A stretch of 64,000 nt of DNA from an uncultured Bacteroides sp. (GTDB taxonomy: Bacteria; Bacteroidota; Bacteroidia; Bacteroidales; Muribaculaceae): the NCBI GenBank assembly GCA_964391735.1, contig CAYMNF010000003.1, positions 2,798 to 66,797 of the forward strand. The letters are read 5' to 3'. A model generated the notes under the pieces. It was not told the DNA's origin. It did no database searches and worked only from the letters and a program-made list of their open reading frames with translations. The stretch's first letter is position 1. Each line of letters begins with the position of its first letter. The translations under genes were made by a program, and so were the position numbers. This document shows positions 1 through 64,000 of the stretch, one piece after another.

Positions 1-836
1 ATGCGGCGTTTGGCACCTTGGGCTTTCTGCTCGGCAATGACATCGCTGCCGATGAAGCCACCCTCTTTGTCAAATTTGCAGAACATTGACAGAGAGCCCT
101 CGACGGGTGAAATCTCATCACTGAGTTCATGGCCATACAACGGGAGGCCAACCTCAAAGCGCAGGGTGTCACGGCATCCGAGGCCACAGGGCTCAACACC
201 GGCTTTCATCAACTTGTCCCACACACCGATAATGGTGTCGGCATCGGCATAAATCTCAAAACCATCCTCGCCGGTGTACCCCGTGCGGCTTACTATCATA
301 CCGTCGGGCAGCTGGGTGAAGTGATAGAATGCCAACCCTGACATGTCCAGGCCCAGAACCTCCTTGAGGACCTTCTCAGCCTCGGGCCCCTGCACGGCAA
401 GCTCGGCATAGCGCTCTGAGGCATCGTCTACGCGGCAGTCGGCACCCTCGTTTTTGTGGCATTCCAATATCCACTCGCGGTCCTTGTCGATATTGGCGGC
501 ATTGATCACCAGCAGGAACTTCTCGGGGTTGTAGCGATACACCAGCAGGTCATCCACGACACCGCCGTCGGGACGTGTCATCATGCCGTAGGCCACCTCC
601 CCGTCAGCCAGGGTGGCAACATCATTGGTGAAGATGCGGTTGACAAATTTCATTGCCTCGGGGCCTTCCACAAAAATCTCGCCCATGTGGCTAACGTCAA
701 AGACACCGCAGTGGTTGCGCACTGCATTGTGCTCCGGCTCAATCCCGGCATATTGGATGGGCATATCATACCCGGCAAATTCAGCCATTTGGGCTCCTTG
801 GGCTATGTGGCGCCCGTGCAGACAGGTTTCTTTCAT
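1..836 (-). CDS. gcvT: Aminomethyltransferase (glycine cleavage system T protein); 3' end runs off the window
   Basis: Own minus-strand translation from ATG at 834-836 reads MKETCLHGRHIAQGAQMAEFAGYDMPIQYAGIEPEHNAVRNHCGVFDVSHMGEIFVEGPEA... and stays open to position 1. It is absent from the ORF track because no stop lies in the window. The + ORFs 456..902 and 613..948 are antisense shadows. Confidence 0.85.
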   Translation of the reverse strand, partial: MKETCLHGRHIAQGAQMAEFAGYDMPIQYAGIEPEHNAVRNHCGVFDVSHMGEIFVEGPEAMKFVNRIFTNDVATLADGEVAYGMMTRPDGGVVDDLLVYRYNPEKFLLVINAANIDKDREWILECHKNEGADCRVDDASERYAELAVQGPEAEKVLKEVLGLDMSGLAFYHFTQLPDGMIVSRTGYTGEDGFEIYADADTIIGVWDKLMKAGVEPCGLGCRDTLRFEVGLPLYGHELSDEISPVEGSLSMFCKFDKEGGFIGSDVIAEQKAQGAKRR

Positions 837-859
837 GGTTTATATATTTATGGTTGCGG

Positions 860-867
860 CAAAGATA
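860..867 (-). promoter_or_regulatory. Candidate Bacteroidetes -7 promoter box (TATCTTTG) for gcvT
   Basis: Plus strand reads CAAAGATA, which is TAnnTTTG on the minus strand, about 24 nt upstream of the gcvT ATG. Confidence 0.35.
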
Positions 868-968
868 AACATTTCCCGCTTAACAGCAAAGGTGAAAAAT
901 GAAAGAGACACAGTGCTTTTTCACCCCTTTTTTCACCCCCTGTTTTAGGTGGTATGCGCGGAAATGTT

Positions 969-976
969 TACTTTTG
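969..976 (+). promoter_or_regulatory. Candidate -7 promoter box (TACTTTTG) for the YqeY-like gene
   Basis: TAnnTTTG match 27 nt upstream of the ATG at 1003. It lies inside the longer ORF-track model starting at 949, which argues for the 1003 start. Confidence 0.4.
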
Positions 977-1002
977 CCGTGAACAAGAAAATTTTTATTG
1001 AG

Positions 1003-1452
1003 ATGGATCTTTTTGAAAAGGTCAGTGCCGACATAAAATCGGCCATGTTGGCGCGCCAAAAAGTGCGCCTTGAGGCCCTCAGGGGCATTAAGAAGGAGTT
1101 TCTCGAGGCCAAAACCGCTAAAGGTGGTGACGGGACTCTCCCCGACGACGCTGCCATGAAGATTTTGGCCAAAATGGCTAAACAACGCCGCGAGACGGCC
1201 GTGATTTATCAGGAGCAAAACCGTAACGACTTGGCTGAAAACGAGCTTGCCGAGGCGGCCGTTATTGAGGAGTACCTCCCCAAACGCCTCAGTGCCGAGC
1301 AACTTGAGGCCGAGGTGAAGAAAATAATCAGCGAGACCGGTGCAACCTCAATGAAGGATATGGGCCGCGTGATGGGTGTGGCCTCAAAGGCCCTGGCCGG
1401 ACAGGCTGACGGGAAAGATATTTCAAACATTGTGAAGAAGCTGTTGGGTTGA
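1003..1452 (+). CDS. GatB/YqeY domain-containing protein
   Basis: MDLFEKVSADIKSAMLARQKVRLEALRGIKKEF...MKDMGRVMGVASKALAGQADGKDISNIVKKLL is the typical YqeY pattern. Start moved to the internal Met19 of ORF 949..1452. Confidence 0.75.
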   Translation: MDLFEKVSADIKSAMLARQKVRLEALRGIKKEFLEAKTAKGGDGTLPDDAAMKILAKMAKQRRETAVIYQEQNRNDLAENELAEAAVIEEYLPKRLSAEQLEAEVKKIISETGATSMKDMGRVMGVASKALAGQADGKDISNIVKKLLG

Positions 1453-1497
1453 TACACCGCCCACACCTTTGTTCGCACTCTTTAATCACCGTAGACA

Positions 1498-2769
1498 ATG
1501 CTTACTATACAACAGATAAAGGAGGATCCCGCACGTGCAATCGAGCGCCTGGCCGTGAAAGGTTTTGACGGCAAGGAGGCTGTTACCCGCGTATTGGAGC
1601 TTGATGATACCCGCCGGGCCCTGCAACTTGAAAACGATAACCGCGCTGCCGAGCTCAACAAGGCTGCCGCCTCGATCGGTGCCCTGATGCGTCAGGGGTT
1701 GAAGGATGAGGCTGCCGCAGCAAAGGAGCATGTGGCTGAACTCAAGACCCTGCAGAAACAGACCGCTGACCGCCTGGCGGCAGTGGTTGAGGAGCAGCAC
1801 CAGCTGTTGCTCACCATCCCCAACCTGCCCAACGATGCTGTTCCCCACGGCCTCACCGCCGCCGACAATGTGGTGGAGAAGGAGGGCGGCCCGATGCCGC
1901 AGCTGCCCGAGGATGCCCTGCCCCACTGGGATTTGGCCAAGAAGTATAACCTTATTGATTTTGACCTTGGCGTAAAAATTACCGGCGCCGGATTCCCCGT
2001 ATACCTTGGCAAAGGGGCAAAGTTGCAAAGGGCCCTGATACAGTTCTTCCTTGACGAGGCCTCAAAGGCCGGGTATCTTGAGGTGCAACCCCCCTACGTT
2101 GTCAACGAGGCATCGGGCATAGGCACCGGTCAGCTCCCCGACAAGGAGGGGCAGATGTATCACTGCCAGTTGGATAACCTATATCTTATCCCCACGGCTG
2201 AGGTCCCCGTCACCAACCTGTACCGTGACGTTATCCTGACCGCTGACCGCCTGCCGGTGAAGAACTGTGCCTACTCAGCCTGCTTCCGCCGTGAGGCCGG
2301 CAGCTATGGCAAGGATGTGCTCGGCCTCAACCGTCTGCACCAGTTTGACAAGGTTGAGATTGTGCGTATTGAGCGGCCCGAGGATTCATACGCCGCGCTT
2401 GAGGAGATGAAGGACCATGTGCAGTCCTTGTTGGACAAATTGGGATTGCCCTGGCACATTCTTCGCCTATGCGGCGGCGACATGAGCTTTACCTCAGCCA
2501 TAACCTTTGACTTTGAGGTATGGTCAGCAGCACAGAAACGCTGGCTTGAGGTATCATCGGTCAGCAACTTTGAGACCTATCAGGCCAACCGCCTGAAGTG
2601 CCGTTATCGCGGCGAGGATAAGAAGACCCACCTTGTACATACCCTCAACGGGTCGGCCCTGGCATTGCCGCGCATCATGGCCGCTATACTCGAGAACAAC
2701 CAGACCCCGCAGGGGATTGTTGTACCTGAGGTCCTGCGCAAGTACACCGGGTTTGACATCATAGACTGA
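1498..2769 (+). CDS. serS: Serine--tRNA ligase
   Basis: 423 aa with an N-terminal coiled-coil arm and class II core motifs (FRREAGSYGKD, TAEVP, LNGSALALPRIMAAILENNQ). Confidence 0.95.
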   Translation: MLTIQQIKEDPARAIERLAVKGFDGKEAVTRVLELDDTRRALQLENDNRAAELNKAAASIGALMRQGLKDEAAAAKEHVAELKTLQKQTADRLAAVVEEQHQLLLTIPNLPNDAVPHGLTAADNVVEKEGGPMPQLPEDALPHWDLAKKYNLIDFDLGVKITGAGFPVYLGKGAKLQRALIQFFLDEASKAGYLEVQPPYVVNEASGIGTGQLPDKEGQMYHCQLDNLYLIPTAEVPVTNLYRDVILTADRLPVKNCAYSACFRREAGSYGKDVLGLNRLHQFDKVEIVRIERPEDSYAALEEMKDHVQSLLDKLGLPWHILRLCGGDMSFTSAITFDFEVWSAAQKRWLEVSSVSNFETYQANRLKCRYRGEDKKTHLVHTLNGSALALPRIMAAILENNQTPQGIVVPEVLRKYTGFDIID

Positions 2770-2777
2770 CGCTGGAG

Positions 2778-4271
2778 GTGGCCGGGGTAAAATCGTTGGC
2801 CAAGGACACTGTCGTTTACGGTGCTTCCTCCATAATAGGGCGCTTTCTCAACTGGTGCCTGGTGCCCCTGTACACGGGTGTGTTTGCCGCATCGCAGTAC
2901 GGTCTGGTAACATACATCTACTCAATCGTTGCCTTGGCGTTGATTGTCCTGACGTACGGCATGGAGACAGGCTTCTTCAGGTTTGCCAACCATGACGATT
3001 TCCAGGACCGGCCCATGGAGGTATACTCGACGGCACTGACCTCATTAGGGGTGTCGTCGGGCATCTTTTTAGTGGCGGTGCTGGTTTTTCAACAGCCCGT
3101 CAGCAATGCCCTTGAGTGTCGCGGACATGAGGATTACATTGCGCTGATGGCCACCGCAGTGGCTATTGACGCCTTCACGGCCATACCGTTCAGCTATCTG
3201 CGCTATGCACGTCGCCCGATACGTTTCGCCACCCTCAAGGTCATTTCCATATTTCTGAACATCGGGCTCAACCTGTTCTGGATTTTGCTGTGCCCGTGGC
3301 TCGATGCGCAATCCCCCGGTTGTGTCTCCTGGTGCTGGAGCCCCGACTACGGCATCGGCTACATCTTTCTGGCTAATCTTATCAGCTCGGCCGCCATGTT
3401 GGTGCTTCTGTACCCTGAGCTGCACGGATTCCCCTGGCGTTTCAACAGCAACCTGTGGCGCAGAATGCTTGTTTACTCCTGGCCGCTGTTGGTGTTGGGG
3501 ATAGCCGGCATAATGAACCAGACGATTGACAAGATTCTTTTCCCATACCTGTTCAGCGACAAGGCACAGGCCATGCAGCAACTTGGTATCTATGGGGCAA
3601 ACTACAAGATTGCCATTGTAATGGTGATGTTTATCCAGGCATTCAGGTTTGCATACGAGCCGTTTATCTTTTCGCGAAAAAAGGGTCAGCAAATGACCGA
3701 CAGATATGCCGAGTATCGCAGTGCCATGAAGTGGTTTGTCATTGCCGCCATGGTAATCTTCCTGGCCGTCATGTTCTACCTTGATATTCTGCGCTACTTC
3801 ATCTCCCCGCGCTATTTCTCAGGCCTTAAGGTTGTGCCGATAATAATGTTGGCAGAGTTTTTCTTCGGCATATTCTTCAACCTGAGCCTCTGGTACAAAC
3901 TTACCGACCAGACCCGATGGGGGATGTGGTTCTCGTTGGGAGGGCTCTGCGTCACGTTGGCACTGAATATACTGCTTGTGCCCTACTTCGGGTACATGGG
4001 TTGTGCATGGGCGGCATTTGCCTGCTATGGCTGCATGATGATTGCCAGCTACATAGTGGGCCGCATCAAGCACCCCATCGGGTATAACGTCCCCCGCCTG
4101 TTATGCTATTTTGGCGGCGCTCTGCTGCTATGGGGTGTTGCCGTGTTGACAACCACCGGCTACCGATGGTTTGACATGCTGGTTGTGCGCACCCCGTTGT
4201 TGCTGCTGTATGTGTATGTAGCTTTGCGCGCTGAGGGTATCTCATTGTCAAGATTGCGTCAACGGGTATGA
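2778..4271 (+). CDS. Polysaccharide/oligosaccharide flippase family membrane protein (Wzx/MOP-like)
   Basis: 497 aa, GTG start, many predicted TM helices, N-terminus KDTVVYGASSIIGRFLNWCLVPLYT typical of Bacteroidetes polysaccharide biosynthesis proteins. Confidence 0.6.
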   Translation: MAGVKSLAKDTVVYGASSIIGRFLNWCLVPLYTGVFAASQYGLVTYIYSIVALALIVLTYGMETGFFRFANHDDFQDRPMEVYSTALTSLGVSSGIFLVAVLVFQQPVSNALECRGHEDYIALMATAVAIDAFTAIPFSYLRYARRPIRFATLKVISIFLNIGLNLFWILLCPWLDAQSPGCVSWCWSPDYGIGYIFLANLISSAAMLVLLYPELHGFPWRFNSNLWRRMLVYSWPLLVLGIAGIMNQTIDKILFPYLFSDKAQAMQQLGIYGANYKIAIVMVMFIQAFRFAYEPFIFSRKKGQQMTDRYAEYRSAMKWFVIAAMVIFLAVMFYLDILRYFISPRYFSGLKVVPIIMLAEFFFGIFFNLSLWYKLTDQTRWGMWFSLGGLCVTLALNILLVPYFGYMGCAWAAFACYGCMMIASYIVGRIKHPIGYNVPRLLCYFGGALLLWGVAVLTTTGYRWFDMLVVRTPLLLLYVYVALRAEGISLSRLRQRV

Positions 4272-4762
4272 GGCGTACCGGGTTTTTCCTCCTCGCTATC
4301 GTAACGGTGTTTGCATTCGCCTTTGCCGCGCCTCCGCGACGCACAATGCGTACCCTGCGCACCGGCCGCAAGTCAGTTGCTGTTGACACCGTGGTGCCGG
4401 TCGTGGTCGCGCCGTGGGACACCATTGTCCCGGCAACGGGCAGCGTGCGCATTGCCGGTTTTGAAAAGACATTGCGCGCCCGCAAGGAGTCCTTTTTCAT
4501 GACCAACAATACCGGCGACACCCTGAACAAGGTTTGTCTGGAGATAAGATATCGTGACGTGAAAGGACGACAACTGCACAACCGCACACTGTGGGTTGAT
4601 GCCGAGTTGCCTCCCGGGGGCACGCGCCATTACGACATCCCGGCCTGGGACCGCCAGCAGACATTCTATTACCGGATACACCCGCGCCCCAAGCGTTCAG
4701 ACGCCGTGCCCTTTGACGTTGACATCACCGTCACGTCAGCCACTATAATTCGTAAACATTAA
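4268..4762 (+). CDS. Hypothetical secreted protein
   Basis: 164 aa with signal-peptide-like N-terminus MRRTGFFLLAIVTVFAFAFAAPP. Its start overlaps the flippase stop by 4 nt (ATGA). Confidence 0.5.
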   Translation: MRRTGFFLLAIVTVFAFAFAAPPRRTMRTLRTGRKSVAVDTVVPVVVAPWDTIVPATGSVRIAGFEKTLRARKESFFMTNNTGDTLNKVCLEIRYRDVKGRQLHNRTLWVDAELPPGGTRHYDIPAWDRQQTFYYRIHPRPKRSDAVPFDVDITVTSATIIRKH

Positions 4763-4783
4763 CAAGCTTTAAATCATATACTT

Positions 4784-5359
4784 ATGGAAAACGATAAATT
4801 CCAACCCACCATATTGTCCGTTCGCGGATACACCCCCAAAATCGGGCCGAATTGCTTCATAGCTCCTACGGCAGTAATAGTCGGTGACGTAACTATCGGC
4901 GAGGACTGCTCAATATGGTTCAACACCGTTCTGCGCGGCGACGTCAACAAAATCACCATTGGCAACCGTGTCAACATCCAGGACGGCTCGGTGCTGCACA
5001 CCCTTTACCGTAAATCGGTATGCCACCTTGGGGATGATGTGTCGGTTGGCCACAATGTAACCCTGCACGGTTGCCGTGTTGAGAACCAGGCCCTGATAGG
5101 GATGGGTGCTATTGTTATGGACGATGCCGTGGTCGGTGAGGGAGCGCTTGTTGCTGCCGGCTCGGTTGTGTTGTCACGCACCAAGATTGGGCCCCACGAG
5201 ATGTGGGCCGGTGCACCCGCCAAGTTTGTAAAGAAGGTTGACCCGCAACAGGCTGCCGAGCTCAACCGCAAGATTGCGCACAACTACCTGATGTATTCAC
5301 GGTGGTTTACCGAGCCTGAGTCGGTACTGCCCGAGGATATGAATCCCGAGCTGGATTAA
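4784..5359 (+). CDS. Gamma carbonic anhydrase family / hexapeptide-repeat protein (YrdA/PaaY-like)
   Basis: 191 aa with left-handed beta-helix hexapeptide repeats (IAPTAVIVGDVTIGEDCSIWFNTVLRGDVNKITIGNRVNIQDGSVLH). Confidence 0.8.
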   Translation: MENDKFQPTILSVRGYTPKIGPNCFIAPTAVIVGDVTIGEDCSIWFNTVLRGDVNKITIGNRVNIQDGSVLHTLYRKSVCHLGDDVSVGHNVTLHGCRVENQALIGMGAIVMDDAVVGEGALVAAGSVVLSRTKIGPHEMWAGAPAKFVKKVDPQQAAELNRKIAHNYLMYSRWFTEPESVLPEDMNPELD

Positions 5360-5829
5360 TCATGGTGATAATTCTCACCGCGTAGAATTGTCATTGCGCG
5401 GTAAATCTGTTCAGCCATGAACAGCCGTATCATCTCATGCGTAAATGTCATTTTAGACAGTGACACCTGCGCATCGGCCCTGTCATATACCGCCGGCGAG
5501 AAGCCAAAGGGGCCACCGATGACAAACACCAGGCGCCGCACGCCACGGTTGGCATCGTTGTCAATACGCCGGGCGAATTCGGTTGATGTCATCAGGGTGC
5601 CACGTTCGTCAAGCAACACCAGGCGGTCCCCCGCCTGCAGCCTCTCCAAGATAGCCGCCCCCTCGAGCTCTTTGCGCCGGGATGCCGGCAGTGCGGCTGC
5701 ATTTTTAACATCCGGCACAATCAGCAACTGCACGGGCATATAGCGGTTGGCGCGCTTTATGTATTCATCGATCCCTTTCTGCAGATATTGGGTGGTAGTC
5801 TTGCCCACAGCCATGATTACAATCTTCAT
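5356..5829 (-). CDS. rlmH: 23S rRNA (pseudouridine1915-N3)-methyltransferase
   Basis: MKIVIMAVGKT...LVFVIGGPFGFS...LSKMTFTHEMIRL...EQIYRAMTILRGENYHH, 157 aa from the internal Met of ORF 5356..5871. Confidence 0.85.
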   Translation of the reverse strand: MKIVIMAVGKTTTQYLQKGIDEYIKRANRYMPVQLLIVPDVKNAAALPASRRKELEGAAILERLQAGDRLVLLDERGTLMTSTEFARRIDNDANRGVRRLVFVIGGPFGFSPAVYDRADAQVSLSKMTFTHEMIRLFMAEQIYRAMTILRGENYHHD

Positions 5830-5880
5830 GCCCCAAAGGTACTTTTTTGCCGCAAAAACGCCAAAGTCCACCGCTAATCT

Positions 5881-5906
5881 CTCGGTAAACTTTCTCGGTA
5901 AACTTT
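5881..5906. repeat. Tandem direct repeat, 2 x 13 bp (CTCGGTAAACTTT)
   Basis: Read directly in the rlmH/prs divergent intergenic region. Confidence 0.7.
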
Positions 5907-5940
5907 GCCGGGGGCCGTTGCGGCAATCCCCTTTTTTCTT

Positions 5941-5948
5941 TACTTTTG
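5941..5948 (+). promoter_or_regulatory. Candidate -7 promoter box (TACTTTTG) for prs
   Basis: TAnnTTTG match 53 nt upstream of the ATG at 6001. It lies inside the longer ORF-track model (5905), supporting the 6001 start. Confidence 0.4.
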
Positions 5949-6000
5949 CACAAGAAAACCCTTAATCTTTCAATTACCACTCCAATTATTTTCCATTGTT

Positions 6001-6942
6001 ATGATTACCCTTCCCCCTTTTAAAGTATTTGCCGGAGCAGCCTCAGAGTACATGGCCCGCGAAATCTGTGAAGATCTGGGCGTTGAACTGGGCAAAATGA
6101 ACATTCAACACTTCGCCGACGGCGAGTTTGAGGTTTCTTTTGAGGAGTCAATCCGCGGTTGCGAGGTCTTTCTGGTGCAATCCACTTTCTCACCCACCGA
6201 GAACCTGATGGAGCTGTTGCTGATGATTGATGCCGCCAAGCGAGCATCTGCCGACAAGGTCATCGCCGTTCTGCCATACTTCGGGTGGGCGCGTCAGGAC
6301 CGCAAGGATAAGCCCCGCGTATCAATCGGAGCCAAGCTGGTGGCAAACTTGCTGAGCGTGGCCGGGGTAGACCGCATTATCACAATGGACCTGCATGCCG
6401 ACCAGATACAGGGCTTCTTTGATGTTCCCCTGGACCACCTGTATGCCTCAAACGTCTTTATCCCCTACATCCAGAGCCTCAACCTGCAGGATTTGGTCAT
6501 CGCCACCCCCGATGTCGGCGGTGCAAAAAGGGCAAACTCATACGCCAAATATCTTGATGCCCCGCTGGTACTGTGCCACAAGCAACGTGAGCGCGCCAAC
6601 GTGGTTGCAAAAATGACCGTTATCGGCGATGTTAAAAACAAGGATGTTGTCCTCATCGATGACATGGTGGACACCGCCGGCACCATTACCCGTGCCGCCG
6701 ACCTGATGATGGAGCACGGCGCCCGCTCGGTGCGCGCCCTTTGCAGCCACGCCATTATGAGCGACCCCGCAAGCCAAAGGGTAATGGACTCAGCGTTGTC
6801 CGAGATTATCTTTACCAACTCAATCCCCTTCACCAAAGAGTGTCCCAAGGCCACCATCCTGTCTGTTGCAAGCCTGTTTGCCAACACCATACGCCAGGTG
6901 CACAACCATGAGTCAATCTCAAACAGCTACCTGATACGCTAA
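6001..6942 (+). CDS. prs: Ribose-phosphate pyrophosphokinase
   Basis: Motifs DLHADQIQGFFDVPLDHL, VLIDDMVDTAGT and YFGWARQDRK; 313 aa from the internal Met33. Confidence 0.93.
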   Translation: MITLPPFKVFAGAASEYMAREICEDLGVELGKMNIQHFADGEFEVSFEESIRGCEVFLVQSTFSPTENLMELLLMIDAAKRASADKVIAVLPYFGWARQDRKDKPRVSIGAKLVANLLSVAGVDRIITMDLHADQIQGFFDVPLDHLYASNVFIPYIQSLNLQDLVIATPDVGGAKRANSYAKYLDAPLVLCHKQRERANVVAKMTVIGDVKNKDVVLIDDMVDTAGTITRAADLMMEHGARSVRALCSHAIMSDPASQRVMDSALSEIIFTNSIPFTKECPKATILSVASLFANTIRQVHNHESISNSYLIR

Positions 6943-6981
6943 TAGCCCGATTTTTATAACACACAAACCTGAAATAGAACC

Positions 6982-9069
6982 ATGAAACGCAGCCTCATCA
7001 CCGCAATGGCCGCGGCGGCAGTAACAGCGGCCACAGCGGCCGATGCGCCCATAATCGAGCGCCCGGACTTCACCATGCCTGAGGGGGGAACTTTCTCAAT
7101 TGAGGCCCTCGAGGCCCTCGGGAAGGTGAGCAACGCCCAGCTGTCGCCTGACGGATACACCCTGCTGTTTGGCATAGCATACGAGAGTGTCGAGCAGAAC
7201 AAGAGCAACAATGACCTCTACACCATAGACATACGTCGTCCCGGTGTCCCCACACGCCTCACCCGCACACCTGCCAGTGAGGATGGCGCCGTATGGATTG
7301 ACGGTGGCAAGACAATAGCCTTCACCTATCCCGATGACAATCAGAAACCGCAGCTGTGGGTGATGGATGCCAACGGCGAGAATCGTCGCCAGGTGTCACA
7401 CCTCGAAAAGGGAATTGAGGGTTTCCTTTTCTCTCCCGACCAGAAGCATGTGCTGATGATACAGACCGTCAAGTATGCCCGCCAGGCTAAGGACATCTAC
7501 CCCGACCTGCCAAAGGCCACCGGGCGCCTCATTGACGACCTGATGTATAAACACTGGGATGAGTGGGTAACCGAGATTCCCCACCCCTGGATTGCCGAGT
7601 TTGACGGTGCAACGGTTTCAGACCCCGTGGACATCCTGCAGGATGAACCGTTTGAGAGCCCCATGCGGCCTTGGGGAGGCATTGAGTCTTTTGCATGGAC
7701 CAAGGACTCGAAGTCGGTGGTATATGTGTGCCGCAAAAAGACCGGCAAGGATTATGCCGTGTCAACCAACAGCGACCTTTACCTCTATGACCTGGCTACA
7801 CGTCAGTGTCGCAACCTCACCGAGGGTATGATGGGTTATGACACCTGCCCGGCAATCTCACCCGACGGACGTACCCTGGCTTGGCTGTCAATGGAGCATG
7901 ACGGATATGAGAGTGACAAGAACCGCATCTTTACCATGGATATGGCCACCGGCGTTAAGACCGACCTCACCGCCGACTGGGATTATTCGGTGGACAAAAT
8001 CGTGTGGGCTCCCGACTCAAAGAGCATCTTCTTCATAGCTCCCAAGGATGGTGTTACACCCATATTCAACATCAATGTTGCCAATCACAAGGTAACGGTC
8101 ATCAACGATGACATCTGTGACTATGCCGAGGTTATCCCCACCCGCGACGCCCGTGAGCAGATAGCCCTGCGCCACTCCATGCTCTATCCCAACGAGGTCT
8201 ACAGCATCAAAGGCGGTAAGGCTACCCAACTCACCGATGTCAACACGGCTATCCTTGGCCCGATGAAGAAACCGCAGGTTGTTAAACGTCTTGTCCCCAC
8301 CACCGATGGCAAGAAGATGACCACCTGGGTGTTGCTTCCCCCCGATTTTGACGCTGAGAAGCAATACCCCTCAATCCTGTATTGCCAGGGTGGCCCGCAG
8401 AGCCCTGTCAGCCAGTTCTGGAGCACACGCTGGAACCTGTGCCTGATGGCCTCAAACGGCTATGTTGTCATCGCCCCCAACCGCCGCGGTCTGCCCGGTT
8501 TCGGTACCGAGTGGAACGCCCAGATTTCAGGCGACTACCCCGGCCAGAATATGCAGGATTACCTGTCGGCCGTTGACGACATGAAGCGTGAACAGTACAT
8601 TGACCCGGCCCGTATCGGTGCCGTGGGTGCATCATACGGCGGATTCTCGGTTTATTGGCTGGCCGGACACCATGACAAGCGTTTCGCTGCCTTCATTGCC
8701 CACGCCGGCATCTTCAACATCGAGGCTCAGTATCTTGAGACCGAGGAGATGTGGTTTGCCAACTGGGACCTTGGTGGGCCGTACTGGGACAAAGAGAACC
8801 CCGTGGCTCAGCGCACATTCGCCTCATCGCCCCACCTCGCTGTCGACAAATGGGATACCCCCATACTGGTTACCCACGGTGAATATGACTTCCGCATCCT
8901 TGCCTCACAGGGCATGATGGCTTTCAATGCCGCCCGCTTGCGCGGTGTCCCCGCCGAGATGCTGATTTTCCCCGATGAGAATCACTGGATTCTGAAGCCC
9001 CAGAATGCCGTCATGTGGCAACGGGTGTTCTTCCGTTGGCTGGATCGCTGGCTTAAAGGCGAGAAATAA
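6982..9069 (+). CDS. S9 family serine peptidase (prolyl oligopeptidase/acylaminoacyl-peptidase type) with signal peptide
   Basis: 695 aa with an N-terminal beta-propeller-like region and a C-terminal alpha/beta hydrolase. The latter carries a GASYGG nucleophile elbow, THGEYDFR (Asp) and PDENHWI (His). Confidence 0.85.
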   Translation: MKRSLITAMAAAAVTAATAADAPIIERPDFTMPEGGTFSIEALEALGKVSNAQLSPDGYTLLFGIAYESVEQNKSNNDLYTIDIRRPGVPTRLTRTPASEDGAVWIDGGKTIAFTYPDDNQKPQLWVMDANGENRRQVSHLEKGIEGFLFSPDQKHVLMIQTVKYARQAKDIYPDLPKATGRLIDDLMYKHWDEWVTEIPHPWIAEFDGATVSDPVDILQDEPFESPMRPWGGIESFAWTKDSKSVVYVCRKKTGKDYAVSTNSDLYLYDLATRQCRNLTEGMMGYDTCPAISPDGRTLAWLSMEHDGYESDKNRIFTMDMATGVKTDLTADWDYSVDKIVWAPDSKSIFFIAPKDGVTPIFNINVANHKVTVINDDICDYAEVIPTRDAREQIALRHSMLYPNEVYSIKGGKATQLTDVNTAILGPMKKPQVVKRLVPTTDGKKMTTWVLLPPDFDAEKQYPSILYCQGGPQSPVSQFWSTRWNLCLMASNGYVVIAPNRRGLPGFGTEWNAQISGDYPGQNMQDYLSAVDDMKREQYIDPARIGAVGASYGGFSVYWLAGHHDKRFAAFIAHAGIFNIEAQYLETEEMWFANWDLGGPYWDKENPVAQRTFASSPHLAVDKWDTPILVTHGEYDFRILASQGMMAFNAARLRGVPAEMLIFPDENHWILKPQNAVMWQRVFFRWLDRWLKGEK

Positions 9070-9572
9070 TGTCAAAAACCAAAGTAAAAAAGGCCCTCGG
9101 CGAGCTGACACGTGAACAGCTCGTCGAGGTTTTGCTTGATTTATATTCAGCACGTACGCAGGCCCGAGACTGGCTGAACTTCTTTGCTGAACCCAACACG
9201 CAGACAGCCAAGGAGAAAGCTATTGATGCCGCCCTTAAGGAGTGCCGCCGCTCAAAGTGGGGCCGCTCACGCATGCGCATCTCGGTGTTGAACAACCTCA
9301 GCAAGGAATTTGAAACCTTAGGGGTGGATACCCCGGATGTGATTGACCTGCGCCTGACTATATGCAACTTCCTGTGCCAGGTTGACAGCGCCTTTTATCT
9401 TTCTGAAGCCCAGACTGAGTCAATAAAGAAGTACTTTGTCAAAACGCTTGAGATTGCTTTGGGAGCCGGAACATTGCCCAAAGTACAAGCAAGGATGCAG
9501 GAGATGGCCGAGGTGGCCCGGGCGGGATCGGCCCTGCGGCGGTTCCTGATGGACCCCGGTCAGAACGGGTAG
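9069..9572 (+). CDS. Hypothetical cytoplasmic protein (helical; family not identifiable by eye)
   Basis: 167-aa ORF whose start overlaps the peptidase stop (TAATG). No motif recognised. Confidence 0.5.
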   Translation: MSKTKVKKALGELTREQLVEVLLDLYSARTQARDWLNFFAEPNTQTAKEKAIDAALKECRRSKWGRSRMRISVLNNLSKEFETLGVDTPDVIDLRLTICNFLCQVDSAFYLSEAQTESIKKYFVKTLEIALGAGTLPKVQARMQEMAEVARAGSALRRFLMDPGQNG

Positions 9573-11878
9573 CCGATTGCCAGGTGGAAAGCTAACGATT
9601 TGCCGAACGACGGCATGTTGTAATAGCCGTGTTTGTCGGTCTTATAGGGCGCATGGATGCCGATGCCAAGGTCGGCGCGCACAATCAGTATATCAAGGTC
9701 ATAACGCAGGCCCACGCCCGTTCCAAGGGCTAGGTCCTTGAAGAAGGTTGAGGCCTTCAGCTCACCCCCGGGGCGCTGAGGGTCCTTTTTCAGCAACCAT
9801 ATATTGCCGCAGTCAATGAAGGTAGCCCCGTGCAGGTCCCCGATAATGGGGAAGCGCAGCTCGGTGTTGACCTCAAATTTGAAGGTACCGGTCTGGTCAA
9901 AATATCCGTTGACAAGGTCCTTGGGCGGCCGATATGAACCGGGGCCCAATGAGCGCACGGTGAAGGCGCGTATCGAGTTGGCACCGCCGATGTAGAACTG
10001 CTCGCTGTACGGCACCTCGGTTGAGTTGCCGTAGGCATGGGCTGCCCCAACCAGCGCGCGTGACACCAACCACACATCCTTGCGCGTGAGTCGTTGCCCG
10101 TAAACTATCTGTGCCGTCCCTTTGACAAATTGTGAGAAGGGGGTGCCAAAAAGCTTCTTCTCGCCATGTTTGCCGCACAGCTGGTAAATGCTCCAGAAGA
10201 CGTTACCGGCCTGCTGCAGCGTCAGTTGGAAGTTGAAGGTGCGCCATTTGCGATACTTGCGGTCAAAGGTGTAGCTGTATAGCATCTGCGGGATATACTG
10301 GTCCCTGAAGGAGAGGGCAACCGCCGGGTTGGCCGCCATGATCGAGTCAAAATCATGGGTCGTCTTCAGCAGCTTGGTGTAGCTTATCTTGAAGGGGGTA
10401 AAGGAGTTGCTGACGTGTCGTGAGTATTGCCAGTCATATGACAATCCGGCATTGAATTGCGCTATCTTGAAGTAGTGCGGGCGGTTCATCAGCTCGGCAT
10501 TCAGCGTTATGCGTGTCCAGTTGAGGACGCGTCGGCGACGGGTAACCCAGTCGGGTGCAAGCAATCGGGGGAATGCCAGGGAGGTGGTGAGGCCAACCTC
10601 GTATGAGTTGAATTTACTCTTTTCATTGCCGTGTCCGGTTTGCCACTCATAGTCGCCATTGATTTTCACCGAGAACTGCTCCCCTCCACCAAATATGTTC
10701 TTGTTGGTAATGGTTGCGGCCAGTCCCGGCCCGAGATAGGAGTTGGACTTTGAGCTGGCATTGGCCTCAAGGGTCGCTTCAAGGGGCTTGTCAAAGGTGC
10801 AGTTGATGTATACGTCCAGGGTCGGCTCCTTGGCAAGCGTGTCAGGGATGGCGTTGATTTCAATGCCGTTGAAGATGCCTAAGCGTGACAGGTAGGTCTG
10901 CGTGTTATTCATCTGGCGCACCGAGAAGATGCGTCCCGTCCTAAAGGCTATACAGCTTGGTATCAACCCCTTGCGCAGGCGCGACGGCATTTGCTGTATT
11001 ATGGTACCGCGTTGGGTCTGCAGGGTGTCGGTCCACTCGGCCGTCAGGTCTGACCGGTAGATATTGGTAACGATTTTACCGGTTTTGAACTGTTGTAGCC
11101 CGAATTTGGGGGCGTTGTCGGCGATGTCAAGACGCAAGGCAATCTGCTCAGGCCGCATCAGCGAATCGGCCAGATAGGTCAGAAAATCAGGCTGGAAAAA
11201 GTAATACCCCTTGTTGCGCACAGCATTGGCTACGTTGACACGCACCTGTGCCAACGAGTCAAGGGCGTAACGTGAGCCGGCCTTCAGGTATGTGCTGCGG
11301 CTTGCTACCGAGTCTATCAGGTGATTGAGGTAGCAGGTATCGGGTAACAGCTGTACAGAGTCAATCATGTAGGGGCGCCCGGTGTTGACGCTGTACAATA
11401 TCTGGGCTTTCTTCTTGTTTTTGCCCTGCACCAGTTGGTAGGTGGCGGTCCCCTGGAAGTATCCGTTGTCCTGCAGTACCTGGTCAATCATTTTTGTCCG
11501 AATCTCAGGGCGCACATCGCTTATCAGTACCGGTTGTTGCACCAACAGGTTATATAGCCATTTCCCGATCTCCTTTTTCGGCTCATCCCAATGGTTCCAC
11601 ACCCACAACCCGATGGGGAAGGGGTAGCGGTAGTAGGGGGAGTACAGGCAGTTGTTGGGCTTGACATTGACAGCCGTTTTAACCTCAGAGGAGAGCCCCG
11701 GGGGCATCTTGACGCTGTCAGGCATCCTGATGTCTATCTTCTTAACCCCGGTGTACAGGATATCCCCCTCAGCCAGGCGTGAGGTGGTAGAGCATGAGTG
11801 CGTCAGCAGTGCGGCAACCGTCAGGAGCAGGGCGCTGACCAGCAGGGTGGGGTGGGAGGTGCGGTGTCTCGGCTTCAT
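9560..11878 (-). CDS. BamA/TamA family outer-membrane protein (Omp85 type)
   Basis: 772 aa with a signal peptide and a C-terminal beta-barrel ending in ...LAFHLAIGYPF. Its start overlaps the tamB stop by 4 nt. Confidence 0.8.
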   Translation of the reverse strand: MKPRHRTSHPTLLVSALLLTVAALLTHSCSTTSRLAEGDILYTGVKKIDIRMPDSVKMPPGLSSEVKTAVNVKPNNCLYSPYYRYPFPIGLWVWNHWDEPKKEIGKWLYNLLVQQPVLISDVRPEIRTKMIDQVLQDNGYFQGTATYQLVQGKNKKKAQILYSVNTGRPYMIDSVQLLPDTCYLNHLIDSVASRSTYLKAGSRYALDSLAQVRVNVANAVRNKGYYFFQPDFLTYLADSLMRPEQIALRLDIADNAPKFGLQQFKTGKIVTNIYRSDLTAEWTDTLQTQRGTIIQQMPSRLRKGLIPSCIAFRTGRIFSVRQMNNTQTYLSRLGIFNGIEINAIPDTLAKEPTLDVYINCTFDKPLEATLEANASSKSNSYLGPGLAATITNKNIFGGGEQFSVKINGDYEWQTGHGNEKSKFNSYEVGLTTSLAFPRLLAPDWVTRRRRVLNWTRITLNAELMNRPHYFKIAQFNAGLSYDWQYSRHVSNSFTPFKISYTKLLKTTHDFDSIMAANPAVALSFRDQYIPQMLYSYTFDRKYRKWRTFNFQLTLQQAGNVFWSIYQLCGKHGEKKLFGTPFSQFVKGTAQIVYGQRLTRKDVWLVSRALVGAAHAYGNSTEVPYSEQFYIGGANSIRAFTVRSLGPGSYRPPKDLVNGYFDQTGTFKFEVNTELRFPIIGDLHGATFIDCGNIWLLKKDPQRPGGELKASTFFKDLALGTGVGLRYDLDILIVRADLGIGIHAPYKTDKHGYYNMPSFGKSLAFHLAIGYPF

Positions 11879-14800
11879 TCTTGGGCGGTTGTTTTTAGCG
11901 GTGGACGCGGGGTGGAGGTGCTGCTGTTGCTGCGGTGCCCGAAGCGGAACAGGTCCCGCAAGGAGTTGAGTTTGCGACGCATCACAAAGCCCACACCGGT
12001 CTGTGTTATCTCACCCTCAAGTATCGACTCAAAACCTGTGTGGCGGAAGATGCGTATGTACATCGACCCCGCACGGTTCAGCAGATACTCAAATGATATG
12101 TCGTTTATCAGGTTCTCTGAGAAGTTCTCATCGGTGTCGGCGTCGGTTGAGTAGTTGCCGCCCACAATTATTTTGATGCGGTCATCGGCGAAACTCTTTG
12201 ACAGCCGGTAGCTGTATGAGGTGGTGGTGGAGGTTGACCCGTCAAACGTGCGGTCATACTGCTCAATGCCGAATGAAAGGTCAACCCCGGGGATGGCACT
12301 GGCGGCCCATGAGTTGATTTTACTCTCAAGGAAGGAGAAGAGGATGTTGCCCCCCAAGGAGGCGTTCCCCTTGGTGCCGGGGCCTGAGTAAACGTTGTAA
12401 AGCAACATATTTATGGCCTGAGAGGCGCGTTGCTCGGGCGTCATCCCCGCAAGCTCGTTTTGCACGGTGATGTCGTCATCGGTTGACAAATCAAATGCCA
12501 CATTCATGTTCTGCAGGGTGTTGGTCACCGAGAGGCCTATATCAAAGGTCACCAGGCGGGAGTTCTGGCCTGTTTGGGTGACGTTGGCCTTGAGGTGGTC
12601 AACGGCATGGATGTTCAGGATGGGGTTGAGCATATCCCCGTTGAAGGCCACATAGCTGCCCTCCTCAAAGTCAAACAGCTTCTCAGACAACATGGGCGGG
12701 GTGTAGCGCACAAAACCTTTCTGTATGGTGTAGCGGCCGGTGAGCCTACCCGAGTTTACCGGGTTCATCGTGAAGGTGAAGTTGCCGGACCCCTGCAGTT
12801 GCACGCGGTTATGCCCGTCGGTCGAAAGGTCCACCGTCAGTTGTGTGCCATCCTGGATATTGAGGTTGGCCTCAAGAATCATGGCCATGGCCATGGCTAC
12901 ACTGTCGGCCTGTTGCACACGTGTGGTGTCATTGAAGTTTACAAACTTCACCATTTGGTTATTTGACGATGACAGTTGCGACACGGTGGTCTCCCCGCCG
13001 GGCAGAATGTAGGTGAGCGATGAGCCGCTGAGCAACGTCAGGTCGGCATCAACCTGCAATATCCCACCAAGTTTGCCCCTCACTGACGCATCGGCATCAA
13101 TCGATGCTTTGCCAAACACCTCGGCGCCGCGAGATTTGCTTGAGTTCACCAACATCATATCCCGGGCTTTGAGGGCAATGTCCAGGCCTATGTCACTAAG
13201 TTTTTTCAGGTCAAGGCTTCCGCCAACCGTCAGCGGGTTGCTGTTGGCGCCGGTTATTGCAAGGTCGTTGAAGTGCACAATGTTGCTGTCAACCGGTATC
13301 GGGTCTGAGGCTATGTGGTACATCTGGCCCAACATGCCCACGTTTACGGCGGCAGAATCAAAGCGCAGATAGCCGTTGATGCCCGGGGTCAGCGTGGGGC
13401 TGAAGGGGCGCAGAACGTCCATTTTGCCACTGAGGTAGCCGCTGAGTTGCGCAACATCTTTGGGCAGGAACGGGTTGGCGATGGACAGGGGCAGACGGTC
13501 CAGGGTCAGGTCAACACGCAGCGGCGGCGCACCCGTGGTGTCACTCTCGGCGACACCGTGCAGTGTCAGGATTTTTGCCGAATCCACTGCCAACCATGCG
13601 TTGGCCTCAAACTGTCGCGAGGCCGGGTTGGTGCGCATGTCAAGGTTCAGGTCAAACGTGCCCATGCGGTTGTTTTCGTATGCAAGGTCGGCAAGATTTA
13701 CCCGGCCTATGGCCGTGGCATAGTCGTTGGAGAGGTTCAGTCGCAAGTTGGCTGAAAGGATGCCCGCAAAGGGTGGCGGGGACGGGATGATGGAAAGCCA
13801 GTCCTGGATGTTAACCTTGCTGATGTCTACCATCAGGTCGCGATTGTCGCCAATGGTGTCAACCTCAGACTTGACGGTGTACAAGCGTATCGAACTGGCG
13901 GCATCAGATACCGATAGGTCAGCCTCGAGTCGCTTACCCAAAAAGTTATAGCTGATAAAATTGTCGCTGTTTACGTTCCACTGCTTGTAGGCGATGACGG
14001 GATTGTAGGGCATCAGGCGCATCGTCACCGTTGAGTCCTGCGCCGTCAGCATGGCGCCCAAGCGATACCCGGTTTCCCCCTTTATGTTCTCCTGTCGAAG
14101 AAGGGCCGTGAGGCGTTGGTCGCCAAGGTACCCGTTCACCCACACGCGGGCAAAGTCGTCAAGCGTGCCGGGGCGGTTGCCTATGTGGGCGTTGTAGGTG
14201 AGGAAGTGGCCGCGCTGCACACCGGTCAGGGTCACAGTGTCAATAGCCATGGTCTGCGTCTTCAGGCCCGTCAGCTGCCCGGACAGGTGGATCAGAGAGT
14301 CGTTGGTGAAGGTGAGACCGATGGTGTTGAAGTTTAGGTTCTCGGTGTCCAAGAATTGCGTGATGAGATTATTGGTGCCACCCGCGACGAACAGCGACAT
14401 ATTGGGGAGCGCGCGTTGCAGCGAGTCAACATTGATGCTGCGGTTGGCAATCTGGTGGTCAATCAATGTCTGAACACCGCTGATGCGTGATAAAATATCC
14501 TGTAACGAGGAACGCGCTATCAGCAGGGCCGTCAGGTCGCCGTTTTGCAACGACGCATGCACCGAGTCGCCCGTCAGGGTAACGTCCATGGCCGTGGGGC
14601 CGGCGGTGAGTTGCAGGCTGTTGAGCAATATTGATGCGGTGTCGATATTTGCTACTGCCGAGATGTCCCCGTTCTTTGGGTTGTATGTGCCGGTGGTGGT
14701 CAGTTGCAGGGTGCCACCAAGGGTTGAGTCGCTCAGGCCAAGAGCATGCAGGTCAAGATGCCGCACATCCCCGGCCACATCCCAGCTGTAGCTGTCAGGT

Positions 14801-16647
14801 GCAAAGTTGGCATCAAAGTCGATATTTACGTCAGCATCGGGGACCGCCGAGTTGAGGACACCCCGGGCATGGCGGTCGGCCAGCGTAGCATGCAGGGACA
14901 GGGGGCTGAGGTTGTTGCCTCGATAGGCCAACTTTGCAACCTCAAGGTCAATTTTTGATGCAGCGCGTGTGCGTGCCGGGTCAAAGCCGTTGCCAACGGC
15001 TGTCAGGGTGGCCGTCACAGCTCCTATCCCCAAATTTGGCATAAAGGCATCAACGGGGAAGGCATCGAGCTTCAGGTTGGCGTTATATCGCTCTGCGCCC
15101 ATCGAGAAGGTGCCCTTGACGGCGGCACGTCCGTTGTTGGCGGTGGCAGCCAGGTTGGCGGTGACGTTGGCAGGCGATGAGTATTTCACCGTCCCTTTTA
15201 CCGTCATGCGGTCAGGAAGGCTGAGGTCGCTACCTATATATTTTGCCAGCAGTTTTGGGGGCAGGCGTTTGGTGCCGCGTAATGCCCCGTCAATGGCAAT
15301 GTCGGCAAAAAGGCGCTTCATGTTATTGTAGTTGCGCACCTGGCCCGACAGCTTCAGGTCGGCAAACCCGGGGTAGGACACCACCCCGCGGCGTATGTTC
15401 ACATCGTTGTCGTTGGCAGCGGCATCAATGTCGAGGGTGACGCTGCGTGGTGAGGGGAGAACGGCCAACGTCGGGCGCATACTCGGGAAGGCTGACAATA
15501 CATCGCCAAACCCGATGCTGCCGCGGGCATTTGCGTTGATGTCAAGGGCTGACCCCATAGCCATGACGGCATTGGCCTCAAGACGGGAGTGGTCGGTGAG
15601 CAGGGTGAAGTCGCTGACACGCATGCGTGTGGAGTCCATGGCAAAGAGGCCGTGCGCGTTAACGTGCAGGCCGCACCGCTCGGTGGCCTCAAGCAACGTT
15701 ATGGGCACCGAGATTTCCATGCCACGGTTGCTGAAGTTGCTGATGTCAATCCTGACGCCGCTCACTTGCAGGTAATCCATATCCAGCCCCGGGACGGGTT
15801 TGGCACCGGTGACGGCATACAGGGCGTCGCGTGCCGACAGGTGCAGCTTCTGTGCCGTTATCAGCCACGGCTCTGAGGGCACGGTGTCAACCGGCACCTC
15901 AGGCACCGGCTCGGGGTTGCGCGGATACAGGTACCGCGCCGTGACGCCGTCAACGGCCAGCGACGCGGCGTTGATGCGCCGCGCGGCCATGTCGATTCTG
16001 CCGTCAAGCAGCGTGGCCTCGGGGACCGAGCACTGCAGGGTGTCGATGGTGGGGTCCAGCCGCATGGCAAAATTGACGTTGCGCAGATTGATGCGCTTAG
16101 CCGTAATGAGCATGGGGGAGGTGGTGGTGTCCGTGGGGCTCGGCACAGTGTCGGGATGCAACACCAGGCTGATGTCGGCCCCTGAGAGAAGGGCCTGTCC
16201 AAGGTCTATCTTGTCAAAGCTGAAGGTGAGGTTGCTTTTGTCAAGCTCAAACTTGTCAAGCCGCGCACGCAGCCACATCAGCGAGTCGGCAGTCCCCAAT
16301 TGGTAGAACCCCGAGTCCAGCCGCGCATAGTTTACCTGCACATCCCCTTTGAACAGCGGCATCAGCGCCACGCCCACATCCAGGCGTTTGCCGCTGAGCA
16401 TGGTGTCACCCGGGGTTGTCACCACGCACACGCCGTCAACACTGAGGCGCAAGGGCCAGCGCAGCCGCAGGCGGTCAACCTTTACATCCCACCCGGTTGA
16501 CTTCTCAACCTGTGAGACAGCTATATCCTTGGCAAAATCCTGCACAAACGGTATGTAGAGAAGTACCGGTATCAACAGCACAAAGAGCACTATCCCCAAG
16601 AGTATCCTCAGGATGATGTGTAATGGTCGTTTCAGGGTCTTCTTCAC
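11875..16647 (-). CDS. tamB: Translocation and assembly module protein TamB (AsmA-like, DUF490 C-terminus)
   Basis: 1590 aa with a single N-terminal TM anchor (LRILLGIVLFVLLIPVLLYIPFV) and long beta-rich repeats, located directly upstream of the Omp85 gene. Confidence 0.8.
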   Translation of the reverse strand: MKKTLKRPLHIILRILLGIVLFVLLIPVLLYIPFVQDFAKDIAVSQVEKSTGWDVKVDRLRLRWPLRLSVDGVCVVTTPGDTMLSGKRLDVGVALMPLFKGDVQVNYARLDSGFYQLGTADSLMWLRARLDKFELDKSNLTFSFDKIDLGQALLSGADISLVLHPDTVPSPTDTTTSPMLITAKRINLRNVNFAMRLDPTIDTLQCSVPEATLLDGRIDMAARRINAASLAVDGVTARYLYPRNPEPVPEVPVDTVPSEPWLITAQKLHLSARDALYAVTGAKPVPGLDMDYLQVSGVRIDISNFSNRGMEISVPITLLEATERCGLHVNAHGLFAMDSTRMRVSDFTLLTDHSRLEANAVMAMGSALDINANARGSIGFGDVLSAFPSMRPTLAVLPSPRSVTLDIDAAANDNDVNIRRGVVSYPGFADLKLSGQVRNYNNMKRLFADIAIDGALRGTKRLPPKLLAKYIGSDLSLPDRMTVKGTVKYSSPANVTANLAATANNGRAAVKGTFSMGAERYNANLKLDAFPVDAFMPNLGIGAVTATLTAVGNGFDPARTRAASKIDLEVAKLAYRGNNLSPLSLHATLADRHARGVLNSAVPDADVNIDFDANFAPDSYSWDVAGDVRHLDLHALGLSDSTLGGTLQLTTTGTYNPKNGDISAVANIDTASILLNSLQLTAGPTAMDVTLTGDSVHASLQNGDLTALLIARSSLQDILSRISGVQTLIDHQIANRSINVDSLQRALPNMSLFVAGGTNNLITQFLDTENLNFNTIGLTFTNDSLIHLSGQLTGLKTQTMAIDTVTLTGVQRGHFLTYNAHIGNRPGTLDDFARVWVNGYLGDQRLTALLRQENIKGETGYRLGAMLTAQDSTVTMRLMPYNPVIAYKQWNVNSDNFISYNFLGKRLEADLSVSDAASSIRLYTVKSEVDTIGDNRDLMVDISKVNIQDWLSIIPSPPPFAGILSANLRLNLSNDYATAIGRVNLADLAYENNRMGTFDLNLDMRTNPASRQFEANAWLAVDSAKILTLHGVAESDTTGAPPLRVDLTLDRLPLSIANPFLPKDVAQLSGYLSGKMDVLRPFSPTLTPGINGYLRFDSAAVNVGMLGQMYHIASDPIPVDSNIVHFNDLAITGANSNPLTVGGSLDLKKLSDIGLDIALKARDMMLVNSSKSRGAEVFGKASIDADASVRGKLGGILQVDADLTLLSGSSLTYILPGGETTVSQLSSSNNQMVKFVNFNDTTRVQQADSVAMAMAMILEANLNIQDGTQLTVDLSTDGHNRVQLQGSGNFTFTMNPVNSGRLTGRYTIQKGFVRYTPPMLSEKLFDFEEGSYVAFNGDMLNPILNIHAVDHLKANVTQTGQNSRLVTFDIGLSVTNTLQNMNVAFDLSTDDDITVQNELAGMTPEQRASQAINMLLYNVYSGPGTKGNASLGGNILFSFLESKINSWAASAIPGVDLSFGIEQYDRTFDGSTSTTTSYSYRLSKSFADDRIKIIVGGNYSTDADTDENFSENLINDISFEYLLNRAGSMYIRIFRHTGFESILEGEITQTGVGFVMRRKLNSLRDLFRFGHRSNSSTSTPRPPLKTTAQE

Positions 16648-16659
16648 CGTGGCAGTGGG

Positions 16660-16899
16660 TTATCTTTGTTTCTGTTTAGGCGGCGGAACGGGGTCGTATC
16701 CGGCCCCTCCCCAGGGGTGGCATCGCAGTATGCGCTTCAGGGCCAGGGCTGTTCCGCGCAGAACCCCGTGTACCCTCACGGCCTCAATGGCGTACTGTGA
16801 GCAAGTGGGGGTGTAGCGGCATGAGGGGGGCAGCATCGGCGAGATGCACAACCGGTAGAACTTCACCGGCAACAGCCAGGCCTCACGCAATGCTTTCAC
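16660..16899 (-). CDS. yidD: Membrane protein insertion efficiency factor YidD
   Basis: 79 aa containing [19 protein letters not shown]...RILRCHPW, the signature YidD motif. Confidence 0.9.
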
Positions 16900-18065
16900 G
16901 CCTGGCGGGGTTGTTCGGTTTCGGCATACAGGGCCTCAAGCAGGCGCACATCAGCGTCGGTGAGCTCAACATGCCGGCGGGCCATGACCGTGCGGGCAGT
17001 CTCAAGGAACCGCGGCAAGGAGGCGTGTTTAAAGCCCGTGATGGCCCCACCCTCGCTGAACGACGGGATGAAGGTGCGGGGGAATCCGGCCCCGTAAACG
17101 TTGCAACCCACGCCCACAACTGTGGCCGTGTTGAACATCACATTGATGCCGGCCTTGGAGTGGTCGCCCATTATCAGCCCGCAAAACTGCAGGTTGGTGC
17201 GGTCAAAGCCCTCGGTGGCATAGTTCCACAGGCGTATCTTGGCATAGTTGTTCTTGAGGTTTGAGGCCACACACCCGGCACCGATGTTGCACCACTCGCC
17301 AATGACGGCGTTCCCGAGGAAACCGTCGTGGGCCTTATTGGCATACCCTTGGAACATCACGTTGTTTATCTCACCCCCTACTCGGCAATGCGGGCCGATG
17401 GTTGAGTCGGGCCACACATGGGCACCGAGGTTGAGGCGCGACCCCTCCATAAGGGCGAACGGGCCACGAATGCAGCACAGCTCGGTCACCTCGGCATCCT
17501 TCCCGATGTATATCGGGCCGGTGGTGGTGTTCAGCACGGCAGCGGTCAGTTTTGCTCCCGGCTCAATGAACAGTTGGGACGGGTCACCGATGAGGGTGCA
17601 TGTGGGGTCAAGGGGTTGACCGGTGCGTGAGGCCGTGACAGCCTCAAAGTCGCGGCGCAGGGCCTCGCCATTTCCCTCAAACAGGTCGGTAATGCGGGTT
17701 ATGATGTCCAACTTTCCGGTGAACTCATGGCGGCGCAGCGGCTCCCCCACGTGGGCTATCAGCGTATCGCCGACATACAGGGCATCCCCGCCGATAAAGC
17801 TCTCGATGACAGCGACTAACTGAGGGGTAGGGCATACGTTGCCGGCAATAAACAGCTCGGTTTGCCTGTCACCCTTTGAGCGTGGCCACAGCTCATCAAG
17901 ACGCGGGTCGGCCGGCGCCCAGCTATAGTTGCCGGGGAGCATAGCCTCCCATTTCTCGCGAATCGTCAACATGCCGCGACGCAGGGCTGCAACGGGACGG
18001 GTGAAGGTGAGGGGCAGCAGGTTGCGGCGTACCTCACCGGGGTCAAACAGGGTGATATTGCGCAT
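16896..18065 (-). CDS. Putative sugar nucleotidyltransferase with C-terminal left-handed beta-helix (GlmU-family-like)
   Basis: [40 protein letters not shown] plus C-terminal hexapeptide repeats ([24 protein letters not shown]). Start at the internal Met11 is uncertain; the alternative is 18095. Confidence 0.6.
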
Positions 18066-18145
18066 GACAGCGTGTGTGTTGGTGAATATGCGCAAAATTA
18101 CGAAATATCACTGAAATATCGCTGAAAAATCGTAATTTTGCCTGC

Positions 18146-18709
18146 GTGGAAATAACGAAAACGCCCATTGACGGCTTATTGATTCTATCCCCTCCCCGTT
18201 ACGGCGATGCCCGCGGATACTTTAGCGAGGTGTGGCAGCAGCAACGTTTTGACGCGGCTGTCGGCAAAAATGTGCAGTGGGTACAGGATAACGAGTCGGT
18301 GTCACAGACAGGCGTGTTGCGCGGGCTGCACTTTCAGCGCGCTGACGCATCCCAGGGCAAATTAGTGCGCGTCATCAGCGGCCGGGTACTCGACGTGGTG
18401 GTTGACCTACGCCGCCGCTCCGCAACTTTCGGGCGGCATTTCGCCCTCACTCTTGATGATGAATCAGGGCGTCAGCTGTGGGTCCCCCGTGGGTTTGCCC
18501 ATGGTTTCGCCGTGTTAAACGGCCCGGCGCGTTTCCTGTATAAGGTTGACAATTACTACAACCCGGCCGCTGAGGTTACGTTGCGGTTTGATGACCCGGC
18601 CTTGAAGATTAAGTGGCCTGAGATGCCCCAAACCCTTCTCTCGCCCAAGGACCTCAACGGCCTGAGCCTCTCACAGCTAATCGAACAAGATATTTTGCCC
18701 GATGCGTGA
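18146..18709 (+). CDS. rfbC: dTDP-4-dehydrorhamnose 3,5-epimerase
   Basis: 187 aa with DARGYFSE, RGLHFQ and KLVRVISGRVLDVVVDLR motifs; GTG start. Confidence 0.9.
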   Translation: MEITKTPIDGLLILSPPRYGDARGYFSEVWQQQRFDAAVGKNVQWVQDNESVSQTGVLRGLHFQRADASQGKLVRVISGRVLDVVVDLRRRSATFGRHFALTLDDESGRQLWVPRGFAHGFAVLNGPARFLYKVDNYYNPAAEVTLRFDDPALKIKWPEMPQTLLSPKDLNGLSLSQLIEQDILPDA

Positions 18710-19538
18710 ACGACTTTTTGTAAGCGACATGGACGGCACATTGCTGGGTGCCGACTCAAGGATTAGTCCCGCCTCAGCACGCATGCTCAACGAGGCTGCA
18801 GCCGCCGGCGCGCTTTTCACCGTGGCAACGGCAAGGACCCCGGCAACGGTTGAGCCGTTGCTGCAGGGCATTGACACACGCATCCCCGCTGTGGTGATGA
18901 CCGGCGCAGGGCTTTGGGACCACAACCGTGGGCGGTACATTTCCCTGCAAACTCTTTCCCATGCCGAGGCGCGTATTGCCGCCGATGTGTGTCAACTATA
19001 CGGGTTGATACCTGTGGTGTATTGCCGGGGTGCAAATCAGATTCTTGAGGTTTACCACCCGCAGAGCATTCAAGAACCCTCGGCTGAGAAGTTTATCGTT
19101 GAGCGGTCAGCACTGCAACTCAAGAAGCTTCACCCGGTGACGAATCCCTTGCTGCGTCTTGTCGGTGACGATGTTGTTCTGCTCCTGGCCATGGGTCCGA
19201 AGCAGCAAGTTCAGCAGGCCGCCGCTCAGCTGCAAAATGTGGCCGGGATGTCAGTGTCATGGTATAGCGACCCGGGGTATCCCGGCATATATTTTCTGGA
19301 AATCTTCGGTCCGGAAGTGAGCAAGGCCCACGGATTGCAGCGTTTGCGGGAGTATACCGGAATTCAGGAGGTAACCGTCTTCGGCGACAATTACAACGAC
19401 CTGCCCCTTTTCGAGGCCGCCGACTATGCCGTTGCCGTCGAGAACGCCGTTGAGGACGTCCGCAACGCCGCCGACGAGGTCATCGGCCCCAACTCCACCG
19501 ACGCCGTCCCCCGCTACCTCCTCGCCCACTGCCTGTAA
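18702..19538 (+). CDS. Cof-type HAD-IIB family hydrolase
   Basis: FVSDMDGTLL (DxDGT motif), TARTPATV and VFGDNYNDLPLFEAADYAVAVENA. Confidence 0.8.
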   Translation: MRERLFVSDMDGTLLGADSRISPASARMLNEAAAAGALFTVATARTPATVEPLLQGIDTRIPAVVMTGAGLWDHNRGRYISLQTLSHAEARIAADVCQLYGLIPVVYCRGANQILEVYHPQSIQEPSAEKFIVERSALQLKKLHPVTNPLLRLVGDDVVLLLAMGPKQQVQQAAAQLQNVAGMSVSWYSDPGYPGIYFLEIFGPEVSKAHGLQRLREYTGIQEVTVFGDNYNDLPLFEAADYAVAVENAVEDVRNAADEVIGPNSTDAVPRYLLAHCL

Positions 19539-19597
19539 CCCCGGGAGGTAACAAATACAAATATTTAATCCCCCATAGTTTACCCCCACCCGTAGAT

Positions 19598-19626
19598 AAT
19601 ACCCGTGCGTCCCTTCGTTCGGCCCT
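19598..19626. repeat. Degenerate copy of the GC-rich repeat module CGTGCGTCCC(T/A)(T/C)CGTTCGG
   Basis: AATACCCGTGCGTCCCTTCGTTCGGCCC resembles 63776..63808 and the 60380..60410 family. Confidence 0.5.
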
Positions 19627-19677
19627 GTAAATATGCTAATAATGCGGTATGGATTCATTTCGGGGGAGGCAAATATT

Positions 19678-19708
19678 GAGGCCGTTCACCCATCCGGGGA
19701 ACGGCCTC
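19678..19708 (-). terminator. Hairpin downstream of tRNA-Leu (10-bp stem GAGGCCGTTC/GAACGGCCTC)
   Basis: Perfect inverted repeat with an 11-nt loop immediately 3' of the tRNA on the minus strand, followed by an A/T-rich stretch but no clean T tract. Confidence 0.4.
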
Positions 19709-19715
19709 GTTGAGC

Positions 19716-19799
19716 GGTGCGCACGGGGGGACTCGAACCCCCACGCCCGAAAGCACCAGATCCTAAGTCTGGCGCGGCTACCAATTACGCCACGCGCGC
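19716..19799 (-). tRNA. tRNA-Leu (anticodon UAG), long variable arm
   Basis: Minus strand reads GCGCGCG-TG-GCG-TAATTGGTAGC-CGC-G-CCAGA-CTTAGGA-TCTGG-(variable arm)-GGGGG-TTCGAGT-CCCCC-CGTGCGC-A-CC. The cloverleaf was folded by hand; the acceptor stem has one G-U pair. Confidence 0.9.
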
Positions 19800-19924
19800 T
19801 TGCTGCAAAGATACATATTTTTCACGCCCCGCGCAAATTCCATTTTATGGGGCGGAAATATAACAAGGGAGGCCGCTTCCCTGTGGGCGCGGCCTCCGTG
19901 TGGATATTTGTAAAGCAAACTGTA

Positions 19925-20989
19925 TCAGTTGCCTACTACTGTGCAGGTGTAGGGGTGCTTTGAGAAGTCAATGGTGACGGTGTAGGTACCTGCCCCGGGG
20001 GTAGGTATGTCTGAACCATTGGCAACGAGGTTGGTCATCTCACCACCGAGGTTGATAACCCAGTCGTTGTTCATGCGGAACTTCCAAGCACCGGTCTCGT
20101 TGAAGGTTACGTTGCCGCTCCAGATAGCGTAGTTGTCACCAACGGGAGCCAGTTGGGCGTCGTCGGTCCAACCGAGGGCGGCATCACCGATAACGCTGAC
20201 GTTGGCAATGTAGGTGAGTGTGTAGGTCTGCTCGGCAAGGTTCAGCTCAACAAAGTAGAGGCCGTTTTGGGCTACCTCAATGTTGTCGCCACCTTCTTTG
20301 AGGATGCCGTCGGCACCACCCCAGTTTACTGACCATGCGTCGTCAACTGAGAATTTGAACATATCATTTATAACAGCGTAGCCGCTCCACGTGGTGTAGT
20401 CCTCATCAGGATAGAGGCCCATAGATGCGGTGGGTGACCAGTTGTTGGCGGGACCGGGGGTCCAGATTACCTCATACTCATAAGCAACCTTGGGGAGGGT
20501 TACGGTGATGGGGGCTACGTTGTAGTATTTGTTGGGGTCGCCAACAATATACTCGGTGTGGCCGTTGTTGAGGGCCAGCAGCTGGTAGCGGATGTACAGT
20601 GTGCGTGAAACCTCGCCTTTTGAGCCATAGAGCTGTTTTACAGCCCATGTGAGGTGCTCGGCGGTGGCAGTGAGTTCACCATCGGCAGCGGCGATGTTCA
20701 TGTCGATGACGTTGGTCTCAAAGTTGGCATCGTCTGATGCTTGGGCAGCAACACCAAAAGTATATGCTGCGGGCCAGTTTTCAACGATATATGAGCCGAC
20801 TTTGATCAACTCATCATCAGGGGTATCGGCGGTCAACATTATCGGGGTTACCTCAGGGGCGAACTGTACATCGCCCACGGTGAAGGGTGCCTCGGGAAGG
20901 TTGGTCGGAGCCTGAGGTTTGGGCAGCTCAAAGTTGTCACATGCTGTGAGCGCAAAGGCTGCCAAAGCCATTATAGCTATTTTTTTCAT
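19925..20989 (-). CDS. SusF/SusE-like surface glycan-binding lipoprotein
   Basis: 354 aa with lipobox ALTAC followed by DNFE. Its C-terminal CBM-like modules have Trp-rich motifs (WSVNWGG, GAWKFRMNNDWVINLGG). It is the last gene of the susCD operon. Confidence 0.65.
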   Translation of the reverse strand: MKKIAIMALAAFALTACDNFELPKPQAPTNLPEAPFTVGDVQFAPEVTPIMLTADTPDDELIKVGSYIVENWPAAYTFGVAAQASDDANFETNVIDMNIAAADGELTATAEHLTWAVKQLYGSKGEVSRTLYIRYQLLALNNGHTEYIVGDPNKYYNVAPITVTLPKVAYEYEVIWTPGPANNWSPTASMGLYPDEDYTTWSGYAVINDMFKFSVDDAWSVNWGGADGILKEGGDNIEVAQNGLYFVELNLAEQTYTLTYIANVSVIGDAALGWTDDAQLAPVGDNYAIWSGNVTFNETGAWKFRMNNDWVINLGGEMTNLVANGSDIPTPGAGTYTVTIDFSKHPYTCTVVGN

Positions 20990-21009
20990 TTGCTTTCTGT
21001 GATTAATAC

Positions 21010-21054
21010 CGGCGGGAGGGTTTGCTCACCGAGGGGTGATTCCCCCTCCCGCCG
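21010..21054 (-). promoter_or_regulatory. Intercistronic GC-rich bipartite hairpin between the susE-like and susF-like genes
   Basis: CGGCGGGAGGG (21010..21020) pairs with CCCTCCCGCCG (21044..21054), with an inner TCACC/GGTGA stem. No T tract follows on the minus strand. Confidence 0.5.
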
Positions 21055-21068
21055 ATGTTGTAATTTAA

Positions 21069-22313
21069 TTATTCAGCAAGGGTGAATTTAACAGTTCCGT
21101 TGTTGATGTCAACTTCCATTGTTACGTTACCACCGTTTGAGGGGTGCCAAGAGCCTTTACCCCAAACGCAAGTGCCGTTGTAAGGCAGTGTGATGTCAAT
21201 AGCGGTGTCATCAACCTGGTTACCGATTGAGTTGTTCTCCCAGTCACCGGGTGCGCTGTAGAAACGGAAGTACTTGTCAGCCGTAATAGCGATGGGCTCT
21301 TTTGACACGTAAACGCCGTTGCCCTGACGGTCATAGAGAACGCAGTTGTCGGCAACGAGGGTCTCGGGGTCAAAGTCAATGTTCCAACCGGTAGCCACGG
21401 CGTCGCCAATCAGGTAGAGGCGCTCATAGAGGCTCCAATCCTCCTCGCCGGCAGCCATGAAGTTGAAGCGCACGGTCATGGCATTGAGGTCAACCTCAAC
21501 GCTGATGGTACCCTCGGTAACGCCGGGGAAGTTCCATGCACCCTTACCCTCAACGCAAGCGCCTGAGAAGGAGTTGTCAATAACCTCAAAGTCGGTAGCA
21601 TTGTCATCAACCTGATAACCGATTGAGTTGTGTTCCCAGTCAGCCAGGTCGGTGTAGAAGCGGAACATCGGGGCCTCGGTGAATGAGAATGAGCCGCGGT
21701 AGATGTTGGTACCAACACCGGTCTCAAATACGCGGTAGTCCTCAAGAGCGGCAGCATTTGCGGGAGCCGGCTCTTTCCAGCCTGAGATGTTACCGATCAG
21801 ATAGATATATCCGGGTTCTGCAGCGGCATAATATGTGCCAACTTTTGAGAATTTAACGACATTTGATACGATGCCGGTGCCGTCAACGCCATCGATGTAG
21901 CAATAGGCACGTACATACATCTCGATTGAGCCGTTGTACTTCTCATCAAAGTCATTGCGGCTCTCATACCCGTAGAGGGTGGTGAGGGCAATAGCCAGGT
22001 CATTGGCGTTGACGGTGATGGTGGTTGATGAGGGGTCAATGGGCATGAGGGTCTCATAGGTGGCAAAGTCTGCTGTCTTTGACACCTGCAGTTCATACAG
22101 TGATGCCAGGGCCACGCCATAGTCGGGTTGTGAGCACACAACCGTGAAGGTACCGTCCTTGGTGAGGTTGAGGTACTGGTCGGCCATGGCCGGCGTGTTC
22201 AGCACAAACGTGCCGGCTTCGGGAATCTGGAGCTTGGGTTCGGTATCGCTCTCGCAAGAGGTAAACCCTAAGGAAGCGATAGCCAAGGCTGCCAGTATTA
22301 TGGTTTTCTTCAT
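21069..22313 (-). CDS. SusE-like surface glycan-binding lipoprotein
   Basis: 414 aa with lipobox FTSC followed by ESDTE and a SusE-type N-terminal domain (CSQPDYGVALASLYELQVSKTADF). An internally duplicated C-terminal module is present (WEHNSIGYQVDDNATDF / WENNSIGNQVDDTAIDI). Confidence 0.7.
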   Translation of the reverse strand: MKKTIILAALAIASLGFTSCESDTEPKLQIPEAGTFVLNTPAMADQYLNLTKDGTFTVVCSQPDYGVALASLYELQVSKTADFATYETLMPIDPSSTTITVNANDLAIALTTLYGYESRNDFDEKYNGSIEMYVRAYCYIDGVDGTGIVSNVVKFSKVGTYYAAAEPGYIYLIGNISGWKEPAPANAAALEDYRVFETGVGTNIYRGSFSFTEAPMFRFYTDLADWEHNSIGYQVDDNATDFEVIDNSFSGACVEGKGAWNFPGVTEGTISVEVDLNAMTVRFNFMAAGEEDWSLYERLYLIGDAVATGWNIDFDPETLVADNCVLYDRQGNGVYVSKEPIAITADKYFRFYSAPGDWENNSIGNQVDDTAIDITLPYNGTCVWGKGSWHPSNGGNVTMEVDINNGTVKFTLAE

Positions 22314-22334
22314 TTGGAATGTTTTTTTACGAGA

Positions 22335-24044
22335 TTAATAACCGGGGTTCTGCTTGTATCCGGCCATTGATACTACCGGAGAGGGCAGGGGATAGTAGTT
22401 GAAAGACTCGGGGAAGTTCTGGCCTTCGGGGTTAGTTTCGCTGCCTTTGAAAGCCCAGTTGTAACCGCTGATCCACTGGCCGTAGCGCTTGAGGTCGGTG
22501 CGGCGTGTACCCTCGGTGTAGAGCTCACGCTGACGCTCGGCGCGCAGGTCCTCGGTGCTCAGTGAGGTGAATGAGTTGAGGCCGGCACGGTTGCGGATGT
22601 AGTTTACATACTTGAGGGCTTCAGCCTGGCTGCCGCCACCACCGTTGATGATGGCCTCGGCTGCTGAGAGGTAAATCTCAGCCAGACGTACCATTGCGAA
22701 GTCAATGTTCAGACGACCACCTTTGGTAACGGGGCCTGAAGCGGCAACGTCGATATCGCCATTGTCTTTGATTACCCAGTTTGAGTATTTAACGGGGCTG
22801 TAGCCGGCGTGGGGAGCTTCGGTAGCCTTAAGGTTACCGCCAAAGTCATAACCCTGTTTGCTGGTGAGCCAGAAGCGTACGCGCTGGTCGGGGCTCTCAG
22901 ACATTGCAGCGTCATTCCAGTCAAACTGGCGGGCGAGCTGTACACGGCAGGTGATACAGTTCCACTGGTCATTGAGGTTGTAGATGGTGCCAAGACCGTT
23001 GGTGTCAACCGTACCGGTGTTCTGGAACATACCCATGGTGTAGAGAACGGCTGCACCCCATGTCTCGATACCCCAGCTGATGTCGGTACCGGGGAGGGTA
23101 CGGGTCTCAGTGCCGGGCAGGGTCCACAGGATCTCGTTTACATCACCACCGCCGGGGGCATACTTCTGGTTGCCCTGGCCAAAGATTTGGCTGTAGTTGT
23201 AGCAAAGACCTGATCCCTGGAAACCTTCGCCCTGGTGGCGGTCGATGATTGCTTTGGCGTGCTCATAGGCTTTTGCCCAGTCAGCGGTGCCGCAATATGT
23301 TTTGGCATTGAGGTACAGCTTAACGAGGTAAGCCTCGCAGCAGTCTTTACCAAAGTAACCGTAGGGGATTTCTTTGCGTACGTTGTCAAACTTGGTGAGG
23401 GTCTGCTCCATCTCGGCGGTGAGGCGACGATAGATCTCGGCTGACTGCATTTGCGGGGGTGTTGAACCCACGGCAGCATTGTCGTCAATCCAGGGCACAT
23501 TGCCATAGAAGTCGAGCAGGTAGTACATACAGATCTCACGCAGCACGGTAGCCTGCAGGCGCAGGAAGGCCATGTCCTCGGCATTGGCACCGGCGAACTC
23601 GCCGTTGTCGCATGATGCGATGAAGTTGTTTGCCAGAGAAGCGTTCACAACCATACGGTAGTAGGGCGCGATGGCCATCTCCTGGGCGGTTGATACTATA
23701 CCGAAGGGAAGGGTGGCGATACCGGCATCGTTGGTGTAGTAGAGCCAGTCAGCCTCGTCGGTAGGAATCTCCTGGAGGTTGAATACGGCGCGGCTGAACA
23801 CGGCAAAACCGCCGTTTGACACAACGCCGCTGAGGATGTTGCTTGCTGAGGGACCCTCAGCCACGAAGTTGAGGGCAACGTCAGCAAACACAGCCTGCAT
23901 GTACATGTCAGGGTCCTCGCTGAATTGGTCCGGAGTCAACTCATTGGGGTTGGTGATTTCAGTGTTCAAATCATCGGTGCAGGATGTCATGCCCATCATG
24001 CCCAACAGCGCCACACCGATGAGGAACTTATATGATTTCTTCAT
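22335..24044 (-). CDS. SusD/RagB family nutrient-binding outer-membrane lipoprotein
   Basis: 569 aa with lipobox MTSC followed by TDD and a helical TPR-like body. The SusD-type C-terminus reads RAERQRELYTEGTRRTDLKRYGQW. It lies directly downstream of susC. Confidence 0.9.
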   Translation of the reverse strand: MKKSYKFLIGVALLGMMGMTSCTDDLNTEITNPNELTPDQFSEDPDMYMQAVFADVALNFVAEGPSASNILSGVVSNGGFAVFSRAVFNLQEIPTDEADWLYYTNDAGIATLPFGIVSTAQEMAIAPYYRMVVNASLANNFIASCDNGEFAGANAEDMAFLRLQATVLREICMYYLLDFYGNVPWIDDNAAVGSTPPQMQSAEIYRRLTAEMEQTLTKFDNVRKEIPYGYFGKDCCEAYLVKLYLNAKTYCGTADWAKAYEHAKAIIDRHQGEGFQGSGLCYNYSQIFGQGNQKYAPGGGDVNEILWTLPGTETRTLPGTDISWGIETWGAAVLYTMGMFQNTGTVDTNGLGTIYNLNDQWNCITCRVQLARQFDWNDAAMSESPDQRVRFWLTSKQGYDFGGNLKATEAPHAGYSPVKYSNWVIKDNGDIDVAASGPVTKGGRLNIDFAMVRLAEIYLSAAEAIINGGGGSQAEALKYVNYIRNRAGLNSFTSLSTEDLRAERQRELYTEGTRRTDLKRYGQWISGYNWAFKGSETNPEGQNFPESFNYYPLPSPVVSMAGYKQNPGY

Positions 24045-24073
24045 TTGTCAAGAATGAATTGTTGTTAGGTTGA

Positions 24074-27000
24074 TTAGAAGTTGCAAACCACGCCCAGGGT
24101 GTAGGTTGTGGGGTTGGGATAGAGGCTGTTGTCAACACCGTTGTAAACCTCGGGGTCACAACCTTTATATTTGGTGATGACGAAGGGGTTCTCAACAACA
24201 CCGAATATACGCACTGACATCTTGCCGCTGAGCAGGTTGTTGAAGGTGTAGCCCAGTGAGATGTTGTCGCAACGCAGGAAGGAAGCGTTCTGTACAAAGT
24301 AGCTTGACAGATAGTGGTGGCCACCAACGCCGTCATAGAGGAATGCGTCGGTCAGCAGGTTGTTCCAACCATATTGCCACATGGTGGTGGTGATGGTGCG
24401 GTCTGCACGCGGGGTGTTGTAAACATAGTTGCCGATGTTGGCACGCAGGGTGAAGCCCAGATCCCAGTTCTTATAGTTGAAGCTGTTGTTCCAAGAAACG
24501 GTGAAGCGGGGAGCGGGGTTGTGGTAGTAGATAAGGTCCTCATCGCTGATGACACCGTCGCCGTTCTGGTCAACGAATACACCGGGGATTGGGTTGTTGT
24601 CGTCGTCATAAACCTGCTCGAAGACGCGGAATGCGCGCGGAGCCTCGTCAACGGTGAACCAGCAGAGTGTACCACCCTGTCCTGCGGGAAGACCCTCGGC
24701 GGGGGTAGCGTCTGAGGCGTTGTCACCGGTCAGTGAGGTGATCTTTGAGTCGTTAAATGCCCAGTTGATACCGGTTGTCCAGGTGAAGTCATTGGTGACA
24801 ACGGGTTTGGCGCTTACGGTTACCTCGACACCGGTGTTACGCAAGTTACCGATGTTTGAGCTGAGCTTGGCAGCGGTACCCATACCGAACAGCGGTGCGC
24901 TGTAGAGCAGGTCTTTGGTCTGACGCAGATACCAGTCAACGTTGGCGGTCAAACGGTTGTTGAAGAAACCGAAGTCCAAACCAACGTTCCAAGTTGTGGT
25001 CTCCTCCCACTTAAGGTCAGCGTTGTAGGCGTTGGGGTAGAGAGCCTCTGACCACGGGCCGTTGAGGCCGCTGTTCAAGCCGGGATAGTTGTTGTTGTTC
25101 AATGACCATGAGTAGATGGGCATGTAGGTGATCCAGCTAAAGGCATCCTGTTGGCCGGTAACACCCCAGCCGGTACGCAGTTTCAGGTCATTCCACCATC
25201 CGCGAACATCGTCAAATACGGGCTCCTCGCTGATGCGCCAACCAAGGGCCAGTGAGGGGAACAGACCCCAACGGTTGTCCTTAGCAAAGCGTGAGGTAGC
25301 ATCGTCACGCAGGGTGAAGGTGACCAGGTAGCGGTCCATGAAGGTGTAGTTCAAACGACCGAAGAATGAGATCAGCTGCAAGGGAGCTGCCCATGCGTTG
25401 TGTGAACCGGGGATGCGTGAGTGGATGTTGGCTGCTGAAGCCTCGTCCCACTGCAGGTCATACTTGCCGTCAACCATGGGTACAGCACCGGTGGCATCTA
25501 CCTGGTAACCACGGGTGTATACAAAGCCGTCCTCATGACCCAGGTATGAGAAGCGCTGCCACTCATAACCGGCCATTACGTCCAGATTACTCTTGATGGC
25601 CTCAAACTCCTTGCGATAGTTCAGGTAGAAGTTGAGCAAGGTGTTGCGGTTGAGCTGATACCATGAGTAGTGGGTACCGGCTGCGGTTGAGCCCATACCT
25701 GACAGGGTGGTGTTTGACCATTGGTCGCGACCGCCGGGCAGGTTCCAGGTGTTGCGGTTATTCTCTGATACCTCATAACCGAGGTTCAGGTTCAGGTGCA
25801 ACTCGGGGAGGAAGTGCAGAGCGTAGTCAATCTGCAGGTTACCTGTTGATGAATAGGTCTCGGCACGTTTCTTATAGTTTACAAAAGATTGCAGGGGGTT
25901 GCTTTTACCTTGGCCCTGGTCACCCTGGGTGAGGTCATAGTACAGACCGTTGTAGAGTGTGCCCACTGAGTTTGCTGTCATGGCATAGTTGCCATAGATG
26001 GGGGCAGTGGGGTTGTATGAGTAAGCTGAGGCGAGGGCGCCCTCGTTGCCCCAACCTTTGATGCGCATATAAGTACCGGTAACGTTGGCGTTAACTTGCA
26101 GCAAGCCGTTGAAGAACTTCGGTGACAAAGAGATGCCCACGGTTGTGCGCTGTACATCGTTGTCGCGAATGATACCCTCATTGTTTGCCCAAGAAGCGCT
26201 GACGCGGTAGGGGAGCCATTTGGCGGTACCGGCAACACTCAGGTTGTAGTCCTGTGAGAAGGCTGTGCGGAGAACCTCATCCTTCCAGTTGGTCTCACCG
26301 TCAAAAAGTGAGTTCAGGTTTGCAGCCTCGCTGTCGGCATAGAGCTCTTTGGCAAGTGCGCGATACTCATCGGCACCCATCATCTTCAGGGTCTTGCGGG
26401 CCTTGGCAAGGTGCCAGTTGGCGGCAAAGGTTACCTTGGGGGCACCGCTGGCACCCTTCTTGGTGGTAACGATGATCACACCGTTAGATGCACGGCTACC
26501 GTAGATGGCGGTGGCTGAAGCATCCTTCAGGATGGTCATTGACTCAATGTCATTGGGGTTGAGCATTGACAGGGCGTTGATGCCGGTGCCGTTTACAAGC
26601 TCGGTATTGCTCTGGGGCACACCGTCAATAACGATCAACGGGTCATTACCGGCAGAGATTGATGAACCGCCACGGATACGGATGGTTGCGGTACCGGTAG
26701 GGTTACCACCGTTGGTGGTCACAGTCACACCGGGTGAGGCACCGACCATAAGGTCCTGTACTGAGTTGGCGATACCGGCTTCCAGTTCGTCAGGGCGGAT
26801 AACGGCCACCGAACCGGTTGCGTCTGATTTCTTAACTTGGCCGTAACCAATGGCAACCACCTCGCCAAGCATCACTGAGTTCTCTGACAGGGTGATGTTG
26901 AGGTTGGTTTGACCGGCAACAGCCACGTCCTTCGGGTTCATGCCCACATAGGACACAAGCAAGGTAGCAGAGGCGGGCACGTTCAGATGGAATTTGCCGT

Positions 27001-27190
27001 CAAAATCGGTGGCAGTTCCGTTTGATGTACCTTTTTCCACCACACTCGCACCGATGAGAGGCTCACCGGCGTCGTCGACCACGGTGCCGGTCACCGTAAT
27101 CTTCTGCGCTAAAGCGGGAAGGGTCAGACTCATCACCATGACGATGACAAGTATTGCCTTCCGACTCATCTGAAAACAAATGTTCTTCAT
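24074..27190 (-). CDS. SusC/RagA family TonB-linked outer-membrane protein
   Basis: 1038 aa with a carboxypeptidase-regulatory-like N-domain (ITVTGTVVDDAGEPLIGASVVEKGTSNGTATDFDGKFHL), a plug (SMTILKDASATAIYGSRASNGVIIVTTKKG) and a barrel ending in ...TYTLGVVCNF. The start may instead be Met8 (27169). Confidence 0.93.
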   Translation of the reverse strand: MKNICFQMSRKAILVIVMVMSLTLPALAQKITVTGTVVDDAGEPLIGASVVEKGTSNGTATDFDGKFHLNVPASATLLVSYVGMNPKDVAVAGQTNLNITLSENSVMLGEVVAIGYGQVKKSDATGSVAVIRPDELEAGIANSVQDLMVGASPGVTVTTNGGNPTGTATIRIRGGSSISAGNDPLIVIDGVPQSNTELVNGTGINALSMLNPNDIESMTILKDASATAIYGSRASNGVIIVTTKKGASGAPKVTFAANWHLAKARKTLKMMGADEYRALAKELYADSEAANLNSLFDGETNWKDEVLRTAFSQDYNLSVAGTAKWLPYRVSASWANNEGIIRDNDVQRTTVGISLSPKFFNGLLQVNANVTGTYMRIKGWGNEGALASAYSYNPTAPIYGNYAMTANSVGTLYNGLYYDLTQGDQGQGKSNPLQSFVNYKKRAETYSSTGNLQIDYALHFLPELHLNLNLGYEVSENNRNTWNLPGGRDQWSNTTLSGMGSTAAGTHYSWYQLNRNTLLNFYLNYRKEFEAIKSNLDVMAGYEWQRFSYLGHEDGFVYTRGYQVDATGAVPMVDGKYDLQWDEASAANIHSRIPGSHNAWAAPLQLISFFGRLNYTFMDRYLVTFTLRDDATSRFAKDNRWGLFPSLALGWRISEEPVFDDVRGWWNDLKLRTGWGVTGQQDAFSWITYMPIYSWSLNNNNYPGLNSGLNGPWSEALYPNAYNADLKWEETTTWNVGLDFGFFNNRLTANVDWYLRQTKDLLYSAPLFGMGTAAKLSSNIGNLRNTGVEVTVSAKPVVTNDFTWTTGINWAFNDSKITSLTGDNASDATPAEGLPAGQGGTLCWFTVDEAPRAFRVFEQVYDDDNNPIPGVFVDQNGDGVISDEDLIYYHNPAPRFTVSWNNSFNYKNWDLGFTLRANIGNYVYNTPRADRTITTTMWQYGWNNLLTDAFLYDGVGGHHYLSSYFVQNASFLRCDNISLGYTFNNLLSGKMSVRIFGVVENPFVITKYKGCDPEVYNGVDNSLYPNPTTYTLGVVCNF

Positions 27191-27320
27191 GCAAGAAACT
27201 TTTTTGAAAGTGTTTTGGTTTTGGTAAGATTTATAATGGATTTTTTAGGATTTCCAAGGAATTATGTACTTGATTGTAAGGAATTGATGACAAATTGCCA
27301 CACACGAAGACACGAAATTA

Positions 27321-27338
27321 TACAGGCCGCGGCCTGTA
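27321..27338. promoter_or_regulatory. Perfect 18-bp palindrome TACAGGCCGCGGCCTGTA in the predicted susC 5' leader
   Basis: Read directly; it lies just downstream of the candidate susC -7 box. Confidence 0.5.
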
Positions 27339-27346
27339 AACGCCTA

Positions 27347-27354
27347 CAAATATA
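27347..27354 (-). promoter_or_regulatory. Candidate -7 promoter box (TATATTTG) for the susC operon
   Basis: Plus strand reads CAAATATA, about 157 nt upstream of the susC ATG. Confidence 0.35.
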
Positions 27355-27513
27355 GGTTGAAGATTTTATTTTGTCCCTCTTGCCCGTTTAAATTAGCGGA
27401 CAACATCAGGTCTTTTAACATACTTTAACGATTGCGCCTGTAACTTCTGCCCCGCGTTTCCGTAACCTCACACGCCTTGTCGTTTCTTTTTGTGGCTTTA
27501 GCGTTTTTTTATT

Positions 27514-27521
27514 TAATTTTG
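27514..27521 (+). promoter_or_regulatory. Candidate -7 box (TAATTTTG) with upstream TTTG (27489..27492) for pta-ackA
   Basis: TAnnTTTG lies 23 nt upstream of the pta ATG, with a -33-like TTTG 21 nt upstream of the -7 box. Confidence 0.45.
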
Positions 27522-27543
27522 CCGTAAAATATAACCCTACCCC

Positions 27544-28557
27544 ATGAAACTATTTGAAAAGCTAACCAAAAAAGCGCGCGAGGACCGTCAGCGCATTATA
27601 CTTGCCGAGGGTAACGAACCCCGCACACTCACAGCTGCAGACCGCCTGATTGCCGACCGCCTGGCAGACATCACACTTGTAGGCGACCCCGAGGAGATAC
27701 ACAAAATGGCCCGTGAGATGGGCCTCAATCATATCATTGAGGGCGCAAAAATTCTGAATCCCAATGACGAGGCCGTTATCGACCGCTATGCCCCGCTGTT
27801 GTACAGCCTGCGCAAGAACAAGGGGATGACCGAGGAGCAAAGCCGCATCACCGCCGCCAACAATCTGTACTTGGGAGTCCTTGCCGTCAAGGCCGGCGAT
27901 GCCGACGGCATGGTGGCCGGCGCAATCAACACCACCGGCAACGTGCTGCGTGCCGCCTTCCAGGTCATCAAGACCGCCCCCGGCATTGAGGTTGTGAGCG
28001 GCGCATACGTTATGGTGCTCCCCGAGGGCTCACCCTACGGCACCGATGGCCTGCTGATATTTGCCGACTGTGCCGTTATTCCCGACCCCACCGCAAAGGA
28101 ACTGGCACAGATAGCCGTGGAATCAGCCAAGACCGCCCGCGACATGGTGGACATAGAGCCGCGAGTTGCCCTGCTGTCATTCTCGACAAAGGGTTCAGCC
28201 AAGCATGAGCGCGTCGACAAAGTCATAGAGGCCGGCCGCATAGCCCATGAGATGGACCCCGATTTGGCCCTGGACTGCGAGCTGCAGGCCGACGCCGCCC
28301 TGGTGCCGGTGGTAGCAAGCCTCAAGGCACCCGACTCACCCGTTGCCGGCAAGGCCAACGTGTTGGTATTCCCCTCACTTGAAGTCGGCAATATCGCCTA
28401 CAAGCTTGTGCAGCGCCTGGGCGGCGTGCAGGCTGTGGGGCCCGTGCTGCAAGGATTGGCCGCACCCGTCAACGACCTGAGTCGCGGATGCTCGACTGAC
28501 GACATCTACAACACCGTGATACTTACCTGCAATCAGGCCATTGGTGCAAAACGTTAA
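27544..28557 (+). CDS. pta: Phosphate acetyltransferase
   Basis: 337-aa PTA domain ([44 protein letters not shown]). Confidence 0.92.
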
Positions 28558-28598
28558 ACCGGAACCTTATAACCGATAACCACCTGCTTTAGAAAACC

Positions 28599-29801
28599 AT
28601 GAAGATTCTTGTACTAAACAGCGGTAGCTCATCAGTAAAGTATAAACTTATCGACACCTCCACCGATGCCACCCTGGCCGAGGGAGGTGCCGAGAAACTT
28701 GGCCTTGCCGATGCTTTTGTAAAATTTAAACGTCCCGACGGCACCAAGGCCACCGTGGCCCTGAAGCCCAATGCCGGCCACAAGGATGCCATCGAGGAGA
28801 TTCTGCGTCTGCTCACCGACCCCGCTGCTGACGGGCCGCTGAAAAACCTCAACGAAATCGAGGCCGTGGGACACCGCCTGGTGCACGGTGCCGACAAGTT
28901 TGCCAAGAGCGTTGTCATCACCGACGAGGTAAAGGATATGATACGCCAATGCTACACCCTGGCGCCGCTCCACAATCCCGCAAACATGACCGGCGTCGAG
29001 GCCATGGAGCAACTGTTGCCGGGTGTACCCCAGGTGGGTGTGTTTGACACCGCTTTCCACCAGACCATGCCCCCCAAGGCATTCCTCTACCCGCTGCCCT
29101 ATGAGTACTATACCGAGGACGGGGTGCGCCGCTACGGTTTCCACGGCACCAGCCACCGCTACGTTTCACAGCGCGCTGCCGAGTTGCTGCAGCAGCCCAT
29201 CGGGGAGCTGAAGATGATCACCTGCCACATCGGTAACGGCGGCTCAATAACCGCTGTCGACGGCGGTAAATCGGTTGACACCTCAATGGGCCTGACACCC
29301 ACCGAGGGGTTGATGATGGGTACCCGTGTGGGAGACGTTGACCCCGGGGCACTCATATATATAATGAAACAGCACAACCTCACCCCTGACCAACTCAGCG
29401 ACATCATCAACAAGAAGAGCGGCGTGCTGGCAATCTCGGGCCTCTCAAATGACATGCGAGAGATTGAGAACGCCGTTGAGCAGGGCAACGAACGTGCCAC
29501 CCTGGCACTGGATATCTACATCAACCGCATCATCAAGTACATCGGTGCCTACGCTGCCGAGATGGGCGGCCTGGATGTGATAGTCTTCACCGGCGGTGTC
29601 GGCGAGAACCAGACCGGCCTGCGTGCCGATGTGTGCCGTCCCCTCGGCTTCATGGGCGTGAAGATTGATGAGCAGCTCAATGCCGTTACCCGCGCCACTG
29701 AGACCCTGATTTCAGCACCCGACTCGCGCGTGAAGGTGCTTGTTATCCCCACCGATGAGGAGCTGATGATAGCACGCGACACAGCTATGTTGGCCAAGTG
29801 A
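28599..29801 (+). CDS. ackA: Acetate kinase
   Basis: MKILVLNSGSSSVKYKL, VGHRLVHGA, RYGFHGTSHRY and VFTGGVGEN. Confidence 0.95.
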   Translation: MKILVLNSGSSSVKYKLIDTSTDATLAEGGAEKLGLADAFVKFKRPDGTKATVALKPNAGHKDAIEEILRLLTDPAADGPLKNLNEIEAVGHRLVHGADKFAKSVVITDEVKDMIRQCYTLAPLHNPANMTGVEAMEQLLPGVPQVGVFDTAFHQTMPPKAFLYPLPYEYYTEDGVRRYGFHGTSHRYVSQRAAELLQQPIGELKMITCHIGNGGSITAVDGGKSVDTSMGLTPTEGLMMGTRVGDVDPGALIYIMKQHNLTPDQLSDIINKKSGVLAISGLSNDMREIENAVEQGNERATLALDIYINRIIKYIGAYAAEMGGLDVIVFTGGVGENQTGLRADVCRPLGFMGVKIDEQLNAVTRATETLISAPDSRVKVLVIPTDEELMIARDTAMLAK

Positions 29802-29828
29802 CCCCCTGACGCATAATGTACACAATAT

Positions 29829-29856
29829 GGCCGGCCGCAAGAACATGTGGCCGGCC
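29829..29856 (+). terminator. Hairpin after ackA (GGCCGGCC ... GGCCGGCC followed by TTTGG)
   Basis: 8-bp GC stem with a 12-nt loop and a weak T tract, so possibly only a partial terminator. Confidence 0.4.
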
Positions 29857-29897
29857 TTTGGCGTTATATATAGTGAACGAATAAAATCAGAAACGAT

Positions 29898-30062
29898 ATG
29901 GCAGACAAAAATTTGAACAGAGAGATTGACCGCGCACGTGAGGATTTGCCCGGGGCAGCCATTGATGCTGCCGACGATAACCGCGTTGAAAAGGGTGCTG
30001 TGCGCGCCGATGTCAAAGAGCTGAATGACAATCCGCGCGACACCGACCTCAAGATGCCCTGA
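29898..30062 (+). CDS. Candidate small acidic protein (54 aa)
   Basis: Own translation gives MADKNLNREIDRAREDLPGAAIDAADDNRVEKGAVRADVKELNDNPRDTDLKMP, too short for the ORF track. Codon usage looks genome-like. It sits between the ackA hairpin and a strong terminator. Confidence 0.35.
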   Translation: MADKNLNREIDRAREDLPGAAIDAADDNRVEKGAVRADVKELNDNPRDTDLKMP

Positions 30063-30121
30063 AACGGGTAACGCCTTAATAGCCAAAGGATAAAAAGATA
30101 GAAATACAGAACCGGTATACG

Positions 30122-30151
30122 CGGGGCGCATTTTGTTGTGCCCCGTTTTTT
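30122..30151 (+). terminator. Rho-independent terminator
   Basis: CGGGGCGCA-TTTTGT-TGTGCCCCG (9-bp stem with one G-U) followed by TTTTTT. Confidence 0.7.
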
Positions 30152-30206
30152 ATGTACCTTTGCCGCCATAGAGATTTATAACATTACTTTTACAGTTTCT
30201 GATAGT

Positions 30207-32087
30207 ATGAAATTACACAAACTTATGACAGGGATGCTGATGCGTACTGTCGTAATAGCCGTTCTGGCCTTGGGAGCCCTGAGCGGCTTTGCAGCCAACG
30301 TGTACCTGCGTGGCAGCATGAACGGGTGGGCAGCCAATCGTGACTGGCAGTTTACCACCGAGAATAACCTTGTATATCACCTTGACAACGTCACCGTTAA
30401 GGCCTCTGATACCTGGAAGGTTGCTGACGAGGACTGGAAGGCTGTGAACTATGGCGGAGTAACGGACCTGGAGCCTAATCAGGTCGGTGTTATGACCCCT
30501 GTAGGGGCTAACTGCACCCTGAGCCGCGACTATACCGGTGAGGTCAATTTCTTTTTGCCCACCGGCGAGATAATCTTTGGCCCGGCTCCCGAGGCATGGC
30601 TCAAAAATGACCCCATGTTGCTGACATCGCGCACCTTGCCGGTGCTGTTCATCAACATTTACACCGACGACACCTATACCACTCTTGACCCCACAGTGCT
30701 GTCAAAGGATCTCTCTGACAAGAAATATCGCCCCGGCCAGTATTGGCTGGACGTAAGTGCCTGTGCGTGGGCTGAGGAGGCCGGCTTGGAGAATATCGGC
30801 TCAGAGGCCGAGCCCTTGCCCCTTGAGATGAAAGCACGAGGCAACTGGACCATGGTCGGGTTTGCAAAAAAACCGTTTAAGCTGAAACTCGGCTCAAAGC
30901 AGACAATGCTCAACATGGGCAAAAAGTCAAAGCATTGGGCCATCCTGGCACATGCCGACGACAACCGCGGATACATGCGCAACTTCACCGGCTTTGACCT
31001 TGGCAAGCGCATCGAGCTGCCCTGGACGCCGAGCCAGCAGCCCATCGAGGTTGTTATCAACGGTGACTACCGCGGGCTGTACTTCCTCACCGAGTCAATA
31101 CGCGTTGGTGACGGCCGAGTGCCCATTGAGGAGCTCGCCGACAATGCCACCGACCCCACGCTGTGTTCTGGCGGCTACCTTGTTGAGCTTGACAACTATG
31201 ATGAGGAGAACCAGACGCGCCTTGCCGAGGAGGGTTGCAACCCCCGCATACGTTACTATGATGCCCTGCGCATAACCTGGGATACCCCTGAGGAGTATTC
31301 TGAGCTTCAGAAACAGTTCATCAATGAACAATTCACCGCCATCAACAACGCTGTAGGCAGCTGCGATGACGGCAGCATGAAACTTTGGAGCTATGTTGAC
31401 CTTGACGATGCCGCCCGCTACTATATCGTCAAAGAGATGATTTCAGACACCGAGGCATACCACGGCTCAACTTACCTGTTCCGCAACCGTGGCGATGAAC
31501 AGAAATGGCACTTCTCGCCGCTTTGGGACTGCGGCAACGCCTTCAACGGCCCCACCGATGACTTCTTCTTCTATCACGGCCCGTACGGCAACACGTGGAT
31601 ACCCTCATTCTACATGAACAAGCCCTTTGTTGACAAGGTAAAGGAGACATGGCAATGGTTTGCCGGCAACAAACTTGACGGTTTCTGGGAGCAGCTTGAG
31701 GAATATGCCAACTCCCTGCGCACGGCAGCGCAGTATGACCGCCAGCGTTGGGCCGACGTCACTCCCCCGGCCAACGGCACCGACGTTGTTGACAACACCA
31801 ATATGGAGGGTCGCCTTGCCTCCGTAAAGGACAACCTGACAAAGAAGATGCAGTGGCTCAACAAAACATGGGGTGACCCCATCGTTGGTATCGCCGAGCC
31901 CGCTCGCGACACCACCCCGGCCGCCCCGCTGCCCCCCTATCTTGAGGTAGGCCTCAACACCATCACAGCCGGCAGCGATGCCCCCGCTGTGTATTTTGAC
32001 CTGACCGGTCGCCACATTGCCAACCCTGCCGCCGGCTCGGTTGTCATTGAAAAGCGCGGCTCAGAGGTGCGCAAGATTATCTTCTGA
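30207..32087 (+). CDS. CotH family (atypical kinase fold) protein with N-terminal CBM-like module and T9SS C-terminal sorting domain
   Basis: Signal peptide MKLHKLMTGMLMRTVVIAVLALGALSGFA, then NVYLRGSMNGWAANRDWQF. The CotH core has KKPFKLKLGSK and INGDYRGLYFLTESIRV. The C-terminus AVYFDLTGRHIANPAAGSVVIEKRGSEVRKIIF resembles a Por/T9SS CTD. Start moved to Met24 of the ORF-track model. Confidence 0.7.
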   Translation: MKLHKLMTGMLMRTVVIAVLALGALSGFAANVYLRGSMNGWAANRDWQFTTENNLVYHLDNVTVKASDTWKVADEDWKAVNYGGVTDLEPNQVGVMTPVGANCTLSRDYTGEVNFFLPTGEIIFGPAPEAWLKNDPMLLTSRTLPVLFINIYTDDTYTTLDPTVLSKDLSDKKYRPGQYWLDVSACAWAEEAGLENIGSEAEPLPLEMKARGNWTMVGFAKKPFKLKLGSKQTMLNMGKKSKHWAILAHADDNRGYMRNFTGFDLGKRIELPWTPSQQPIEVVINGDYRGLYFLTESIRVGDGRVPIEELADNATDPTLCSGGYLVELDNYDEENQTRLAEEGCNPRIRYYDALRITWDTPEEYSELQKQFINEQFTAINNAVGSCDDGSMKLWSYVDLDDAARYYIVKEMISDTEAYHGSTYLFRNRGDEQKWHFSPLWDCGNAFNGPTDDFFFYHGPYGNTWIPSFYMNKPFVDKVKETWQWFAGNKLDGFWEQLEEYANSLRTAAQYDRQRWADVTPPANGTDVVDNTNMEGRLASVKDNLTKKMQWLNKTWGDPIVGIAEPARDTTPAAPLPPYLEVGLNTITAGSDAPAVYFDLTGRHIANPAAGSVVIEKRGSEVRKIIF

Positions 32088-32110
32088 TAATATACCCAAA
32101 TACCTATACA

Positions 32111-32157
32111 GCCCTTGCCCCGATGTGCTGAAGCACTTGACGGGCAAGGGCCTTTTC
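32111..32157 (+). terminator. Terminator hairpin after the CotH gene
   Basis: GCCCTTGCCCCG ... CGGGCAAGGGC followed by CTTTTC. Confidence 0.55.
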
Positions 32158-32171
32158 ATTATTTTTGCGGC

Positions 32172-32612
32172 ATGACCAACAATCAACCAAGCGTGGATAC
32201 CGCACAATATGCCTTCTCGGTGAAGATGAGTGTCCGGGACTATGAGTGCGACATTGAGGGTATTGTCAACAATGCCAACTACCTGCACTATCTTGAACAC
32301 ACGCGCCACATGTTCTGCCTTCATGCCGGCTTCACGTTCAACGAGATGCACAGCCGGGGGATCGACCCCGTTCTGCGTCATGCCGATGTTACCTACCTCA
32401 TCCCCCTGCGCCCGGACGACACCTTTACATCCTGTCTCAACATCAGCCGAAAGGGTGTGCGATTCCTCTTTACGCAAGACATCTTTCGCGATAGCGACGG
32501 CGCGCAGTGTCTGCATGCGGTCATCACAATTGTGTGCCTTGAGGACGGCCGGCTGGGACGTGGTGAACTGTTGGCCGAGAAGTTTGGCCCGTGGATGAAG
32601 AATGATGATTAA
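32172..32612 (+). CDS. Acyl-CoA thioesterase, 4HBT/YbgC family
   Basis: VRDYECDIEGIVNNANYLHYLEHTRH hot-dog fold signature. Start moved to Met20, since the terminator occupies the longer model. Confidence 0.75.
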   Translation: MTNNQPSVDTAQYAFSVKMSVRDYECDIEGIVNNANYLHYLEHTRHMFCLHAGFTFNEMHSRGIDPVLRHADVTYLIPLRPDDTFTSCLNISRKGVRFLFTQDIFRDSDGAQCLHAVITIVCLEDGRLGRGELLAEKFGPWMKNDD

Positions 32613-32618
32613 CTGCCC

Positions 32619-33755
32619 GTGGTAAAGAACCCTGTCAAGGAAACACTGCAGACGCGGCTGGCCTTTGCGGCCCTGCCGTCGCTTGGCACCGAGGCCTCAG
32701 AGGAGCTGTTGAACCGGTGTGGCGGTGTTGACGCGTTTTTTGCTATGTCACGGCGCGAGCTTGCTGCACGTGCCGGCCGCGATGCCCCGATTTTTGCCGA
32801 CGACGTACGGCGCAAGGCGCTGGAGAAGGCCGAGGCTGAGGAGCGTTTTGTGATCGCAAACGGCATCAGACCCCTTTGGTTTCTGGATGACGATTATCCC
32901 CGTGCGCTTGCCGACACCCCCGATGCCCCGGTGGTATTGTTCGTGTTGGGCGATGTTGACTTTGACAACAAACACACATTGTCGGTGGTGGGGACAAGAC
33001 ACGCCACGGCGTATGGGGCCGACTTCACCACCCGATTTGTCAATGAGCTTGCCACCGTTCTGCAGCCCGCGCCCCTGATTGTCAGCGGCCTGGCATACGG
33101 CATTGACGTCGTCGCCCATCAGGCGGCTTTACGCTCAGGCGCTCCCACGGTTGCCGTCCTTGCCCATGGCTTGCACACCATCTATCCCGCCACACACCGT
33201 GATGTTGCCAAGCAAATCATATCGTCGGGCGGGGCCCTGGTCACCGAATACTTCTCAGGGACCTCGGCTGCCCGCCGCAACTTCTTGGCCCGCAACCGCA
33301 TTGTGGCTGCCCTTAGCGCCGCGACAATCGTCATGGAGAGCGATGTGCGCGGGGGTGCCCTGGCCACGGCCCGTCTGGCCATGGAGTATAACCGTGAGGT
33401 GTTTGCGCTGCCGGGACGCGTCACCGACCAATATTCACGCGGGTGCAACAACCTGATAGCCCGTCAGGCAGCCTCAATCCTGATCTCGGCAGCCGCATTT
33501 GCCGAGAGTATGCATTGGGCAACCTGTGGTGAAGTTGAGGAAAAAGTGGTGCAGCCACAGCTCTTTACCGACCTCAGCCCCCTTGAAAAACTTATTGTAG
33601 ACCACCTCACCTACCACGGGCAGGCGCGGCTCGCCGAACTGCGGGCTGCCACCAATGAGCCCATCTCCCGGTTGATGTCCACTATGGTGGACCTTGAGTT
33701 CAGGGGGATTGTGGTGTCATTGCCCGGCTCAGGGTACGCCCTGGCGACACGCTGA
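32619..33755 (+). CDS. dprA: DNA-processing protein DprA
   Basis: VVGTRHATAYG, SGLAYGIDVVAHQAAL, ARNRIVAALS and GGALATARLAMEYNREVFALPG; GTG start. Confidence 0.9.
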   Translation: MVKNPVKETLQTRLAFAALPSLGTEASEELLNRCGGVDAFFAMSRRELAARAGRDAPIFADDVRRKALEKAEAEERFVIANGIRPLWFLDDDYPRALADTPDAPVVLFVLGDVDFDNKHTLSVVGTRHATAYGADFTTRFVNELATVLQPAPLIVSGLAYGIDVVAHQAALRSGAPTVAVLAHGLHTIYPATHRDVAKQIISSGGALVTEYFSGTSAARRNFLARNRIVAALSAATIVMESDVRGGALATARLAMEYNREVFALPGRVTDQYSRGCNNLIARQAASILISAAAFAESMHWATCGEVEEKVVQPQLFTDLSPLEKLIVDHLTYHGQARLAELRAATNEPISRLMSTMVDLEFRGIVVSLPGSGYALATR

Positions 33756-33815
33756 CGGGCGGCCTCCTTTTTTACTAATATCCATACTGAATATCTAACC
33801 TTAAATCCTAATAAT

Positions 33816-34688
33816 ATGGCACAAGTAATAGCCCCCTCTGAACTGATTATAAACCCTGACGGCTCGGTTTTTCACCTGCATCTGCGTCCCGACCAGCTAT
33901 GTGACCGCATTATTCTTGTCGGTGACCCCGGCAGGGTTGAGATGGTAGCCTCATTTTTTGACACGCGTGACTATGAGGTCTCAAGCCGCGAGTTCCACAC
34001 CATCGGGGGCACCTATCAGGGCAAACCGATTATGTGCCTGAGCCACGGCATCGGCCCGGATAATATCGACATTGTGATAACCGAGCTGGATGCGTTGGCA
34101 AACGTTGACTTCAATACCCGTGAGGTCAAGGCTGACAAGCGCCGCCTCTCAATGGTGCGCATCGGCACCAGCGGGGCGCTGCAACCCGAGATTAAACTCG
34201 GCACCCCCGTCATTGCCGCCAAGGCCATCGGGTTTGACGGTGTGCTCAACTACTACGCCGAGCGCAACGCTGTCGCCGACCTTGAGTTTGAGAAGGCGTT
34301 TGTGGCCAATACCGACTGGAACCCCTTGTGGGCATCGCCATACGTTGTGGATGCCGACCCCTCGTTGGTTGCACAGATAGGCGGTGAGGACATGGTGCGT
34401 GGTGTCACCATTTCGGCCGTGGGTTTTTACGGGCCCCAAGGGCGACAGGTGCGTATGGCACTGGCCAATCCCAACCTTAACCGAACCATTGAGGAGTTCC
34501 GCTTCAAGGATTATAAGGTCACAAATTATGAGATGGAGTCGGCACCGCTGCAGGGATTGAGCAAGATGATGGGACACCGTGCCATGACAGTTTGCTCAAT
34601 CATAGCCAACCGCATGAACAACTCGGCACAGCCCAACTACAAGACCGCTATGCACGACCTCATCGGCACCGTCATCGAGCGGCTCTGA
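33816..34688 (+). CDS. Nucleoside phosphorylase (PNP/UDP-1 family, uridine-phosphorylase-like)
   Basis: ILVGDPGRV, VRIGTSGALQ and NYEMESAPL motifs. Confidence 0.75.
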   Translation: MAQVIAPSELIINPDGSVFHLHLRPDQLCDRIILVGDPGRVEMVASFFDTRDYEVSSREFHTIGGTYQGKPIMCLSHGIGPDNIDIVITELDALANVDFNTREVKADKRRLSMVRIGTSGALQPEIKLGTPVIAAKAIGFDGVLNYYAERNAVADLEFEKAFVANTDWNPLWASPYVVDADPSLVAQIGGEDMVRGVTISAVGFYGPQGRQVRMALANPNLNRTIEEFRFKDYKVTNYEMESAPLQGLSKMMGHRAMTVCSIIANRMNNSAQPNYKTAMHDLIGTVIERL

Positions 34689-34712
34689 CACACCCATATA
34701 TCGCTGAAAAAC

Positions 34713-34750
34713 AGTTGCATCCCTGAACCTGCGGGGGTGCAACTTTGTTA
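34713..34750 (+). terminator. Imperfect hairpin plus T-rich tail after the nucleoside phosphorylase gene
   Basis: AGTTGCATCCC ... GGGGGTGCAACT followed by TTGTT. Confidence 0.4.
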
Positions 34751-34791
34751 TATAGCTATAAATCTCATGTTCAAAAAAAACAGTTGTAAAG

Positions 34792-35430
34792 ATGAAGAAA
34801 CTGATGATTATGGCCATAGGCCTGTTGGGTATAATGGTCACGGGTTGTAGCCCTTATGCGCTGGTTAACAGCCAGGTATATAACAATGCCGACCTTGCGG
34901 CATACAAGACATTCCGTATCGTTACCCCTGAGGAGGGCCACCTGCCCCCGGGCATGCAGGAGGTCACCTATTACAACATCGCCGCTGCCATACGTGAGCA
35001 GATGGTTGAGCGCGGCTACACCGAGGATGCCACATCACCCTTGCTCATCAACATCGGTCTTACCGTCAAACAAGAGATTGCCACCGAGCCGGCTCTGCCC
35101 CCGGGTGGAGTGCCCTACGCCCCCGGTTATGGTCCCGGCTACGGCCCCTATGGCGGATATTACCCCTACTTCATGTGGCCGAGGTATAACTACTGGAACT
35201 CATACTACCAGAACGCCCAGGTTATCACCGGCATTTATCATGAGGGCGTCCTGACAATGGATATGGTGAACATTCAGGAGAAGTTGCCCCTGTACTCAGC
35301 ATCGGTTGCCACCATCCTTAACAATGGACAGGGAATGGCTCAGTTCCGCAATCTGCAGGGTATAGCCGAGGCAGTACAGACGCTATTCTCAAAATATCCT
35401 GTACCCTTGTTGCCGCAATATAAGCATTGA
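34792..35430 (+). CDS. DUF4136-like lipoprotein with Gly/Pro/Tyr-rich insert
   Basis: Lipobox VTGC and a low-complexity stretch PGYGPGYGPYGGYYPYFMWPRYNYWNSYY. The family assignment is from memory. Confidence 0.55.
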   Translation: MKKLMIMAIGLLGIMVTGCSPYALVNSQVYNNADLAAYKTFRIVTPEEGHLPPGMQEVTYYNIAAAIREQMVERGYTEDATSPLLINIGLTVKQEIATEPALPPGGVPYAPGYGPGYGPYGGYYPYFMWPRYNYWNSYYQNAQVITGIYHEGVLTMDMVNIQEKLPLYSASVATILNNGQGMAQFRNLQGIAEAVQTLFSKYPVPLLPQYKH

Positions 35431-35452
35431 AAGTAATCCCCTGACGTCCCGC

Positions 35453-36586
35453 TTATTTGTTCAGGATTTCCCCTTGGGGGGTGATGAGCAGCGGGGCATC
35501 CGGCGAGTCCAGATGCGTCAGGGAGCGAATTTGATTGATAACAGCTCCGGAGGTGTCGGGTTGTGGCCCGCCACCTCTTTGTTGTATGTAGGGGTGGATT
35601 TGTCCGCTGAGGAAGCGGCCATCCCCGTCGGTCTTTACTGTCATCACCGGTGCATGGCCGCTGATACCCGATATCGTCATGCGGTAGGGGGTGACAAAGT
35701 TGCCCAGCGAGTAGAAGATGATACGGTCCTTGTACATATCCACAGCGCGGGTTACGTGCGGGCCGTGGCCAAAGACAATGTCGGCCCCCGCATCTATGGC
35801 AGCACGTGCAAATGCGCGGCCGTTACCACGTGGCTGTCCAAAGGCCGATTCGGTTTTGTCGGGTTGGCGCGTATGGCTCTGGCCCTCCTCACCATGGTGG
35901 AACGACACCACAACAATGTCTGACTGCCCGGCAAGCTGTTGTACAACCCGACGTACCTTCGCCAGGTCGTTAAGGTTGGTGGTGCCGCGGCTGAATCCGA
36001 ATGCCGCAAACCCTATGCGGCGCCCGGCACGCTCAACCACCGTGGTCTCGCACTCTCCCTCAATGCCGGCGTATGCAATCCCAAGGCTGTCAAGGGTTGA
36101 CATCGTTGAACGCAACCCCACCGGCCCCAGGTCGTTAACATGATTATTGGCAATGGACACGGCATCAACCCCCGCATCGGTAAGCAAAGAAGCGTACTTT
36201 TGAGGCATTCTGAAGACAAACCACGTCTTGGGATTGCTGCCCGGCTTGGGCGTCCCCCCTCGGTCCAGCAGTACACCCTCAAGATTCAAGGCCGCGAAGT
36301 CGGCACCCTCGAGCACCTCTTTTACCTGCGCAAACAGTCCCTCGGGGTTAGCGGGGAGGTACGCCCCGTGGGAGTCGTCGGGGAAGGTGGTACCCATCAT
36401 GGTGTCACCGGCAAAGGCAAACGTTATGGTGTCATTTGCCGGCGGGGCCGGGGTGGGAACGCTGTCGGCGTCAGCGGTGAGCGGCACGGCGTTGTCGGTG
36501 GCCTCGGCACTGTTGTTGTGGCCGCACGCTATGGTTACAAACGCTAACGCCACGGCTGCGGTTGCTATGATTGTGTTCAACCTCAT
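35453..36586 (-). CDS. CapA family (PGA_cap metallophosphatase-like) protein, secreted
   Basis: FAGDTMMG, SIANNHVNDLG and VVSFHHGEE motifs. Start at internal Met21, giving signal peptide MRLNTIIATAAVALAFVTIAC. Confidence 0.75.
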   Translation of the reverse strand: MRLNTIIATAAVALAFVTIACGHNNSAEATDNAVPLTADADSVPTPAPPANDTITFAFAGDTMMGTTFPDDSHGAYLPANPEGLFAQVKEVLEGADFAALNLEGVLLDRGGTPKPGSNPKTWFVFRMPQKYASLLTDAGVDAVSIANNHVNDLGPVGLRSTMSTLDSLGIAYAGIEGECETTVVERAGRRIGFAAFGFSRGTTNLNDLAKVRRVVQQLAGQSDIVVVSFHHGEEGQSHTRQPDKTESAFGQPRGNGRAFARAAIDAGADIVFGHGPHVTRAVDMYKDRIIFYSLGNFVTPYRMTISGISGHAPVMTVKTDGDGRFLSGQIHPYIQQRGGGPQPDTSGAVINQIRSLTHLDSPDAPLLITPQGEILNK

Positions 36587-36593
36587 ATATCTC

Positions 36594-37067
36594 TCATTTT
36601 TTATCTTGTGGGAGTGGGTCAAGCGGCTTAAGGATGCCCGCCTCATCCGGCAGCAAAATGATGGCCCGGGGATGTCGCAAAAATATCTTTGTGCGCGTCA
36701 GTCCCCTCAGCCTCTCCGGGCCGATCTTTTCGGGTTCAATCTCGGGGTTCTCGGGATACTCGATAGTCAGCACCGGCCCTTTGTCAAGGGTGACACGCCG
36801 GGGGAGCACAGCCCGCCGGTAGTCGGGAGACAACACGGCAAACAGGGCCACGTTGGCCAATATGCCGGGGATTATTACGCACAGCCACATAAAGGCCACC
36901 ACCGCCCAACGCAGGTCCCGCAACGCCACGGCAAGTGCAAAAAACAGTAGCACGGGATAGAGCGTTAGCCAACGCCTACGCACACAAAAGTCGGCCGTCA
37001 GGGCGCGCAGAAGGCGCCCCGGGCCGACAGTATATGTGGCGGTTGTGAATCGCGGGGTATCAGTCAA
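36594..37067 (-). CDS. Hypothetical membrane protein (2 TM helices)
   Basis: 157-aa ORF with two hydrophobic helices (WLTLYPVLLFFALAVAL and VVAFMWLCVIIPGILANVALFAV). It overlaps the DUF1015 stop by 8 nt. Confidence 0.5.
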   Translation of the reverse strand: MTDTPRFTTATYTVGPGRLLRALTADFCVRRRWLTLYPVLLFFALAVALRDLRWAVVAFMWLCVIIPGILANVALFAVLSPDYRRAVLPRRVTLDKGPVLTIEYPENPEIEPEKIGPERLRGLTRTKIFLRHPRAIILLPDEAGILKPLDPLPQDKK

Positions 37068-38307
37068 GACGGTGTATAATCAGGCCCGAACGCAATTTGG
37101 GCTCAAACCATGTGGTCTTTGGGGGCATTATGTTGCCGCTGTCGGCAATGTCCATAAGTTGTTGCATTGACACGGGATACAGTGCCAGAGCCATGGCCAT
37201 CTCGCCGCTGTCAACGCGTTTCTTCAGCTCACCCAAGCCGCGTATGCCACCCACAAAGTCGATGCGTTTGTCTGAGCGCAGGTCGGTAATGCCAAGGATG
37301 TCACGCAGAATCAGGTCTGACGAAACGGTTACATCAAGCACACCAATGGGGTCCTCGTCATTATAGGTGCCGGGTTTGGCGGTGAGGCTGTACCAGCGCC
37401 CGTCAAGGTAGAGTGAGAAGTTGTGAAGGGCGTTGGGGCGATAGGGCTCGTCGGTACCTTTCTCTTCAACGATAAAGTTCTCACGCAGCTTGTCAAGGAA
37501 TTGTGCGGGGCTCAGGCCGTTGAGGTCGCGTACAACGCGGTTGTAGTCAATGATTTTGAGGTGTGAGGCCGGGAAGGCTACTGCCAGGAAGTAGTTATAC
37601 TCCTCGTCACCGCGGTGGTTGGGGTTCTGTTGGGCTTTTTCGTTACCCACCAGGGCGGCAGCGGCTGAGCGATGGTGGCCGTCAGCAATGTACAGGTGCG
37701 GCATCTTGGCGAACTCCTCGGTGATGGTCTTCGTCATCTCGGGGTCCTCGATTACCCAGAAGGTGTGGCCGAAGCCCTCGGCTGAGGTGAAGTTATATTC
37801 AGGCTCCGTTTTGGAGACAGTGTCAATTATTGACTGCAGTTTGCTGTTGTCGGGGAAAGCAAAGAAAACCGGCTCGATGTTGGCGTTGTTGACGCGCACA
37901 TGTTTCATGCGGTCCTCCTCCTTGTCACGGCGGGTAAGCTCATGTTTCTTGATGCGCCCCTCCATATAGTCCTGCACGTTGGCGGCAACGACAAAGCCGT
38001 ATTGTGTGCGGCCGTCCATGGTCTGGGCGTATATATAGTAGTGGTCCTCGGGGTCCTGAACAAGCCACCCCTTGTCTTGCCAAAGGTTGAAGTTTTCAAC
38101 GGCCTTGCCATAGACGCGCTCGTCATGCTCATCGGTGCCTTCAGGGAAGTTGATCTCCGGTTTGATGATGTGGTAGAGCGACATGGGGTTACCCTCAGCT
38201 TCAGCGCGTGCCTCGGCTGAATTCAGTACATCGTACGGGCGTGAGGATACCTGCGCCGCAATCTCTTTGGGCGGACGTATGCCGCGAAACGGTTTAACTT
38301 TTGCCAT
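37060..38307 (-). CDS. DUF1015 domain-containing protein
   Basis: MAKVKPFRGIRP..., YIADGHHRSAAA and EPKLRSGLIIH are characteristic of DUF1015. Confidence 0.8.
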   Translation of the reverse strand: MAKVKPFRGIRPPKEIAAQVSSRPYDVLNSAEARAEAEGNPMSLYHIIKPEINFPEGTDEHDERVYGKAVENFNLWQDKGWLVQDPEDHYYIYAQTMDGRTQYGFVVAANVQDYMEGRIKKHELTRRDKEEDRMKHVRVNNANIEPVFFAFPDNSKLQSIIDTVSKTEPEYNFTSAEGFGHTFWVIEDPEMTKTITEEFAKMPHLYIADGHHRSAAAALVGNEKAQQNPNHRGDEEYNYFLAVAFPASHLKIIDYNRVVRDLNGLSPAQFLDKLRENFIVEEKGTDEPYRPNALHNFSLYLDGRWYSLTAKPGTYNDEDPIGVLDVTVSSDLILRDILGITDLRSDKRIDFVGGIRGLGELKKRVDSGEMAMALALYPVSMQQLMDIADSGNIMPPKTTWFEPKLRSGLIIHRLD

Positions 38308-38347
38308 GGTGTTTTTTAAGGTATAAGTTGTTTTTTGGTTATCGCCG

Positions 38348-38355
38348 CAAATATA
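38348..38355 (-). promoter_or_regulatory. Candidate -7 promoter box (TATATTTG) for the DUF1015 gene
   Basis: Plus strand reads CAAATATA, 41 nt upstream of the ATG at 38307. Confidence 0.4.
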
Positions 38356-38407
38356 ATCATTAACCCCGAAACGGCAAACACGGTGCGCACGCGGGCGTGA
38401 TGCTTTT

Positions 38408-39580
38408 TCAGATGTGCAAATCCTGTGCGCGGCAAATCTCGGTTGAGGTCTCGCCGATGCGCCCGTTATATTGATTTACCCCGGTGTAGACGCGTATAAA
38501 GTCAACCCCCGGCAGCTGCACCCGGTTGCCCAGGGCATCAACGGCGTTGCTGATGTCAAAGCTGTTGAGGGCTGCTTGGTCGTTGGGGTGGTTGTCGGCA
38601 TACCCCCAGTCATAACAGGTAAGGGAGCTACCTATCCCGGGGACGGTGGTGCCATTCGGGGGGAGGCATGTGCCGCTGAAGCTTATCTGCTCGGCATCAA
38701 CCCACAGGGGCCAGTAGCTTTGGTCGTGGAAGGTGTTTTTGGCTATGTACCCCGTGGTGCCGCGGTTGTCGGTCCACGCTATGTATTCGGGGTCGCTGAT
38801 AAATGCGTTTCCCCCCGGTGCCGGGGCTTTGTCAGCCTCAGGTCGGGTATAGGTTATCCCGTATCCGAATATCGTCAGGGGGTTGTCATGCTCGCTGCCG
38901 CGCAGCTCATACCATGCGTCGTCGGGCAAACCGTTACAGTTTGCGTCAAAGCTAACCATCACGATACCCGGCTCGGCAGAACCCGCTTTGCGCTCACCGC
39001 CGGTATACTCATAGAAGGCATTTCCCCATATCCTTATGTCCGGCTCCCCGGCAACATCCATAACCGTATGGTCAAACCTGAAGGTTACGTATCCGCCGAA
39101 TCCCCCCAACGAAATCAACTCATCCCGGGTCTCGCGCACAGCCTCGGTACACTTCCGCAGCATGTCGGCATACGTGTCCCCCTCATCATATTGCGGCATG
39201 GTGTTTACAAACTGCCCCGGGGCCGGGAAGTATTCCAGCACTTCAGCTATGTAGGGGCTATATGCCACCTCCTCCTCAAGCACAATGACCTCAATCTGGT
39301 GTTGAAAGGACTTGCCCCCGTCAGTAATTTCATACTCAATGTGGTAGGTGCCCGGCCGCGAGGCAATAAAAATATATTCCTTCCCGGTTGACACCTCTTG
39401 CCCGTCAACAATCCATCGGCAGGAGGTACCGGTTATGGCGGGCCGCAGGGGTAACTTTTGCAGCCGCTCAATGCGGTAAATGTCATCCAACCCGGTGCTG
39501 ACGGTGGGGATGTCCTCATTGCAGGAGCCCAGCCACAGGAGCATGCCGCAAAGTATTATATGCAAAAGGTGTTTCTTCAT
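38408..39580 (-). CDS. Predicted surface lipoprotein with N-terminal PKD/Ig-like domain and a C-terminal domain of unknown function
   Basis: Start at the internal Met (MKKHLLHIILCGMLLWLGSC-NED), which overlaps the upstream stop as ATGA. An Ig-like segment reads GTSCRWIVDGQEVSTGKEYIFIASRPGTYHIEYEI. It is the third gene of the TBDR module. Confidence 0.55.
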   Translation of the reverse strand: MKKHLLHIILCGMLLWLGSCNEDIPTVSTGLDDIYRIERLQKLPLRPAITGTSCRWIVDGQEVSTGKEYIFIASRPGTYHIEYEITDGGKSFQHQIEVIVLEEEVAYSPYIAEVLEYFPAPGQFVNTMPQYDEGDTYADMLRKCTEAVRETRDELISLGGFGGYVTFRFDHTVMDVAGEPDIRIWGNAFYEYTGGERKAGSAEPGIVMVSFDANCNGLPDDAWYELRGSEHDNPLTIFGYGITYTRPEADKAPAPGGNAFISDPEYIAWTDNRGTTGYIAKNTFHDQSYWPLWVDAEQISFSGTCLPPNGTTVPGIGSSLTCYDWGYADNHPNDQAALNSFDISNAVDALGNRVQLPGVDFIRVYTGVNQYNGRIGETSTEICRAQDLHI

Positions 39581-40737
39581 CTTGTTAAAAAAGCTACATG
39601 AGCCGGGATGTCGCCGGTGCGCACGCTCCACTTCAGGGTGCCTTGCCTCGTGAAACAGTACAGGGTCCCTGAGGAGACATAATTCTTTGCATCGGTGACA
39701 AAAATATCTCCCGTCTCGGGATGCACGGCTATGCCGTATGGCCTGGAAATCATGCGCCGGGTTTCTTCGGCTATAAAACTGTTTGAGACAAGTTGCTTGG
39801 TGCGCACGTCAATCACGCCATAGCTGACAGTGTTGGTGAGGGTCACATCGCTCCATTGCGTTGAGATTACCAACAGTGAGTCTCCCGAAAAAGCCATGCT
39901 TGAACAGGGTATGTTCAGCGTGTCGGTGACAGCAAGCCGGCTGTGCCCCGGTTTTTTGTCAAGCACAAAGATGCGCGAAGGTATCTCCTCATGGTTGCCG
40001 CCGGATGTTACCCACACTTTGCCATACCGGTCCTTTTTGCAGCCATGCAGGTTTATGCCTACCGGTATCTGCTCAACTTGCTTGAAGTCAGACAGTTTAA
40101 TCACCGAGACCGTGTGGTCATAGTTCGGCGCACGGTATCCCCCTGAGTTTGCAACGTACATATACTCCCCGACCACGGCCATCTCTTCAGGCTGGTATCC
40201 CACCGACACCTGCCGCGTCACCTTTAGCTGCAGGGTGTCAACCTCATAGACAGCGCCCTTGGGAGCATCGGGTGAGACATGCACGGGGCCGACATAGCTG
40301 CTGACGTAGGCCCGCCCGCCGTCAAAGGCTAAGGAACGGCAGTTGGGGATATCAATCTGCCCTAAGCGCACGCCGCTGACGGCATCTAATACCTCAACCT
40401 TGTGTGAGCAGTTAACCACAATATATAGTTTGGAACCGTATATGCCTATGGCATTGCCCACATCACCAAGCTCCTTTATCACACCGGGATTCTTCTCGGC
40501 ATATATGTTGCGGCAATACAGGCCTGTGAGGTAGTCATAGAAATCAACCGTGCACTTGTTTGACCCCATATTGCCCTCGTTGACAAGATAGAAACCCACA
40601 ACTTTTGACCCCTCGGGGGCGAAGTCTCCCACCGGCGTATACTCTGTGGGGATGATTACCTCATCCTCACGGCAAGATGCCAAAATTGCGAGCATGAGGC
40701 ATATAAGCAGTTTGCCGGGCAGCGCGGGTCGTATCAT
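39577..40737 (-). CDS. YncE-like beta-propeller lipoprotein
   Basis: 386 aa with lipobox LASC followed by REDE and repeated blade-like segments (LYIVVNCSHKVEVLD, AYVSSYVGP, MYVANSGGY, VWVTSGGN, IFVTDAKNY). ATGA overlap with the TBDR stop. Confidence 0.6.
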   Translation of the reverse strand: MIRPALPGKLLICLMLAILASCREDEVIIPTEYTPVGDFAPEGSKVVGFYLVNEGNMGSNKCTVDFYDYLTGLYCRNIYAEKNPGVIKELGDVGNAIGIYGSKLYIVVNCSHKVEVLDAVSGVRLGQIDIPNCRSLAFDGGRAYVSSYVGPVHVSPDAPKGAVYEVDTLQLKVTRQVSVGYQPEEMAVVGEYMYVANSGGYRAPNYDHTVSVIKLSDFKQVEQIPVGINLHGCKKDRYGKVWVTSGGNHEEIPSRIFVLDKKPGHSRLAVTDTLNIPCSSMAFSGDSLLVISTQWSDVTLTNTVSYGVIDVRTKQLVSNSFIAEETRRMISRPYGIAVHPETGDIFVTDAKNYVSSGTLYCFTRQGTLKWSVRTGDIPAHVAFLTR

Positions 40738-42737
40738 ATATCAACTGACAATGTTATGCGAAAGTTGCGCTTGGGCATCGGGTAGTTGAGGATAACGTCA
40801 TAGTCCTGGCTGAAAAGGTTGTTGACCTCAACGAGGGCACGACAATGTACGTTATTGAACCTAAAGTCGCGGCTCACGCTAAGGTCTGAAGTGTACCACG
40901 GTTGCACATAGTTATAACGTATATTTTCCTGCTGGCTATACCTCCCCCCTACATAAATCCAACTGTAATTAAGCCCCCATTCTCTCCATTGCAAATTTAC
41001 CACGGCCGACCCGCTGTGTCGGGGTATGTAGGGAATCTGGTCGCGATAATAATTGTCAGCCGGGTCTGTGACGTCGATTGCCCGTTGCCATGTATATTGG
41101 CAGCGCAGGGTTATGTCAAGCTCCTTTGCCGGGGAGAGCGTTATCAGGGCCGAGAGGTCAATTCCGCGAATGTCGACCTTGCCCAGGTTCAGCATGGTCC
41201 ACCTGAACTGCTGCCCCTTGGGGTAGGCCACTATTTTGTTTTTCACGCGGTTGTAATATGCGTCAGCGCTCACGCGCAGGGCCGAAATCAACTTTCCGCT
41301 CCACCCCTTGTCATATACTGCCCCGAGGTTGTATTGCGCGACATGCTCCGGGTCAAGCCGTGAGTTACCCATATCGGCATAATACAGGTCGTTGAAGGTG
41401 GGCATCCTGAAGGACTTTTTGTAGAACGCCCTCAACGACAGGTCGGTGCTGCGCAACGGGTAGCCGCTGAGGTATAGTGCCGGCGTGAAGGCTTGCCGGT
41501 TGTCGGCGTGGGGCTTCCCTTCAATGCGGTCATGTACAAAGGTGGCCAAGGCACTTCCCTGGGCCTGGAAGCGGCCTAAGTTGACATCGGCCGCCAAAGA
41601 CACCAGGTTGGTAAATCGGTCGGGCTTGGCAAACCCCGCCACATCAGTCAACAGGCTGTTCCACTTGAAGTCGTATGCCAGGGCCAGATTCACTTTCTCC
41701 ACCAGACTGTATGAGTTGGCTGACGAGAAATACACCTCACGTTGCCGGTATAGGTTGTCAACCCGCATTTGCTTGTCATCATTGTTGACGTAATGGGTGC
41801 GGTAGAAGGCATACTTTGCCGTCAGCAACCCGCTCCATCGCCCTGCAAAAAGATGCCCGTTTCCCTGGACAAAAGAGTTCGTATCCCAGATGCGCTCCCC
41901 GCGCCGCCACACATTGTTGACGATTGCCCCCGGCACACCCCTCTCTGAGTTGTAGTTGTACCCCTTCAGTGTCCATGTGCCTATGCGGGTGTTGCCAAAG
42001 AGGTTTAGCTCAAGGCGCGTGGCATTGACATCGCCGTTTTGGCGCGTGGCCGTGGTGTCGTAGGCAACCTCGCCCGACGGGTTTTTGCGACGGTATCTGA
42101 AGCGGTATTTACCCGATGAGTTGAGCCACTCGGCGCTGAGTGAGGCATTGACATTTTGCGACAGTTTTAGCTCAACCACCGCCGAGGGGTTTAGCAGCGA
42201 GAACGAGCCGAAGCGCAATGTGCCGCGCACATGGTAGCTCTCGGTCTCGGCAAAGCGCGGACGTCTTGTTGTCATATATATCTGGCCGGCGTTGCCAAAG
42301 TCTGAGGCCGGTTGCAGGATGCGGCTTTTCTGCCCGTTGTGCAACGACAGGGACTCCATGTTGTCAAGCGAGAACTGCCCAAGGTCAATTTGCCCGTTCT
42401 GGGCATTCCCGAGGGCCACCCCGTCATACACCACACCGGTGTGGTTGGTGCCCATCGAGCGTATGTTTACCGTCTTTATACCCCCGACGCCGCCATAGTC
42501 CTTTACCTGAACCCCCGAGAAGTATCGCAGGGCATCGGCAACCGAATTGGTGTTGAGGCGCTGCAGCTCCTCCCCTTTCAGGGTCTGCACGGGGATGACA
42601 TCGGCCTTGGCACTGCGGGCCGTCACCACAACCTCACTGAGTTTGACACTGTCAGGCATGGCCTCCTGTTGCCCCCGAACGGTCAGGGGGAGCCATGTCG
42701 TTAAAAACAGTATCAGGGCGGGTAGGGGAGTGCGCAT
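40734..42737 (-). CDS. TonB-dependent receptor (plug plus 22-strand-barrel size class, BtuB/siderophore-like)
   Basis: The plug reads VVVTARSAKADVIPVQTLKGEELQRL...SVADALRYFSGVQVKDYGGVGGIKTVNIRSMG. About 667 aa from the internal Met (MRTPLPALILFLTTWLPLTVRGQ). The longer model to 42797 would overlap the upstream gene by 44 nt. Confidence 0.85.
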   Translation of the reverse strand: MRTPLPALILFLTTWLPLTVRGQQEAMPDSVKLSEVVVTARSAKADVIPVQTLKGEELQRLNTNSVADALRYFSGVQVKDYGGVGGIKTVNIRSMGTNHTGVVYDGVALGNAQNGQIDLGQFSLDNMESLSLHNGQKSRILQPASDFGNAGQIYMTTRRPRFAETESYHVRGTLRFGSFSLLNPSAVVELKLSQNVNASLSAEWLNSSGKYRFRYRRKNPSGEVAYDTTATRQNGDVNATRLELNLFGNTRIGTWTLKGYNYNSERGVPGAIVNNVWRRGERIWDTNSFVQGNGHLFAGRWSGLLTAKYAFYRTHYVNNDDKQMRVDNLYRQREVYFSSANSYSLVEKVNLALAYDFKWNSLLTDVAGFAKPDRFTNLVSLAADVNLGRFQAQGSALATFVHDRIEGKPHADNRQAFTPALYLSGYPLRSTDLSLRAFYKKSFRMPTFNDLYYADMGNSRLDPEHVAQYNLGAVYDKGWSGKLISALRVSADAYYNRVKNKIVAYPKGQQFRWTMLNLGKVDIRGIDLSALITLSPAKELDITLRCQYTWQRAIDVTDPADNYYRDQIPYIPRHSGSAVVNLQWREWGLNYSWIYVGGRYSQQENIRYNYVQPWYTSDLSVSRDFRFNNVHCRALVEVNNLFSQDYDVILNYPMPKRNFRITLSVDI

Positions 42738-42753
42738 GCTGTTGCTGATTGTT

Positions 42754-44298
42754 TTATTCCGGCACCGACAGGGCCTGAGCGGCGCGGATGCCGTCAAGGG
42801 CTGCTGAAACTATTCCGCCGGCATACCCGGCACCCTCCCCGGTGGGGTATAAACCCTCAACCGACTGCATGGTCTGCGGATTGCGGGTGATGCGCACGGG
42901 GGCCGATGTGCGGGTCTCATTGCCTACAACCAGGGCCTCGGGGGTAAGGAATCCGGGCTGCTTGCGGTTGAACTCCCTAAACCCGCGTTGCAGGCGCGTT
43001 GCAACCTGCGGCGGCAGAAGGCGGTCAACGCGTGCGGCATGTACCCCCGGCTGATAGCTGCTTTGCGGCAAGCTGCCTGATGGGCGACCCTCGACAAAGT
43101 CGGTCATGCGTTGGGCCGGGGCATTTTGGCTGTTTGAGTCCTCAAAAAACCGCTTCTCGATTTGCTGCTGCCATTCCATTACCCGCAATGGTGAGTCGCC
43201 CGGCAGGTCCTCAGGCAATACCTCCACCACCATCCCCGAATTGGCACGTTGGCCGGTACGCCCGGCGTCACTCATGCCGTTTACCACCATCTCACCCGGC
43301 GCACTTGCCGCCGGGACAATCGTTCCACCGGGGCACATGCAGAAACTGTACACCCCGCGCCCGTAAACACGCGTCAGCATCGAGTATTCTGCAGGGGGCA
43401 AAAACCTGCCGCGCCCGTCAGGCCGGTGGTATTGCAAGGCGTCAATAAGTTTCTGGGGATGCTCAAGGCGCACACCCACGGCTATGCCCTTGGCCTCAAG
43501 CGGAACACCCGCGGCATGCAACATGCGGTACACGTCCCGCGCCGAGTGGCCTGTGGCCAAAATCACCCCAATGCCGGTATACGTATCCCCGTTGGCGGTC
43601 ACTACCCCCGTCACGCGGTTGTTATCCATTACCAACCCCTCAACACGGGTGTTGAACAGTACCTTACCGCCACAACGCTCAATGGTGTGGCGCATATCCT
43701 TCACCACACCTGGCAATCGGTTTGAGCCGATGTGTGGGTGTCGCTCCACCAAAATATCCTCGGGCGCTCCATGTTGATGCAGAATTTGCAGTACGCGTCC
43801 CACATCGCCACGTTTTGTTGAGCGGGTATAAAGCTTGCCGTCGCTGAAAGTGCCGGCACCCCCCTCGCCAAAGCAGTAGTTTGAGTCGGGGTCCACCACA
43901 TCCTCGCGGGCAATGCGCGCCACATCCTTGCGGCGGCTGTCCACATCCTTCCCCCGCTCAAGCACCAAGGGGCGTATGCCGCGGGTTATCAGCTCGAGGG
44001 CCGCAAACAGGCCTGCCGGCCCGGCACCCACCACCACAGCTTGCGGAGCATCGTCGGGTAGCGGCTTGAAGTCAACGGGGTTCGACAGGGGATGCTCAGG
44101 CATAGGCTCGCCGACCCACACACGCATGGACACATTCAGCATTACCCGCCGCTGACGGGCGTCAACCGATCGGCCCGTCACCTTCACCCCGCGGATGTCG
44201 GCCGGGGGAATGCCCAACATCTGTGCCGCCTCACGCGTCAGCACCTCCGGGTCAGCGGCTTGCCGCGGTGTCAGGCGTATTTGCAAATCCTTTACCAT
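42754..44298 (-). CDS. NAD(P)/FAD-dependent oxidoreductase (COG2509-like)
   Basis: VVVGAGPAGLFAALEL dinucleotide-binding motif, CFGEGGAGTFSDGKLYTRS and YPTGEGAGYAGGIVSAALDG. Confidence 0.8.
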   Translation of the reverse strand: MVKDLQIRLTPRQAADPEVLTREAAQMLGIPPADIRGVKVTGRSVDARQRRVMLNVSMRVWVGEPMPEHPLSNPVDFKPLPDDAPQAVVVGAGPAGLFAALELITRGIRPLVLERGKDVDSRRKDVARIAREDVVDPDSNYCFGEGGAGTFSDGKLYTRSTKRGDVGRVLQILHQHGAPEDILVERHPHIGSNRLPGVVKDMRHTIERCGGKVLFNTRVEGLVMDNNRVTGVVTANGDTYTGIGVILATGHSARDVYRMLHAAGVPLEAKGIAVGVRLEHPQKLIDALQYHRPDGRGRFLPPAEYSMLTRVYGRGVYSFCMCPGGTIVPAASAPGEMVVNGMSDAGRTGQRANSGMVVEVLPEDLPGDSPLRVMEWQQQIEKRFFEDSNSQNAPAQRMTDFVEGRPSGSLPQSSYQPGVHAARVDRLLPPQVATRLQRGFREFNRKQPGFLTPEALVVGNETRTSAPVRITRNPQTMQSVEGLYPTGEGAGYAGGIVSAALDGIRAAQALSVPE

Positions 44299-44317
44299 TG
44301 CCTGTAATTTTACCCCA

Positions 44318-44325
44318 CAAAAGTA
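44318..44325 (-). promoter_or_regulatory. Candidate -7 promoter box (TACTTTTG) for the oxidoreductase-TBDR transcription unit
   Basis: Plus strand reads CAAAAGTA, 20 nt upstream of the ATG at 44298. Confidence 0.4.
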
Positions 44326-44354
44326 ATCAAAATTTTTTCTACCTTTGCCGCTAA

Positions 44355-45305
44355 ATGTGCAAAGAAGATATTATCCTTGACGTTGACCGCGTCAGCAAAC
44401 ACTTTACGGGCAAGACGGCCCTCGACGATATATCCCTGAGTGTGCCGCGCGGCACAGTTTACGGTTTGCTTGGGCCCAACGGTGCCGGCAAGACGACCTT
44501 GCTCAGAATAATCAACCACATCACTGCTCCCGACACGGGGCGTGTGCTCTTCAACGGGCATCAACTTACCCAGGACGACGTCCACAACATCGGCTACTTG
44601 CCCGAGGAGCGTGGATTGTACAAAAAGATGAAAGTCGGGGAACAGGCCATGTACTTTGCCCGCCTCAAAGGCCTTTCAAAGGCCGAGGCCCGCAAGCGCC
44701 TGCTTGAGTGGTTTGACCGCTTTGGCATTCGGGACTGGTGGGGCCGCAAGGTTGAGGAACTGTCAAAGGGTATGGCCCAGAAGGTGCAGTTCATAGTAAC
44801 TGTGCTGCATCGGCCCCCGTTGTTGATTTTTGACGAGCCCTTCTCGGGTTTTGACCCTATAAACGCCAATCTGCTTAAGGAGGAGATTCTGGCTCTGAAA
44901 GACGCCGGGGCCACCGTGATTTTCTCAACACACAACATGGCGTCGGTTGAGGAGGTCTGCGACCACATCACCCTGATTAACAACGGCCGGAATGTCCTGT
45001 CGGGCAATGTCGAAGCCCTGCGCCGTGACTACTTCGGCAACCGTTATGAGCTTGTATTCACCGGCGATGCACAGGCATTGCTCACCGCCCTTGAGCCATA
45101 CGTCACCGAGGCTGCCGCGTTGCCCCCCGGCTCTGACGGTGAGATGCGCCTGTCTGTGAAGCTTAAGGACAGCGATGCACGCCGACCCGCTATCGCCACG
45201 GCAAACAACATTGTTGACCTCAACACATTTGCTCCGGCAATGGCCTCTATGAATCAAATATTTATACGTACGGTGCAAAGCACCCGAGACAACGCAGCAC
45301 AATGA
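44355..45305 (+). CDS. ABC transporter ATP-binding protein (ABC-2/NatA-like)
   Basis: GPNGAGKTT Walker A, LSKGMAQKV signature and LLIFDEP Walker B. Confidence 0.9.
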   Translation: MCKEDIILDVDRVSKHFTGKTALDDISLSVPRGTVYGLLGPNGAGKTTLLRIINHITAPDTGRVLFNGHQLTQDDVHNIGYLPEERGLYKKMKVGEQAMYFARLKGLSKAEARKRLLEWFDRFGIRDWWGRKVEELSKGMAQKVQFIVTVLHRPPLLIFDEPFSGFDPINANLLKEEILALKDAGATVIFSTHNMASVEEVCDHITLINNGRNVLSGNVEALRRDYFGNRYELVFTGDAQALLTALEPYVTEAAALPPGSDGEMRLSVKLKDSDARRPAIATANNIVDLNTFAPAMASMNQIFIRTVQSTRDNAAQ

Positions 45306-46618
45306 GCAAGACCGGCTTAGTGATAGCGCGCGAGTATCGTGAGCGCGTAGCAAAGAAAAGTTTCATAATCACCACCATCATCACACCCATCCTCATGCTG
45401 GGACTGATGATGGCTCCCGCTCTGTTGATGACTATGGGTGGCGATACTACCACGGTGATGGTGGTTGACAACAGCGGTCTTGTGGCCGACAAACTGATTG
45501 ACGACAGCGACGTGCACTTTGTCCCGGCCCCGAGGGACGTGAATATCGAGACCGTTACCGACATGCCGGCCGACACCATCGATGCCGTGTTGATTATTCC
45601 CGAGGATGTTGTGGACCGGCATAACGTGCGACTCACCATGTACAGCGACGGCCCCGCCGGTGTTAAGCTTGAGTCAGCGATAACCGAACGCGTCAATGGC
45701 ATTGTGCGCGATGAGCGCCTTACACGTCAGGACATCAAGGACATTGACAAAATCCTTGAGGAGGCCCAGGGGGATGTGGCTATTGCACTTGTGCGCACCG
45801 ACAAGAATGCTGCCGAACAAGACTCAACCGAACTGTCCTCAGGCCTCGGTATAGCGCTGACCTTCGTCCTGTACATGTTCCTGCTATTATACGGCCAAAT
45901 GGTGATGACCTCAATCATCGAGGAAAAGAATAACCGCGTGCTTGAGGTGGTTGTCAGCTCGGTGCGTCCTACCCAGCTGATGCTCGGCAAGATTACCGGT
46001 ATTGCCCTAACCGCAGTGACACAGATTGTGATATGGGGTATTCTGTTGATTGGTATCGCCATGTTCGTTCTCCCCGCGGTTCTCAGCCCCGAGATGATGG
46101 CCGATGTGGCTGCGGTACAGTCCGGCAATCTTGACGGCGTCTCTGACGGGGCCAACATATCTGCTTTGCAAACCATCGGCAAGGCAACCGACATCGGCAA
46201 TATCATTTCGCTGTTAGGGCTGATGACTGTGTATCTGATCTTGGGATTCTTCTTCTACTCAGCCATCTATGCCGCCATAGGCTCTTCGGTAGACAACATA
46301 CAGGATGCCTCACAGTTGCAAACCGTCATTGTCCTGCCAATCGTCCTTGGTATGATATGCTCCATGGGGGCCGTTGCATCGCCTGACTCACCCCTGTCTT
46401 TCTGGACCTCAATGATTCCCTTCACCTCCCCCATGGTGATGATGGCCCGTATACCCTTCGGCATCCCGGCCTGGCAGGTATGTACCTCACTGGCGGTGCT
46501 TGCCGTGTCATTCCTGGGGATGGTATGGCTTGCCGCAAAGGTGTATCGCGTGGGTATCTTCATGTACGGTAAGAAGCCCACCCTGCGCGACCTCTGGATG
46601 TGGATACGTTACAAGTAA
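45302..46618 (+). CDS. ABC-2 type transporter permease (NatB-like)
   Basis: 438 aa with an N-terminal TM helix, a large extracytoplasmic loop and about five C-terminal TM helices. 4-nt overlap with the ATPase gene. Confidence 0.8.
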   Translation: MSKTGLVIAREYRERVAKKSFIITTIITPILMLGLMMAPALLMTMGGDTTTVMVVDNSGLVADKLIDDSDVHFVPAPRDVNIETVTDMPADTIDAVLIIPEDVVDRHNVRLTMYSDGPAGVKLESAITERVNGIVRDERLTRQDIKDIDKILEEAQGDVAIALVRTDKNAAEQDSTELSSGLGIALTFVLYMFLLLYGQMVMTSIIEEKNNRVLEVVVSSVRPTQLMLGKITGIALTAVTQIVIWGILLIGIAMFVLPAVLSPEMMADVAAVQSGNLDGVSDGANISALQTIGKATDIGNIISLLGLMTVYLILGFFFYSAIYAAIGSSVDNIQDASQLQTVIVLPIVLGMICSMGAVASPDSPLSFWTSMIPFTSPMVMMARIPFGIPAWQVCTSLAVLAVSFLGMVWLAAKVYRVGIFMYGKKPTLRDLWMWIRYK

Positions 46619-46777
46619 CCCGCCCGTGGCCCCGGGGTTAAAATTTGTTTAGACAAACAACATTCCCCGGGTATTCAGCGTTAAAGGAATGTCTTTTTGC
46701 AGACAAATACACAACAACATGTGCCAAACAGGCCAATATTCCCCTGCATAACATTTGCAGAATTAAGGGAATAGGCC

Positions 46778-46785
46778 TAAATTTG
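46778..46785 (+). promoter_or_regulatory. Candidate -7 box (TAAATTTG) with TTTG at 46754..46757 for rpoD
   Basis: TAnnTTTG lies 20 nt upstream of the ATG, with a -33-like TTTG 20 nt upstream of the -7 box. Confidence 0.4.
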
Positions 46786-46804
46786 CGCGCCTAAATATTT
46801 TTGC

Positions 46805-47665
46805 ATGCGACAACTAAAAATAGGGAGATCCATTACCAACCGCGAAAGCCAGTCCCTGGACAAGTATCTGCAGGAGATTGGACGCGAGGAACTTATATCA
46901 GTTGAGGAAGAGGTTGAATTGGCACAACGCATTCGCCAAGGCGACCAACGCGCCCTTGACAAACTGACAAAGGCAAACCTGCGCTTTGTGGTGTCGGTTG
47001 CCAAACAGTATCAGAATCAGGGCCTTGCGCTCCCCGACCTTATTAACGAGGGAAATCTCGGCCTTATCAAAGCCGCCCAGAAGTTTGACGAGACCCGCGG
47101 CTTCAAGTTCATCAGCTATGCTGTGTGGTGGATTCGACAATCTATCCTGCAGGCGTTGGCCGAGCAGAGCCGTATCGTGCGCCTGCCCCTGAACCAGGTT
47201 GGCTCTCTCAACAAGATTTCAAAGGCCCTGAGCAAGTTCGAGCAGGAGCATGAGCGCCGTGCATCCCCCGAGGAGCTGGCCGAGGAGTTGGGAATGCCCG
47301 CCGACAAGGTTATTGAAACCATTAAGGTGTCCGGGCGTCACACCTCAATTGATGCACCCTTTGTTGAGGGCGAGGATAACAGCCTGCTTGATGTGCTGAC
47401 AAACGAGGACAGCCCGACGGCTGACTCGGCCCTGACGCATGAGTCACTGTCAAAGGAGGTTGACCGTGCACTGCATCAGCTCAACGAGCGTGAGCGCGAA
47501 ATCCTGAAGATGTTCTTTGGCATCGGATGCCAGGAGATGACCCTCGAGGAGATCGGTGCCAAATTTGACCTCACGCGCGAGCGCGTGCGTCAGATTAAGG
47601 AGAAAGCTATACGTCGGCTCAAGGGGTCGCGCTCAAAATTGCTGCGCGATTATCTCGGCAGCTGA
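46805..47665 (+). CDS. rpoD: RNA polymerase primary sigma factor (Bacteroidetes sigma-A)
   Basis: 286 aa with [18 protein letters not shown] (region 2), [10 protein letters not shown] and [17 protein letters not shown] (region 4). Confidence 0.93.
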
Positions 47666-48267
47666 TGGCTCCCCACGCCGGACATAATACGCTACACGGG
47701 GCGGAGAAAGAGGTTATTTCCCCTTTCCCCGCCTCTGTTTTTGATATCCATTGTCATCTGCCGGCCCCGCAGCCCGGGCGTATAATATGTCTGGACCCGG
47801 TCGAGGGTATTCCCTCCCTGTTGCCCGACCAATATTACAGCGTGGGCATACACCCGTGGAACGTTTGCCGCGCCGATGACAGTCACCTGCGGACTTTGCA
47901 GCAGTTGGCCGCCGACCCGCGAGTCCTTGCTATCGGCGAGGTCGGGTTTGATACGCTGCGAGCTGAGGATGCCGAGGCAACCTTGGCGCGTCAGCAACTC
48001 CTGGCTGAGCAACACGCCCTCCTGGCCGAGGAACTACACAAGCCCGTGATTTGGCATGTGGTGCGACGCTGGGACCAACTGTTGGCTCTGAAGAAATCCG
48101 TCAGGCCCAAGAGTCCGTGGATAGTTCACGGTTTCACCGGCGGGATGCAACTTGCCGAGCAACTGACACGCGCGGGGATTCACCTGTCGCTGGGGCCCAA
48201 GGCTAACCCCGAGGTGCGCAACGCTTTCCCCCATTTCAGCGAGAGCGATGCCTTGACGCAGCCTTGA
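47665..48267 (+). CDS. TatD-related metal-dependent hydrolase (short form)
   Basis: FDIHCHL, VGIHPW, AIGEVGFD and IVHGFTG motifs. The start overlaps the rpoD stop (TGATG); the exact start is uncertain. Confidence 0.6.
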   Translation: MAPHAGHNTLHGAEKEVISPFPASVFDIHCHLPAPQPGRIICLDPVEGIPSLLPDQYYSVGIHPWNVCRADDSHLRTLQQLAADPRVLAIGEVGFDTLRAEDAEATLARQQLLAEQHALLAEELHKPVIWHVVRRWDQLLALKKSVRPKSPWIVHGFTGGMQLAEQLTRAGIHLSLGPKANPEVRNAFPHFSESDALTQP

Positions 48268-48460
48268 TTTTCCCCGTAATAAAATTTTTTTTGAAAAAAT
48301 TTTCACCCCGACTGAACTTTCCTGCCGGGGTGATGTTATACTTATACAAAAGCGATACAGGCTGCGAATGCACAATGTCTATAACAACTAAAGATATAAC
48401 ACAATTGTCAAGAATAACCGTTTTCATGTATTACTCAAATAATTAAAGATTTATTTTTTT

Positions 48461-48502
48461 CAAGGTGGGAAAATGTCAAAAGCATCTTCCACCTTGTTTT
48501 TT
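48461..48502 (+). terminator. Rho-independent terminator T1
   Basis: CAAGGTGGGAA ... TTCCACCTTG (one bulge) followed by TTTTTT. Confidence 0.6.
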
Positions 48503-48568
48503 AATTTGTTTTGATTGTTGAGAAAGAATAATCCAAACAAGCAACTGAAATTTCCCAATGAACGTGAG

Positions 48569-48605
48569 ACCGTCGGTTACTGCGAAGCACCCGGCGGTTT
48601 TTTTT
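48569..48605 (+). terminator. Rho-independent terminator T2
   Basis: ACCGTCGG ... CCGGCGGT (one G-U, inner TGC-GAA-GCA stem) followed by eight T. Confidence 0.65.
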
Positions 48606-48641
48606 CTGCCCCCTCCCCATTTATCGACAATTTCACCGGAG

Positions 48642-48676
48642 TTATTGACATTTTTGCCCACTTATTGACATTTTTG
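48642..48676 (+). repeat. Direct repeat, 2 x TTATTGACATTTTTG, 20-bp phasing
   Basis: Copies at 48642..48656 and 48662..48676, with a related TTATCGACA at 48621..48629. Confidence 0.7.
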
Positions 48677-48720
48677 TAATTTTTGCCTATTGTTCCACGC
48701 CTAAAATGGTGAAAGTGATA

Positions 48721-48728
48721 TACTTTTG
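48721..48728 (+). promoter_or_regulatory. Candidate -7 promoter box (TACTTTTG) for parAB
   Basis: TAnnTTTG 30 nt upstream of the parA ATG at 48758. Confidence 0.35.
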
Positions 48729-48757
48729 CATCCGTGAAAAAATAATTGTGTATATCA

Positions 48758-49546
48758 ATGGGTAAAGTTATTGCAATAGCTAACCAAAAAGGGGGTGTGG
48801 GCAAAACCACCACCACCATCAATCTTGGGGCCTCCCTGGCAGCCGAGGGGAAAAAAGTTCTGATTGTCGATGCCGACCCTCAGGCCAACGCCACATCCGG
48901 TTATGGCATTGACCCGCGCAGCATGGAGAGCTCGATATATGAGTGCCTTGTTGACGAGTACCCCATGGACGGCTCACAGGTTGCAACATGTGTCAAGGGG
49001 CTTGACCTGGTGGGTAGCCGCATTGACCTGGCCGGGGCCGAGATTGAACTTGTGAGCAAGCCTGAGCGCGAGCGCGTGATGGAGCACGCTCTTGAGGGTA
49101 TCCGTGACAAGTATGACTATGTCCTTATTGACTGTTCCCCCTCCCTGGGACTGATTACCGTCAACGCCCTCACGGCTGCCGACTCGGTAATCATACCCGT
49201 GCAGGCTGAATACTTCGCCCTCGAGGGTATTACCAAACTGTTGAACACCATACGCATCATCAAGTCCAAACTTAACCGTAATCTTGAGATTGAGGGTTTC
49301 CTGTTGACAATGTACGATGCCCGCCTGCGACTGGCCAACCAGATATATGAGGAGCTGAAAGGGCACTTCGCCACAATGGTCTTTGACACGGTTATCCCGC
49401 GTAACATCCGCCTTAGCGAGGCCCCGAGCCACGGGTTGCCGGCCCTTATGTACGCCCCTGAGAGCCGCGGTGCAACCAGCCACGTGGCCCTGGCAAAGGA
49501 ACTGATAAAACGTAATCGCAAACCGGCCTCAACAAAACAGAAATAA
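48758..49546 (+). CDS. parA: ParA family chromosome partitioning ATPase
   Basis: MGKVIAIANQKGGVGKTTTTINL deviant Walker A and VLIDCSPSLG. Start at the internal Met5. Confidence 0.93.
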   Translation: MGKVIAIANQKGGVGKTTTTINLGASLAAEGKKVLIVDADPQANATSGYGIDPRSMESSIYECLVDEYPMDGSQVATCVKGLDLVGSRIDLAGAEIELVSKPERERVMEHALEGIRDKYDYVLIDCSPSLGLITVNALTAADSVIIPVQAEYFALEGITKLLNTIRIIKSKLNRNLEIEGFLLTMYDARLRLANQIYEELKGHFATMVFDTVIPRNIRLSEAPSHGLPALMYAPESRGATSHVALAKELIKRNRKPASTKQK

Positions 49547-50424
49547 TGGCACAATCAAAACGCAATGCCTTGGGTCGCGGGCTGGACTCGCTGATTTCAA
49601 TGGATGACACCCCCGCACGCGGCACATCGGCGATAAACGAGATTCAGCTTGACCGCATTACGCCCAATCCCGACCAGCCGCGTCGCATATTCGACGACGA
49701 GTCCCTTGAGGAGCTCGCCGGTTCCATTCGTGAATTGGGCATAATTCAGCCCCTTTCCCTAAGAAAGACCGGGCCTGATACCTACCAGATTATCGCCGGC
49801 GAGCGTCGTTTCAGGGCCGCAAAACTGGCCGGGTTACAAAGCGTCCCCGCATACATACGCACGGCCAATGACACCGAGCTCACCGAGATGGCCCTCATTG
49901 AAAACATTCAGCGTGAGGACCTTAACGCCATTGAGATTGCCCTGACGTTTAAGAAACTTATCGAGCAATACTCACTGACACAGGAGCGGCTGAGCGAGCG
50001 CATAGGCAAGAAGCGCGCCACCATAGCCAACTTCCTGCGGTTGCTGAAGTTGCCCGCCGAGGTGCAGTTGGGGCTGCGTGACAAGCGCGTTGACATGGGG
50101 CATGCCCGTGCACTGCTGTCAATCGACGACCCCACAAAGCAATTGCGCCTGTATGAGCAGATTTTGCGTGAGGGGCTGTCGGTGCGCCGCGTTGAAGAGC
50201 TCGCTCGCAAGATGCGTCAGCAACAGGATGACGACCGCTCGCGCAGTGGCAACAGTCCGCAAAACCGCCAGAACTTCGACCAGCTGAAGGCACACCTCTC
50301 TAACCGATTCGCCACCCCGGTGGGTTTCTCATGCGATGCTAAGGGTAAGGGAAAGATTACCTTCTCATTCAGCAACGAGGCCGAACTTGAAAGATTAATT
50401 ACTATATTTGATAGTCTTAAATAG
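49546..50424 (+). CDS. parB: ParB/Spo0J chromosome partitioning protein
   Basis: PNPDQPRR, IIAGERRFRAAKLAG and an HTH (ERLSERIGKKRATIANFLRLL). Confidence 0.93.
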   Translation: MAQSKRNALGRGLDSLISMDDTPARGTSAINEIQLDRITPNPDQPRRIFDDESLEELAGSIRELGIIQPLSLRKTGPDTYQIIAGERRFRAAKLAGLQSVPAYIRTANDTELTEMALIENIQREDLNAIEIALTFKKLIEQYSLTQERLSERIGKKRATIANFLRLLKLPAEVQLGLRDKRVDMGHARALLSIDDPTKQLRLYEQILREGLSVRRVEELARKMRQQQDDDRSRSGNSPQNRQNFDQLKAHLSNRFATPVGFSCDAKGKGKITFSFSNEAELERLITIFDSLK

Positions 50425-50477
50425 TAACATAACCTTATGACTAAGGCCTATGTGGCTGAAAGTCAGCTTTTAACACC

Positions 50478-51341
50478 GTGATGCCAAAAAACCGCCATAA
50501 CGACACCGTTTGCCGTTCACACCTCGTCAAAGGGGTGATTTTGGTGGTTTTATTGGCCTGTGGGGGAGCAATTAACATTTTTTCCGTTAATCTTTCACAA
50601 AAACCCGAGACACCCACAACCCTCCCGGTTGAGCCCGCGGCTGTGCAAGCCCAACCCACGCGCCCGTCCAAGATTGAGGGCGGACACCGGCGCTTACGCA
50701 CGGCAGTTGACAACGACCAATGGCCCGACACCTTGACGGCCCCGATGCCTCAGCAGGGAACCTTGGCTGTGGTGGGTGAGGAGTTCCAAACCGACTCTAT
50801 CCCCGGCACTATAAAGGTGGATAAGTGGGAGGAGGTGCGTGTCATCACCTTTAACCCCGACCCCACGCGCGCGGTATGGATGTCGGCCCTGTTCCCCGGC
50901 TTGGGACAGCTCTACAACCGCCGGTACTGGAAGCTGCCCATCATCGTCGGCGGTTTCATGGGGCTGGGTTATGCAACATCATGGAACAACTCAATGTTGA
51001 GGGATTATACCAGGGCATACGCCGACATAATGGATAATGACCCCTCAACTAACAGTTATATGAACTTTTTCCCGCCCACGACAAGTGAGGGGGACCTTAA
51101 TAAAACATGGCTGCAAAATGTGCTGAAGTCCCGAAAAGATTTTTATCGCCGCAACCGTGACCTGTGCATAATATCTATGGTGGGGGTTTACCTGCTGGCA
51201 ATGGTTGACGCATACGTTGACGCCTCATTGTCACACTTCGACATCTCACCGCAACTGTCGATGAACGTGGCCCCGGCTCTGATACAGGAGTCACGTGATC
51301 AGTTGCCGAGCATAGGCCTGCAGTGGGCTCTCAACTTCTGA
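50478..51341 (+). CDS. DUF5683-like membrane protein
   Basis: SALFPGLGQLYNRRYWKLPIIVGGFMGLGY motif. The gene sits between parB and a lytic transglycosylase gene. The family name is recalled, not searched. Confidence 0.55.
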   Translation: MMPKNRHNDTVCRSHLVKGVILVVLLACGGAINIFSVNLSQKPETPTTLPVEPAAVQAQPTRPSKIEGGHRRLRTAVDNDQWPDTLTAPMPQQGTLAVVGEEFQTDSIPGTIKVDKWEEVRVITFNPDPTRAVWMSALFPGLGQLYNRRYWKLPIIVGGFMGLGYATSWNNSMLRDYTRAYADIMDNDPSTNSYMNFFPPTTSEGDLNKTWLQNVLKSRKDFYRRNRDLCIISMVGVYLLAMVDAYVDASLSHFDISPQLSMNVAPALIQESRDQLPSIGLQWALNF

Positions 51342-51372
51342 CCTCCTTTCAGGACTGCCACACACAACAACA

Positions 51373-53439
51373 ATGATGATGAAAAAAATTATATCTGCCT
51401 TTTTGATGCTTGCCGCTGCAACCACCGCCAGTCAGTTGGTGGCCGCGCCATCCATCCTTGACCTTAAACACTCAATCACCGACAGCGAGCTTGTGCCCCC
51501 CGAAAGTTTCGAGACCAAGGCACGTGAGCTTGAGGAGAATTTCTATCTGCAGAACTATACCGTCGTTGACCGCAAGAACAAGGGTGAGCAGTTTGCATCC
51601 CCCAAGGTGTATGAGGAGCGCCTCACTGCTCTGCCCACCGAGATTGAGATGCCCTACAATGACATTGTGCGCCGCTTCATCGAGATGTATCTGGGCAAGC
51701 GCCGCAACCAACTCGCCGACATGCTGGCTCTCCACACCTATTACGGCAACATTTTCCTTGAGGAATTGGTGAAGGAGGGGATGCCCACCGAGCTGCAGTA
51801 TCTGCCCGTCATTGAGAGTGCCCTCAACCCCAATGCCGTCAGCTCAGCCGGCGCCGGCGGCCTGTGGCAGTTTATGCCCTCAACAGCAAAAGGGATGGGC
51901 ATGGAGGTGAACTCTCTGGTGGATGAGCGGCGTGACCCGCGCATGTCGTCACAGAAAGCCGCCAAGTATCTCCATGACCTCTATGATATATACGGTGACT
52001 GGTCACTGGCCATTGCCGCATACAACTGTGGCCCCGGCAACGTCAACAAGGCCATGAGGCGTGCCGGCGGCGGCAAAAAGGATTTCTGGGAAATTTATAA
52101 CTATCTCCCCAAGGAGACCCGCAGCTATGTCCCCGCTTTCATCGCCGCCAACTATGTCATGAACTATCATGACCGCCACGGCATATCTCCCACAGTTGTC
52201 AAGAAGCACCTCACCACCGATACAGTTCAGGTGAAGAATCGTGTACACCTGCGCCAGATTGCCGATGTGCTCCAGATTCCCCTTGAGGAAATCAGGATGC
52301 TCAACCCGCAGTTCCGCAAGGATATAATCCCCGGCAGTGAGCACCGCTCATACGCCCTGACGCTGCCCACTCAGCAATGCCTGGCATATGTGATGAGCGA
52401 GGAGGAGATCCTGGCCCACGATGCCGAGTTGTATGCCCAGCGCACGCACGTTGAGCCCGGTGAGCGTACCCACGGCAACGAGAACTCCGGCGAGGAGGTG
52501 GCCGAGAATGCTCCGGCCCCCAACGGCGAGGACGCTCCCTCGGTGCAACAACCTGCCACCGATGTGGCACAAGGTCCCGCACCCGCTGTTGAGCAGAACG
52601 GGGTACGCCGTATCACGCACACCGTTGAGCGTGGCGAGTCCCTCAAGGACATTGCCCGCCGGTATGGCGTCTCAGCCACAGACCTCAAGCGCTGGAACCA
52701 CCTGCGTCGCGGCAAGGTGAAGGACGGCGACCGCCTGGTGGTGGAATTGGGTACTGCCGCCGAGGCCGGCGAGCAGCTTGCCCAGGTGCCCGAGCGCCAA
52801 CGCCGTACACTGCGCAATACCACAAATGAGACTTCCGTGCCCCTGCCCCCGGCAAAGAAGGAACCCGCCCCGCAGCCGCAGGTGCCCGCGGTGAAAAACA
52901 CCAAGCCTACCCGCGTCAGCGAGCCGGTGCCTGAACTGCCCCAACGCACAGCACGCCCCACGCGCGCGCAGTCTGACAACCGCCGTGCCGACCGCCAGAA
53001 CGCCGAGAACGATGCCCCGGCTACCCAGAACAAGAAGAAGCGCGCCGAGCAGGCAGCCCCCGAACAGCCCGCTAACAAAAAGAAGAAGGCCAACAGCAAC
53101 AACGACCGCCAGAACAACCAAAAGCAGGCCAACCAAAACAACAACAAGAAGAAAAAGAAGAACCAGCAGCCCAAAGAGCCGCCTACAAAGGAATATACCG
53201 TCAAGAAGGGTGACACCCTTGAGGAACTGGCACGCAAGAACAACACCACAGTTGATGCTATCCGCCAGGCTAACGGAATCAAGAAGACCTCAGACTTCAT
53301 CAACATTGACCAGAAGCTGAAGATTCCCAAGGGCTCAAAGGCCAACGACAAAAAGAATAAGAAGGAGGATTCGAAGTCCGGCAAAAACTCCAAAAAGAAC
53401 AACAGCAAGAGCAGTAAAAACAGCAAGAAGAAGCGCTGA
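51373..53439 (+). CDS. Lytic transglycosylase (MltD-like: SLT domain plus 2 LysM) with long low-complexity basic linker and tail
   Basis: SLT motif VIESALNPNAVSSAGAGGLWQFMPSTA. LysM modules at HTVERGESLKDIARRYGVSATDLKRWN and YTVKKGDTLEELARKNNTTVDAIRQAN. The region between them is rich in K/N/Q/P. Confidence 0.8.
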   Translation: MMMKKIISAFLMLAAATTASQLVAAPSILDLKHSITDSELVPPESFETKARELEENFYLQNYTVVDRKNKGEQFASPKVYEERLTALPTEIEMPYNDIVRRFIEMYLGKRRNQLADMLALHTYYGNIFLEELVKEGMPTELQYLPVIESALNPNAVSSAGAGGLWQFMPSTAKGMGMEVNSLVDERRDPRMSSQKAAKYLHDLYDIYGDWSLAIAAYNCGPGNVNKAMRRAGGGKKDFWEIYNYLPKETRSYVPAFIAANYVMNYHDRHGISPTVVKKHLTTDTVQVKNRVHLRQIADVLQIPLEEIRMLNPQFRKDIIPGSEHRSYALTLPTQQCLAYVMSEEEILAHDAELYAQRTHVEPGERTHGNENSGEEVAENAPAPNGEDAPSVQQPATDVAQGPAPAVEQNGVRRITHTVERGESLKDIARRYGVSATDLKRWNHLRRGKVKDGDRLVVELGTAAEAGEQLAQVPERQRRTLRNTTNETSVPLPPAKKEPAPQPQVPAVKNTKPTRVSEPVPELPQRTARPTRAQSDNRRADRQNAENDAPATQNKKKRAEQAAPEQPANKKKKANSNNDRQNNQKQANQNNNKKKKKNQQPKEPPTKEYTVKKGDTLEELARKNNTTVDAIRQANGIKKTSDFINIDQKLKIPKGSKANDKKNKKEDSKSGKNSKKNNSKSSKNSKKKR

Positions 53440-53570
53440 TAATTCCGCCGATTCTGCCGGCATACTCAGGCTGTAGAGTTACCTAATCATCATCGTTGCC
53501 GAGGGGCCGGGCCAACAAATTGCCCGCCCCTCGGTTTATATTTATACAGGCCCTCCTTACAATAATTTGC

Positions 53571-54872
53571 ATGACAATGAAAGCACCACTTGCCGAACGC
53601 ATGCGCCCGCGCACCCTTGATGAATACATCGGGCAGACCCACCTTGTGGGCTCTGACGGTGTCATACGCCGCATGGCACAAACCGGTAATGTCGCCTCCT
53701 TCATCCTGTGGGGCCCTCCCGGGGTCGGTAAGACCACCCTTGCGCGTATCGTCGCATCCACGGTCGAGGCTCCTTTCTACACCTTGTCGGCCGTCAGCGC
53801 GGGGGTGAAAGAGGTGCGCGATGTCATTGCGCGCTGTCAGGCTGACGCATCGGGGCTCTTCGCAAATCGCCGCCCCATCCTGTTTATCGATGAGATTCAC
53901 CGCTTCAGCAAGTCGCAACAAGACAGCCTGTTGGGGGCTGTCGAGAAGGGTATCGTAACGCTGATAGGCGCCACCACAGAGAATCCCTCGTTTGAGGTCA
54001 TATCCCCGCTGCTGTCGAGGGCGCAGGTGTACACCCTCAACCCCCTCAGTGACGAAAACCTGCAACAACTGCTTGACCGCACCCTCGCTTCACCCCGCGG
54101 GCTTGCCGACCGCAAAGTGGATGTGCAACAGACCGCAGCCCTCTTCCGTTTCGCCGGCGGCGACGGCCGCAAACTGCTCAATATTCTCGACCTCCTTGAC
54201 CAGGCCTCTGACCCCTCTGAGCCCCTGGTGATTACCGACGAACTGGTAACCCGCTCGCTGCAGAAAAACCCCGCCGCGTATGACAAAAACGGGGAACTGC
54301 ACTACGATATCATCTCGGCATTCATCAAGAGCGTGCGGGGTAGCGACCCCGATGCCGCCATTTACTGGCTCGCGCGGATGATTGAGGGTGGAGAGGACCC
54401 TGAGTTCATTGCCCGCCGCCTGGTGATTCTGTCGGCCGAGGATATCGGCCTGGCAAACCCAAACGCCCTGGTGGTGGCAAATGCCGCTTTTGACGTTATC
54501 CGTAAAATCGGCTGGCCTGAGGGGCGCATTCCCCTGGCTGAGTGCGTCGTATATCTGGCCACCTCCCCCAAGAGCAACTCGGCATACATGGCTATTGACG
54601 AGGCTATGCGCCTGGTGCGTGAAACCGGCAATCAGCCCGTGCCCCTGCACCTGCGCAATGCACCCACCAAGTTGATGAAGGAGTTGGGATACGGCGCCGA
54701 CTATAAGTATGCCCACGCCTATAAGGGGAACTTCGTGCGCCAGCAGTTTATGCCCGAGGCTTTGGGGCATCACAACTTCTGGCAGCCCGGCGACAACCCC
54801 TCTGAGCAGCGCATGGCCGCGCTCCAGAACCAACGATGGGCCCAAAATCCACCCGAAGAACCCCCAAAATAA
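53571..54872 (+). CDS. rarA: Replication-associated recombination protein A (AAA+ ATPase)
   Basis: LAERMRPRTLDEYIGQTHL, GPPGVGKTTLA, LFIDEIHRF and the MgsA C-terminal domain (YWLARMIEGGEDP). Start at the internal Met26. Confidence 0.92.
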   Translation: MTMKAPLAERMRPRTLDEYIGQTHLVGSDGVIRRMAQTGNVASFILWGPPGVGKTTLARIVASTVEAPFYTLSAVSAGVKEVRDVIARCQADASGLFANRRPILFIDEIHRFSKSQQDSLLGAVEKGIVTLIGATTENPSFEVISPLLSRAQVYTLNPLSDENLQQLLDRTLASPRGLADRKVDVQQTAALFRFAGGDGRKLLNILDLLDQASDPSEPLVITDELVTRSLQKNPAAYDKNGELHYDIISAFIKSVRGSDPDAAIYWLARMIEGGEDPEFIARRLVILSAEDIGLANPNALVVANAAFDVIRKIGWPEGRIPLAECVVYLATSPKSNSAYMAIDEAMRLVRETGNQPVPLHLRNAPTKLMKELGYGADYKYAHAYKGNFVRQQFMPEALGHHNFWQPGDNPSEQRMAALQNQRWAQNPPEEPPK

Positions 54873-55043
54873 CCGTTTTTTAGGCCAAATCGCCACCCCT
54901 TTCGCACCCTTTTTGGCTGTGCGTTTTGCGTTTTGCGGAATAATACGTACCTTTGTGCGCTTATTGCTGCCTGCCGACTTCTCGGCCGCAATAGCGCAGT
55001 TTTCTTTGATTAAAACAAATAAAAAATTACCACATAACACGCA

Positions 55044-57158
55044 ATGGCAACCTTAGAGAAAATCAGGAGCAAATCAGTGCTTCTTCTCATTATCATCGCC
55101 TTGGCCCTGTTAGCCTTTATCTTGACTGACTTCTTCAACTCAAGTCGCACCATTTTCGGTACGGGCACAACCGTGGCCAAAGTTGACGGCGAGAAAATCA
55201 GCATCAACGAACTGTCGGCCTACACTGCCGAACACCAGCAGCAAAATCCTAACATTGACGGTGCCACTCAGCAGGCCATGGCTCTGCGCCAACTGGCTAC
55301 CGAGCGCTTGCTCGCCAAGGAGTATGAGCGCCTGGGCCTCACCGTCACCAACGAGGAGCTTACTCAGTGGATGCTGGGTTCAGGCTCGCCGGTGATGATG
55401 CAGAAAAATGCGCAGCTGTTCCAGCAGTTGGGCATGGATGCCAAGTCGCTGTATGATATGGTGATGAACCCCTCAAAGTATAACCTCTCACCCGAGCAGG
55501 CCGACGCCCTGCGCCGCCAGTGGAATCAGCTTGAGAAACAAGAGTCTGACTTCCTGCTGCAAACCAAGTTCGGCGTGATGATGGGTGTCTTCACCTCAAA
55601 CAACCTTGACCTCAAGAGGCTCTATAACGACAGCCGCACCCTCGCAAGCTTTGAGTACACTCGCTACCCCTACTCAAAGGAGGATGACAAAAACTATAAA
55701 GTCTGCGATGAGGAGATCAACAAATACTGGGATGAGCACAAGGAGGAGTACAAACTCCCCTACCACCAGAAGGGCCGCAGCGTCAGCGTTATCAACGTCA
55801 ACGTTACCCCCAGCCCCAAGGACCGCCAGAAGGCCACCGAGCTGATGGCTAAGGCTAATGAGGCGCTCAAGACGCAGGAGGGTACCTCAGGCGTGGACGC
55901 CATGGGCGACCTCGTGGTCTCAACTCTCTGGGTTACCTCAAACTCAGCTAAGAGCCAGCGCGTGCCCATGGAGATGCGCACTGCCCTGTCGATGCTCAGC
56001 GCCGACACCGCAGGCGTTAACGCTGTGGTGCAGCTCCCCCAGACCTCTCCCAATGTCTACACCCTGGCAAAACTGCTTGAGACTAAACCTGAGGTTGACT
56101 CAATCTCAATCACCTCAGGCCTGGTGCCCGCCGCTATGGCTACAACCCAGTGGCTCGACTCAATCAACGCCGCCAACGTAAACCTCGCTGCCCTCAAGGG
56201 TATGCAGGACGTTGAGGTTGACTCAATGTCATTGTCAATGATTGAGCTCGCCGGCCAACCTATCTATGACTCTGTCAACAACATGCCCGTTGGTCAGTTC
56301 CAGGTGCTCACCTTCCCCGGCCAACAGACCCCCGAGGGTTATAAACTGATTGCCCGCGTTGACCGCCGCTCAGCTCCCGTGACAGCTTACAACATTGCCA
56401 CCGTCACCTACACCCTCGAGCCCTCAAGCGCAACCCTCACCAAGGCTCAGAGCGATCTCGCACGCTACATCAACCAGAACAATACCGCCGAGCAGTTCAT
56501 CAACAATGCCTCAAAGGCCGGTTATGATGTCATGAACCTGATCCTCACCCCCAGCACTCCCTCACTCGGCAATATCCGCGATACCAAACAGGGCGTGGCT
56601 TGGGCATTCAAGCACAAGAAAGGTGAGGTTTCACCCCTCTTCACCGACGAGACCGAGACAAACTTCTATGCCGTGGCTATTGACGATGTATACAACAACG
56701 AATACATCCCCGCTACCAACGCCGAGCTGCGCAAGAACATCACCGAGATTCTCGTAAACAAGAAGAAAGGTGAGGCATTGGCCAAGCGCTTCAAGGGCAA
56801 AGCCCAGAACGTGCAGGGTTACGCCGAGGCTTTTGGCGGGGCTCCCGTCACCACCGGCCGCGCCGCCCTGTTGGTTCCCGTGCAGAACCCCATGACAGGC
56901 CAGGTTGAGAACGCCGTAACCATGGCAGCAGTCAACGGCAAGCCCGGCACCATCGCCGGCCCCATCGCCGGTCTCACCGACCTCTGGGTTATCCAGGTTA
57001 CCGGCAACGAGCAGAACCCCACACCCTACAACGCTCAGCAAATGGCCAACATCTACCAGCAGAGCGTAATCGGCCCGTCACTCTCAAACCCCTTTGACCT
57101 GCTCATCGGTAACAAAGAATTCAAAGACAACTCACTTGAGTTCACCAAGGATGAGTAA
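55044..57158 (+). CDS. Periplasmic chaperone / peptidyl-prolyl isomerase D-like protein
   Basis: 704 aa. N-terminus MATLEKIRSKSVLLLIIIALALLAFILTDFF matches the PpiD-type anchor. The body is SurA-like. Confidence 0.7.
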   Translation: MATLEKIRSKSVLLLIIIALALLAFILTDFFNSSRTIFGTGTTVAKVDGEKISINELSAYTAEHQQQNPNIDGATQQAMALRQLATERLLAKEYERLGLTVTNEELTQWMLGSGSPVMMQKNAQLFQQLGMDAKSLYDMVMNPSKYNLSPEQADALRRQWNQLEKQESDFLLQTKFGVMMGVFTSNNLDLKRLYNDSRTLASFEYTRYPYSKEDDKNYKVCDEEINKYWDEHKEEYKLPYHQKGRSVSVINVNVTPSPKDRQKATELMAKANEALKTQEGTSGVDAMGDLVVSTLWVTSNSAKSQRVPMEMRTALSMLSADTAGVNAVVQLPQTSPNVYTLAKLLETKPEVDSISITSGLVPAAMATTQWLDSINAANVNLAALKGMQDVEVDSMSLSMIELAGQPIYDSVNNMPVGQFQVLTFPGQQTPEGYKLIARVDRRSAPVTAYNIATVTYTLEPSSATLTKAQSDLARYINQNNTAEQFINNASKAGYDVMNLILTPSTPSLGNIRDTKQGVAWAFKHKKGEVSPLFTDETETNFYAVAIDDVYNNEYIPATNAELRKNITEILVNKKKGEALAKRFKGKAQNVQGYAEAFGGAPVTTGRAALLVPVQNPMTGQVENAVTMAAVNGKPGTIAGPIAGLTDLWVIQVTGNEQNPTPYNAQQMANIYQQSVIGPSLSNPFDLLIGNKEFKDNSLEFTKDE

Positions 57159-57185
57159 TCATCACTCCTGAACAATATCACCGGA

Positions 57186-57214
57186 CAAGGGCGGGCCTCG
57201 AATGCCCGCCCTTG
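57186..57214 (+). terminator. Terminator-like hairpin after the ppiD-like gene
   Basis: CAAGGGCGGGC-CTCGAAT-GCCCGCCCTTG, a perfect 11-bp stem with a weak U tract. Confidence 0.5.
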
Positions 57215-57236
57215 CTGTTAAAAAACCAACACCACC

Positions 57237-57641
57237 ATGCAGAAACGCGGGATGAGGCTCTACAAAGCCGAGAAACTGTGCTCACAAACGGCTATTGATA
57301 TGCTCTTTGGGCGGACAGCGCGGCCCGGATGCCCGCCCTCCTCCAAGTCCCTGAGTTACCCCTTGCGGGCCGTGTGGATGTCCAATCCTGTCAATGCCGG
57401 GCAGCCCGCCAAGTTCATGATAATGGTCCCCAAGCGCCGCCTCAGACACGCCGTTGACCGCGTGCAGATGCGCCGCCGAATCCGCGAAGCCTACCGCCTC
57501 AACCGCAACCTATTCGAGGCCCAAACCCCCGGTCTGAACATCGCCTTCATCTACGTCGCCGACACCCTCAAGCCCTACGCCGCCATCGACCGCGCCATGC
57601 GCCACCTCCTCACCACCATAGCCGCCAGTGTAAACATCTGA
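57237..57641 (+). CDS. rnpA: Ribonuclease P protein component
   Basis: 134 aa and basic, with VPKRRLRHAVDRVQMRRRIREAYR, the typical RnpA motif. Confidence 0.8.
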   Translation: MQKRGMRLYKAEKLCSQTAIDMLFGRTARPGCPPSSKSLSYPLRAVWMSNPVNAGQPAKFMIMVPKRRLRHAVDRVQMRRRIREAYRLNRNLFEAQTPGLNIAFIYVADTLKPYAAIDRAMRHLLTTIAASVNI

Positions 57642-57680
57642 CGTAGAGCATTATCCATGAGTAATTAAAATGTTCGGCAA

Positions 57681-58145
57681 CAATTATTTACCCCCAATTG
57701 GATTACCGCGAACCTCGACAATCCCGTGGCGCATTTCGGCCCGTTCATGCGAAAAACGTGTATTATTCGACCAATAAATTGGTCGTAACGCATACGTTAA
57801 TGTTTTCCGTGGGTTTCACCCACGGCTACGATCTTGCACCACTACGTGGTGAACACCCGTGCGCTCAATCGGCCGACAATGCAACCGCGTAGCGGTTGAA
57901 TATCGTAGCCGTGGGTGAAACCCACGGAATGCGATAATTAAGGAAAACGACCAATTTATTGGTCGAATAATACCCGTATTCGTGTGTCCGCCGTCCGCCC
58001 CAGGAAAACGCTCTCAACCCTGGGATGAATTTCGGCCGTTCACGTGGGCGCCGCCGGTCGGGTATTATCCCCGGGGGGGGGATAAAATGATGTGAATCAA
58101 TTATTTACCCCGCAATTGGAGAGCCGTGTGTCCCTACGTTCGGGC
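57681..58145. repeat. Composite intergenic repeat block (modules M1-M5, see findings)
   Basis: It contains CAATTGGATTACCGCGAAC (57695..57713), a 218-bp nested palindrome (57758..57975) and GAGCCGTGTGTCCCTACGTTCGGG (58121..58144). All of these recur at 59.4, 60.1-60.65 and 63.6-63.8 kb. Confidence 0.85.
57758..57975. repeat. Long form of the type-A palindromic element (M1 ... M2-M4 > < M4-M2 ... M1rc)
   Basis: Outer arms are GTGTATTATTCGACCAATAAATTGGTCG (57758..57785) and CGACCAATTTATTGGTCGAATAATACCC (57948..57975). Inner inverted hairpins CCGTGGGTTTCACCCACGG (57807..57825) and CCGTGGGTGAAACCCACGG (57909..57927) flank an 83-bp core. Confidence 0.85.
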
Positions 58146-58160
58146 CTTTTTCCCGGCCCG

Positions 58161-59216
58161 CTACAAACGCTTGAGCAGGTCGAGGTATCGGCGGGTGAAT
58201 GTTTCGCGGTCGAAACCCTCTTTCAGCAGCTGTTTGCTGCGGAAGCCCATGCGGGCGCGGCGGTCCGGGTCGTTGGCGAGCATGGCGATGGCATCGGAAA
58301 TGGCCCAGGTGTCGCCCATCTCTACAATTATGCCGTTGTCCCCGTCCTTAACCAATACCGCTGAGTCTCCCGCGCGCGTGCTGATGACGGGCAGGTCAAC
58401 GTTCATCGCCTCCATGATGGAGTTGCTGAGCCCCTCGTGGGTGGATGTCGACAGGTAAATGTCGGCGCGACGTTCATAATCGGCGACATTCGGAGGATTG
58501 ATTACAAACTCAACCTTATCCTCTACCCCCGCTTGTTTCGCCCGCTTGCGCAGGGCAGCCTCCTCAGGCCCGTACCCTACCAATGTCAGGTGCAGCGGCG
58601 TGTCACCCTTTGCGGCTATGGCAAAAGCGTCAATGGCCGTCCCAAGGTCCTTCTCAGGCACATATCGGCCTACGCTGACAATGTCAACCGCCTCTCCCGG
58701 CTCATGGGCTTGATAGGGTGGGATAGGGGTAATGTAGTTGTGGATAACTTCAACTTTGCGACGCGGAAAACCTGAGGAGGTGAAATGTTTCTGTGCCGAT
58801 ATGCTGTTTGAAACTGTGCGGGCCGCTAAGCGCGTGCATACGGCATCAATCAGATGTTTGTGCCACGAAAGCTTGTTGCAACGCAGGCCGGTAACAACGC
58901 GCACCCCCCGTGGCGCCGCAGCCACAGCAATAGCGTTGGCAGCCGTCAGGTATGAGAACACGACGTTGATTTTCTCGTCAGCCAGCAGTTCCTTAAACTG
59001 CCTGAATCGGTCGCGCAGCTTGCCCGAGAATGACCTCAGCGGCACATCCTTATCCAGCAAATCGCGCATGTTGCCGTGAATATGTTCGCCGTTGAAGACC
59101 ACCAGGCTTACGGGTACCCCCGCCTCATGGAGCGCATTTGCCAGCAAAACGGCCTGTTTCTCAGCCCCTCCGCTGGTAAGATTCTTGACAAAGACAGCAA
59201 CTCGCGCGTTCTCCAT
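58161..59216 (-). CDS. Glycosyltransferase family 4 (GT-B, group 1)
   Basis: 351 aa with N-terminal GGAEKQ and the E-x7-E region STHEGLSNSIMEAMNVDLPVIST. Confidence 0.85.
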   Translation of the reverse strand: MENARVAVFVKNLTSGGAEKQAVLLANALHEAGVPVSLVVFNGEHIHGNMRDLLDKDVPLRSFSGKLRDRFRQFKELLADEKINVVFSYLTAANAIAVAAAPRGVRVVTGLRCNKLSWHKHLIDAVCTRLAARTVSNSISAQKHFTSSGFPRRKVEVIHNYITPIPPYQAHEPGEAVDIVSVGRYVPEKDLGTAIDAFAIAAKGDTPLHLTLVGYGPEEAALRKRAKQAGVEDKVEFVINPPNVADYERRADIYLSTSTHEGLSNSIMEAMNVDLPVISTRAGDSAVLVKDGDNGIIVEMGDTWAISDAIAMLANDPDRRARMGFRSKQLLKEGFDRETFTRRYLDLLKRL

Positions 59217-59449
59217 ACATCAGACTTTCGGTCCCACAAATATACAGAATTTTCCGCACCCCACCATTCCCCCCGCGTAAGAAAACCCCCGTCCCAAGGT
59301 TGGATGGCGATTCCCCCACACATTAATTTGATAAATACCGGTTTCCCAACGATGTGGAATATGTTGGATACCAAAGATTAACCATTCAATTGGTTTACCG
59401 CGAACGTAGGGACACGAGTATTATCCCGGGGTGGGTAAATTTTTGGAAG

Positions 59450-59992
59450 TCAATTTGTTACGGGATGCGGGGGTGTCGGGACATGGAAACGGTCGGTGGA
59501 CCAGCGGGCCGGGTTGGTTTGGATGTAGTCGGCGATGCGGTTGCCGTCGTGGGGGCCGCGGATTATGTGGTCATGGTAACGGCTCTGCCACCCGAATTCT
59601 ATGTTGTTTTGGCGGGCATACATGGTGATTTGGCGTTTTAATCCCCCGATTATTACTCCGAGTGACCCCCGTAATGATGATTTGTCGTTTGGGTTGATCG
59701 AAATGATTACATGGATATGGTTGGGCATCACGACAAACAGGGGTGCCTCGGCGTATGGATAGTGGCGTTTGACATCCTGTAGCTGCGATGCACAATATTG
59801 GCCGAGGGGTGAAAGGCGCATTTCACCGTTGACGATTCGCCCGAAGTAGCATTTTTTGCCAAGCGTACAAACAGTCACAAAATAATCCCCGGCAGAATAA
59901 TTGTGGAAAGTAGCCCGCGGAGATTTTCGTACCCGCAAATCCACAAATTTATCATATTCCCATTGGGGGTCCGTATTAGCAACGTCGTTCAT
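59450..59992 (-). CDS. REP-associated tyrosine transposase (RAYT / IS200-like Y1 HUH transposase)
   Basis: HUH motif in FVVMPNHIHVIISI. The C-terminal region reads WQSRYHDHIIRGPHDGNRIADYIQTNPARW, with the catalytic-Tyr context Y-I-x-x-N-P. ATG at 59990-59992 is chosen over the upstream GTG. No tnpB lies adjacent. Confidence 0.75.
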   Translation of the reverse strand: MNDVANTDPQWEYDKFVDLRVRKSPRATFHNYSAGDYFVTVCTLGKKCYFGRIVNGEMRLSPLGQYCASQLQDVKRHYPYAEAPLFVVMPNHIHVIISINPNDKSSLRGSLGVIIGGLKRQITMYARQNNIEFGWQSRYHDHIIRGPHDGNRIADYIQTNPARWSTDRFHVPTPPHPVTN

Positions 59993-60125
59993 GCCCAAAT
60001 GTACATCCACCCCCGGAAAAACAAAAGTTTTTGCCCCAAAAAAATCGTAAAAATTTGAAAAATTTTTTTGGGTGGTAAATTTTGCATTGAATCACGTATT
60101 CACCACCCCGTTCGCAGTTAAGAGC

Positions 60126-60241
60126 GGGTATTATTCGACCAATAAATTGGTCGCAACGCATAGGTTAATATTTTCCGTGGGTGAAACCCACGGAAAGCGC
60201 AAATAAAAGAAAACGACCAATTTATTGGTCGAACAATACCC
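60126..60241. repeat. Compact form of the type-A palindromic element (116 bp)
   Basis: GGGTATTATTCGACCAATAAATTGGTCG (60126..60153), a central TTTTCCGTGGGTGAAACCCACGGAAA (60171..60196), and CGACCAATTTATTGGTCGAACAATACCC (60214..60241). Confidence 0.9.
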
Positions 60242-60296
60242 GTAGTGTCGGCATTCGAATGTTTCGCGAAATGGACCGATACCCAGCGATTTACCC

Positions 60297-60447
60297 CACA
60301 ATAGGTTTACCGCGAACCTCGGCAAACCCGGGGTCGTTTTTGGCACGGTCGTACGGCACTGTCGGCATATTCGTCCGGCGGACGCACGAGCCGTGCGTCC
60401 CTACGTTCGGATATTATCCCGGGCGGGTAAAAAGTTGGGTGGCAATT
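60297..60447. repeat. Type-B repeat unit with a single REP hairpin
   Basis: CACAATAGGTTTACCGCGAAC ... GGACGCACGAGCCGTGCGTCCCTACGTTCGG (60380..60410) ... ATATTATCCCGGGCGGGTAAAAAGTTGGGTGGCAATTG. Confidence 0.8.
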
Positions 60448-60456
60448 GATTATGTC

Positions 60457-60650
60457 CAAATTGGTTTACCGCGAACGTAGGGACGCACGGCTCGTGCGTC
60501 CGTGGTCCGCCCAAGGAAACCGGTGGCAAACCCGGAGGCATTTTCGGACCGTTTGCACGGCCCCGTCGGCACATTCGACCGGCGGACGCACGAGCCGTGT
60601 CCCTACGTTCGGGTATTGTCCCGGGTTGGGAAAATAGTGGGTGGCAATTT
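60457..60650. repeat. Type-B repeat unit with an inverted REP doublet (REPIN-like)
   Basis: CAAATTGGTTTACCGCGAACGTAGGGACGCACGGCTCGTGCGTCC (to 60501), an 82-nt spacer, then GGACGCACGAGCCGTGTCCCTACGTTCGG (60584..60612) and GTATTGTCCCGGGTTGGGAAAATAGTGGGTGGCAATTT. Confidence 0.85.
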
Positions 60651-60660
60651 CGTGGGGGTG

Positions 60661-60698
60661 AAAACGGCGAGAGGCTGCGCGGGGTGCGCAGCCTCTCG
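60661..60698 (-). terminator. Rho-independent terminator of the T9SS CBM-repeat gene
   Basis: Perfect 13-bp stem CGAGAGGCTGCGC/GCGCAGCCTCTCG with a 5-nt loop, followed on the minus strand by CCGTTTTC. Confidence 0.7.
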
Positions 60699-60721
60699 GG
60701 GTATTGGGGGTCGGTCTCGGG

Positions 60722-63328
60722 TTAGAGAGCGATCTTGGTGGCTTTGTTGCCCTGAACGCGGATGTACATGTCGCCGGCTTTCGGCTCAAGGATGCGTACA
60801 CCCTGCAGGTTGAAGTAGTATACCTCACCGTTGTTGTCAGCCTCAATGCTGTCAATGCCGGCACCCTCACCGTGGACAATAACTGTTGCGTTACCGTCGG
60901 GGAGAAGGGTAAAGGTGAACTTCGGGTTAATCAGGCTTTGACCAAGTTCAAAGAAGTCAGATGCGCCATAGTTAGCGGTTGTTTCTACCTTATTATTGAT
61001 GGTTGTGGCATCCTCCGGAGCACCCCAGAAGTCGTTGAACACATCTTTATCACAGAAGAAGAAAATAGTACCCTTATTAACGGTTCCGGTATACTCATAG
61101 GTGTATACATCGCCGGTAACGTGGGTCATATCATAATCAACATAGTCGATACTGAGTACGAGGTTGCGCGGGGTAGCAATTGTGCCTTCAACTTTGATTT
61201 TGCTTGCGCCGGTGGCGTTGTAGGTGAAGGTTACGGTTGCGTTGGTCATGGCCTCGGGAACGAGGAAGTTTACTGATGAGCCGGCCCATGCGTTAGCCTC
61301 GGTGCCGTTCTCAAGGGTTGCGGTGGTTACGCTCGGGTCGTTAATGTCGCCTTCGCCGCCCCAGCTTGCATCCCAGCCGGTGCCGTCAATAATCTTGAAC
61401 TCGGTCTCAGCGGGCAGGCTTGCAAAGGTGTATGTCCAGGTGTTATCAGCGCCCTCGGTCATCTCGATGGGAGCATCGGCGTTCCAATCATTGAATGTGC
61501 CAACGAGGCTGAAGTGGTGTTCGGGATCGGGGGTGTCACCGGCCTCGCCATAGGTCTTGCCGTTCTCAAAGTCGTAGTTCGGTGTCTTGTTATCATCAGT
61601 ACCGTCGCTGAACAGGAGGTTGGTCGGCTCGAAGGGCAGGGTTGCTGAGTAGCTCCACATGTCGTCACCCTCGCTGCGTGCCTCAATCTTGGTCATCTCG
61701 GCACCGGGATATGCGCCGTTGTTTAGCTTGTCGTTTTTCCAGATGAATACATATACCTTCTCAAAGGCGGTTTTGCCGTTGTTGTAGGTGATGTTTACAT
61801 CGGTAGATACAGCAGCAGCGCCTACATAGGTCTTGCCATCCTCAAAGTCAAGGTTGTCGGTCTGTAGGCCGTTGTCACCGTTGTTGAAGATTACGAACTC
61901 GGGATCAAAGGGCAGTTCGGCAGTGTAGCTCCAAACGTCGTTGTCACCTTTGGTCATCTCAACACCGGGCCAAGCAGCGTTGCTGGGGCTGCCGTTGCCT
62001 TTCCACATGTAAGCGTATACGGTCTCGTATTGTGAGGCTGAGTTGTCAAAGTATACGGTGATTGAGTTGGGCTGTGCAGCCTCGCCGTACTGTTTGCCGT
62101 TCTCAAATACCTCATCACCGCCCTGTTGGCCGTTGCCGTCGTTGAAGATAACGCCCGCAGGTTCAAAAGTCAACGCGCCGGTATATGTCCAGATGTTGTC
62201 TTCACCTTTAGTCATGGCAACCCCGGGCCAGCTATTGTGTTGGGTATCGTTGAAGAAGTAGACGTAAACGGTCTCGTAGTTGGTAACAGAGTTGTTGTAT
62301 GAAACGCTGTACTCTTGGACAAGGTAGTCGTATTGTTTGCCGTTCTCAAACTCGAGGTCCTCGGTCTGGGCGCCTTTGTTGTTATTATTGAAGATAACCA
62401 TTGCCGGGTCAAACGGCAGGCTTGCTTCGTAAGTCCACACGTCGCCTGCGCCCTTAGTCATAGCAACACCGGGCCAATTTGCATTTTTGCTATCACCATT
62501 CCAAACATAGGCATATACCTCTTCCCATTTAGTGGAAGCATTGTTGAATGAAACAGATACGTCAAAAGTAATCTCTTGGCCGGACTTGAAGGGGTTCTCG
62601 GCGTTCTTGTCGTTGCTGAAGAATACCTGAGCATTATCGTTTGCTTTAGCTTTCAAGTAAGCAACGCCGTTCCAAGTGGTAGCAAGGGTACAATCACTAC
62701 TTTGTGAATCATTAACAAGTCCAGTTATTTTGTCCATGGAAATGTTTTTAGCACTTCCCAAGTTGTATTCAAAGTAATCGTTATCAGCGATTTTAAATCC
62801 TTGCCCGGCATTTATACTTTGTCCGGCAGCGCAAGTAAATTTGAAGATGCCATAACCATTTTCTTCTTCAAGCAACTCCCATTTCCAGGCATTTGTCGCA
62901 CCCCAGCTATTCATGTCTCCGCGTAAATATATCTCAGCCGGGCCGGTGGGTTGAGGAGTATCAGATGTTGAAGTGATGACGAGTTGTGTTAACTCCGGAT
63001 TAACGGTGAGAGTATACTCACCCTTAGCGGGTACTTTATTGTTGTCATTTCGTTTGGTAAGGCTAATGGTTTTACCCAATTGGTCTTTTGAAATTGTTCC
63101 ACAACCCATGCAAGCACCATTAAAAGTACTCCAATTGCCTTTAGCTTTTGATAACTTAAACTCAGTAAGGTTTTTAATCGTTATGGTATAGCTGCCGTTG
63201 GAAAGGGTCATCTCTGCAGGACTTTCAGGTGTCCAGCCCAGACCATCTCCGGCACCACACACATAAATTTGTGCGTTTGCAGCAAGCCCGACAAGGGTAG
63301 CTACAATTAAGGAGAAAAATTTCCTCAT
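60722..63328 (-). CDS. T9SS-sorted, non-catalytic multi-CBM (starch-binding-like) surface/secreted protein
   Basis: 868 aa: signal peptide, then two SusE/F-like modules (IYVCGAGDGLGW..., IYLRGDMNSWGATNAWKW). Four tandem repeats of about 85 aa follow, with VYAY(V/M)W...WPGV(A/E)MTK...W(T/S)Y...PF(D/E)P..VIFN.G...QT(E/D)(D/N)L.FE(N/D)GK.Y. Next comes an LVGTFNDW module and the CTD EVYYFNLQGVRILEPKAGDMYIRVQGNKATKIAL. Confidence 0.75.
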   Translation of the reverse strand: MRKFFSLIVATLVGLAANAQIYVCGAGDGLGWTPESPAEMTLSNGSYTITIKNLTEFKLSKAKGNWSTFNGACMGCGTISKDQLGKTISLTKRNDNNKVPAKGEYTLTVNPELTQLVITSTSDTPQPTGPAEIYLRGDMNSWGATNAWKWELLEEENGYGIFKFTCAAGQSINAGQGFKIADNDYFEYNLGSAKNISMDKITGLVNDSQSSDCTLATTWNGVAYLKAKANDNAQVFFSNDKNAENPFKSGQEITFDVSVSFNNASTKWEEVYAYVWNGDSKNANWPGVAMTKGAGDVWTYEASLPFDPAMVIFNNNNKGAQTEDLEFENGKQYDYLVQEYSVSYNNSVTNYETVYVYFFNDTQHNSWPGVAMTKGEDNIWTYTGALTFEPAGVIFNDGNGQQGGDEVFENGKQYGEAAQPNSITVYFDNSASQYETVYAYMWKGNGSPSNAAWPGVEMTKGDNDVWSYTAELPFDPEFVIFNNGDNGLQTDNLDFEDGKTYVGAAAVSTDVNITYNNGKTAFEKVYVFIWKNDKLNNGAYPGAEMTKIEARSEGDDMWSYSATLPFEPTNLLFSDGTDDNKTPNYDFENGKTYGEAGDTPDPEHHFSLVGTFNDWNADAPIEMTEGADNTWTYTFASLPAETEFKIIDGTGWDASWGGEGDINDPSVTTATLENGTEANAWAGSSVNFLVPEAMTNATVTFTYNATGASKIKVEGTIATPRNLVLSIDYVDYDMTHVTGDVYTYEYTGTVNKGTIFFFCDKDVFNDFWGAPEDATTINNKVETTANYGASDFFELGQSLINPKFTFTLLPDGNATVIVHGEGAGIDSIEADNNGEVYYFNLQGVRILEPKAGDMYIRVQGNKATKIAL

Positions 63329-63440
63329 GTCTGTGTTTGTTTAGTGATTTATGGTTAAGTAAGTTGTATAATCGGTAAGACAAGGGTCGGGATACAAAAA
63401 CCGACATTCGATTTTTAATCTAAAGGGCCCAAAACACAGG

Positions 63441-63448
63441 CAAATATA
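63441..63448 (-). promoter_or_regulatory. Candidate -7 promoter box (TATATTTG) for the T9SS CBM-repeat gene
   Basis: Plus strand reads CAAATATA, about 113 nt upstream of the ATG at 63328. Confidence 0.3.
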
Positions 63449-63629
63449 CAATTAATGAGCCAATAATCACAAAATTAGGCACCCGCGGTTATTTACTTAA
63501 CAAATTTTAACGAAACGCGGGTCCCCGAATCGGGAGAACGTCGGCAAAACGCCCCGTTCGCGGGAGCCGAGCGCCCGCCCGTTCCCGCGTCAACGCGGGG
63601 GGAGATTCGGCACGGTCGCGTTGAAGGGC

Positions 63630-63734
63630 GGGTATTGTTCGACCAATAAATTGGTCGCAGGCAGAGACAAAAATTTTCCGTGGGTTTCACCCACGGCTAC
63701 GATATTCAACCGCTACGCGGTTGCAATGTCGGCC
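63630..63734. repeat. Half copy of the type-A element (M1-M2-M4)
   Basis: GGGTATTGTTCGACCAATAAATTGGTCG (63630..63657), TTTTCCGTGGGTTTCACCCACGG (63674..63696), and CTACGATATTCAACCGCTACGCGGTTGCAATGTCGGCC (63697..63734). The last is 37/38 identical to the reverse complement of 57871..57908. Confidence 0.85.
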
Positions 63735-63775
63735 GCGTAATGCGCTGGAAATCAGTGGTTTTGTATGGCAAATGA

Positions 63776-63808
63776 CAATACCCGTGCGTCCCACGTTCGG
63801 GTATTGTC
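63776..63808. repeat. Hairpin repeat GACAATACCC-GTGCGTCCCACGTTC-GGGTATTGTC
   Basis: A perfect 10-bp inverted repeat encloses the CGTGCGTCCC..CGTTCGG module shared with 60391..60410 and 19601..19622. Confidence 0.75.
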
Positions 63809-64000
63809 TTTGGGGGATGCGAATAATGTTGTGTTAATGTTTATTAACTAAACGGGGGTGGGGGCGTTTGTAACTTGTTTGTATATTTGTACCTTAATTT
63901 TGGAGACGGATTTTTGCGGCCATTTTTTCTTGAAAAAATCCGCTATGTTGCTTTTAGAAATAGAATTAACTTTACTCAAATCACTCATTTATAATAAATC

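Follow-up and report, generated by a model that had tools for sequence, protein, structure and literature searches.

The 64-kb stretch of DNA analysed here (the window) harbors one RAYT locus, a TnpA-REP-like HUH/Y1 gene on the minus strand at 59450..59992, which encodes 180 aa when read from its ATG. An alternative GTG start at 60010 would give a protein of 186 aa; the ATG is preferred because homologs begin with MND. The HUH motif (N91-H92-I93-H94 within MPNHIHVI), W135-Q136 and the catalytic Y156 (DYIQTNP) are all intact, and both the HUH motif and the C-terminal block (WQSRYHDHIIR...ADYIQTNPARW) are present as described in an earlier note on this DNA. The HuH-Y spacing amounts to ~62 aa, and an internal REP is absent from the gene. 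Its neighbors encode a GT4 glycosyltransferase and a CBM26 protein, with TnpB absent there. No record was retrieved when the RAYT (in the 180-aa and the 186-aa version) and RnpA were looked up as exact proteins.

Profile searches bear out the RAYT assignment that had been proposed for this ORF, in that a REP model is favored over an IS200 model. REP_Tyr_transpos (NF047646) is the sole meaningful NCBIfam match with 60 bits and an E-value of 2e-16, below the curated cutoff of 80, and Pfam Y1_Tnp scores 16.8 bits, below its GA of 23, whereas the NCBIfam IS200 model (NF033573) reaches 12 bits. Likewise, 12 of 12 members of the homolog family match only NF047646 in NCBIfam. E. coli TnpA-REP (4ER8) is the sole match in a sequence search of the PDB. 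The same structure is the top match in Foldseek when an AF2 model of the RAYT protein (pLDDT 85) is used as a query, with an rmsd of 3.5 Å over 139 columns and 23% identity. TnpA of IS608, ISDra2 and IS200 rank behind it (13-17% identity, rmsd 6-14 Å), and all 30 matches at E<=1e-3 are Y1 transposases. Both the sequence profile and the modeled fold support a placement of the RAYT protein nearer to TnpA-REP than to IS200 TnpA.

Repeat families around the RAYT gene

First, we focus on the repeat termed REP-1, which consists of GTAG followed by GGACGCACG-GCT-CGTGCGTCC and thus provides a 9-bp stem, a 3-nt loop and a 5' GTAG foot. CGAAC is conserved 5' of this foot in the REP-1 copies of the window. 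Seven copies are present in the window (two perfect, one with a deletion, two truncated and two degenerate), and the REP-1 21-mer found no match in 100 shuffles. The perfect copies are located at 60472..60501 on the plus strand (CGAAC-GTAG-GGACGCACG-GCT-CGTGCGTCC, the left arm of REPIN unit C) and at 60380..60409 on the minus strand (GGACGCACGAGCCGTGCGTCC and CTACGTTCG, the right arm of unit B). They are exact reverse complements of each other, with 31-nt arms that are 100% complementary. The copy at 60584..60611 on the minus strand has a 2-nt deletion in the stem and forms the right arm of unit C, separated from the left arm by an 82-nt spacer. A half copy (GAGCCGTGTGTCCCTACGTTCGG) at 58121..58143 on the minus strand lies 18 nt from the stop of the glycosyltransferase gene, and a truncated copy (CGAACGTAGGGAC) at 59401-59413 is part of unit A. 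More distant are a degenerate remnant (TACCCGTGCGTCCCTTCGTTCGG) at 19600..19622 on the minus strand, 95 nt from a tRNA gene (19718-19799), and a degenerate right arm at ~63780-63802 within the third copy of the element called family Y below.

The earlier note had already listed the perfect hairpin, its inverted counterpart, the copy with the 2-nt deletion and the copy near 58121, each no more than 1-2 nt off the coordinates given here. It had overlooked the GTAG foot on every copy, the second repeat family (REP-2) and the degenerate copies at 19600-19622 and ~63780-63802. With respect to the RAYT gene, REP-1 is placed 36 nt 3' and 388-619 nt 5', and REP-2 and family Y are placed 133-250 nt 5'. 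Perfect REP copies occur in the 64-kb window only between 57.8 and 63.7 kb, at most ~2.5 kb (REP-1) or 6 kb (REP-2) from the RAYT gene. REP copies are missing from six further intergenic gaps of >=100 nt in the window, and an Rfam scan of the repeat region revealed no RNA family, the tRNA at 19718-19799 being the only match. The mostly damaged state of the local REP-1 copies fits low or past activity.

REP-1 copies are embedded in composite units. Unit B (60299..60447, plus strand) has the order CAATAGGTTTACCGCGAAC, REP-1, ATATTATCCCGGG and GGTGGCAATT; the left REP is absent and CTC is found instead. Its tandem neighbor at ~203-nt spacing, unit C (60458..60649, plus strand), is a full REPIN with extended arms. 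A REPIN, as Bertels and Rainey are said to have described it in 2011, is formed by two inverted REPs with a short spacer and can fold into a long hairpin. This architecture had been claimed for the inverted doublet at 60472/60584, and the claim holds up: the doublet has its GTAG feet outward, which is the dominant arrangement in relatives, and single-stranded DNA covering 60472-60612 is predicted to fold with -51 kcal/mol (z = -6.5). Of unit D, the left part (CAATTGGATTACCGCGAAC-CTC...) at 57695..57756 on the plus strand is interrupted by a family-Y element. Unit A (59387..59446, plus strand) is collapsed to a left end, CGAAC-GTAG-GGAC and the right end GTATTATCCCGGG, and it shows no stable fold (z = +0.6). 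A degenerate copy had been described as abutting the RAYT stop, which is correct for this 60-nt unit (3 nt from the stop) but not for the REP remnant inside it, which ends 36 nt away. Reading unit A as the footprint of a clean excision would require at least two deletions, so we rejected this and call the unit only a degenerate remnant. As for the conserved unit ends proposed earlier, CAATTGGTTTACCGCGAAC stands with four occurrences at <=1 mismatch, all on the plus strand, versus 0.01 expected. In contrast, GTATTATCCCGGG alone is not significant (four found versus 1.0 expected; 4 of 100 shuffles reach four).

The second GTAG hairpin family, REP-2 (GTAG-CCGTGGGT-GAA-ACCCACGG), is found at 57807, 57905 and 63678, with an untagged copy at 60175. 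An inverted REP-2 doublet with its feet inward and 46-nt arms (57805..57929; predicted fold of -48.5 kcal/mol, z = -10.2) is nested in copy 1 of family Y, a palindromic element at 57757..57980 with the arms TATTATTCGACCAATAAATTGGTCG and CGACCAATTTATTGGTCGAATAATA. Copy 2 of family Y (118 nt, 60125..60242) is located 133 nt upstream of the RAYT start, harbors one REP-2 hairpin without a tag at 60175-60193 and is predicted to fold with -40 kcal/mol (z = -12.5). Copy 3 (63629..63802) combines REP-2 at 63678-63700 on the minus strand with the degenerate REP-1 right arm. Among the REPIN folds, z ranges from -6.5 to -12.6. Composite-unit ends and family Y were sought in 243 other loci, and none was found there; hence, these flanks may either be lineage-specific or be absent through the sampling of the 243 loci. 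A Logan contig of the same organism, found via PpiD, breaks off inside a REP-2 hairpin.

REP hairpins in related gut bacteria

A metagenome scan for the REP hairpin returned at least 120 contigs; the 120 analysed (922 kb) contain 231 hairpins, and only one of these contigs carries a RAYT. On these contigs, GTAG is found on exactly one side in 217 of the 231 hairpins (94%), and the loop is strand-asymmetric, with GCT in 102 cases versus AGC in 4. Only 19% of the hairpins are located inside ORFs of at least 150 aa, though such ORFs cover 84% of the bases (p = 3e-104). Among 63 close opposite-strand pairs in relatives, 55 have GTAG outward versus 8 with the reverse arrangement (p = 1e-9). The spacers of these inverted doublets are mostly 23-75 nt, and the 82 nt of the window doublet are thus longer than usual. 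The intergenic restriction and doublet arrangement anticipated for the repeats are therefore present in the metagenome contigs of relatives. REP-1 is dispersed, intergenic and mostly arranged in inverted doublets in related gut bacteria, which is the behavior of a REP/REPIN. Search strings for repeats of this locus are GTAGGGACGCACGNNNCGTGCGTCC and GTAGCCGTGGGTNNNACCCACGG; the 15-nt pattern CGAACGTAGGGACRC is unspecific in genome contigs, where it is swamped by chance or unrelated GTAGGGAC matches from many phyla.

The hairpin is also constantly associated with homologs of the gene. REP-1 is located inside the gene or at most 130 nt away at 6 of 6 homolog loci (7 of 7 RAYT genes when the window is included), and one of these loci (L123) contains a compensatory stem variant of REP-1. 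Moreover, 39 of the 120 closest homologs encode REP-derived peptides of the type T[HR][GE][SPA]C[VIA], which follow the HuH strand in 36 of the 39. A comparison of the strain pairs L244/L245, L246/L247 and L120/L121 for REP presence or absence detected no REP indels.

A probable REPtron and its proposed mechanism

As far as the sequence allows us to judge, the locus is very probably a REPtron, in which one chromosomal RAYT gene, encoding a putative HUH/Y1 endonuclease-ligase for single-stranded DNA, is surrounded by REPIN doublets and the REP hairpins that belong to it; the genome is that of a deep, Muribaculaceae-like member of the Bacteroidales. Dispersal of the repeats in the genome of this organism is unproven because perfect copies in the visible 64 kb are found only near the RAYT gene and the distal ones are degenerate. 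A mechanism may be proposed by analogy to E. coli TnpA-REP, the underlying work being reportedly that of Ton-Hoang and of Messing in 2012. In transiently single-stranded DNA, a REP would fold into its 9-bp stem and 3-nt loop, and the RAYT protein would bind the stem and read the unpaired 5' GTAG foot. The HUH histidines would hold a metal ion, and Y156 would cut and rejoin single-stranded DNA beside the REP. REP/REPIN units might thereby be excised, copied or moved, with the RAYT gene staying single-copy. We infer catalysis by the RAYT, its present-day activity and the range of repeats that it might handle (REP-1, REP-2, family Y) from this analogy. As a single-stranded REP sequence, CGAACGTAGGGACGCACGGCTCGTGCGTCC is a candidate substrate.

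It is conceivable, though unlikely, that the locus is a fossil REPtron, in which the gene has been retained, possibly because it serves the host in some other way, while mobilisation has ceased in this lineage and the REPs around it are decaying relics. Of the seven REP-1 copies in the window, only two are intact; unit A is collapsed and unfolded, unit B is without its left REP, the distal copies are degenerate, and the other 57 kb contain none that is perfect. Furthermore, the near-invariant Cys168 of the family is Arg in the window RAYT. However, the catalytic motifs are intact, and the protein deviates at 4 of 64 family-conserved sites, which is within the range of the family. The identity of the two perfect REP-1 copies over 31 nt argues for recent copying or conversion. 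In a sister species (L250), the ppiD-rnpA-GT4 synteny is kept but the RAYT gene, the REPs and the 520-bp mosaic are missing, so that the mosaic as a whole is not ancient. Moreover, systems of Bertels Group 4 are low-copy anyway, with ~14 occurrences of flanking 16-mers per replicon (PMC5581495). A REPtron as outlined above remains our preferred reading.

Genomic context and mobility

In the protein collection, the 90% cluster of the RAYT contains a single member, from a single contig. The genomic context differs at each of the six homolog loci that were compared, suggesting that the RAYT gene itself moves on evolutionary time scales. An improbable but wider-reaching reading holds that the Bacteroidales RAYT clade comprises host-recruited single-stranded DNA nucleases that act together with restriction/defence loci, the in-gene REPs serving as self-recognition or regulatory sites; in a milder variant, one RAYT would serve the unrelated hairpin families REP-1 and REP-2 via their common foot. 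We regard it as very unlikely that the main role of the protein is that of an accessory single-stranded DNA nuclease of restriction/defence loci, with REPs as by-products or self-regulatory sites. Two of the six homolog contexts (L120, L244) do lie between hsdS and hsdR, in different type I R-M operons, and the homolog L122 is located 2 nt upstream of a GmrSD/HNH gene. Yet this is a sample of six contexts, the window gene and three other homologs reside in housekeeping or carbohydrate contexts, and PADLOC assigned no defence-family match to the RAYT protein or to three homologs. Since REPs insert into variable regions generally, co-location with defence islands may be passive.

Returning to the REPtron, its single gene has to be set apart from an autonomous IS200/IS605-type IS, whose ends would be the hairpins and whose gene would copy itself. 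The fold is common to TnpA of IS200, IS608 and ISDra2, each homolog locus is in another context and the sister species is without the gene at this site. Even so, we give this explanation very little credence. As the earlier note rightly pointed out, there is neither a tnpB partner nor are there IS200/IS605 ends; the gene occurs once in the window and in its protein cluster, and the IS200 model scores 12 bits versus 60 for the REP model. Hairpins without the gene are ~120-fold commoner than hairpins with it. Their orientation varies, they flank the gene on either side, and some are even part of the reading frame of homologous genes. Furthermore, plasmids and phages hardly ever carry the family (5 of 72,556 plasmid records, all of them non-mobilizable, and one phage record), and a search of IMG/VR for RAYT relatives gave 0 matches. 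REPs have secondary roles as terminators or mRNA stabilisers, and the hairpins are intergenic near gene ends (e.g., 58121 at 18 nt from a stop), but the notion that they are such host regulatory structures with the HUH gene close by incidentally is the least credible of all, given the one-sided GTAG foot in 94% of the copies, the strand-asymmetric loop, the lack of a T-run after the hairpin, the different sequence of the terminator-like CBM26 hairpin (60668-60698), the presence of REP-1 in or beside 7 of 7 RAYT genes and the lack of an Rfam family match.

The feature is real and represents a new example of a Bacteroidetes RAYT subclass, not a new kind. With this locus, the known hosts of the RAYT/REP system come to include a deep gut lineage that is Muribaculaceae-like and uncultured. 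The REP hairpin T-GTAG-GGACGCACG-GYY-CGTGCGTCC is common to many gut Bacteroidales, and their RAYTs are only 50-65% identical. For annotation, this is of use in two respects: such genes are labelled merely 'transposase', and REPs interrupt assemblies from short reads and give rise to spurious ORFs as well as N-terminal extensions. Studies of REPIN populations beyond the Proteobacteria may profit too. The picture of RAYT biology is unchanged, given that publications from 2017-2018 already contain the subclass, its type of REP and the REP inserts in frame.

Comparison with known RAYT classes

The locus had been considered worth describing on the premise that REPIN-RAYT systems are characterised mainly in Proteobacteria. 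This premise fails, as RAYT subclasses 2.4 and 2.6 have already been reported from Bacteroidetes, where they are abundant or dominant (PMC6006769; Bertels Groups 4 and 5, PMC5581495). Subclass 2.6 (Bertels Group 5) resembles the window RAYT in phylum, length (179 aa) and motifs (NH[LIV]H and WQ). We rejected this assignment: in subclass 2.6, 21 aa are inserted between alphaC and beta4 (HuH-Y ~82 aa), and the structures are atypical, weak and without GT[AG]G, as opposed to ~62 aa and canonical GTAG hairpins here. With TnpA of IS200/IS605 elements (IS608, ISDra2, IS200), the RAYT shares the HUH/Y1 fold and, putatively, the recognition of subterminal single-stranded DNA hairpins. Those elements are multi-copy with a defined end on either side, and tnpB is often part of them; the window gene, by contrast, appears to be single-copy and is without tnpB, and in related gut bacteria the hairpins are dispersed without the gene.

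The best match in sequence and fold is the E. coli K-12 REPtron (tnpA-REP/yafM, 4ER8; BIMEs/REPINs), which belongs to subclass 2.2 and Group 2. In both systems, an HUH/Y1 gene, apparently single-copy here as well, lies between clusters of GTAG-REPs in alternating orientation. As in the E. coli BIMEs, the REPs form a mosaic with further conserved linker motifs, and more than one REP subfamily is present at the locus. Differences lie in the protein (23% identity; NHIH versus DHLH and WQ versus WE) and in the REPs, which are 25 nt long with perfect stems here and ~35 nt long in E. coli; the density of REPs appears to be much lower here.

Judged by published motifs and REP type, not by the HMMs of the authors, the window RAYT belongs with subclass 2.4 (Quentin, 2018; PMC6006769), which equals Group 4 of Bertels (2017; PMC5581495) and is reported to be abundant in Cyanobacteria and Bacteroidetes (PMC6006769). 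NHIH and WQ match the subclass motifs (NH[IFV]H and WQ) exactly, and YIQTNP is close but not identical to the Y motif YIxNNP (family consensus YIENNV). The length of 180 aa is within the ~160-230 aa of the subclass (mean 194). In-frame REP inserts between HuH and Y, as known from subclass 2.4, are present in close homologs and absent from the window gene. The HuH-Y spacing of ~62 aa, compared to a median of 88 aa, is shorter because the window gene is without a REP insert. The host, an uncultured Muribaculaceae-like lineage, is outside the 2017-18 genome sets of subclass 2.4, and the extra CGAAC 5' of GTAG in the REP of this genome is a further difference. REPs of subclass 2.4 are 23-25 nt long and consist of GTAG, a GG(A/G)C-stem and a 3-5-nt loop (GTAGGGAC-type). 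Table S1 of PMC6006769 contains subclass 2.4 REPs that are near-identical to the window REP, e.g., A. suis GTAGGGACGCACTGCGTGCGTCC compared to GTAGGGACGCACGGCTCGTGCGTCC here. Low copy number and chromosomal location are likewise shared with subclass 2.4.

The RAYT gene and its protein

The region 59387-60650 reads as the earlier note described it. The RAYT ORF (59450..59992, minus strand) encodes 180 aa counted from the ATG, which was chosen as the start because homologs begin MND...; counted from the GTG at 60010, further upstream, the protein would be six residues longer. Both motifs claimed for it are present, the HUH motif MPNHIHVI (H92 and H94) and the C-terminal WQSRYHDHIIR/ADYIQTNPARW block, and alignment to E. 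coli TnpA-REP places the catalytic tyrosine at Y156. Differences from the family affect 4 of 64 highly conserved positions, none of them catalytic, which is within the family range. The proposed comparison with Pfam Y1_Tnp yields a match, but a weak one (16.8 bits, under GA 23). The NCBIfam model REP_Tyr_transpos reaches 60 bits (E 2e-16, cutoff 80) and the IS200 model 12 bits, and the REP model is the sole match in 12/12 aligned family members. The only PDB sequence match, by single sequence and by family profile, is 4ER8, the complex of E. coli TnpA-REP with a REP hairpin. This structure is also the best Foldseek match (rmsd 3.5 Å over 139 columns, 23% identity) of an AlphaFold2 model that used 50 homologs (mean pLDDT 85), followed by IS608, ISDra2 and IS200 TnpA at 13-17% identity and larger rmsd.

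As had been expected of a single gene, there is one locus in the window and the 90% cluster has one member on one contig. It has no tnpB partner either; the adjoining genes encode a glycosyltransferase of family GT4 and a protein with four CBM26 starch-binding modules. The gene of the latter (60722-63328, minus strand, 868 aa) has internal repeats of ~260 nt, and its terminator-like hairpin at 60668-60698 differs from the REPs. Plasmids and phage records contain hardly any members of the RAYT family (five large non-mobilizable replicons and one record, respectively), and IMG/VR holds no relatives.

REP-1 and its composite units

The REP-1 unit reads CGAAC-GTAG-GGACGCACG-GCT-CGTGCGTCC. In every copy an unpaired GTAG, a REP hallmark, stands directly 5' of the stem and is itself preceded by CGAAC, which the earlier note had missed. 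The perfect hairpin and inverted copy that it reported correspond to the 21-nt palindrome GGACGCACGAGCCGTGCGTCC at 60380 and, inverted, at 60481, where none is expected by chance; complementarity between these copies extends over 31 nt. The damaged copies were likewise recovered, one with a 2-nt deletion (60584-60611), a half copy (58121-58143) and a truncated copy (59401-59413). Degenerate remnants lie at 19600-19622 (95 nt from tRNA gene 19718-19799, minus strand) and at ~63780. Within the 64-kb window, perfect hairpin copies are restricted to 57.8-63.7 kb, and six other intergenic gaps contain no repeat copies.

As for the proposed unit motifs, the recurrence of CAATTGGTTTACCGCGAAC is significant (four matches at ≤1 mismatch, all on the plus strand, versus 0.01 expected), whereas the occurrence of GTATTATCCCGGG taken alone is not significant in the window. 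Composite units B (60299-60447) and C (60458-60649) stand in tandem, and the left REP of C has no counterpart in B. Reading the inverted doublet 60472/60584 as a REPIN agrees with its orientation, which is the dominant one in relatives, although its spacer of 82 nt is longer. As single-stranded DNA, the REPIN-like units and the palindromic family Y fold with z -6.5 to -12.6 versus shuffles; the collapsed unit next to the stop codon of the RAYT gene gives no fold (ssDNA, z = +0.6 versus shuffles).

A second REP family and family Y

A second GTAG-tagged family, REP-2 (GTAG-CCGTGGGT-GAA-ACCCACGG), had also escaped the sequence-only description, and its stem is unrelated to that of REP-1. Perfect hairpins with a GT[AG]G foot, scanned for across the whole window, belong to the REP-1 and REP-2 families only. 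GTAG-tagged REP-2 copies lie at 57807-57829 (minus), 57905-57927 (plus) and 63678-63700 (minus), and an untagged copy without a foot at 60175-60193. The pair at 57805-57929 is an inverted doublet with its feet inward, and the footless copy is as expected from central deletion of such a doublet. REP-2 has no match in any of 243 other loci examined. It lies at the centre of family Y, a 118-nt palindromic element at 60125-60242 with further copies at 57757-57980 and ~63629-63785. The family Y arms (29 nt) carry the hairpin CGACCAAT-AA-ATTGGTCG, and CGGGTATT is found both in family Y and at the right end of REP-1 units. Either the window RAYT or a further RAYT at another place in the genome may serve REP-2 and family Y.

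REP-1 in related gut bacteria

In 6/6 homologous genes fetched with flanks, a REP-1 hairpin lies inside the gene or ≤130 nt away, one of the six loci having a stem variant with compensatory changes, GGATGCACC...GGTGCATCC. Scanning metagenomes for GTAGGGACGCACGNNNCGTGCGTCC recovered at least 120 contigs (922 kb) from gut samples of humans and rodents, and a RAYT homolog is found on only 1 of 120 REP-bearing contigs among the matches listed. The gene thus always occurs with the hairpin and the hairpin mostly without the gene, which is a REP/REPIN signature. On the 120 contigs listed, relaxed matching counted 231 hairpins; GTAG stands on exactly one side in 217 of them and is preceded by T in 82%. 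On the same contigs 19% of hairpins fall wholly within ORFs ≥150 aa, versus 84% of the DNA so covered (p = 3e-104), close opposite-strand pairs have GTAG outward in 55 versus 8 cases with spacers of mostly 23-75 nt, and the loop is strand-asymmetric (GCT 102 versus AGC 4). The evidence from relatives that the hairpin behaves as a REP is strong. It supports the interpretation as a RAYT with REP/REPIN repeats, the evidence for dispersal being that from related gut bacteria.

CGAAC-preceded GTAG-GGAC...GTCC hairpins also occur in MAGs of very different phyla (loci L017, L032, L037, L065, L075, L087, L091, L105 and L115), with Stenotrophomonas, Chthonomonadaceae, Anaerolineae, Oscillospiraceae and others as hosts. 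Hence, the GTAGGGAC-type REP start is widespread. A Bacteroidia MAG (JAUIKF010000001.1; L054 7853-7900) has a perfect 'double-foot' palindrome, CGAACGTAGGGACACGACATGTCGTGTCCCTACGTTCG, which starts CGAAC-GTAG-GGAC as does REP-1 of the window.

Host lineage and sister species

The closest relatives of PpiD (55044-57158), four in number, are 80-82% identical, after which identity drops to ~40%; named matches at that level are nearly all Muribaculaceae, Paramuribaculum and Amulumruptor, a few being labelled with unrelated taxa. By these relatives the Bacteroidales host was rightly called, and the identity pattern indicates a deep, poorly sampled lineage. A Logan short-read contig of the same organism (L249, 99.9% identical) ends at window position 57818, in the REP-2 hairpin loop: REP-type repeats fragment assemblies. 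In a sister species (L250 1-10154, Logan SRR28895728) ppiD-rnpA-GT4 is kept, with rnpA and GT4 overlapping, and is followed instead by a protein of 1498 aa that matches no Pfam family and by a HinfI-type R-M gene. Neither RAYT nor REP-1, REP-2 or unit motifs were found in the entire 10 kb of this contig, and thus RAYT and the whole mosaic are a lineage-specific gain or loss.

Putative activity and homolog contexts

The biochemistry of E. coli TnpA-REP was reportedly worked out by Ton-Hoang and by Messing in 2012. By analogy with this protein (4ER8), the REP would fold on single-stranded DNA, the RAYT protein would recognise stem and GTAG foot, and Y156 would cut and rejoin beside the REP, whereby REP/REPIN units would be moved or copied. 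Catalysis and present activity of the RAYT may be expected on the same analogy. Damage to most of the local REP copies makes a 'fossil' state of the system a reasonable minority reading. Two things speak against a great age, namely the pair of perfect 31-nt copies and the lack of the mosaic in the sister species.

In two of the six homolog contexts, hsdS and hsdR flank the RAYT gene, in a type I R-M operon that differs between the two (L120 8661-13728; L244 3190-9888), as do the HsdR tails (EcoR124_C versus EcoEI_R_C), and in one it lies 2 nt upstream of a GmrSD/HNH gene (L122 521-2312). PADLOC returned no defence-family match for the window protein or for three homologs. Among the observations, these contexts alone hold real promise of novelty, for the clade and not for the window, and six loci do not suffice for a judgement.

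Comparison with known RAYT subclasses

TnpA-Y1 proteins have been split into subclasses, among which subclass 2.4 equals Group 4 of Bertels et al. (PMC5581495) and is described by the motifs NH[IFV]H, WQ and YIxNNP, a mean length of 194 aa and GTAG REPs that are either canonical or of 'double foot' type (Quentin et al., 2018; PMC6006769). Its REPs include GTAGGGACGCACTGCGTGCGTCC of Actinobacillus suis (Table S1, PMC6006769), which is almost the same as the window's REP-1. Judged by published motifs and REP type, the window system thus appears to be a member of this already described subclass, and hence the novelty expected of a Bacteroidales instance is not borne out. The 'Bacteroidetes' subclass 2.6 was rejected, because its HuH-Y spacing is longer and its structures lack GT[AG]G.

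In-frame REPs in the gene between HuH and Y are unique to subclass 2.4 (PMC6006769). REP-coded peptides occur in 39 of the 120 closest homologs, some with a whole REPIN in frame; in the alignment of close homologs the peptides read VGTHGSCV at the N-terminus and RTHEPCVPT in the loop that follows the HUH strand. In-frame hairpins lie at 551-575 and 918-942 in the L122 homolog, at 10013-10036 and 10414-10437 in L123, and at 10013-10106 and 10380-10404 in L120. In contrast to these close homologs, the window gene is free of such inserts; its HuH-Y spacing is the shortest in the aligned set. Group 4 flanking 16-mers have only ~14 genome-wide occurrences (Bertels et al., PMC5581495), and the sparse REP density in the window is therefore unsurprising for this group.
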